A DNA stretch of 64,000 nucleotides from Macrostomum lignano (taxonomy: Eukaryota): the NCBI GenBank assembly GCA_002269645.1, contig NIVC01003468.1, positions 1 through 64,000 of the forward strand. Reading direction: 5' to 3'. The notes beneath the pieces are model-generated. The model saw nothing but the letters and a program-made list of their open reading frames with translations, did no database searches and was not told the origin of the DNA. The position numbers and the translations under genes were made by a program. Shown piece by piece: positions 1 to 64,000 of the stretch. Every line of letters starts with the position of its first letter. The stretch's first letter is position 1.

Positions 1-470
1 TAACCGCCTTCTTCCGAAGAAGTGGAGTCGGTAGAATAAATTCGCAGCATGCCCCGTGTAGTAACTCGGGGAAACTCGTTCGACGAGAGATAAGTAAAGT
101 TCAAAAAAATTAATTTTTTCAATTATCCAGCCACTACCGTTGGTGTTGTAGACATCGACTTTGCGCTCCAGCTCTGTAAACTGCTGTCTCCACCAATCAT
201 CAAACTCCTGTATATCTACCATCAATCCGAGTTGTGTGCTCATCCATTTATCCTCTCCCTTGACAGCTTCTGACGCCTGCACTCTGACCATGCGCAAATT
301 CAGTTTGATCTGAGCTTTAACAGAGCAATTATCCGAAGAGTCGAAGCGGATTTCAAGACACTGCTGTACTGCGATTTTGCAGAAATCGAGAGAAACTCGA
401 ATGTTTCAGTGGCAGCTCCAGGTGTAAATCGATGAACTTGAAGAACATCTTCGTGAGCGCTGGTTTTTAA
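1..470 (-). pseudogene. N-terminal region of Polinton-type protein-primed DNA polymerase B, frameshifted, truncated by window start
   Basis: Manual minus-strand translation: ...VKAQIKLNLRMVR...FTELERKVDVYNTNGSGWIIEKINFFELYL..., then after a frameshift CEFILPTPLLRKKAV. This matches the 'GSGW...I..L.I...YIPLP..L..KKA' segment that precedes the exonuclease in Maverick PolB. Not in the ORF track. Confidence 0.6.
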
Positions 471-780
471 CGCCAGGGTGAATGAAGGTCGCTACTACAT
501 TGAAGAAGGGAAGATAGTATTAAAAATATTAATGGAAAGTGGAAATGATGAGAAATGTCTCTGGGAGTTATGGAAGTCGAACATTTTATTGCCCTTTTTT
601 ACACTTACGAGTATACTATTTATCCTACTACCTTATATCTAGATTTAATATTTTTTTATTAAACAATACGAGCTACGTATAAGTGTAAAAAAAGAATTTG
701 AAGAGTTATTATTGAAGAAATAGATGGAGTTCTGCTTTCGCATTTTTGTCAATTCATCTAATGAGGATAAAAATGTCTCA

Positions 781-1465
781 TTATTGTGAGTTCTCCGGCT
801 TAATCCTGTTGGAACCATTTGGGAATTGTTGTGTAGCGAGAAAAAATATAAATAATTCCGTTGCTAAGAGACAGGAATGCAACAAACAGAAATGCATGAG
901 CTCATAAAACCAGCAATGGAATGAAAAACTTACCACTCGGTCAAATTCGTGGCTGACAGCTGGGTCCACCGGCTCGTCCTCTTGACTCGATGAGGTGGCC
1001 ATTGCAGAGGATAATATTAGAAATAGAGCGACATTCAGTGAAGAACTCAATGCTGCTGAAATTCCAGTGTAAAAGTGTTGTTTGATAAATTTAACCCAAG
1101 AGCGATTCTGTCAGAGATGTAGCGGAGTGATAAATTTCCAGCATTCAGAGCTCTATGGAGCAGAAATTGAATCTAACCAAAGTCATGCTTGACAAATCAA
1201 ATTCATGTCATTCTAAACATTGGGTATCATAGATCATCAATTTCATATTATACTCATAGAGTTGAGTAGATGCTGTGAACCTAACGGTAATTCTATAAGC
1301 AGGTGAACCTATAACTTCTTCCAAGATATTCATGGTTGAAAAAAAACAAGTAATGAACTCAACAAAGTCCAAGAAAGTACAAAAGCTTTCATTAAAAGCA
1401 ACCATCAAACCATTATATTTCTGGTAAAGCATTTCGTAATGCAAAAAATCATGCTCGTTAGTCAC
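781..1465 (-). CDS. Unknown viral-region ORF(s), probably one disrupted gene with hydrophobic segments
   Basis: ORFs 1208..1465 and 781..1050 are co-oriented; the 781..1050 frame stays open upstream to about 1170 without an ATG. No recognisable motif. Confidence 0.25.
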
Positions 1466-1696
1466 CCTACTAATTAAAGCTGCTTATTAAAGCTTTATTA
1501 TAAGAATAAGTTTAAATAGTAAGCCTAAATGATTTTCTTTTTCATTTTGTTTAGGATATTAATGAGAAACCTGTATGAGCACGATGAGGTGCAACGTAAT
1601 TAGTTAATATTTATGCTGGGTAGAATGCATTGGTTTTTTCCTAAAAATCTACAAATCTCGTTTCCCCTACTTTTAAATACTTTGAACTGGGACACT

Positions 1697-2449
1697 TTAA
1701 GAGCTGCTTAAGCGAATGCGAGTTCCTCCCCCAAGGTCAATAAAATACTCGCCCTCGACTCTGCTCGGTAGTACCAGCTGAATGCAGACTGACGGTGGCA
1801 TCGGTGGCATGGCTTCTACGACTGGGATGTCACCGGTTTGGATTTCTGGTGCGGCCGGTGGAGTAGGAGGTTCGAATTCTCGCAGGAGATCGGATAGGCT
1901 TGCTTCTGCCATCATTCTGGCTTGCTCCATATTTTTTCCTGCGACTGGAACAGGCCTGTAGGGTGGCATCTGTTGCTGCTCAGCTTCTTAATTTGCCAGC
2001 TTAACAGGCTCCAACTCGATATCCTCGAAGAAGGCAGTATCCAACTCCGAAGGAGCTGCAAAACCAGTGGAATCGTCAGCTGGGAGGCCGGCATCAGCAG
2101 CTGGCGCAGCGGTTGAACCAAAAAAATCTGATTGCTGCTCCACAGCGGCAAGTGCAGCGGCAAGCAGATCAAAGTTTGCGTCGGTAGCGTGCTGAAAATC
2201 TTCACCAGGCTGCTGAAAGACGCCCTGAATTGTCTGGCTGAGTGCGCTGACCGGTGCTCGACTGCGCTCGATAATGTTGAGCTGCTCTTGACGCTGGGCA
2301 GCCTCCAAGGCAGCAAAGCGGGCTTTTTTTAAATCTCCAGGTGAGCTCCAGTTAATAACGATGTGGTTTTTATGAGCTCGAACTTGCTGGCGCACATTAA
2401 AGAGCTCACGCGTCTGGCACTCGTGGCAAAAGCATCCAGCGACTGACAT
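1697..2449 (-). CDS. Unknown Ala/Pro/acidic-rich protein with N-terminal CxCxxC, split into two ORFs (1988..2449 and 1697..1969)
   Basis: Adjacent co-oriented ORFs of similar composition inside the Polinton; MSVAGCFCHEC start; followed by an AT-rich tract. Confidence 0.35.
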
Positions 2450-3463
2450 TGCAGCTGCTTTTCATTTTGTGACGTTTTAAGCCACCGAGCTCACATGAGT
2501 TGCAGGAAATGCATACCTCGTACACATATGAAGGGCAGCGCGATTTATTCATTCCAAATTTTTTAATCTTTGAGTAGAAAAATCAAATTCAAATTAAATT
2601 CAAATTAGAAGTAGAAACTTATGTTCCGTATTCAAGTATACGGTGTCTTATATACCTCGCTTATTCGAATCTGTGTTAATAAAAACATAGCCGCTATGTT
2701 TACAGCTTAGCTATGCTTACAGTCAGTAACCCAGCCGTCTCAGAAACCGGTTTTTTTTAATAGTTTTATTAGAAAACCCAGGTACAGAGCCTCTATTAAA
2801 AGCATACATGTACAAAAGTTCCTTTGCACTTGCCGCCAACTGGAACTCCCGACCAGACTGGGGAGCAATAAAACTGATAATTATGGAGCGTCCAATTCCA
2901 TTTAGCAACACACCCACCACCCCAGGAAAGGGGGAGATGCTTGGCTATTATAATCTTATTAAAGCAGCATCTTGTTATTGAAACTTTTGCCTAATTATTG
3001 TCTGAAATTCCAAATTCCAAAATTCCGAAATCCTTAAATTCCAAAAGCAAGTGATTTTTCAACAGTTGGTAGCTCAAATTTTAGACATGAATTGCAAATT
3101 GATTTTATTGTAATCATTGAAATAAAGACACGCCCCTCCTCCTTTTACGATACCCGATGGAATATTAAATATCATTCAGAGGCAAAGCATTGCCTGATTT
3201 TATGAACCGAACCCCCTGTTTCCATCGTTGCAGAACACGCATTTGCCAATACTCATTCATTGCGGTTAACGGAATTCCCGCGGAGCCCCACCCCATTCGT
3301 AAATACTTGCACCAATGTACTCTCACTAGGAGGTCTCATGGAATTTCCATGGCCTGCCCTGCGGCAGAGTGGCTCAATGGATTTACATAGGTAAGTATGT
3401 TCACTCACTAGGGCCCATGGCTTTTCCACGGAAATTCATGCGGCAGAGTTCTGTTATCCAATA

Positions 3464-3706
3464 CTACTCTTCTGGAATTTTGCCAAAAACCTTTTGCACC
3501 TGGGTTTCCTGTATGCCGTCGATAGTTTCTTTGACCTGATCAATATTTTTCTTAGCTTCTCCATACCCAGGCTTATGAAACTCTGTGGCTGCTTGGACAA
3601 ACTCATTGTAGGATTGTTGCTCCTTATTTATTAGCCCGGTAACTCTCTTTTCTGCTTGTGCTAGCTTCTCCAATTCAGAGATATGATATGAACTTTTCTG
3701 CTTCAT
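3464..3706 (-). CDS. Small coiled-coil-like viral ORF, 80 aa, head-to-head with MCP
   Basis: Helical E/K/Q-rich sequence; ATG 30 bp from the MCP ATG across an A/T tract. Confidence 0.4.
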   Translation of the reverse strand: MKQKSSYHISELEKLAQAEKRVTGLINKEQQSYNEFVQAATEFHKPGYGEAKKNIDQVKETIDGIQETQVQKVFGKIPEE

Positions 3707-3736
3707 TTCTTATTTTATTTTATTTTTAGTTAAAAA

Positions 3737-5023
3737 ATGAACGACCCATTGACACCAGTTTTCTACAAAATTAACAAGCCTATTTTGAGTGATGATAGCA
3801 CAATCAAAGCGAATCAGGTAAGAGTTCCCAGTCAGGAAAATCAGAATGAAACTAATCTCGGTCCTGGCCAAACACTGACATTTACATACAATGGATGTTC
3901 GTCTTTGGTTAGTGTGCACAGTCTTAAGAGCGGCTTCCATATGACATTTCAATTCAAGACAAAAGGTGGTGCGGATGCGGCTCGTGCTAACGTTGACAAG
4001 CATGATGCGGATGTGGCTCTGATCAGTAACTTTTGGGCGTACATGTTCAAGGAGTTTAGTGTATCGAATGGGAGCACTGAGTTGGAGCGAATCGCCAACT
4101 TTGGAATTGTCTATGACGCTCATTGTTTGATCGAGAATCCTGATTTTATTCAGTTGGGAAGTGGTGCGGGTTTTATTGCAGATGAAAAAGAAGGAGATAT
4201 CAATGACAGTGGCTATAAAAATAGGAAGAAGAGATACAACTATGCATTGCAAGGTGCAGATGATGCTGCTAAGAACCCGCTGTATCGGTCTGTTGATGTA
4301 TTTGTACCATTGAGATTCATGAGTGGATTCTGTAATACATTTAATCGACTGACTAGTAACTTTAGCTACACCTTTAGGATGACTAGAGATGATCGCAGTA
4401 GAGTGTTGTGGACTGGGGCGGACCACGCTAGGATGGAGGTGAAGCTAACCGGAATCGAGCTGTATTTGGAAGTCATTGAGCCAAAGACCGCACTAAAAGC
4501 GGATTATCTTAAGGCAATAGAGAAGGACATTGATGTTGCATACACGGCCTACATGTGTCGAGATGAGCGAAACGAAACTAGAACAAACATCTGCATTAAA
4601 GAGGGATCATGCAGCAATCCAAGGTATATTATTATTAACATGAGAAACCCAAATAGCATTATACGCTACATGCATGGAGACGTGCGGTCCATTCAGCATG
4701 AAATCAGTGATAATCTTTACCCTGCACTGCCACAAAATGGAGATTTCAGTCAGAACAAGATTAGCAAATTTTACAGCGAGTTGGTCGACTTGGCTGTGAA
4801 AGAGAACAATGGAATTGCTATCACTGCTCTTCAATATGGAACTCTATATCCGATGTTTGGAGCTGATGTGTCTGCCAGACAAATGCCTACTGATAACAGC
4901 CCTGTGAATATCGTGACTAACATTGAGAGGACTGCCGCAACACCCGTGGACCTGTACATTGTCTATGCATTTGAGAGGAAGGTGAAGCTTAACATGATCA
5001 ATAACTCGTCTAGTAAAGTTTGA
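3737..5023 (+). CDS. Major capsid protein (double jelly-roll, Polinton/adintovirus hexon-like), 428 aa, intact
   Basis: Size and pattern (D.S...; TLTFTY; NFWAYMFKEFSVSNGSTELERIANFGI; VDVFVPLRFMSGFC; PRYIIINMR; YPMFGADVS; LYIVYAFER) fit Polinton MCPs. Intronless, immediately upstream of the penton. Confidence 0.8.
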   Translation: MNDPLTPVFYKINKPILSDDSTIKANQVRVPSQENQNETNLGPGQTLTFTYNGCSSLVSVHSLKSGFHMTFQFKTKGGADAARANVDKHDADVALISNFWAYMFKEFSVSNGSTELERIANFGIVYDAHCLIENPDFIQLGSGAGFIADEKEGDINDSGYKNRKKRYNYALQGADDAAKNPLYRSVDVFVPLRFMSGFCNTFNRLTSNFSYTFRMTRDDRSRVLWTGADHARMEVKLTGIELYLEVIEPKTALKADYLKAIEKDIDVAYTAYMCRDERNETRTNICIKEGSCSNPRYIIINMRNPNSIIRYMHGDVRSIQHEISDNLYPALPQNGDFSQNKISKFYSELVDLAVKENNGIAITALQYGTLYPMFGADVSARQMPTDNSPVNIVTNIERTAATPVDLYIVYAFERKVKLNMINNSSSKV

Positions 5024-5046
5024 ATAATTTTTTTATTGAAAAAAAA

Positions 5047-5910
5047 ATGGAAGCGATTGCTGAAAGACTAAATAATATTATTTCTCACTCTAAGGAGAGC
5101 ATTCCTATTACAATAACTGGGCGAATTAATGACTCAAACGGGATGTTTGTTGAAAAATTAGAGCAGGCGATTCGCCTGGATCCAGGCGCTAATTACCATG
5201 TCTATCTTAACGACTTCACTGGTTGGTCAAACGTTCCCAATGTGATGGCAGCAAATAATAAGTTTTATTACAAATGGAAAGGTGCAGCAGCAGACCCTGT
5301 GGTATTCCATGTGAGCACGCAAAGTGTGGATACCTACAATAACTTTCTAGAAAATGTCTTTACTAAAAGAGGCCATTTCGAGACACCTGATGCGAGTAAG
5401 CCAGATAAGAAACTGTTCCCTGTCAAACTAACCTATGATCTCACTGTAATGAGAGTGGTCATGCAAGTTCACAAAGATGCGGAGGTTGAGTTTAAAGATG
5501 ACACTTGGTATAGGGAATTGGGATTCGAGAAGAAAGTTTATAAGGCAGAATCCACAGCGCGGACCGCCACTCAAACGTCGGGGGCTGTTAGCATGGCCCG
5601 GGAAAATGTAAGCGGTTTGTTCTTAGCACCCAATATAGCAGACATTGTAAAGGGTTTGAATATTCTAATCAGAAGTAATCTCAGTCTTGATTGGGTATTT
5701 AAGGGAAAGCGAACGAATATTTTGTACAAAATCTCCAACTCTGTTGCTGGAGGACAGATGCTGGTAGAGAAACCAAATCCAGTGAAAAAAGTTGTATTGA
5801 GTAATAAGGAGATTCACGAGATTGTGCTACAGTTTGAGACTGAAGATGGGGTGGGTGTTGATTTCAACGGTGAAGAGTTTGTATTGACGTTAATCATTGA
5901 GAGAATGTGA
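5047..5910 (+). CDS. Minor capsid protein (penton, single jelly-roll), about 287 aa, intact
   Basis: IRLDPGANYHVYLNDFTGWSNVPNV..NNKFYY at the N-end and LNILIRSNL...ILYKI...EKP...IVLQFETEDG.GVDFNGEEFVLTLII at the C-end are characteristic of Polinton pentons. ATG at 5047 follows an A-tract; the ORF track starts at TTG 5020. Confidence 0.85.
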   Translation: MEAIAERLNNIISHSKESIPITITGRINDSNGMFVEKLEQAIRLDPGANYHVYLNDFTGWSNVPNVMAANNKFYYKWKGAAADPVVFHVSTQSVDTYNNFLENVFTKRGHFETPDASKPDKKLFPVKLTYDLTVMRVVMQVHKDAEVEFKDDTWYRELGFEKKVYKAESTARTATQTSGAVSMARENVSGLFLAPNIADIVKGLNILIRSNLSLDWVFKGKRTNILYKISNSVAGGQMLVEKPNPVKKVVLSNKEIHEIVLQFETEDGVGVDFNGEEFVLTLIIERM

Positions 5911-5914
5911 GAAA

Positions 5915-6154
5915 TCACAATTGTTTAATGATTTCTGCGAAGTTATAGTAGCTGTCGTAATCTTTTACGTAGGTTACTCCATAATTATGAAACCAGTGTC
6001 TTTGGAGAGCTAGATTAATATTAGGGACATTGATATCAACGCCGGGCCAATATTTTCTCATGTACTCGCTGCATTCTAGTTTGCACTGGTACTTGCTCTT
6101 GTAATTAGGCTCGTGCGCTTTGTAATAAGAACCTGGAGAGACGATTGGAAGCAT
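5915..6154 (-). CDS. Small Tyr-rich unknown ORF, 79 aa, convergent with penton
   Basis: ATG-initiated; stop lies 4 bp from the penton stop; last ORF before the terminal region. Confidence 0.4.
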   Translation of the reverse strand: MLPIVSPGSYYKAHEPNYKSKYQCKLECSEYMRKYWPGVDINVPNINLALQRHWFHNYGVTYVKDYDSYYNFAEIIKQL

Positions 6155-6269
6155 TTTTATTGAGAATTTAATTTTTTTCGGAGGATGAGCACCCTGCGCT
6201 GATGATTTAAAGTCTTTGGGATCTGGTTTCGCGTTGCGGATTGAATGTGGGGAGAAGAATGCAGATTAT

Positions 6270-6661
6270 TTTCTGATTGTTTCGAAGATGCTATGGGTGG
6301 ATGTCAGTGGATGATGTAGGACACTTGTTATGCTCTGATTCTGTCGTGGAGGAAGGAGGATAGGTTAGGAGGATTATGTTCGAAGTTTTCGGAACAAGTG
6401 TAACCCTCTGATTCAGGCATAATATGGATGGATTTAATGGAGTTATGTTCGAAGTTTTCGGAGCAAGTAGGACACCTGTTATGCTCTGATTCTGTCAGGG
6501 ATAATATGGATGGATTTAATGGGATTATGGAAGACGTTTTGTGAGCGAGTGCGACCCCCCTTTTTTTCTGATTCTGTCGGGGATAATATGGATGGATTTA
6601 ATGGGATTATGGAGGACGTTAAAAATTTTGTCCCAGAAGCCCCCTCATGCATTCTACTACT
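6270..6661 (+). repeat. Polinton terminal region A with internal modular repeats and terminus ...AGAAGCCCCCTCATGCATTCTACTACT
   Basis: Modules TGTTATGCTCTGATTCTGTC, ATGTTCGAAGTTTTCGG and ATAATATGGATGGATTTAATGG recur 2-3 times; the terminal ~55 bp recur at 7540-7592. Confidence 0.6.
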
Positions 6662-7461
6662 CTGTCTATGGCAAGACTCTTGAGAATGAGCGGAAAAGAA
6701 CAAACCTGAAACTTGTTACCTCATCAGAGCCTGCTGTTATTCAGGCAAATATGTCAAAGCCAACATTCAAAGAACTCCACATCTTTAATAGCTACTTAGG
6801 TGTGATCATATTTTACAAAACCAAGGTGACGCTGCGCAAGCCGATCTATACAGGTGTCACTGTTCTCGACGAATCAAAACGTCTGATGTACCAGTTCTTC
6901 TATGGCATGAAGCAGCAGTACAAGGATAAAATGAAACTCTTGTACACCGACACAGACAGTTTTATTATGGACATTCAAACAGAAGACATTTATCAGGACA
7001 TGCTGCAGCAAAAAGATTTGTTTGACTTGTCTGAGTATGATGAATCTTGCAGGACACAGAATGGCGATCAAGTGTTTGACGCCACTAACAAGAAAGTGAT
7101 TGGGAAAATGAAGGACGAGATTGCTGGTGACATAATCACTGAATTCTGAGGGTTGAGAGCAAAGTCCTATTTTGTAAAATGTGAGTCGTCAGACCCAATT
7201 CAAAAATCAAAGGGAATTCAGAAACGCGTGGTTAGGAAGGAAATTAATGAAGCTGAATACAGAGACGCCTTGAATTACAACAAAAAGACATCACATGAGT
7301 TCTGAAAGCTACAATCCAAAAACCATATTATTCACACAATTCAGCAAAAGAAGATTGGACTGTCGGGTGCAGATAACAAGAGATTCATTTTTGATGACAA
7401 TATTAACAGTCTACCGTTCGGGCACTGGAGATTAGGTTTAGGAGATGGAAGTTGGGTTTAG
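6662..7461 (+). pseudogene. C-terminal part of protein-primed DNA polymerase B (element B), 5'-truncated, two in-frame TGA stops
   Basis: SVYGKTLENERKR (motif B), LYTDTDSF (motif C), KKVIGKMKDE, EF*GLRAKSY, DNKRFI...SLPFGHW. Stops at 7147 and 7303; natural stop 7459-7461. Confidence 0.9.
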
Positions 7462-7592
7462 GAGGTGGAGATTAGGAGATTAGGAGATTAGGAGATGGAA
7501 GTTGGGTTTAGGAGGTGGAGATTAGGAGATTAGGTATTAGGATTATAACACGTGAAAAAAATTGTCTTAGAAGCCCCCTCATGCATTCTACT
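7462..7592 (+). repeat. Second Polinton terminus-like sequence (element B), directly after the PolB stop
   Basis: GGAGATTA-type short repeats, then GGATTAT..ACGT.AAAAA..TGTC..AGAAGCCCCCTCATGCATTCTACT; the last 24 bp are identical to 6635-6658. Confidence 0.55.
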
Positions 7593-8099
7593 TACAAAAT
7601 ATTTTCGCTAACAACAATCACTATCCCATGTGGAATTACTGCTATTAACAGGAAAGTGATTTTATCCATATGAAAACATAACATCAGATGAGGTAATCAA
7701 GGAAAAAATTACCCTTAATCGAAAAGTTTTATTCCAAACGAACTCAATCTTCAATTACTGAAGACGAATACGAGCGTATAAATACGTGGGAAAAAATGGA
7801 ACCACTTTAACTGCGAAACTCTAAAAGACTATCACTATGGGCCGTATGCAGAAAGCTCTGTCTAGGGTAGTCCGGTCTTCAAAAGCTAGTCTAGACTTGG
7901 ATTTGGTATGCAGAAACACAAAGTTAGACCAGTCTACTATAGCAGAACTAGGCTAGCTAGACCATAGACTATAGACTGAACTACCCAAGTCCGGACTAGC
8001 TAGTCTGGACTAGGCTTTCTGCATACGGCCCCATGTTTGTCTTAAAGCAGATATTTTATTACTGGCTGACGCCTTTGAAAACTTTCGAGCCCAAACATA
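7593..8099 (+). pseudogene. Central fragment of a third, more decayed pPolB copy (element C), interrupted by a MITE
   Basis: FYPYENITSDEV...; removing the MITE restores NCETLKDYHYVCLKADILLLADAFENFRAQ, matching the Maverick PolB 'DYHDLYLKTDVLLLADVFENFR' motif. Confidence 0.75.
7840..8030. mobile_element. ~190-bp MITE with 17-bp perfect TIRs
   Basis: GGCCGTATGCAGAAAGC (7840-7856) and GCTTTCTGCATACGGCC (8014-8030); ATG present on both flanks as a probable 3-bp TSD (PIF/Harbinger-like); interrupts the PolB frame. Confidence 0.8.
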
Positions 8100-8290
8100 C
8101 GAGGGGCGATCAAAAAGTTCTGTCACTGCATAATTTTTTCAGCACATGAGACTTCTCTTAAATTGATTTTAGTTGTTACCATAGACATACTATGTCCCCT
8201 ACTTAAGCAGAAATTTTTGAAGCCACTCTTGCTTAGCTCGAATCTACAGCATTTTTTCTTCATCACCCCTGTGCGACTATGTCAGTTTCA
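8100..8290. mobile_element. Solo mariner-like terminus
   Basis: TA followed by CGAGGGGCGATCAAAAAGTTC, resembling the TIR of the mariner at 30714. No partner TIR found in the window. Confidence 0.45.
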
Positions 8291-8809
8291 AGCGAAGCCA
8301 TACATGCCATACATACAAATCGAAGCTCGTTTGCGTGAGCAACATGGGGAGTCTGCACCGTCATATTACACAAAATGCCCTAACACCTCAAACCAACCAA
8401 CCCCATCGCAATACTTTCAACTACTGAGATCTAATCGGGATAATATTCATACTCGTACTTGTCATGATTGGGCTTCTGGGACAACCAAATCCCCCTTGGA
8501 TCAACATCTACTAAAATCTTTTTGTCACACAAAGCTCTTATATTTAAAATTAGCTATCCCAGTGCAATACTTACAACCGCTCATCTAAGGGTGATAAAGT
8601 AGACAACCACCCCCATTCTCGAGAACAACAAAATGCCCCTTAGATCAAATGCAACTAAAAACATCAAATCTGGTATTCAAACCTCACTGATTCCATTTGT
8701 ATGGAGTAATAACTAATAGCTAATAGCTAATAGCTTGACTTTACATTATAATGCTTAAAAAATCAGAGTATTTCAGTAATGCTCAAAGTATTTTATGCAT
8801 AAAAAACCG

Positions 8810-11800
8810 CAAGGCCAAAATCCTTCACAATCTGGCCTCACCACTCAAGGCCGAAATCCTTCACAATCTGGCCTCACCACTCAAGGCCGAAATCCTTCAC
8901 AATCTGGCCCTAACTCAAGGCCAAAATCCTTCACAATCTGGCCCTAACTCAAGGCCGAAATCCTTCACAATCTGGCCCTAACTCAAGGCCAAAATCCTTC
9001 ACAATCTGGCCCTAACTCAAGGCCGAAATCCTTCACAATCTGGCCTCACCACTTAAGGCCGAAATTCTTCACAATCTGGCCCTAAATCAAGGCCGAAATC
9101 CTTCACAATCTGGCCCGAACTCAAGGCTGAAATCCCTCACAATCTGGCCTCACCACTCAAGGCCGAAATCCTTCACAATCTGGCCTCACCACTAAAGGCC
9201 AAAATCCTTCACAATCTGGCCTCACCACTCAAGGCCGAAATCCTTCACAATCTGGCCTCACCACTCAAGGCCGAAATCCTTCACAATCTGGCCTCACCAC
9301 TCAAGGCCGAAATCCTTCACAATCTGGCCTCACCACTCAAGGCCGAAATCCTTCACAATCTGGCCTCACCACTCAAGGCCGAAATCCTTCACAATCTGGC
9401 CTCACCACTCAAGGCCGAAATCCTTCACAATCTGGCCTCACCACTCAAGGCCAAAATCCTTCACAATCTGGCCTCACCACTCAAGGCCGAAATCCTTCAC
9501 AATCTGGCCTCACCACTAAAGGCCAAAATCCTTCACAATCTGGCCTCACCACTCAAGGCCGAAATCCTTCACAATCTGGCCTCACCACTCAAGGCCGAAA
9601 TCCTTCACAATCTGGCCTCACCACTCAAGGCCGAAATCCTTCACAATCTGGCCTCACCACTCAAGGCCGAAATCCTTCACAATCTGGCCTCACCACTCAA
9701 GGCCGAAATCCTTCACAATCTGGCCTCACCACTCAAGGCCGAAATCCTTCACAATCTGGCCTCACCACTCAAGGCCGAAATCCTTCACAATCTGGCCTCA
9801 CCACTCAAGGCCGAAATCCTTCACAATCTGGCCCTAACTCAAGGCCAAAATCCTTCACAATCTGGCCCTAACTCAAGGCCAAAATCCTTCACAATCTGGC
9901 CCTAACTCAAGGCCGAAATCCTTCACAATCTGGCCTCACCACTTAAGGCCGAAATTCTTCACAATCTGGCCCTAAATCAAGGCCGAAATCCTTCACAATC
10001 TGGCCCGAACTCAAGGCTGAAATCCCTCACAATCTGGCCTCACCACTCAAGGCCGAAATCCTTCACAATCTGGCCTCACCACTAAAGGCCAAAATCCTTC
10101 ACAATCTGGCCTCACCACTCAAGGCCGAAATCCTTCACAATCTGGCCTCACCACTCAAGGCCGAAATCCTTCACAATCTGGCCTCACCACTCAAGGCCGA
10201 AATCCTTCACAATCTGGCCTCACCACTCAAGGCCGAAATCCTTCACAATCTGGCCTCACCACTCAAGGCCGAAATCCTTCACAATCTGGCCTCACCACTC
10301 AAGGCCGAAATCCTTCACAATCTGGCCTCACCACTCAAGGCCAAAATCCTTCACAATCTGGCCTCACCACTAAAGGCCAAAATCCTTCACAATCTGGCCT
10401 CACCACTCAAGGCCGAAATCCTTCACAATCTGGCCTCACCACTCAAGGCCGAAATCCTTCACAATCTGGCCTCACCACTCAAGGCCGAAATCCTTCACAA
10501 TCTGGCCTCACCACTCAAGGCCGAAATCCTTCACAATCTGGCCTCACCACTCAAGGCCGAAATCCTTCACAATCTGGCCTCACCACTCAAGGCCGAAATC
10601 CTTCACAATCTGGCCTCACCACTCAAGGCCGAAATCCTTCACAATCTGGCCTCACCACTCAAGGCCGAAATCCTTCACAATCTGGCCTCACCACTAAAGG
10701 CCAAAATCCTTCACAATCTGGCCTCACCACTCAAGGCCGAAATCCTTCACAATCTGGCCTCACCACTAAAGGCCGAAATCCTTCACAATCTGGCCTCACC
10801 ACTTAAGGCCGAAATTCTTCACAATCTGGCCCTAAATCAAGGCCGAAATCCTTCACAATCTGGCCCGAACTCAAGGCTGAAATCCCTCACAATCTGGCCT
10901 CACCACTCAAGGCCAAATCCTTCACAATCTGGTCTCACCACTCAAGGCCGAAATCCTTCACAATCTGGCCTCACCACTCAAGGCCAAAATCCTTCACAAT
11001 CTGGCCTCACCACTCAAGGCCGAAATCCTTCACAATCTGGCCTCACCACTCAAGGCCGAAATCCTTCACAATCTGGCCTCACCACTCAAGGCCGAAATCC
11101 TTCACAATCTGGCCTCACCACTAAGGCCAAAATCCTTCACAATCTGGCCTCACCACTCAAGGCCGAAATCCTTCACAATCTGGCCTCACCACTCAAGGCC
11201 GAAATCCTTCACAATCTGGCCTCACCACTCAAGGCCAAAATCCTTCACAATCTGGCCTCACCACTCAAGGCCGAAATCCTTCACAATCTGGCCTCACCAC
11301 TAAAGGCCAAAATCCTTCACAATCTGGCCTCACCACTCAAGGCCGAAATCCTTCACAATCTGGCCTCACCACTCAAGGCCGAAATCCTTCACAATCTGGC
11401 CTCACCACTCAAGGCCGAAATCCTTCACAATCTGGCCTCACCACTCAAGGCCGAAATCCTTCACAATCTGGCCTCGCCACTCAAGGCCGAAATCCTTCAC
11501 AATCTGGCCTCACCACTAAAGGCCAAAATCCTTCACAATCTGGCCTCACCACTCAAGGCCGAAATCCTTCACAATCTGGCCTCACCACTCAAGGCCGAAA
11601 TCCTTCACAATCTGGCCTCACCACTCAAGGCCGAAATCCTTCACAATCTGGCCTCACCACTCAAGGCCGAAATCCTTCACAATCTGGCCTCACCACTCAA
11701 GGCCGAAATCCTTCACAATCTGGCCTCACCACTCAAGGCCGAAATCCTTCACAATCTGGCCCTAAATCAAGGCCGAAATCCTTCACAATCTGGCCCTAAC

Positions 11801-13116
11801 TCAAGGCCGAAATCCTTCACAATCTGGCCTCACCACTTAAGGCCGAAATCTTCACAATCTGGCCCTAAATCAAGGCCGAAATCCTTCACAATCTGGCCCT
11901 AAATCAAGGCCGAAATCCTTCACAATCTGGCCCTAACTCAAGGCCGAAATCCTTCACAATCTGGCCTCACCACTTAAGGCCGAAATCTTCACAATCTGGC
12001 CCTAAATCAAGGCCGAAATCCTTCACAATCTGGCCCGAACTCAAGGCTGAAATCCTCACAATCTGGCCTCACCACTCAAGGCCAAAATCCTTCACAATCT
12101 GGTCTCACCACTCAAGGCCGAAATCCTTCACAATCTGGCCTCACCACTCAAGGCCGAAATCCTTCACAATCTGGCCTCACCACTCAAGGCCGAAATCCTT
12201 CACAATCTGGCCTCACCACTCAAGGCCGAAATCCTTCACAATCTGGCCTCACCACTCAAGGCCGAAATCCTTCACAATCTGGCCTCACCACTCAAGGCCG
12301 AAATCCTTCACAATCTGGCCTCACCACTCAAGGCCAAAATCCTTCACAATCTGGCCTCACCACTCAAGGCCGAAATCCTTCACAATCTGGCCTCACCACT
12401 AAAGGCCAAAATCCTTCACAATCTGGCCTCACCACTCAAGGCCGAAATCCTTCACAATCTGGCCTCACCACTCAAGGCCGAAATCCTTCACAATCTGGCC
12501 TAACCACTCAAGGCCGAAATCCTTCACAATCTGGCCTCACCACTCAAGGCCGAAATCCTTCACAATCTGGCCTCGCCACTCAAGGCCGAAATCCTTCACA
12601 ATCTGGCCTCACCACTAAAGGCCAAAATCCTTCACAATCTGGCCTCACCACTCAAGGCCGAAATCCTTCACAATCTGGCCTCGCCACTCAAGGCCGAAAT
12701 CCTTCACAATCTGGCCTCACCACTCAAGGCCGAAATCCTTCACAATCTGGCCTCACCACTCAAGGCCGAAATCCTTCACAATCTGGCCTCACCACTCAAG
12801 GCCGAAATCCTTCACAATCTGGCCTCACCACTCAAGGCCGAAATCCTTCACAATCTGGCCTCACCACTCAAGGCCGAAATCCTTCACAATCTGGCCTCAC
12901 CACTCAAGGCCGAAATCCTTCACAATCTGGCCTCACCACTCAAGGCCGAAATCCTTCACAATCTGGCCCTAAATCAAGGCCGAAATCCTTCACAATCTGG
13001 CCCTAAATCAAGGCCGAAATCCTTCACAATCTGGCCCTAACTCAAGGCCGAAATCCTTCACAATCTGGCCTCACCACTTAAGGCCGAAATTCTTCACAAT
13101 CTGGCCCTAAATCAAG
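8810..13116. repeat. 4.3-kb minisatellite, 36-bp unit (34-bp variants) with higher-order structure
   Basis: Unit CAAGGCCGAAATCCTTCACAATCTGGCCTCACCACT; a diagnostic variant cluster recurs at ~9001, ~9891, ~10790, ~11760-12060 and ~12960. Confidence 0.95.
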
Positions 13117-14584
13117 CCCGTGCTTTCCTACGAGACCAAAGATCGTACACTCAGCTATATCGATTTTTTCCTCGCCTTCGCGCGCGTGCTTGGCTCCAGG
13201 AATGCACGAGCATGCGTTCTAGAACTTTCTACGCTCTAAACCGCTGGCTATATAAAAGCAAACATCGACCAATCGGACCTCTTCACTCAATGCCTTCACT
13301 CACCACAAAAAAAGAAACGTATCAAAAAATTGAAACAAAATTTAAAAGAAAAAATTAGTGTAGACTATTTGCACAGCCAAAGTAATCTCTTTGGCCGAGC
13401 CGCTTCAACCAGATTGCTCCCCGCCTGACTTCCACGTGCTTGCCGAAGCAAAGGTTGGCGGTGAGCCGGTGACGATGTGCCGGTTGAGTGCGGAGTGCAC
13501 AAGTTGGCGCCTCAGTTGCTTCAGTTTCTCCCATTAGAGTTCAAATTAAAGCCCGGGATGCCCAGCTTCAGCTCACCTTTAGCAGTCAGTGTAAAAGCGC
13601 CGAATTGTGTTAAATCGGTTGCCCTCATACGAGCGTACTGTTGTACTTGCACTTTGAATCCGTCGCAAAGATCCGTTGTGGAGATTAAAGCTTGCGATAT
13701 GATGGTCCTGTTCTTATTGTTCTCTCCCATTCAGAATCAGCTCAAAATCGCCCCCTCTTATGCACTCCGGCTGGTCGGTAACATGGCGTGGGTGGGTGGA
13801 GTTTAACGTCAACGTCAGTTCACGAATTGAAGTGCTTTCACTAGATTATTCCTTATTTAATTACCCCACTCTCTGTAAGCAAGTGCATCAGAATGGCTTA
13901 AACAAAGGTCCCTTTCCTTCCTTTCTAAGTATTCAGTGAAGGCTGGGCAATCATTAGTTGTCACTGTGAGTCAGCTGCCACTGTGATTCAGCTGTCACTG
14001 TGAGTCAGCTGTCACTGTGAGTCAGCTGTCAGTCAGCTGTCACTGTGAGTCAGCTGTCAGCCAGCTGTCACTGTCAGTCACTGTCACTGTGAGTCAGCTG
14101 TCACTGTGAGTCAGCTGTCAGTCAGCTGTCACTGTCAGTCAGCTGTCACTGTCAGTCAGTGTAGAGAGCGAAGCCGAGAGAGAGAAAGTTATGTGTTGTG
14201 TGTGTAGCCGATAAAGCCTCAATCTATTGTAGGCTCTGTGCGATCAATTTATATATTTAGCAGCGACCCTGCAGTTGAGACTGCGTACATTAAAAACAGA
14301 AAGCCAAGAATATTGGCTGTACATCGGAAATGCACACCAGGACTAAAATCACTTATTATGCAAGCACTGGGCAGCAGGTGCCTACAGTCAGCTGTCACTG
14401 TCAGTCAGCTGTCACTGTCAGTCAGCTGTCACTGTCAGTCAGCTGTCACTGTCAGTCAGCTGTCACTGTCAGTCAGCTGTCACTGTCAGTCAGCTGTCAT
14501 CACTGTCAATCAGCTGCCGCAGACCCGCTGTCAAGCCGGAGTCGCAAGGCCTCACTGGTCAGTGAAACCGGTCCAGTCCAACAA

Positions 14585-14841
14585 CTCTCTTTCAACCTAC
14601 AGTCAGATGTCACAAGACAGCTTCCATTTCCTGTGATCTCCATGCCGGATAACAGAGTCAGTGCCGTAAGATGTCCGGAAGAGACACCTCAAAGTGCCCG
14701 GACATTGCAAAGTAGCTCAAGATATCCGGGAAGAGGAAAACAAAGCAGGTTTTGCTTGGCAGTATCCGGGCGGATATCGTAAGTGCATTCAGATATCCGG
14801 ACCAGACAAAAAAACCCGGATAGTCTAAAGTGTAGCACCGG
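14585..14841 (+). repeat. ~255-bp CCGG/ATATCCGG-rich module, copy 1
   Basis: Direct-orientation homologue at 17273-17529; both end in CCCGGATAGTCTAAAGTGTA(G/A)CACCGG. Confidence 0.8.
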
Positions 14842-15274
14842 TCTGCTTACGAGACTTAGCGTTAAATCAGTCTTTCTTGGCGCCATTTTTCAACTGATGG
14901 AAGTTGTTGAAAATCAGGCGTAACAGGGAGCTTAAAATAATCCATCGAAACACATGTTAAACTCCATCAATACTACTTGAAGTATTATTAAGAGCCGCCA
15001 ATACGCGCTAAAAAACCTACTCACTTGACTCCTCATTCCCGCAGTCAGTAAGCAGGCGAACTCAGTCAGCACACAGTGCTGCATTCATCCCGGCAGTCCC
15101 GTTTCCATGGAGATTTTCTATAGGCCTCGGATTCGGCTGAGCGGGCTTAGGCGTGAAACTGCTCAAGCAGCCCGTGTCATTGCCTTATCGACTGGTGAGT
15201 AGATGGGTTTAAAAATGGCTGACTGAATGAATGCGAGAAACAATGACTGCTGGTGCGGGGCCGGGCCTTTTTTA

Positions 15275-15900
15275 CTGGGAACGCAGCATCTCAGCACTAC
15301 AGCTCAGGCTGCTGCCTTGAATGCATCTCAGCAGGGTGAACTGCAGTTCAGAGGTGCTGCCTTGAATGCATCTCAGCAGGGTGAACTGCAGCTCAGAGGT
15401 GCTGCCTTGAATGCATCTCAGCAGGGTGAACTGCAGCTCAGAGGTGCTGCCTTGAATGCATCTCAGCAGGGTGAACTGCAGCTCAGAGGTGCTGCCTTGA
15501 ATGCATCTCAGCAGGGTGAACTGCAGCTTAAAGGTGCTGCCTTGAATGCATCTCAGCAGGGTGAACTGCAGTTCAGAGGTGCTGCCTTGAATGCATCTCA
15601 GCAGGGTGAACTACAGCTCAGGCTGCTGCCTTGAATGCATCTCAGCAGGGTGAACTGCAGTTCAGAGGTGCTGCCTTGAATGCATCTCAGCAGGGTGAAC
15701 TGCAGCTTAAAGGTGCTGCCTTGAATGCATCTCAGCAGGGTGAACTGCAGTTCAGAGGTGCTGCCTTGAATGCATCTCAGCAGGGTGAACTGCAGTTCAG
15801 AGGTGCTGCCTTGAATGCATCTCAGCAGGGTGAACTGCAGTTCAGAGGTGCTGCCTTGAATGCCCCTTCAGTTCACCCTGCTGAGATGCTGCGTTCCCAG
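15275..15900. mobile_element. 626-bp MITE, TA-flanked, 22-bp TIRs, interior is a 45-bp tandem array
   Basis: TA|CTGGGAACGCAGCATCTCAGCA ... TGCTGAGATGCTGCGTTCCCAG|TA; about 13 internal copies of GGTGCTGCCTTGAATGCATCTCAGCAGGGTGAACTGCAGCTCAGA. Confidence 0.85.
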
Positions 15901-16494
15901 TAAAAAACTCCCGGTGTTAGGCTTTCTGTTCTCCGGGGTCTTAATTTATCCGGGGACATCGCAAAGCAAAATTATTGTCGCTTTGCGATAACCTACCCTG
16001 GATAATCCAAGGCACAACAAAATCGGGCATTGAAATATCCTGGGTTTTAAACTGTCCAGGTGAATAAAGATTTGGGTGGCAAGGTGGTCAAGTTATTTAC
16101 CTGATAAAGCGCATGTGAATGGGGCAGGACATCATTTCGAGAGAATGGGGCTGACTCAGAGGCCAGGGAAGGGCCCTGACTGCACCTTAGACAGGGGAGG
16201 GGCAGATGAGATGCAGTCTAAGAATAAATCGATAATGGACTGGCGTCACATTGCTAGCATTACAAGCGTACGTGCAATGAAGATCAGTGTACGAGCTAAT
16301 AGCCCACAAAGGAAAGTGTTGCGCAAATTACGAGTATATTACACGTAACTTTTAAGACATATAGAGTTTATTTCTTGTCAAAGTTCTACGTTTAGGAAAA
16401 TTTATCTCTCGGTGGATAAAGTATCGCTGAACCAAGTGTTTTTTTATTTTTTGAACGACGAGTATGTTGATAGAGAGATGTATGTTGAGAGTAT

Positions 16495-16882
<388 letters not shown>

Positions 16883-17272
16883 GTTGAGAGAGAGATTATT
16901 CACAGATAATCTACGCTCGTAAAAAGAAAAATCAGAGAAAAGAGCAAAAACTTCACGCTTCATTCAGCGGATGGCCTGTTTTTGATTGATCGAATTACAT
17001 GTAGATTGGTGAATCAAGTAACAGTTTTTCGGTTCACAATGTATAGTATCAATAGCTTTAATTTTACTTCTGTTTGGAGTGTGTGAAATGCAAAATAGTG
17101 ATTGAAAATATACTCGGTTAAAGAAGCATGACGCAGATTTTTGCCGATTGAAAAAATAGCAAAAAGTTTTTTCTACTTTGTGAAAATTGATTTCGAAATT
17201 TTGCTATTCCTAACCCCCGGATATCAGTAGCCGGATGTCCTAAAGCAAACCTCTGTCTACGCAGGCTGACCC

Positions 17273-17529
17273 CTCTCTTTCAACCTATAGTCGGATATCC
17301 CAAGACAACTTCCCCTTCTTGTGATCTCCGGGCCGGATAGCAGAGTCAGTGCCGTAGGATGTCCGGGAGAGACAATCAAAGTGCCCGGACAATGCAAAGC
17401 AGCTCAAGATATCCGGGAAGGAGAAAACAAAGCAGGTTTTTGCTTGGCAGTATCCGGGCGGATATCGTAAGTGCGTTCGGATATCTGGGCCAGACAAAAA
17501 AACCCGGATAGTCTAAAGTGTAACACCGG
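17273..17529 (+). repeat. ~255-bp CCGG-rich module, copy 2
   Basis: Homologous to 14585-14841. Confidence 0.8.
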
Positions 17530-19269
17530 CCCCGCACCAGCAGTCATTGTTTCTCGCATCTCATTCAGTCAGTCATTTTTAAACCCACCTACTCACCAGT
17601 CGATGAGGCAATGACACGGGCTGCTTGAGCAGTTTCACGCCTAAGCTCGCTCAGCCGAATCCGAGGCCTATAGAAAATCTCCATGGAAACGGGACCGCCT
17701 CTATAAATGCAGAAGTGAAAGGCAGCACTGGGGGCTGACTGGGTTCGCCTGCTTACTGACTGCGGGGCTGAGAAGGAGTCAGTGAGTGCTTTTGTGAGCA
17801 GCGCATATTCGCGGCTCTTAATACTTCAAGTAGTATTTATAGAGTTTCAATATTTATTTGGATTGAACCCTTCAAGCCTCCTGTTTCGCTTGATGTTCAA
17901 CAACTGAACAATGATCAGTTGAAAAATGGCAATAAGAAAAGCTGATTTTACGCAGAAATTAACTTGTCATTCTTGTAAGCAGACTGGCGTTACTCTCAGA
18001 TGATGGACTGGACCGGTTTCACTGACCTGTGGGGCCTTATACGACTCCGCTTGACAGCGGCTCTGCGGCAGCTGACTGACAGTGACAGCTGACTCACAGT
18101 GACAGCTGACTCACAGTGACAGCTGACTCACAGTGACAGCTGACTCACAGTGACAGCTGACTCACAGTGACAGCTGACTCACAGTGACAGCTGACTCACA
18201 GTGACAGCTGACTCACAGTGACAGCTGACTCACAGTGACAGCTGACTCACAGTGACAGCTGACTCACAGTGACAGCTGACTCACAGTGACAGCTGACTCA
18301 CAGTGACAGCTGACTCAAAGTAACATTACTAGTTTCGTGTCGTTAAAGGAACCAAACGAAGGCTGCTTTAAACAGAGAGCATTGCGTACAACAAATAATA
18401 CTCGTAAAATACGCTGTCAGGGTCTTTAGAAACCATGCAGCGTCACAGGGCCAGGTCGATAACGAAGGCCACACCGCTGACCGAATCCGTGGCAGTCGAC
18501 GAAACGGAGGGCGCGCCTGTCCCTGTCGGTAGGGCGCCTTCCACATCAGCGGCAGCACCGCCTGCACCGGCTGCTGGCAGTGCCGACTCAGCGCAGATGA
18601 TGCGGTCTGCCAGCTGTAAACGCCGACGACACCACAGCTCTGCGACTTTCTACACAACTTTTTAATTTTTATACAGCTGTCTGTACAATGGCAATTAGCT
18701 TTGGTCACTATTCCACAGTTGCTCCCCAAATGTACATTCACCCCAATATACAAATTTGATCACGTGACTGCCTTTCGACGGCTATTATCTATGGCACCTG
18801 TGCCACGCGCCATTATTGGACTGGGCTGCATCACTAACAAAATGCTATTTATCTGGGTGAAAGTGCGGATATATAGGAGCCAAAATGGCAGCCCCACTCG
18901 CACTCACTCACTTCACTTTGACAGTTTGATAGTGGATTCCCTTGATCAAATTTTCTTTATGTTTTTGGTCTACTGGCTTTGACTGGAGTTTGAGCACTGA
19001 ACTTGGGCAGAGTCCTCAGTCAGCCGAGAACAAGTTTGACGGCTTTGAGGCATGCGGAAGAACTGTACTTGGTAACAGATGACCCCCCACTCATGCTGCC
19101 ACACGGCTGGTGATCAGGATGCCAGGAGACACGATACTGAAACTGGCATTAAAGGCACACATTGCTTAAATTTTGTGCCGGGGTGAGTTTGGGGCCGGCT
19201 GTTGCTGAGTATAACACTTTACACCGCGTTGCTAAGCAGGTTGGGGTGCAGGTAGCCTCATGCAACCAA

Positions 19270-19470
19270 ACAACAGATATTTTGGGTTTTACATATTTGC
19301 CATGCCAAGCTTTGTTTGCTTGCATCCAAGAGGCTGCAAATCAGAGTCCAAAGCCGGTTGCTGCGCGTCTTGAATTCAGCCTCGAGCGATTCTTCAATTT
19401 CTGACAGCTTTGTCACTGCGGTATCGAGTGTCACTCACGCCAGAAAATAATATTCTTTTAACGCAGAAAA
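19270..19470 (+). pseudogene. Possible decayed hAT transposase C-terminal dimerisation segment
   Basis: DILGF...SLERFFNF, then after a frameshift LTALSLRYRVSLTPEN, resembling the hAT 'ERxFS...R..LxPEN' motif. Weak. Confidence 0.3.
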
Positions 19471-19929
19471 GTTTTTTTCGTAGCAAAATTAGCCAATTCA
19501 GAAAAGATGAAAGCAAAGGAACAGTATGGTTGGTCCACGTAATTCAAAATATAATTTTTTGCAGTTGGCAATTTGCTCAGCAGGCCATGAAAACTCAATT
19601 TGACTGCAACGAAACTCCATGCGGAACAGAGGACATGAGGCGTTAAGCCCGCGGCTTAACGGGCTCGTACACGACTTGTTTGCAAAGCTGCTTGCAAACG
19701 GTTGCAGTCTGGGCCGGATACCTGATGCCGCCGGAGCAGTGAGAAAGGCCTCTGCTGTCTCACTCTCGTCAGCATGTCAGCATCCCGAGCTGCAGCTCAG
19801 TAGCTCAGAATAAATAGCTGCGAATCTGTTTAAGCCAGAGCTGCGCGCTGCTTTGCTCCGCATTGGACTCAGGGGAGCTTGGCACTGAATTTTGCGGGTC
19901 CCAACTGGTCTCAAGCCAAAGCTGCCAGA

Positions 19930-20697
19930 ATGCTGGCACTGCACGCCCTGCTGCTGCTGCTGCTGTGGGCGGCGCCTCCACAGCTGCTGTCCGAGTCCTG
20001 CAGCTCCCCCAGAGCCGCCTTCCACCCAACCACTGGCCTGGACTGCGTGAGCTCCGACTTCACTCGGACACTGTCCGGTCTGTGCTCACCGCTCGAGTGC
20101 AGCCACGCCTGCGCCAACAAGCGAAGCTGCCAGGCCTTCACGGTGAGGAGCAGCGGTGCCTGCCAGTGCAGGCTGTTCGAGTTCGACAAGTGCAGCCACC
20201 GCGTGCAGTCGGTGCCGAACTGCACCAACCAGGTGACTGTGTATGTGAGGTCTCTGCCTGGCGTGCCTCCGGGCCACCTGTGCCCGCCCGAATACCGGCA
20301 TGCCAGGTACGGCACCTCCTACAAGCTGGTCACCGCGGGTGCTGTCACCTGGAGCGCTGCCAGCCAGAGCTGCAGCTCGGATCCCGGACTGTCCAAGTTC
20401 GCTGACGCAATTGACCGAGACGAAGCCGAGTACCTGCAGCTGCTGCAGCACCGAATCGCCAGCTCCAGCAGCTTCTTCATCGGCGGGCGCGCTGAGCAGC
20501 CCAGAAACAAATCGAACTGGTTCTGGACGGCCTGCCAGCTGCCCGTTGACCCGACCGTCTGGCACTCCGGGGAGCCGAATACTGACGCACCGTCTGCCTG
20601 CGCCAGCCTCTACAGCGGTTTTTCGTCCGGTGGGCAGGACGATACACACTGCCATCGGAACCGTCGATTCGTCTGCGAGTGCCAGTCCGTGTTCTGA
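19930..20697 (+). CDS. Secreted PAN/apple + C-type lectin domain protein, single exon, about 255 aa
   Basis: Signal peptide MLALHALLLLLLWAA; PAN pattern (ECSHACANKRSCQAF...C); CTLD with TWSAASQSC, FFIGG, WFW, WHSGEPN (EPN mannose-type motif), DDTHC, FVCE. Confidence 0.88.
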   Translation: MLALHALLLLLLWAAPPQLLSESCSSPRAAFHPTTGLDCVSSDFTRTLSGLCSPLECSHACANKRSCQAFTVRSSGACQCRLFEFDKCSHRVQSVPNCTNQVTVYVRSLPGVPPGHLCPPEYRHARYGTSYKLVTAGAVTWSAASQSCSSDPGLSKFADAIDRDEAEYLQLLQHRIASSSSFFIGGRAEQPRNKSNWFWTACQLPVDPTVWHSGEPNTDAPSACASLYSGFSSGGQDDTHCHRNRRFVCECQSVF

Positions 20698-20859
20698 GGT
20701 GGCGCGCTTTTGTAACCGGACGCGTTTGCACTATGAAGTGTGCACTCAATAAGCTGTCATTTCTCGGAGTTGTGAAGCTGCTGAACTGATAGATGAAACT
20801 GGGATAAATACGAGCTAGTTACCCGCTTTTACTACTTATAGTAGCAGAATAAAGCAATC

Positions 20860-21756
20860 ATTTTTCTGAAGCTGTACTCCCTCCTTGAAGCTGCCACTTG
20901 TCCTAAAAGTGCAATTGCTGTTCTGAAGCTGCACTTATTGTCCTGAAACTATAATCCTTGTCCTGAAGATGCAAATTATTGTCCGATCCTGAATCTTTAA
21001 CTCTTTAACCTAAAGCTGTAATCCTTGTCCTAAAGCTGTAATCTCTGTCCTGAAGCTGTCATCTCTGTCCTGAAGCTGTCATCTCTGTCCTGAAGCTGTA
21101 ATCTCTGTCCTGAAGCTGTCATCTCTGTCCTGAAGCTGTCATCTCTGTCCTGAAGCTGTAATCTCTGTCTTGAAGCTGTAATCTCTGTCCTGAAGCTGTA
21201 ATCCTTGTCCTGAAGCTGTAATCTCTGTCCTAAGCTGTAATCTCTATCTTGAAGCTGTAATCTCTGTCCTGAAGCTGTCATCTCTGTCCTGAAGCTGTAA
21301 TCTCTGTCTTGAAGCTGTAATCTCTGTCCTGAAGCTGTAATCTCTGTCCTAAGCTGTAATCTCTGTCCTGAAGCTGTAATCTCTGTCCTGAAGCTGTAAT
21401 CTCTGTCCGGAAGCTGTAATCTCTGTCCTGAAGCTGTAATCTCTGTCCTGAAGCTGTCATCTCTGTCCTGAAGCTGTCATCTCTGTCCTGAAGCTGTCAT
21501 CTCTGTCCTGAAGCTGTAATCTCTGTCCTGAAGCTGCAATAGCTCTGTTCTGAAGCTGTAATCTCTGTCCTGAAGCTGTAATCTCTGTCCTGAAGCTGTA
21601 ATCTCTGTCCTGAAGCTGTCATCTCTGTCCTGAAGCTGTCATCTGTGTTGAAGCTGTCATGTGTCCTGAAGCTGTCATCTCTGTCCTAAAGCTGTAATTT
21701 TTTCTTGAAGCTGTCAACTCTGAGTCTAAAAGTGCAATTGCTGTTCTGAAGCTGCG
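20860..21756. repeat. ~20-bp minisatellite (TCTCTGTCCTGAAGCTGTAA) with degenerate flanks
   Basis: Tandem units; CTAAAAGTGCAATTGCTGTTCTGAAGCTGC occurs near both edges. Confidence 0.9.
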
Positions 21757-22688
21757 ATCTTCATCGGTTGGGATGCAGGTGAACAGTATAACTAAAGTAG
21801 AAGGTCAAAACAATAAAATTGCAGCGAGAATCACTCGCCCAAATGATTGAGATGATGCAGGGCAGGCCTAGCCCAGTCGATGTATTAATAAGACACCAAA
21901 TCCACAATATCAAGAATATATATTTATAAATTAGCCACTCTGAATGTCACAGGAGAGCTTACTGCTATACACTTATATCAATATGGACTGTAAAGCAAAA
22001 ACCAGTCAGCCAATCACAACAGCCGGCCAGACGGAATCAAAATCAATAACATAGCAAATTTCCTTAAAATATGGGAAAAGCAATGAATGAAGATAAGCTG
22101 CTGGATGGTGTGTGTGCTGTAAAGATGCGGATAATGCAGAAAATTGTAGTTATATTTGTTCTAAACAATGCTCGGAAAGCTGTCACAAAGTTGTGCACAC
22201 AAATCCTCAAGGTTCTCCGCGTAGCTGCTGTGGATATCGCGGGGTCAACTAATAAATAAACAAAATTCAAAACATCTACAAATCTTAATTTTTTGACAAA
22301 GAAAATAAAAGACACGAAGAAATAACAATTGAGTAGAAAGCAAGAAACAAATTTTCTGTAACTAAAAACGAAACACGGTGCGGAGAACACGGTAAGAGAA
22401 CATAAATGTTTCCAGAAATATAAGACAATTTGAATGAGATCCGGGTTAGCGGCTGACTGACACGACACGCAGTGCGGCTCAAATGTATTCAAGTAATGAG
22501 TAAAGAACGAATGGGGCGGCTCCATCTGTGGGTTGCGGCAATCCCCTTCAAGGTCCTCTGGCGGGCCGCCGCAATCCCCATTAAGGTCCTCTGCTGGCGG
22601 GCCGCCGCAATCCCCATTAAGGTCCTCTGACGGGCCGCCGCAATCCCCTTCAAGGTCCTCTGGCGGCCCGCCGTAATCAGCCAGTTTC

Positions 22689-34807: not shown

Positions 34808-37000
34808 TGAAGGACTCAATGGGTCAGTCTGAAGGACTCAGTGGGTCAGCCGGAATATTCAGTGGGTCAGTCTGTAGGACTCAGTGGGTCAGTCTGAAGG
34901 GCTCAGTGGGTCAGTCTGTAGGACTCAGTGGGTCAGTCTGAAGGACTCAGTGGGTCAGTCTGTAGGACTCAGTGGGTCAGTCTGAAGGACTCAGTGGGTC
35001 AGTCTGTAGGACTCAGTGGGTCAGTTTGAAGGGCTCAGTGGATCAATCTGAAGGACTCAGTGGGTCAGCCGGAATATTCAGTGGGTCAGTCTGTAGGACT
35101 CAGTGGGTCAGTTTGAAGGGCTCAGTGGGTCAATCTGAAGGACTCAATGGATCAGCCTGAAGGACTCAGTGGGTCAGCCGGAATGATTCAGTGGGTCAGT
35201 CTGAAGGACTCAGTGGGTCAGTCTGTAGGACTCAGTGGTTCAGTCTGAAGGACTCAATGGATCAGCCTGAATGACTCAGTGGGTCAGTTTGAAGGGCTCA
35301 GTGGGTCAGATGGTCCAAAAGTGTCGGCGGGAATCGTAAATTGTCTCTGTAGCATCGAATGTTTAAAATTCGCGCAAATTCAAAAACTCACAGAACTTCT
35401 CCAACCTTTCGGCGCAGAGTTTCGAGTTTATTGAACAAGTTGTCGAGCCTTGGGTAGGTAAAAAATCTTCACAAAATGAATTGATTCCCGATATTTTGTC
35501 GGACAGGTTGGGGCGTCAAAAAGTCAGGCCAGAGAGGCTTTGGCGTCCCCCTGCCGCCTGTCTCAGTCACGAGCTCTGTGCCGGGCTGCTTGGGAAGTTA
35601 AATATTTAATCAGGAGCCCCCGAACAGGCAGGGAGGGGGAGAGCACGGCTGGAGAGAAGATTGGGGGATTTGGGGACGGGGTACGGCCTGCACCTGCACC
35701 AGTTCCGCTCTGCCGCCTGTTGGGAATAAAAGAGTGGGAATAAAGTCCTGTTGGAAACCTGGAGCTTCACAATGCACTTATGGAGTGCGGCTTCGTTTGT
35801 ATACAACTGCTTGCTGACTCTGATCCCACTGGCTCTGATCCCACTGGCTCTGATCCCACTGGCTCTGATCCCACTGGCTCTGATCCCACTGGCTCTGATC
35901 CCACTGGCTCTGATCCCACTGGCTCTGATCCCACTGGCTCTGATCCCACTGGCTCTGATCCCACTGGCTCTGATCCCACTGGCTCTGATCCCACTGGCTC
36001 TGATCCCACTGGCTCTGATCCCACTGGCTCTGATCCCACTGGCTCTGATCCCACTGGCTCTGATCCCACTGGCTCTGATCCCACTGGCTCTGATCCCACT
36101 GGCTCTGATCCCACTGGCTCTGATCCCACTGGCTCTGATCCCACTGGCTCTGATCCCACTGGCTCTGATCCCACTGGCTCTGATCCCACTGGCTCTGATC
36201 CCACTGGCTCTGATCCCACTGGCTCTGATCCCACTGGCTCTGATCCCACTGGCTCTGATCCCACTGGCTCTGATCCCACTGGCTCTGATCCCACTGGCTC
36301 TTGCCCCAGATCCGCAGGCACTCCCAAGTGTTTCAAACACGCAAGCAAGTTTAGTGAACAATTTTTACTTTATTTTCATATGAGGCAGCAGCAATTAACA
36401 AAAATCGTCAATTGTAAATTAAGTTTGGATGGAGAAATCAATGGTATGATCAGAGATTTTCAGCTAATTAAAAATTGATTCTTTGCAAAGGAGTCACAAG
36501 GGATCAAAGCTTAATTAGTTCCCGACAAGTTGGCAAAAAGACAGATTTTCTACGCAAATATTGCTTCATTTTGTCAGCTAAATTTAGCACGAAAACTATG
36601 TAACTCTACTCGCAAGTGAAATACTACTGCTCTGTGCGCTTGTTAGTAAAGTAAAGAGAGTAAAAAGCTATAAAATATTGTTAAAAGAAGATTAGCCCTA
36701 ATTAAGAAGCTGGACGTAATTTGGCTGGGAGATAGACATGAGATGGCTGAGGGATAGAGATTAGATGTCTGACTAAGGGATAGACATGACTATGAAATAG
36801 ATATGAGATGACTATGGAATAGACATGAGATGACTATGGAATAGACATGAGATGACTATGGAATAGACAGGAGATGACTATGGAAGAGACATGAGATAAC
36901 TATGGAATAGACAGGAGATGACTATGGAATAGACATGAGAAGACTATGGAATAGACATAAGATGACCGAGGAAGAGACATGAGATGACTATGGAATAGAC
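34808..37000. repeat. Three arrays upstream of the GPCR
   Basis: ~22-bp GGACTCAGTGGGTCAGTCTG(A/T)A (34808-35308), perfect 15-bp TGATCCCACTGGCTC (35816-36302), ~22-bp GACTATGGAATAGACATGAGAT (36735-37000). Confidence 0.9.
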
Positions 37001-37054
37001 ATCTATCGGGTAACATCAGACAGTGACGTCATCACTCGGACGGTCTGGGGGCCA

Positions 37055-37315
37055 TCAGACGCGGCAGAAAGCGATGGCCACGGCAGCCGGAGCTCCGGCA
37101 AAGAGGCCCAGCAGGGTGACGGCAGCCCGCCGCCGGCCTGGCGCAGGCGGCGCAGCAGCGGCAGCGGTGGCCTCGCCGTCGATCCCGACGCTGTCGTCGT
37201 CAAGCAGGACGATGACAGCCGCGAAGGCGCAGGCGGTGGTGACCAGCAGCAGCAGGACGGCCGTCAGCAGGCGGCGACCGCCGATGTTGACTTCGGCAAC
37301 CTGAGGTCCCGGCAT
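37055..37315 (-). CDS. Small two-TM protein (86 aa) or terminal exon of an unresolved gene
   Basis: GC-rich, host-exon-like composition with an Ala run; two hydrophobic segments; possible acceptor CTCAG|GTT near the start. Confidence 0.4.
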   Translation of the reverse strand: MPGPQVAEVNIGGRRLLTAVLLLLVTTACAFAAVIVLLDDDSVGIDGEATAAAAAPPAPGRRRAAVTLLGLFAGAPAAVAIAFCRV

Positions 37316-37769
37316 CCACTGAGCAGCAAAAGGCTGGCAAAGAATAGTCTATTTACGAGCTACACGTGGAACGCATTCTGAGATTTGGTCTCGCGCTGCT
37401 CTGAGCACAAGCAAATTCCACAGACAGCCGCTGCTGCTTTTAATACATGCGAGAATTTTATCTCAGCTCTGCGCCCGTTATTGTTTGATGAAGTAAACAG
37501 TGGCTGCTGACTGCAGTTTGAGAACCACGGGAACGCATGCAGCGACTTCTTGTGCGAGTAAGGGCTATTTCCAGCCCACTTAACCCGAAAATATTTGCAT
37601 CTTTCAGTCCAGTGAGGAACCTTTTTCTTCACTTCAAGCAGATTTTTAATGTTGAGTCACGTTGATCCAACAGTTGGCTTCTGCTGCCTAACAATGCATT
37701 GGACAGGTGCCTTTCAGATAGCACATGGATTAAACAGCCAATTCCTGTTATCCATGATAGGCTAGATGA

Positions 37770-39538
37770 GCAATCCATTCTTTTTCTGCATCCATGATAG
37801 GCTAGATGAGCAATCCATTCTTTTTCTGCATCCATGATAGGCTAGATTAGCAATCCATTCTATTCCTGCACCCATGATAGGCTAGATTAGCAATCCATTC
37901 TATTCCTGCACCCATGATAGGCTAGATTAGCAATCCATTCTTTTTCTGCACCCCTGATAGGCTAGATTAGCAATCCATTCTATTCCTGCACCCATGATAG
38001 ACTAGATTAGCAATCCATTCTATTCCTGCACCCCTGATAGGCTAGATTAGCAATCCATTCTATTCCTGCACCCATGATAGATTAGATTAGCAATCCATTC
38101 TATTCCTGCACCCCTGATAGGCTAGATTAGCAATCCATTCTATTCCTGCATCCATGATAGGCTAGATTAGCAATCCATTCTATTCCTGCATCCATGATAG
38201 GCTAGATTAGCAATCCATTCTATTCCTGCATCCATGATAGGCTAGATTAGCAATCCATTCTATTCCTGCACCCCTGATAGGCTAGATTAGCAATCCATTC
38301 TATTCCTGCATCCATGATAGGCTAGATTAGCAATCCATTCTATTCCTGCACCCATGATAGGCTAGATTAGCAACCCATTCTATTCCTGCATCCATGATAG
38401 GCTAGATTAGCAATCCATTCTTTTTCTGCACCCCTGATAGGCTAGATTAGCAATCCATTCTATTCCTGCACCCATGATAGGCTAGATTAGCAATCCATTC
38501 TATTCCTGCATCCATGATAGGCTAGATTAGCAATCCATTCTATTCCTGCACCCATGATAGGCTAGATTAGCAATCCATTCTATTCCTGCACCCCTGATAG
38601 GCTAGATTAGCAATCCATTCTATTCCTGCACCCATGATAGGCTAGATTAGCAATCCATTCTATTCCTGCACCCATGATAGGCTAGATTAGCAATCCATTC
38701 TATTCCTGCATCCATGATAGGCTAGATTAGCAATCCATTCTATTCCTGCACCCATGATAGGCTAGATTAGCAATCCATTCTATTCCTGCACCCATGATAG
38801 GCTAGATTAGCAATCCATTCTTTTTCTGCACCCCTGATAGGCTAGATTAGCAATCCATTCTATTCCTGCACCCATGATAGGCTAGATTAGCAATCCATTC
38901 TATTCCTGCACCCCTGATAGGCTAGATTAGCAATCCATTCTATTCCTGCACCCATGATAGACTAGATTAGCAATCCATTCTATTCCTGCACCCCTGATAG
39001 GCTAGATTAGCAATCCATTCTATTCCTGCATCCATGATAGGCTAGATTAGCAATCCATTCTATTCCTGCACCCATGATAGGCTAGATTAGCAACCCATTC
39101 TATTCCTGCATCCATGATAGGCTAGATTAGCAATCCATTCTTTTTCTGCACCCCTGATAGGCTAGATTAGCAATCCATTCTATTCCTGCACCCATGATAG
39201 GCTAGATTAGCAATCCATTCTATTCCTGCACCCATGATAGGCTAGATTAGCAATCCATTCTATTCCTGCATCCATGATAGGCTAGATTAGCAATCCATTC
39301 TATTCCTGCACCCATGATAGGCTAGATTAGCAATCCATTCTATTCCTGCACCCATGATAGGCTAGATTAGCAATCCATTCTATTCCTGCACCCATGATAG
39401 GCTAGATTAGCAATCCATTCTATTCCTGCACCCATGATAGGCTAGATTAGCAATCCATTCTATTCCTGCATCCATGATAGGCTAGATTAGCAATCCATTC
39501 TATTCCTGCACCCATGATAGGCTAGATTAGCAATCCAT
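37770..39538. repeat. 40-bp minisatellite, about 44 copies
   Basis: GATAGGCTAGATTAGCAATCCATTCTATTCCTGCACCCAT. Confidence 0.95.
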
Positions 39539-40149
39539 TTACCTCTCGGTAATTGCCGCATTCGCCAACTCAGACGCACTGTTTCCAAAACGAATAAGAA
39601 TGGAAAATTAGTTCTACAAGTTTTCAAATTATAACAATTGAATTTTCGCCAATCTGTTCTGATTTGCCGCGAGCCGGCAGCGAGAGACTCAGAATGAATT
39701 TTATTCACAGCAGGCGTGCAGCGCACAGGCAGCGGACAGGCGGATCGCGGGAATACTGGGAGGCGCAGGCCCTTGGGCGGCAGCCTGCACACATAAATAG
39801 CCAGCTGCGGCCACCTGCAGGGCCATGCGATCAGCAAAGCAGTTAGCATCAGGGGGGGGGGTATATTGGCAAACTGAACGAGCCAGTAAACGCAGGAAAA
39901 TCCAGGATGTGCAATGATCTGCAACTGTCATCAGTTCTGCTGCTGCTGAAAACGCTATAAACACAAATATATAGTACAGGTGATCAAGATGCAAAACATT
40001 TTGCTATGTGATTTCAGGCTTCTCAATAGAGGCGTCAAATACTAAATGGCTAAGCTGGTGCGGTGCATTGTCATGGCCTGGGCCTGGGCACTGTAAACCT
40101 AACCACCTGTATCCCCACCCAACCTCATGCCTGCCCACCTAACCTCCCG

Positions 40150-41790
40150 CCTCCCCACCTAACAACCCACCCACCTCCTCAACTAACAACCCGCCTCACC
40201 ACCCAACCACCCATCTCCCCACCAACCACCCATCTCCCCACCAACCACCCATCTCCCCACCAACCACCCATCTCCCCACCCAACCACCCATCTCCCCACC
40301 CAACCACCCATCTCCCCACCAACTACCCATCTCCCCACCCAACCACCCATCTCCCCACCCAACCACCCATCTCCCCACCAACCACCCATCTCCCCACCCA
40401 ACCACCCATCTCCCCACCCAACCACCCATCTCCCCACCAACCACGCATCTCCCCACCCAACCACTCATCTCCCCACCCAACCACCCATCTCCCCACCAAC
40501 TACCCATCTCCCCACCAACTACCCATCTCCCCACCCAACCACCCATCTCCCCACCAACCACCCATCTCCCCACCCAACCACCCATCTCCCCACCCAACCA
40601 CCCATCTCCCCACCCAACCACCCATCTCCCCACCCAACCACCCATCTCCCCACCCAACCACCCATCTCCCCACCCAACCACCCATCTCCCCACCAACCAC
40701 CCATCTCCCCACCAACCACCCATCTCGTCACCAGCTTAGCCAGCGTGCAAAACAGCAGCGCTACTTGAAGGTTAAGCAGAGAAAAAGACGATCATATGAA
40801 GGACAAAAAGCTGCTGCAATCGAAGCAGTCTGACTAAGCAGATTTAAATACAAAATAATAAGCTGATTCGCTCGCACTGACTGAGAAAGCAAAGCTGAAG
40901 ATTACAATTTTCGCGGCAAAAATCCTTTTCATACTACTTAATAAAACTCTACAAAACAAGCCAAGCCATTGTTCCCATATTTGATCGACTAAAACAAATA
41001 TGCAACAGGAACTTGTCCGCCCGGGCCGAGCAGCGGAGCGAACAAATGCAAAAGAGATAGAATACGCCGATTTGCAAAAGTACATTCAGTTTAAGTGCTG
41101 CGAATAACTGCGTAGTGAAGAATTTCAAATAATGCGATAGTTGCGCTCAGAAGGACATTCACTCAGAGGGATACTCAGAAGGATATGAACACTGTTGAGA
41201 TTGGGATTAGCGAGATTATTGTGAGAAAAGGATGGTACTATATAAGATGTAGGGAGAAAAAGAGTGAGACTAATGGAAAATTGGGGAAAATATGTGAGAT
41301 TTAGGTAGGAGACAACTAGCTAAAGAACTTTCGCCTAGCGAAATATAAATTGAGATTTCCAGGAAAGGGAAGGGTGAGATAGAGAGATGTATGGAGAGAT
41401 AAAGAGTGAGACAGGGAGATGTAGGGAGAGATAAAGAGTGAGACAGGGAGATGTAGGGAGAGATAAAGAGTGAGACAGGGAGATGTAGAGAGAGATAAAG
41501 AGTGAGACAGGGAGATGTAGGGAGAGATAAAGAGTGAGACAGGGAGATGTAGGGAGAGATAAAGAGTGAGACAGGGAGATGTAGGGAGATGAAGGGTGAG
41601 ATAAGGAGATGTAGGGAGAGATAAAGAGTGAGATAAGGAGATGTAGGGAGAGATAAAGAGTGAGGCTTAGGGAGATGAAGAGTGAGATAGGGAGATGTAG
41701 GGAGAGAGACAGGGAGACTTAGGGAGATGAAGAGTGAGATTGGGAGATGTAGGGAGATATAAAGAGTGAGGTAGGGAGATCTAGAAAGAG
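40150..41790. repeat. C-rich (40150-40725) and purine-rich 32-bp (41375-41790) minisatellites
   Basis: CCACCCATCTCCCCACCCAA; GGGAGATGTAGGGAGAGATAAAGAGTGAGACA. Confidence 0.9.
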
Positions 41791-42156
41791 ATAGAGTGAG
41801 ATCCTCAAATGTACTCGTAGCAAGAGAAAAAGAGTAAGACAGGGAGATATGGGGAGAGAAAATGGGTAAGAGGGGTAAGATAGAGGGAGACAGGAGTGAT
41901 GAGATTCAGGTGGATCATGAGACAAAACAAAATCAAAGACTTTCAGCCACAATTTGCCGGACGGGCACACAGCCGGGCTGCCAAGGCTTTCCATATCTAA
42001 GCTCAGGTTACAGCTAACAACAGGACAGCAAAGTGCTCACAATAGGCATCAAAATAAATCAGACTCTTAATCTGCGCGAGTCGCGATTTACAGGTGCATT
42101 AAAAAAGTCTCCACCTGTGCCAGGGAAGTCCGGCTGCTGTATCACAGATGACCGTC

Positions 42157-45100
42157 TCAGCAGTCAGCCTCCGCCTCTGCCGTGACCTCAGCCCGCACAA
42201 CCTGCACCTCCACCCGCGTCTCCGCTTCCGCGGCGGCGCCCGCCTCGGCCACCGCTGCCGCCGGCGTCAGTGCGATCGCCGAATCGCCTTCGCTGGAAGC
42301 CGCTTCGGCGCCAAACAGGCGCAGCGTGGCGTCGGTGAAGGCGGGCGCGTCGCCGCTGCCGCCGCAGCCTCCGGTCTCGTCGCCGACGCACGAGTCGCCA
42401 TCGTTGGCGTCGGCTCGGCAGCGGCGGCAGAGGGAGCGGCACTTGCAGCAGAGGATGAAGGGGGCCGCCAGCAGCACGAAGGGGCTGACGATCACCACCA
42501 GCAGGGAGAAGCCGAAGAAGATGGCGCCAACCTGCACGGCGAATCGCTTGTCAATATTAGCAACACTGTGGGATTCGCTAGGGCTGCTTGTTGGGCATAC
42601 AGTCCAGGACTGCGGGGACACGGAAGCTAAAGCACAGCGGAGATCGAGTCCAGGACTGCGGGGACACGGAAGCTAAAGCACAGCGGAGATCGAGTCCAGG
42701 ACTGCGGGGACACGGAGGCTAAAGCACAGCGGAGATCGAGTCCAGGACTGCGGGGACACGGAAGCTAAAGCACAGCGGAGATCGAGTCCAGGACTGCGGG
42801 GACACGGAAGCTAAAGCACAGCGGAGATCGAGTCCAGGACTGCGGGGACATGGAAGCTAAAGCACAGCGGAGATCGAGTCCAGGACTGCGGGGACACGGA
42901 AGCTAAAGCACAGCGGAGATCGAGTCCAGGACTGCGGGGACATGGAAGCTAAAGCACAGCGGAGATCGAGTCCAGGACTGCGGGGACACGGAGCTAAAGC
43001 ACAGCGGAGATCGAGTCCAGGACTGCGGGGACACGGAAGCTAAAGCACAGCGGAGATCGAGTCCAGGACTGCGGGGACATGGAAGCTAAAGCACAGCGGA
43101 GATCGAGTCCAGGACTGCGGGGACATGGAAGCTAAAGCACAGCGGAGATCGAGTCCAGGACTGCGGGGACACGGAGCTAAAGCACAGCGGAGATCGAGTC
43201 CAGGACTGCGGGGACATGGAAGCTAAAGCACAACGGAGATCGAGTCCAGGACTGCGGGGACATGGAAGCTAAAGCACAGCGGAGATCGAGTCCAGGACTG
43301 CGGGGACACGGAGCTAAAGCACAGCGGAGATCGAGTCCAGGACTGCGGGGACACGGAGCTAAAGCACAGCGGAGATCGAGTCCAGGACTGCGGGGACACA
43401 GAGCTAAAGCACAGCGGAGATCGAGTCCAGGACTGCGGGGACATGGAAGCTAAAGCACAGCGGAGATCGAGTCCAGGACTGCGGGGACACGGAAGCTAAA
43501 GCACAGCGGAGATCGAGTCCAGGACTGCGGGGACACGGAAGCTAAAGCACAGCGGAGATCGAGTCCAGGACTGCGGGGACACGGAGCTAAAGCACAGCGG
43601 AGATCGAGTCCAGGACTGCGGGGACACAGAGCTAAAGCACAGCGGAGATCGAGTCCAGGACTGCGGGGACATGGAAGCTAAAGCACAGCGGAGATCGAGT
43701 CCAGGACTGCGGGGACACGGAAGCTAAAGCACAGCGGAGATCGAGTCCAGGACTGCGGGGACATGGAAGCTAAAGCACAGCGGAGATCGAGTCCAGGACT
43801 GCGGGGACACGGAAGCTAAAGCACAGCGGAGATCGAGTCCAGGACTGCGGGGACATGGAAGCTAAAGCACAGCGGAGATCGAGTCCAGGACTGCGGGGAC
43901 ACGGAGCTAAAGCACAGCGGAGATCGAGTCCAGGACTGCGGGGACACGGAAGCTAAAGCACAGCGGAGATCGAGTCCAGGACTGCGGGGACACGGAGCTA
44001 AAGCACAGCGGAGATCGAGTCCAGGACTGCGGGGACATGGAAGCTAAAGCACAGCGGAGATCGAGTCCAGGACTGCGGGGACATGGAAGCTAAAGCACAG
44101 CGGAGATCGAGTCCAGGACTGCGGGGACACGGAGCTAAAGCACAGCGGAGATCGAGTCCAGGACTGCGGGGACATGGAAGCTAAAGCACAGCGGAGATCG
44201 AGTCCAGGACTGCGGGGACACGGAGCTAAAGCACAGCGGAGATCGAGTCCAGGACTGCGGGGACAAGGAGCTAAAGCACAGCGGAGATCGAGTCCAGGAC
44301 TGCGGGGACACGGAGCTAAAGCACAGCGGAGATCGAGTCCAGGACTGCGGGGACACGGAGCTAAAGCACAGCGGAGATCGAGTCCAGGACTGCGGGGACA
44401 TGGAAGCTAAAGCACAGCGGAGATCGAGTCCAGGACTGCGGGGACATGGAAGCTAAAGCACAGCGGAGATCGAGTCCAGGACTGCGGGGACACGGAGCTA
44501 AAGCACAGCGGAGATCGAGTCCAGGACTGCGGGGACACGGAAGCTAAAGCACAGCGGAGATCGAGTCCAGGACTGCGGGGACATGGAAGCTAAAGCACAG
44601 CGGAGATCGAGTCCAGGACTGCGGGGACACGGAGCTAAAGCACAGCGGAGATCGAGTCCAGGACTGCGGGGACACGGAGCTAAAGCACAGCGGAGATCGA
44701 GTCCAGGACTGCGGGGACATGGAAGCTAAAGCACAGCGGAGATCGAGTCCAGGACTGCGGGACATGGAAGCTAAAGCACAGCGGAGATCGAGTCCAGGAC
44801 TGCGGGGACACGGAGCTAAAGCACAGCGGAGATCGAGTCCAGGACTGCGGGGACACGGAAGCTAAAGCACAGCGGAGATCGAGTCCAGGACTGCGGGGAC
44901 ACGGAAGCTAAAGCACAGCGGAGATCGAGTCCAGGACTGCGGGGACACGAAGCTAAAGCACAGCGGAGATCGAGTCCAGGACTGCGGGGACATGGAAGCT
45001 AAAGCACAGCGGAGATCGAGTCCAGGACTGCGGGGACATGGAAGCTAAAGCACAGCGGAGATCGAGTCCAGGACTGCGGGGACACGGAGCTAAAGCACAG

Positions 45101-45275
45101 CGGAGATCGAGTCCAGGACTGCGGGGACACGGAGGCTAAAGCACAGCGGAGATCGAGTCCAGGACTGCGGGGACACGGAGCTAAAGCACAGCGGAGATCG
45201 AGTCCAGGACTGCGGGGACACGGAAGCTAAAGCACAGCGGAGATCGAGTCCAGGACTGCGGGACACGGAAGCTAA

Positions 45276-45332
<57 letters not shown>

Positions 45333-46995
45333 GAACCCGGTGCAGCATCAGCGAAGCCCTTGAGTGGCCCAGTTTGTACCGGCACGGCCCGTTGTCATAG
45401 TGACGAAGAAAGAAGTCGCCCTGCAAAGTAAAAAAGGGCGCGATTTGAGGATTAAAACTAGCAGGCGCAGATGTTGGAGCCTCGGTAGCTTCGATCCCCG
45501 AAAGTGTAAAATCGGTACAATTTCTTCAGTAAAAAGCCCTATATGAAATACTAGACTTAGTGCAGTGCGCAGGCCGCGAATTTCGATACAGACACAGCGA
45601 ATGCATTCCAATAGGGTAGCGGGCGGCCAGAAAGTGAACTAATCTGGCATGGCATCGGCTCTATTAATAGCAGCCAGACTGTTGAACAGATCCAATGCCC
45701 AGAATTGAATGCTGCTATTTTTAAGGACTCTGGCACTCAAACCGACAATACAGGAAGCTGTGAGGCTGAGAGCAGCACAAGCATTGCAGACACGGGCAGA
45801 GTTCGATACCTGCAGCCAGCTGCGTGTTGTCAGATATGGCGGCTGGCCCCGGGGAACGGACACAGGCAGATGAAAGATATAAGAATGAAAGTGGGGGACA
45901 GGGAGAGGGGGAGAGGGAGAAGTAGAGACAGGGAGGGAGAAGAGAAAGAGAGAACATGTAGGAGAAGGTGAGAGGGAGGGAGAAGAGGGAGAAGAGGGAG
46001 AAGACGGAGAGGGAAAGGGAGAAGAGGGGGAGAGGGGGCAAGGAGAAGAGAGAGAGAAGAGGGGAGAAGAGGGGGGAGAAGAGAGGGAGGGAGGGAGAGG
46101 AGGAAGGAGAGAGGGATTCAGGGGAAGAGGGGAAACATTGGAAGGAGTAAGGAAAGGAAGGGAGTGGAAGGCATGATACACAATATACGTAGGCACTGAT
46201 AATAAACACAAACTCCAGAAGCAGAGGAGGGCAGAGCAGATCAGCAAACAACAGAGACGAGTGCAACTGATATGAAGAGTTCCGGCCAAAAGTACAGAGC
46301 AGAATGCGCAAAGTACACAGGGTACTCACATCCAGCTTGGCCAGGCAATACCAGCAGAAGATGTGCCTGCACCGTTTGCACATCATCTGGGCGCATCCGT
46401 GATCCCGCTCGATTGGGATGGCGCACACTGGGCACCGCTTCACAGGCGCGTCCTGCGGCTGCGTGAACAAGATGCCGTGCGTCCTGGCCAGCTGCTGGTC
46501 GCAGTCGATGCCGCGGTGCCACTCCAGCTTGCAGCGGGAGCAGAACACCAAGCCGCAGGCCGGGCAGGACACTCGCCAGCCGCGCTCCGGACGTTTCCGG
46601 CGACGCCGGCCTAGCGAGAATTTCCGGTCGCGAGGCCCGGGCACGCTGAAGACGGTCTCGCAGCCGGCTCTGGGGCAGAAGGTGCGCCTGGGGTCCATTT
46701 CAACTTCCTTGAGGAAGCACAGGTGCAAGTAGCGCCTGTACAGCTGGGCAGAGCACAGCGACTCGATCTCGCTGGGGAGCAGCTCGCCGATGCGGGAGCA
46801 GGCGCCGTCTGGGCAGCTGATGAAGCCGACGTTGCCCTCTCTGATCAACAGCGTCACGTAGCGCTCCATGCAGGGCCGGCAGAAGGCGCAACCGCAGTCT
46901 CTTAGCGTCATCATGTCCGACTTAGCAACGTCTTCCATACACAGCTTGCACTGGCTGCGGCCGCTGCGCTTCCTGCCTGACAGCCTCTGCAGCAT
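42157..46995 (-). CDS. RNF144: RBR E3 ubiquitin ligase of the RNF144 family (RING1-IBR-RING2-TM), 3 coding exons
   Basis: Exons 46995-46330, 45420-45331, 42531-42157. CKLC...[35 protein letters not shown]...[71 protein letters not shown] paralogue not assignable. Confidence 0.92.
42599..45330. repeat. 45/46-bp minisatellite (about 58 copies) plus (CA)n filling RNF144 intron 2
   Basis: AGTCCAGGACTGCGGGGACACGGAAGCTAAAGCACAGCGGAGATCG. Confidence 0.95.
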
Positions 46996-47019
46996 CTGTC
47001 GGCTGCGGGAAGGTTGGGC

Positions 47020-47775
47020 AGTGCAGAGTCAAGGAGGCTGGGTGATGCAGAGTCAAGGAGGCTGGGTGTCGGTGATGCAGAGGCAGGGAGACTTGATGAT
47101 GCAGAGTCAGGGAGGCTGGGTGATGCAGAGTCAGGGAGGCTGGGTGATGCAGAGTCAGGGAGGCTAAGTGATGCAGAGGCAAAGAGGCTAGGTGATGCAG
47201 AGTCAGGGAGACTGGGTGATGCAGAGTCAAGGAGGCTGGGTGTCGGTGATGCAGAGGCAAGGAGACTTGATGATGCAAAGTCAGGGAGGCTGGGTGATGC
47301 AGAGTCAGGGAGACTGGGTGGTGCAGAGTCAAGGATACTGGGTGATGCAGAGGCAAAGAGGCTAGGTGATGCAGAGTCAGGTAGACTGGGTGATGCAGAG
47401 TCAAGGAGGCTGGGTGATGCAGAGGCAAAGAGGCTGGGTGATGCAGAGTCAAGGAGGCTGGGTGATGCAGAGTCAAGGAGGCTGGGTGATGCAGAGTCAT
47501 GGAGGCTGGTTGATGCAGAGGCAAAGAGGCTAGGTGATGCAGAGTCAAGGAGGCTGGGTGATGCAGACACAGGGAGACTTGATTATATAGTGTCAGCGGT
47601 TGGGTGATGCAGAGTCAGGACAATAGGTAATGCAGAGTCAGGACAATAGGTGATGCAGAGTCAGGACAATAGGCGATGCAGAGTCAGGACAATAGGCGAT
47701 GCAGAGTCAGGACAATAGGTGATGCAGAGTCAGGACAATAGGTGATGCAGAGTCAGGACAATAGGTGATGCAGAG
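47020..47775. repeat. ~24-bp degenerate minisatellite upstream of the first RNF144 coding exon
   Basis: GATGCAGAGTCAAGGAGGCTGGGT units. Confidence 0.9.
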
Positions 47776-49595
47776 TTAGTGAGACTAGATGATGCAAAGT
47801 CAGGAAAGCTTTGGTAAATGCAGAGACAAATAGTTTGCCAATAGGTGATAAAGGCAAGTAGGCTAGGTGATGCAAAATTAAAAAGGTATAATACAAATTC
47901 AAGTAAGATAAGCAATGGAAAATGAAGAACAATAGTTGTTAAAGAGAGTTGCAATATAATGGCTTTCAAATTAACTATAGTATTTATAAATATTAACAAT
48001 AATATGAAGGCTATAGTAGTGTTACTTTTCATTATATGTCTTGTTCTAATGATCCGAATAATATCATTTTCTACAAATTTTTAGCGGCAACTCTTTTCTT
48101 TATGTTAACTTTAACATCTTTAAAATCAGACAATGGAAACAAAAGTTATAAACTCAAATGTAGTAGGAGTTTGACCATAGACCTACAGTAAGTTAAAAAG
48201 CTAGCAAAATTTTGAAGTGGAAACTGAAAAAATGGGTAATTGGCTGCAATAAATGTGTACAATAACTGCAGTAAATGACTATATTAAACCTATGAGGTCG
48301 ATGAAAGTTGCTCATGAGTCTTGGCTGCACTGTGCCTTGTCCTCCAAAGGGTATAAATCCCACTTCCCTGAGCAACAGTTGAATGCACATCCATGACTTT
48401 TGGTGCAGCAAAAGGAGAAAACAAAAAGCAATAAAGCTAAAGCCTAGTGGGAAATATTTGACTGCTTTAAAAGTTTTTGTTTTTCCAAGTTTTTCTATAG
48501 AAGTCTCTGTCAAAGCAGCCTAACAAATAAGTCTGAGTTTATTTAATCAAAAGTACTTTTGCTACTTTATACTAGCTTGTTAACTTACTATAAGTTTATA
48601 GTCAAGCTCCTACTATATTTTAGTTCATAAATTTTGTTTCTAGTGTCTAATTTTAAAGATCTTAAAGTTAATTAAAGAAGAGAATTGCTGCTATAAATTT
48701 GTGCAAAATGATATTATTTGGATCATTATAATGAGAGATATAATGAAAAATAACACTACTTTTAGGACAGCCCTTAAATATTAAAACTAAATAACTTTTC
48801 TTATCAAAATTAGATAATTTTTATAAGCTATATTATAAATAACTAAAAGGAATTTTAGTATATATATTTGATTTTATTAGAATTTCTTACAACTAGGCCT
48901 ATATTATAACAATAAATAAAGATTAACTTTAGACCCTCGATATACATGTGATCTAGCTGGTCATAATGCGGATAAAGAGTAAGAAGTAATCCAAAAAACA
49001 AAAGTATCCACTTACTTGCTTAAGTTTTAGTAAAACTACTATGGACTTGATAAATTGTCTTAGCAAATGTACCACCACCAAATTATAAAATTGAAGTTGT
49101 ATGTTTGTGAAAATTAATTAAAGCACGAAAATTAGATTTTTAGCTGAATTTTCTATTTATGTATTACTGCTATAAATGAAAAAAAATGAATTTATTCTAA
49201 AGAATACTCATATCATATAGTTACACTTAAAAGTTACAAGTTTTTGTAGATTTGTTTTACTTGTTAATATATTTACAGCGATAACTTTTAACTTTTGTCC
49301 TGCTGAATTTTCAACGTCGATGTGCTTTTGGCTTAAGCCAGACAGGTGTTGTAGGTTAGTTCTCGGTCATCGAATCGCAGGTAATAAATGCCTGCAAAAA
49401 GTATTATATTTACATATGTATGAACTATTCAGGTTAGATCGCCTCTATATAACTAAACCTGACACTGGAAGCAGGTTTTAACTGTCAATTTTTTTTGCAA
49501 TTGACATAAGTCGCTAAAATCTCGAATCCCTTTGAAAGAGTGTACAACACTTGCATCAATACCCAAGTTTGCAAGATAATCGTATAAAATATATA

Positions 49596-52500
49596 ATGGC
49601 TGACTTAGAAGCAGTATTGGCTGATGTCAGTTTTCTTATGGCAATGGAAAAATCAAAATCAACTCCAGCTGCCCGAGCTAGCAAGAAAATTACTCTTCCT
49701 GATCCAAGGTAAGTCAAAAACTTATTCAGAAAATTGATCGAATTCAAAACTAAATTAAGTTACTGATACTTCTAGACTGCTTTATAGAAGTTTTCTAAAA
49801 ACTATTAGGTTTTTCACAACCAAAATATCAAAGAGTGAGTTATTGTTAACTACTTCCTTTGATTTTCTACTCCTTTTTCTTGCATTAGCAATGATGGCTT
49901 TTTCATATGACTTCACTTAGGGCATGTCAATAACGAAATAATTAATGAGCTCTGAGTTTGAACTCAGGATTTCTCGCTTTCACATACTTTCTAGCTTAGA
50001 GTTTTTGTTTTTATTTTTAACTTTTTAATTTAATATTTAAAATTAAAAAGTGATATCAATGCGTACAAGCCAGGCTTGGGAAATATTGAATTTTTTGCTT
50101 TCAAATTTTTAGCATTCGAAGCGTGATGATCAAGTACCTCAGCAAGACTGGCGAAATCACATTCGACAAGATCTTCAACCAACGCCTTGGCTTTCTGCTC
50201 TTCAAAGAATTTGTAGAGCAGCAAATGGAGGAGCTCGCCCAGGTGCTCTCCTTCTACGAGGAGGTACAAAAATTCGAAGAGCTCGACTGCGAAGAGATGC
50301 GCCTGAAGCTGGGGAGGAACATATACGACTCCTTCATCATGCAGGAACTGCTGGCTCAAAGCCACCGCTTCAGCATGTCGCTGGTGAAAAATGTCCAGGA
50401 ACTGCTCACGGCCTCTCGTCGGTCCAACTTCCTGCCGCAGGACACTTTCCGGCCGTACACCGCGGAAATCCGCGACGTCCTCGAGAAGGAGGGCTTTGAG
50501 CCGTTCCTCAAATCGGACAGGTTCACCGCTTCTGCCAGTGGAAGAACCTGGAGCTGAACATTAATGTGAGCATTGGGCTGGTCCCATCGGGTGCGGGTTG
50601 GCGCAGCACTCTGAGGTTGTAAAAGAGTTAAGTTTCCAATTTTGCTGTTATTGCCAGCAACAATTTCTGTTATCAACATCATACTTTACAGTCACTCAGC
50701 CCTGAATATCTCGCGCTTTCAGGCTGTCGTGTAGTGAAGTTTCTCCATTGCCACTCCCGTCCAATTAGGCTTGATGCTGGTCAGGGCAAGTAAACATATT
50801 TGTAAACATTCATGGCGTTTTTTCATAAAATTCTGCACAGAGAGCTCTGAAGATAACCAATGTTAAGTTTAGAAGTTCCCTGCTCCTGGATCTGCTTCCA
50901 GCCAGTCTGAGCGGGTGAGTCATAAAACTGAGTGCAGGTGCAACAGCCTCCCCAAATTCCGTACCCAGATCCAGGGCCCTCCCCAGGCCCAGGGCAATTG
51001 GAAGTTTCCATAAAATTGCATGGCTGCGCGGTATCCCTTTTAGCTGACTTCGTGAGTTTGTTTTACCAGCTCATATTTTTTAATTTGAATTCGTGCAATT
51101 CCAATTCAATTCCCCCCTCGTGCTCAAATGCTCACCGGTACAGCTGCACTCAGGCAACAATTATAGAATTGAGTAAGGTTGTAAAATCGTCATTGTAAAA
51201 CTGCAACATTGCTGTTGTTGCTACTGCGCCATAATATCAGTGGCGGCAAGGGGAGGGGCGGCTGTTTCAGTCTGAGCAGGGCACGAGGATTCAATTTGCC
51301 TCCCCCACCCGCCGGTCTCAAGCTGCACTTCCGCCCTTGCCCGGCTTCCGGCCGACTACAAGAGGCCAAAAGTGTCTCCCCGAAGCGCCTGCCTGGACGC
51401 AGCCGGGCCCGCAGCCCGCCTTAAGCAGCTTTTGAGCTGCAGGGCGAAGAAAAAATTGCCAAACGAGCCCCATCCCCCCCCCAGCGAAGGGGATTAAAGA
51501 AGGCCGATGAGGGATTCGTTTGTGCGAAGCCATCAGAGTTGTCAGTCAGAGCTGCTAATGCTGGTCTGGGTTGAGGCCTCCCTCCCGCTGTCATTCTCGC
51601 CCCGCGTGCGCAACTTTGTCCTGCCTCAAGAGCCACAAAGCGAGCGAGAGGATCGCGAGTAGTCGGCAAAGTGAGAGGGTGGCAAAATAAGGGAGGGGCC
51701 GCCGGGATCGGGCTCGCCTCCTTCGCCTTACCTGTCCGACTGCCTCTTTTTTTAGCCAATCGATTATCCGCGCCCTGCTCACAGGGGTGGCTGGCGATCG
51801 AGAGCTCGGTGCGACAGTGGGGGCGGGGAGGCGCACATAGCAGAGGGAGGCTCTGCTTCTCAAAGAAGCCGCTGCAGGCCACATCGTTCTCTTGTCCCCT
51901 TAGGAGAGACCCGCGTCTTTATGGGAGTCTGCATGAGACTCAACATGTCTCATTGAGTCTGCATGCGACTGAACATGTCTCATTGTGAGTCTGCATGAGA
52001 CTGAACATGGTGCATTGTGAGTCTGCATGAGACTGAACATGTCTCATTGTGAGTCTGCATGAGACTGAACATAGTGCATTGTGAGTCTGCATGAGACTGA
52101 ACATGTCTCATTGTGAGTCTGCATGAGACTGAACATAGTGCATTGTGAGTCTGCATGAGACTGAACATGTCTCATTGTGAGTCTGCATGAGACTGAACAT
52201 AGTGCATTGTGAGTCTGCATGAGACTGAACATGTCTCATTGTGAGTCTGCATGAGACTGAACATAGTGCATTGTGAGTCTGCATGAGACTGAACATGTCT
52301 CATTGTGAGTCTGCATGAGACTGAACATAGTGCATTGTGAGTCTGCATGAGACTGAACATGTCTCATTGTGAGTCTGCATGAGACTGAACATAGTGCATT
52401 GTGAGTCTGCATGAGACTGAACATGTCTCATTGTGAGTCTGCATGAGACTGAACATGTGCATTGTGAGTCTGCATGAGACTGGAACATGTCTCATTGTGA

Positions 52501-55500
52501 GTCTGCATGAGACTGAACATAGTGCATTGTGAGTCTGCATGAGACTGAACATGTCTCATTGTGAGTCTGCATGAGACTGAACATAGTGCATTGTGAGTCT
52601 GCATGAGACTGAACATGTCTCATTGTGAGTCTGCATGAGACTGAACATAGTGCATTGTGAGTCTGCATGCGACTGAACATGTCTCATTGTGAGTCTGCAT
52701 GAGACTGAACATGGTGCATTGTGAGTCTGCATGAGACTCACATGTCTCATTGTGAGTCTGCATGAGACTGAACATAGTGCATTGTGAGTCTGCATGAGAC
52801 TGAACATGTCTCATTGTGAGTCTGCATGAGACTGAACATAGTGCATTGTGAGTCTGCATGAGACTGAACATGTCTCATTGTGAGTCTGCATGAGACTGAA
52901 CATAGTGCATTGTGAGTCTGCATGAGACTGAACATGTCTCATTGTGAGTCTGCATGAGACTGAACATGTCTCATTGTGAGTCTGAATGAGACTGAACATA
53001 GTGCATTGTGAGTCTGCATGAGACTGAACATGGTGCATTGTGAGTCTGCATGCATCAATACAGCTCAATATTCCACACGTTTCTGAGCGGAGACTATTCT
53101 GTTTCTGCGCATGTGAATTGGTGTGGGTGTTGCCTGTTCTGTAGGCGGTGCGATTTTGTATCATTTTGTGCTGCGCATGTTTGAATGGGCAATTAGGGGA
53201 ACTGCTCAAGCCTGCACTTGTACAGAAAGGCCAACCATACCCGCCCGCTCAGCCCTGGTTCGGTCTCATGGCGCAGGCCGGACTCAAACAAACACAGATG
53301 ATAAAAATGGATGAACTGCTGCAGCGGGCAGCGGCAATTCTGCGCCCTTTTAAGGTCTGGCGAACAGCTTACTAAAAACAGCTGCTGTCTTACCCTCTCC
53401 AGACTGTGCTGATCCCCTGCCCCGGTCTTCCCTACCGGCCCTCGCCTGGCTCCCATAATGCCGCAATTTGATTTACTGCTTGCCGCTTGTTTGATCAAAA
53501 TCGGGTGGCTCTGAGGGGCCGCTGGGAGCTGCCGGCGGGGGGGGGGGCAGCAGGCTCCGCCAGAGCGCAGGAGAAAGGGGCGCTGAGCCGGAGGGGGGGC
53601 GCGAAGTCGCAGCCGCCTTGCTGTTGTTGCTGAGAGAGCCGCCCGCCAGCTTTTATGATCGCGCCGGTCTCCCCTATTCAGCCCGGCGGCTCTATTTTTA
53701 ATGCTCATTGATGCCGGTCAGGCTGATCGGTGCCGCTGCTAATGGAGAGCCGCTCTGTTTAATAATGAGTTCTATCTGTCCTTAATATGCCTTCTCAACC
53801 CTGGGCTGGGGAGCCGCATTTTCGAGTAACAACACGCATGAAGGCTATGATGCTAGGGATGCAGGTGGAGAGTTCAGACCCCCAATCCACACTCTCACAT
53901 CAGACGCACCTGTCTGCACACCTGGCCATCTTGCAGCGGCTTTGGTTGTGCATTCATGCACTTGCAGTCTGAGGTTCTACGGGGTTGTGGCCCCGTGGTC
54001 AGAGCGTCGGACTCACGACTTGAAGGTCGGGGGTTCGATTCCCGATCCCACTCGGAACTATATATTATGAGCAAGACATTATGTTGCTTCAGTTCACCCA
54101 GCTGTAAAATGGGTGCCAGCATTAGCCGGGGTAATTGAGGGTGAGTGTGGCGACCCTCCAGTCCTTGGACTGAACGGCCGCACGCAGATACTTCAGATGC
54201 GCCGCGCAATAGCTGCGACTGAGCTGTCGGCTGCACATCTGGCCCAATTGGGCAATTATTATTTTAACGGGACGAAAACCCCAGCTAAAAAGGAGAACTT
54301 TCAAATTTTTCCCGCAGCTGACTATGAACGACTTCAGCGTGCATCGGATCATCGGTCGCGGCGGGTTCGGCGAGGTGTACGGCTGTCGCAAGGCCGACAC
54401 GGGCAAGATGTACGCCATGAAGTGCTTGGACAAGAAGCGAATCAAGCTGAAAGGCGGCGAGACTCTGGCGCTGAACGAGCGGATTATGCTCTCCCTGGTG
54501 AGCACGGGGGACAGCTGCCCCTTCATCGTCTGCATGACCTACGCCTTCCAGACCAACGAGAAGCTGTGCTTCATCCTGGACCTCATGAACGGCGGCGACC
54601 TGCACTACCACCTGTCCCAGCACGGCGTGTTCGCTGAGAAGGAGGTGAAATTTTACGCAGCTGAGGTCATCCTGGGTCTTGAGCACATGCACTCCAGGTT
54701 CGTGGTCTATAGAGATCTCAAGGTGAGTCCGAAGGTGGCACCGAGAGTTGATAAACTGGAATTCAAATATTCACCGCTGGGTGACCCCAATGTTCAAGGT
54801 GCGATGCTGGTAGGTTGGGAACTGGGACTGCAGATAGACAATCCAAATGGTAGGTTGGGACTGGGACTTCAGATTGACATCCCAAATGGTAGGTTGGGAC
54901 TGGGACTTCAGATTGACATCCCAAATGGTAGGTTGGGACTGGGACTTCAGATTGACATCCCAAATGGTAGGTTGGGACTGGGACTGCAGATAGACAATCC
55001 AAATGGTAGGTTGGGAACTGGGACTGCAGATAGACAATCCAAATGGTAGGTTGGGACTGGGACTGCAGATAGACAATCCAAATGGTAGGTTGGGACTGGG
55101 ACTTCAGATAGACAATCCAAATGGTAGGTTGGGACTGGGACTTCAGATTGACATCCCAAATGGTAGGTTGGGACTGGGACTTCAGATTGACATCCTAGTT
55201 GATCATTGAGATTAGAATCAGGGAATTTTTCTGTTTAAGATTCAAAAGGTTTTAATTATTGCAATCACGGGTCGCGAATTCAGTCCTCAGATCTGGGCGG
55301 AGCTCCGGGATCAGGGCTCAGTATTTTTGCGGTCTCCAAGAATCGACCCTGGCATGCATGAGCACCGGGAAGTTTTCTTCGCACTGTGCTCCTTATGCCT
55401 CTGCATCTCTTCTCAGCTTCTTAGTTTCCAGCGCCACGAACCCGCACAGCCCTGCTGTCGGCTCCCTAATGATGAGAGCTAGTTTTTAAAAATTGTTCGC

Positions 55501-58500
55501 TCAACTGCATCTCCTGATCCACGGCCTCCCGTCACCTCCCGCTGTCCCCAAAGTGCGGCAGCCGCCCGCGTGAGCGCCTGTTTCGAATCTTAATCTCCCT
55601 CACTGCTCCCGCGCCTAATCCTAATCCCTTATTCCTTGATCTGTTCTTATCCGACTCTCAGCCCCTGCCCCTCCCCCCCCCTGACGGAGGCGGGAGAGGG
55701 GTCGAGAGCGTTTCCTGAGCCCGGCCACTAGACTCCGGCACTGACTTCCGGCTCCTTCTCTGACGCTTTCTGACGCCGATCGCTGCGTTGAAAGAGAGGG
55801 AGGGGGTGGGGCCAATAAGGAAATTGGGAAAACGGGAAAATCTGCAGACTCCAATTCGAAGTGTTTTTGAGTTGTCTGACCTGTGATTGGATTTATTTCG
55901 AAATTGTTTACGCCTTGAAGGTCACCAGTCTAATTGTTTTGAAAGACTTTTTATAGAAGAAAAACATGCTTGTAGTGCATTGGGCGAAACCCAGGATGGA
56001 ATCTTACGCGGAGGCAGTGGCATCTCAACTAGAGGAAATGGGATCTCAATTAGAGGCAGAGGGATCTCCATTAGAGGCAGTGGGATCTCAATTAGAGGCA
56101 GTGGGATCTCAATTAGAGGCAGTGGGATCTCAATTAGAGGCAGTGGGATCTCCATTAGAGGCAGTGGCATCTCAACTAGAGGAAATGGGATCTCAATTAG
56201 AGGCAGTGGGATCTCAATTAGAGGCAGTGGGATCTCCATTAGAGGCAGTGGGATCTCAATTAGAGGCAGTGGGATCTCAATTAGAGGCAGTGGGACCTCC
56301 ATTAGAGGCAGTGGGATCTCCATTAGAGGCAGTGGGGTCTCCATTAGAGGCAGTGGGATCTCCATTAGAGGCAGAGGGACCTCCATTAGAGGCAGTGGGA
56401 TCTCCATTAGAGGCAGTGGGGTCTCCATTAGAGGCAGTGGGATCTCCATTAGAGGCAGTGGGACCTCCATTAGAGGCAGTGGGATCTCCATTAGAGGCAG
56501 TGGGATCTCCATTAGAGGCAGTGGGACCTCCATTAGAGGCAGTGGGATCTCCATTAGAGGCAGTGGCATCTCTATTAGAGGCAGTGGGATCTCAATTAGA
56601 GGCAGTGGGACTTTCATTAGAGGCAGTGGGACCTCCATTAGAGGCGATCTGAAGAAGACAGCAGCGGCAGGATCTCCTGCTCCCCGCAGCCCGCCAACAT
56701 CCTGCTGGACGAGAACGGCCACGTCCGCATCAGCGACCTCGGCCTCGCTTGCGACTTCTCGCGCAAGAAGCCGCACGCGAGCGTCGGCACGCACGGCTAC
56801 ATGGCGCCGGAGGTGTTGCAGAAGGGCGCCGCCTACGACAGCTCGGCGGACTGGTTCAGCCTAGGCTGCATGCTGTACAAGCTGCTCAAGGGCCACAGCC
56901 CGTTCAGGCATCACAAGACTCGGGACAAACACGAGATCGACCGTATGACGCTGACCGTCAGCCCGGACCTCACCGACTCCGCGTCGCCGGAGATCCGCGC
57001 CCTGCTGGAGGGCCTCCTGGCCAGAGACGTCGATCAGCGCCTCGGCTGTCGGGGCCGCGGCGCCGCCGAAGTCAAGGAGCATCCGTTCTTCGCCGGCATC
57101 GACTGGACGCAGGTGTACCTGCAGAAGTACCCGGCGCCATTGGTGCCACCGCGGGGCGAGGTCAACGCACACGACGCCTTCGACATCGGCTCCTTCGACG
57201 AGGAGGACACCAAGGGTGAGGGAGAGCGTCTTGGTTCAGTGATGAAGTCGGAAAGCAGGGGTCTCAACTATCCATTATTTGTAAGTTTAGGATGATGGAG
57301 TGCAGAGTCTTAGATGGTGATGTTTTTTGAATATGGGACAATGAACCATCTGGGAGTATAGAGCCTATCGAGACTGGGATGATGCAGCTTGGAGAGGCTG
57401 AGATAACTTAACTATGGAGTCTGGGATGCCATAGCTGAAGGAGTCTGGGATGCCATAGCTGAAGGAGTCTGGGATGCCATAGCTGAAGGAGTCTGGGATG
57501 CCATAGCTGAAGGAGTCTGGGATGCCATAGCTGAAGGAGTCTAGAATGATGAGCCTAAGAAGTTTGGAGTCATGGTGGGCCTAGGGAGTCTATGATGATG
57601 AAGCTTAGAGAGATGTTGGATGATGGAGCCCTAAGGAAGCTGGAATGATGGAGTGAGGAGTCTGGGATGGTTGAGCTTAAAATATGGTGTGATAAAGCCT
57701 AAAGAATCAGTTGCAGTGATAGCCTAGAACTCCTGGCTCACTCCTCCCCATCCCAGGCATCAAGCTGACGGACATCGATCAGCAGCTGTATCGCAACTTC
57801 CCCCTTGTCGTGTCCGAGCGCTGGCAGCTGGAGGTATCCGAGACAGTGTTCAAGGTGGTCAACCAAGACATGGACAAGGCCGAACTGAAGCGCAAAGCCA
57901 AGCGGGACGACAGCGGCGAGCTGGCCGCAGACTCCGACTGCATCGTGGAGGGCGAGGTGCAGCGCCTGGGCGGGCCGTTCCTGCAATCCTGGCAGAAGAA
58001 GCACCTTAAGCTGTTCCCGAACAGGCTGGAGTTCCACAGCAAGTCACGCGACAGCGTCCTGCTGAAGAAAAGCGCCGAGCTCATCAGCATGTTCGACATC
58101 AAGGACATTTGTCCAGAGTTTCAGAAGCTTAACAAGTACGAGAATTGCATCGTCATCAACTTGAAGTCCGACCAGAAGGTGTACATTACATCGCCGGTAG
58201 GTTGCTGATAAAATGCAGAAAAGTATCGGAACTGAGGGAGTAGATGTACAATTGTACATTGCGAAGGGCAGAAAAGTATCGGAACTGAGGGAGTAGATGT
58301 ACAATTGTACATTGCGAAGGGCAGAAAAGTATCGGAACTGAGGGAGTAGATGTACAATTGTACATTGCGAAGGGCAGAAAAGTATCGGAACTGAGGGAGT
58401 AGATGTAAAATTGTACATTGCGAAGGGCAGAAAAGTATCGGAACTGAGGGAGTAGATGTACAATTGTACATTGCGAAGGGCAGAAAAGTATCGGAACTGA

Positions 58501-61500
58501 GGGAGTAGATGTACAATTGTACATTGCGAAGAGCAGAAAAGTATCGGAACTGAGGGAGTAGATGTACAATTGTAGATTGCAAAGGGCAGAAAAGTATCGG
58601 AACTGAGGGAGTAGATGTACAATTGTACATTGCGAAGGGCAGAAAAGTATCGGAACTGAGGGAGTAGATGTACAATTGTACATTGCGAAGGGCAGAAAAG
58701 TATCGGAACTGAGGGAGTATATGTACAATTGTAGATTGCAAAGGGCAGAAAAGTATCGGAACTGAGGGAGTAGATGTACAATTGTACATTGCGAAGGGCA
58801 GAAAAGTATCGGAACTGAGGGAGTAGATGTACAATTGTACATTGCGAAGGGCAGAAAAGTATCGGAACTGAGGGAGTAGATGTACAATTGTAGATTGCGA
58901 AGGGCAGAAAAGTATCGGAACTGAGGGAGTAGATGTACAATTGTACATTGCGAAGGGCAGAAAAGTATCGGAACTGAGGGAATGGATGTACAATTGTACA
59001 TTGCGAAGGGCAGAAAAGTATCGGAACTGAGGGAATGGATGTACAATTGTACATTGCGAAGGGCAGAAAAGTATCGGAACTGAGGGAATGGATGTACAAT
59101 TGTGCATTGCGAAGGGCAGAAAAGTATCGGAACTGAGGGAGTAGATTGTACAATTGTACATTGCGAAGGGCAGAAAAGTATCGGAACTGAGGGAGTAGAT
59201 GTACAATTGTACATTGCGAAGAGCAGAAAAGTATCGGAACTGAGGGAGTAGATGTACAATTGTACATTGCGAAGAGCAGAAAAGTATCGGAACTGAGGGA
59301 ATGGATGTACAATTGTACATTGCGAAGGGCAGAAAAGTGTCGGAACTGAGGGAATGCACGACTACGTGATAATCGGACCAATCTGTACAAAAAAGTTTTA
59401 GCAAAGTAGTACTTTTAAGTTTTAGGGCTTGCCAAGATTGAAAAAACTGTAGGTAGCAACGGGAGTTAGTGATCGCAATTAAAAGAGCACTTTGCACTCA
59501 ACCGCAAAAGTGCATGCAGTCGTAGGCATCCGGGCGAAATGCTCGTGCGTCACACGCGCTCTCTGACCTCACTGCCCCCCCCCCGTGACGGCGGGTGCTG
59601 GCCGGCCGGGACGTGACTCAGCCACCGACTAGTTTTCATATCTGGCAAAGGGATTTGCCCTCGTGGGTTCAGCTCACACAGGATGGTGTAATATTGCACG
59701 GATTGATGAAAGGCAGACCCGGGGGATTCGGGGCTGGATAATATTGCCTGTTTGAGGCCTGCGCTGACAGGCCAGCTCCCGATTTCAATGAGAAGCTGCT
59801 GTGCACTGCGCGAACTCGCCGCAACTCGAATCCTGCTTTCATTGGGATTATGAGAATGCTTGTGAATGCACTCGCGAGGGAATGTTTGTTTGCGTCCGAT
59901 ATGAAGATACTCGACTTCTTGGCTAGTTGGCAAACGGTTGTTATAAGAGCTAGGTTATTATTAATATGAGATAAGATAGGTGATATCAGAGATATTTGGT
60001 TTACGATTAGAGATCATTAAAAAGAGATTGGATAGGATTGATGCAAGATTAGAAATGGCTGGTGTGAGACTAGAAATCATTAAAAAGAGATTGGATAGGA
60101 TTGATGCAAGATTAGAGATGGCTGGTGTGAGACTAGAAATCATTAAAAAGAGATTGGATAGGATTGATGCAAGATTAGAGATTGCTGGTGTGAGATAAGA
60201 GATCATTAAAAAGAGATTGGATAGGATTGATGTAAGATTAGAGATGTCTGGTGTGAGATTAGAGATCACTAATAAGCGATTAGATAGGATTGATGCAAGA
60301 TTAGAGATTGCTGGTGTGAGACTAGAAATCATTAAAAAGAGATTGGATAGGATTGATGCAAGATTAGAGATGGCTGGTGTGAGACTAGAAATCATTAAAA
60401 AGAGATTGGATAGGATTGATGCAAGATTAGAGATTGCTGGTGTGAGATAAGAGATCATTAAAAAGAGATTGGATAGGATTGATGTAAGATTAGAGATGTC
60501 TGGTGTGAGATTAGAGATCACTAATAAGCGATTAGATAGGATTGATGCAAGATTAGAGATTGCTGGTGTGAGACTAGAAATCATTAAAAAGAGATTGGAT
60601 AGGATTGATGCAAGATTAGAGATGGCTGGTGTGAGACTAGAAATCATTAAAAAGAGATTGGATAGGATTGATGCAAGATTAGAGATTGCTGGTGTGAGAT
60701 AAGAGATCATTAAAAAGAGATTGGATAGGATTGATGTAAGATTAGAGATGTCTGGTGTGAGATTAGAGATCACTAATAAGCGATTAGATAGGATTGATGC
60801 AAGATTAGAGATTGCTGGTGTGAGATTAGAGATCATTAAAAAGAGATTGGATAGGATTGATGCAAGATTAGAGATGGCTGGTGTGAGACTAGAAATCATT
60901 AAAAAGAGATTGGATAGGATTGATGTAAGATTAGAGATGGCTGGTGTGAGACTAGAAATCATTAAAAAGAGATTGGATAGGATTGATGCAAGATTAGAGA
61001 TGGCTGGTGTGAGACTAGAGATCATTAAAAAGAGATTGGATAGGATTGATGCAAGATTAGAGATGGCTGGTGTGAGATTAGAGATCACTAATAAGCGATT
61101 AGATGGGATTGATTCAAGATTAGAGATGGCTGGTGTGAGACTAGAAATTATTAAAAAGAGATTGGATAGGATTGATGCAAGATTAGAGATGGCTGGTGTG
61201 AGACTAGAGATCATTAAAAAGAGATTGGATAGGATTGATGTAAGATTAGAGATGGCTGGTGTGAGACTAGAAATCATTAAAAAGAGATTGGATAGGATTG
61301 ATGCAAGATTAGAGATGGCTGGTGTGAGACTAGAGACCATTAAAAGAGATTGGATAGGATTGATGCAAGATTAGAGATGGCTGGTGTGAGACTAGAGATC
61401 ATTAAAAAGAGATTGGATAGGATTGATGCAAGATTAGAGATGGCTGGTGTGAGACTAGAGATCATTAAAAAGAGATTGGATAGGATTGATGCAAGATTAG

Positions 61501-64000: not shown

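Follow-up and report, generated by a model that had tools for sequence, protein, structure and literature searches.

Two Polinton (Maverick) ends abutting disrupted pPolB genes from other Polintons in Macrostomum lignano

The closest described systems are the Polinton or Maverick elements (animal "adintoviruses" of the Alpha-PolB type; Polintoviricetes). Statements on cited work, here and below, concern the accessible parts of each source. PolB of the PF03175 type is termed Alpha (PMC8502044), and the target site duplications (TSDs) of Polintons are given as 5–8 nt (PMC10748475) or 6 nt (PMC8097293). Target choice by Polintons is described only as unspecific in the accessible literature searched, and integration of the EMALE virophages showed no sequence specificity (PMC8547959, PMC12220804). 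Nesting of one Maverick within another is already known from Trichomonas.

The window, i.e. the whole stretch of DNA analyzed here, comprises 64,000 nt of Macrostomum lignano contig NIVC01003468.1. It displays two Polinton ends, each directly linked to a disrupted pPolB gene from another Polinton (Table 1). The first end belongs to element A and is followed by part of the pPolB of element B (junction 1). The second end, that of B, is followed by remnants of the pPolB of element C (junction 2). The arrangement is probably a nest, formed as integrases inserted one element after another at a single spot crowded with transposons, a reading that predicts no preference for PolB.

Part of the stretch is contained in 20 of the 22 runs listed. 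Four runs from four studies (X1, X5, X15 and X19) were compared with positions 5600–8600, using assembled contigs, not reads; X1 is the best match to the stretch and may be the window's own source. The contig observations refer to the longest 32 of 9693 pieces, with 24 of 793 loose ends seen.

Table 1. Positions of features in the window, with the evidence or remarks for each.
Feature	Position	Strand	Basis or remark
N-terminal part of A's own pPolB	1..405	-	extends past the start of the window; directed away from the right end of A
Open frame interrupted by one stop	1700..2461	-	ORF list
Double-jelly-roll major capsid protein, 428 aa, frame intact	3737..5023	+	Pfam PF21738, homologues, tblastn
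Likely minor capsid protein, 287 aa	5047..5910	+	position and co-occurrence
Small ORF, 79 aa, opposing the capsid genes	5915..6154	-	ORF list
Right terminal region of A, end at 6658	6266..6658	+	repeats; contig boundary
C-terminal quarter of pPolB (B), start inside motif B	6659..7434	+	45% identity to P0004; family contigs
G-rich 50-nt tandem array past the PolB end	7427..7542	+	TRF
Second terminus (B end)	7516..7592	+	last 24 nt equal A's end; inner part diverged
Decayed mid-gene pPolB relic (C)	7593..8099	+	alignable at 7642–7835 and 8041–8097; split by the MITE, cut at 8099
MITE-like element in C, 32-nt inverted ends	7839..8031		arms 7839–7870 and 8000–8031
5′ end of a further low-copy element, after TA	8100..8375	+	contig starts
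Satellite of 36 nt adjoining the nest, 121 copies	8810..13106		TRF

Element A and the position of its end

Element A is a young, high-copy Polinton. Single-contig depth in X5 is 184–278 on A and 253–346 on B as against 4–8 for low-copy contigs, and in X19 it is 1108 on B as against 18–29, where contig depth is a rough guide and gives no copy number. A carries the N-terminal part of its own pPolB, which was overlooked in the preliminary description. A profile of 45 homologous pPolBs matches positions 55–342 on the minus strand (model positions 130–226, i-E 4.2e-6), and the region has a weak tblastn match to the PolB of L018, a related viral locus. Since the PolB of A is on the minus strand, it is the capsid-side end of A that abuts the PolB of B, and the two elements are antiparallel, whereas B and C run in the same direction.

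The major capsid sequence matches PF21738 with an E-value of 7.6e-5, which is below the cut-off; PF21738 is found in nine of nine homologues. By tblastn (E = 1e-16) the sequence is also similar to a gene of locus L008 that itself scores PF21738 at 3e-41. The open reading frame that follows has tblastn homologues in six of 26 PolB-related viral loci, and its Atlas matches are unnamed viral clusters at 0.98. Its product is likely a minor capsid protein, to judge from position and co-occurrence. The small ORF that opposes the capsid genes shows a weak match to a 136-aa ORF of L020 (E = 8e-4) and no Pfam match. The interrupted frame upstream of the capsid genes gave no Pfam match and no usable Atlas match (positions 1991–2452 gave none), and the pieces at 400–3700 gave no Pfam name. 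Locus searches with the capsid protein of A or its alignment returned no relative in viral or metagenome contigs.

A continues upstream of the window. With 341 ORFs from the 26 related viral loci as queries, positions 1–8800 gave no match for an integrase, ATPase or protease, and the window pieces searched gave no Pfam match for a packaging ATPase or protease; genes for the latter two may be situated farther upstream. The interval between the start of A's PolB and the capsid genes (480–3700) likewise has no integrase, ATPase or protease. If PolB adjoins the left end, A would measure about 10.5 kb and would be without these three genes.

The right terminal region of A is deep in all four runs and contains degenerate 82-nt subterminal repeats at 6413–6620. 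A 24-nt motif is present as an exact sequence at 6635–6658 and at 7569–7592, both on the plus strand. The pair is situated within a 43-nt pair of 88% identity, and gapped local alignment extends the likeness of the two ends to about 80 nt. The 24-mer is the longest exact direct repeat spaced by at least 300 nt in positions 1–8800. The maximum in 200 first-order Markov simulations is 17 nt, thus the recurrence is far beyond chance. An exact search with the terminus gave no matches in viral contigs and none in metagenome contigs, and the end motif is absent from the 26 PolB-related viral loci.

The position of the end is given by the contigs. An X5 contig of 1163 nt (contig 26) tracks the window at 6500–6658, and the next 1005 nt are a different flank. 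The deep PolB contigs of X19 and X5 begin at 6659 of the window and are preceded by further PolB-side sequence; deep contigs with other sequence before 6659 are the expected picture of uninterrupted copies of the family. Because the X5 contig departs at 6658 and the PolB contigs take up at 6659, the true end of A is at 6658. Bases 6659–6661, an extra ACT, are thus target sequence, and both ends terminate on the identical base. The preliminary description had placed the same terminus twice in the same orientation, ending at 6661 and 7592; the repeat is confirmed by the exact 24-mer but the first end is moved to 6658. Junction 1 is a flush join at 6658/6659 with zero common bases.

On the minus strand the end begins with AGTAG. 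It has one AGT triplet, and the (AGT)n type of repeated end motif that had been invoked does not describe the end of this family. Only right-facing ends are found within the window. Three other readings of the terminal sequences were discarded. That the motif is an internal repeat disagrees with the contig match that stops at 6658 and the PolB contigs that begin at 6659, and an (ACT)2 end with a 3-nt microhomology at junction 1 disagrees with the same 6658/6659 boundaries. The third reading, a further terminus at 8463–8484, came from an inverted minus-strand likeness to the subterminal motif at 20 of 22 positions (0 of 100 shuffles, with the pattern picked post hoc); this site however belongs to a degenerate 156-nt repeat, and the terminal bases are missing from it. 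That repeat is found at 8402–8713 and is of low copy number.

No contig that bridges junction 1 was found among the longest 32 of 9693 pieces. With both sides of the join high-copy, an assembly error may have fused two repeats at this location. However an assembler needs an overlap, and this is a join without common bases that coincides with the terminus. Any unique contig spanning two repeats would also be very short, whereas the 32 pieces listed are the longest. Neighbouring junction 2 is bridged independently by an exact 249-nt contig of X19 (7505–7753), which extends 88 and 161 nt on either side. Misassembly at junction 1 is therefore very improbable. X5 has no cover at 7519–7821; this contig gap proves nothing, and both it and the unspanned junction 1 are contig holes that are evidence of nothing.

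The polymerase fragments of elements B and C

The translated sequence of 6661–7434 (with X at stops) matches residues 1003–1254 of the 1256 residues of P0004, a pPolB homologue with PF03175 on record; the E-value of the match to full-length PF03175-bearing proteins is 1e-54. It has 284 matches among 884 candidates, with at most 46% identity to full-length pPolBs, and those PolB matches that carry a name come from cnidarians, molluscs and one insect. This first fragment has in-frame stops at 7147–7149 and 7303–7305 and zero frameshifts. B differs from the four family contigs listed at 18 of 929 letters (about 2%).

The depth of the G-rich array is at the family level up to about position 7476; the copies vary, and there are indels and loose ends at 7445–7476. 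The bin that contains the B end (7519–7619) has depths of 1111, 167, 45 and 0 in the four runs, as against 202525, 10199, 2356 and 649 at 7317–7417. In each of the four runs the end of B is scarce and its PolB high-copy, and for this reason B may not be one element but a deletion product, or a chimera with its joint in the G-rich array. The B-type end itself may represent a rare subfamily or a recombined end. At position 6620 most family contigs depart from A and agree there with the end of B. An X15 contig that carries junction 2 (contig 13) breaks at 7569, the very position from which A-type and B-type ends have the same sequence; this break may represent a second version of junction 2 with an A-type end.

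The abundance of B's parts bears on an alternative to nested insertion, in which A and the PolB of B belong to one element, or to two copies of one family, that underwent rearrangement at the site. The right end would have been joined to an internal PolB site by inversion or one-ended transposition, and/or recombination in the G-rich array would have joined the PolB of B to the end of an older element, thus only junction 2 would be a plain insertion. The similar X5 depths of A and of the B PolB agree with this, as does the N-terminus of A's PolB, which points away on the opposite strand in the geometry of an inversion at a PolB break. So does the rare end next to a common PolB, with the family departing from the window sequence near 7476 in the tandem array. 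The flush join at 6658/6659, precisely on the terminus, is however what an integrase would produce, and same-family identity is inferred from depth alone. Inward of the last 24 nt the ends of A and B differ, which the two inverted ends of one element do not; as they differ in abundance as well, they are not two ends of one molecule. Rearrangement in place is on balance unlikely.

The second PolB fragment (7642–7835 and 8041–8097) matches residues ~668–751 of P0004, with profile i-E values of 4e-4 and 1.5e-4. Two frameshifts and one stop are found in the 65 codons of its first part, and the frameshift-aware score of the fragment is 84.8 as against 17–24 in eight shuffles. Residues 1003–1254 of P0004 thus come first and residues ~668–751 second, and the fragments are 5′-truncated and out of gene order as originally described. 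Each end had also been said to be directly followed by PolB. This is the case at junction 1, but the first 49 nt beyond junction 2 (7593–7641) are no better than shuffles, 76 of 300 of which reach their PolB score.

Also missed originally was the splitting of the second fragment by a 193-nt inverted-repeat element. This MITE-like element is of very high copy number, and we take its ends to resemble those of PIF/Harbinger. An empty form, with 7834 joined to 8031, is present in X1, X15 and X19 (three of the four runs), and there are loose contig ends at both borders; the site is empty in one allele or copy. Contigs with other flanks begin at 8098 in X1 and X15. The element that starts beyond this position is perhaps mariner-like, by resemblance; positions 8100–8600 gave no Pfam match. 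Tandem repeats make up 44% of positions 8800–64000. Besides the 36-nt satellite, dozens of differing minisatellites are found in 8810–64000, and the GC content climbs from about 40% to 50%.

C has single-copy depth, with no close copies in the four runs. Its condition is pertinent to the other mechanism that had been put forward, i.e. terminus-to-internal joins from defective protein-primed replication; such joins would have arisen by template switching, and the product would then have been integrated. Slide-back initiation is found in adenovirus and phi29; no paper on slide-back initiation in Polintons was found in the literature searched. A and the PolB of B may be one family, judging from depth, and could have co-replicated. 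However C, a single-copy frameshifted relic, probably no longer served as a template for replication at the time of the join, and junction 1 is without microhomology. Defective replication is unlikely at junction 2 in particular, where the target looks like an old chromosomal relic, and as an explanation of the locus it is exceedingly improbable.

Order of insertion and choice of target

The Russian-doll order of A in B in C proposed in the preliminary description fits the contig evidence and the order of ages, with nesting as the best reading: B has two stops and is about 2% removed from the family contigs, and C is single-copy and frameshifted. Under nested insertion, the old Polinton C would have decayed in the chromosome first. 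The element ending at 7592 would then have inserted into C in the same orientation. The young high-copy A would have been last, inserting antiparallel into the PolB of B at motif B. An rve integrase may have made both joins, as suggested by the flush junction 1 and by the relatives, where rve is found in 18 of 18 integrase ORFs (from 18 of the 26 related viral loci).

Four joins, involving three kinds of element, are found within 6658–8100; they include those of the MITE and the further element, which hit 7839–8375. From this pile-up, and from the abundance of tandem repeats beyond 8800, we infer that the locus attracts insertions. The spot might do so through its chromatin state, possibly read by a chromodomain of the integrase. 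A C-terminal match to the Pfam Chromo domain (E-value of at most 0.0014, two over the cut-off) is found in seven of the 18 related integrases, those of loci L008, L010, L012, L014, L016, L017 and L023. It is possible that the Chromo domain of these integrases acts as a guide to silenced chromatin.

Certain observations do not favor the nest. Junction 1 has no bridge among the contigs listed, the end of B is rare relative to its high-copy PolB, and the chromodomain is known only from distant relatives (PolB 29–44% identical). In addition, tens of copies of 10–17 kb occupy little of a large genome. A double nest would seldom arise there by uniform insertion, and a regional or Polinton-wide bias would be required.

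A narrower bias had been suggested, i.e. that the family prefers the pPolB of resident Polintons and thereby disables relatives or uses safe landing sites. Both termini in the window are in alignable PolB or at most 50 nt from it, and a double Polinton-in-Polinton nest asks more than uniform insertion. However the two sites are about 350 codons apart (~residue 1003 versus ~650 of P0004), the 6-nt flanks are unrelated, one target is of a young and the other of an old family, and the relative orientations are opposite. No target sequence or position shared by the two sites was found. The median homologous PolB of 1261 aa represents 22–36% of a 10.5–16.9-kb element; two PolB landings, given nesting, are expected with a chance of 0.05–0.13 before any bias from the recognition of PolB. 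The flank in X5 contig 26 is unplaced on the family C-terminal PolB or on C among the matches listed. In each of the 26 related viral loci PolB is single and collinear, and none has a broken, re-ordered one, a weak control as the loci were selected as virus-like contigs. The window was also drawn from a very large scan, which favors oddities, and no report of PolB-directed Polinton insertion was found in the literature searched, which reached few subscription papers.

With two events, distant sites, unrelated flanks, a chance of 5–13%, and a MITE and a mariner-like end inserted in the same 1.5 kb, targeting of the polymerase gene of relatives is not borne out, and a preference for resident pPolB is quite improbable. 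Equally doubtful is an integrase that homes to the PolB of young and old Polintons, knocks out competitors and builds Russian-doll arrays; if true, this would be the first gene-directed warfare among endogenous DNA viruses. In the nest, the two hits on PolB are proposed to reflect its being the largest of the genes and the easiest to recognize.

Comparison with known systems

The elements share with described Polintons a PF03175-related pPolB, a double-jelly-roll capsid (PF21738 is below the cut-off, the homologues are strong), subterminal repeats next to an end that begins AG and may be of the inverted type, and a predominance of decayed copies; 96% of vertebrate loci are degraded (PMC8097293). 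They differ in that the end motif of vertebrate Mavericks is (AGT)2 or (AG)3 (PMC8097293) as against one AGT triplet here. Integrase, ATPase and protease were not found in the visible part, and the best full-length PolB matches are 46% identical. The end sequence is now fixed for a high-copy Polinton family that has no close relative in the databases searched.

Ngaro elements in EMALE virophages and retroelements in cryptophyte PLVs are also mobile elements inside endogenous Polinton-like viruses (PMC8547959, PMC12220804). There the invaders are retrotransposons with a counted preference and a bias to intergenic DNA, whereas here the invader is itself a Polinton. The elements with chromodomain Gypsy integrases (chromoviruses) are reported to favor gene-poor heterochromatin (PMC6839031, citing Gao 2008). 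They resemble the seven of 18 related Polinton integrases with a Chromo match; the accessible literature consulted has no Polinton equivalent. The accessible parts of PMC10120064, 10.1101/2025.02.07.637071 and 10.64898/2026.10.13.758929 contain nothing on Polinton-in-Polinton nesting.

The Mavericks of Trichomonas vaginalis display the same Maverick-in-Maverick nesting or concatenation (PMC12289875), and the present locus, as a nest, would be a tidy example of this known behavior. The accessible passage names no target gene. Mavericks represent about 40% of the T. vaginalis genome (PMC12289875), thus nesting there is expected by chance, whereas the depth of the present family is tens-fold. A tens-copy family that nests twice at one spot allows a direct count of flanks. 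Flanks enriched in Polintons or silenced repeats, if true, would point to chromatin-guided integration, and flanks enriched in PolB alone, if true, would point to a new kind of inter-element conflict.
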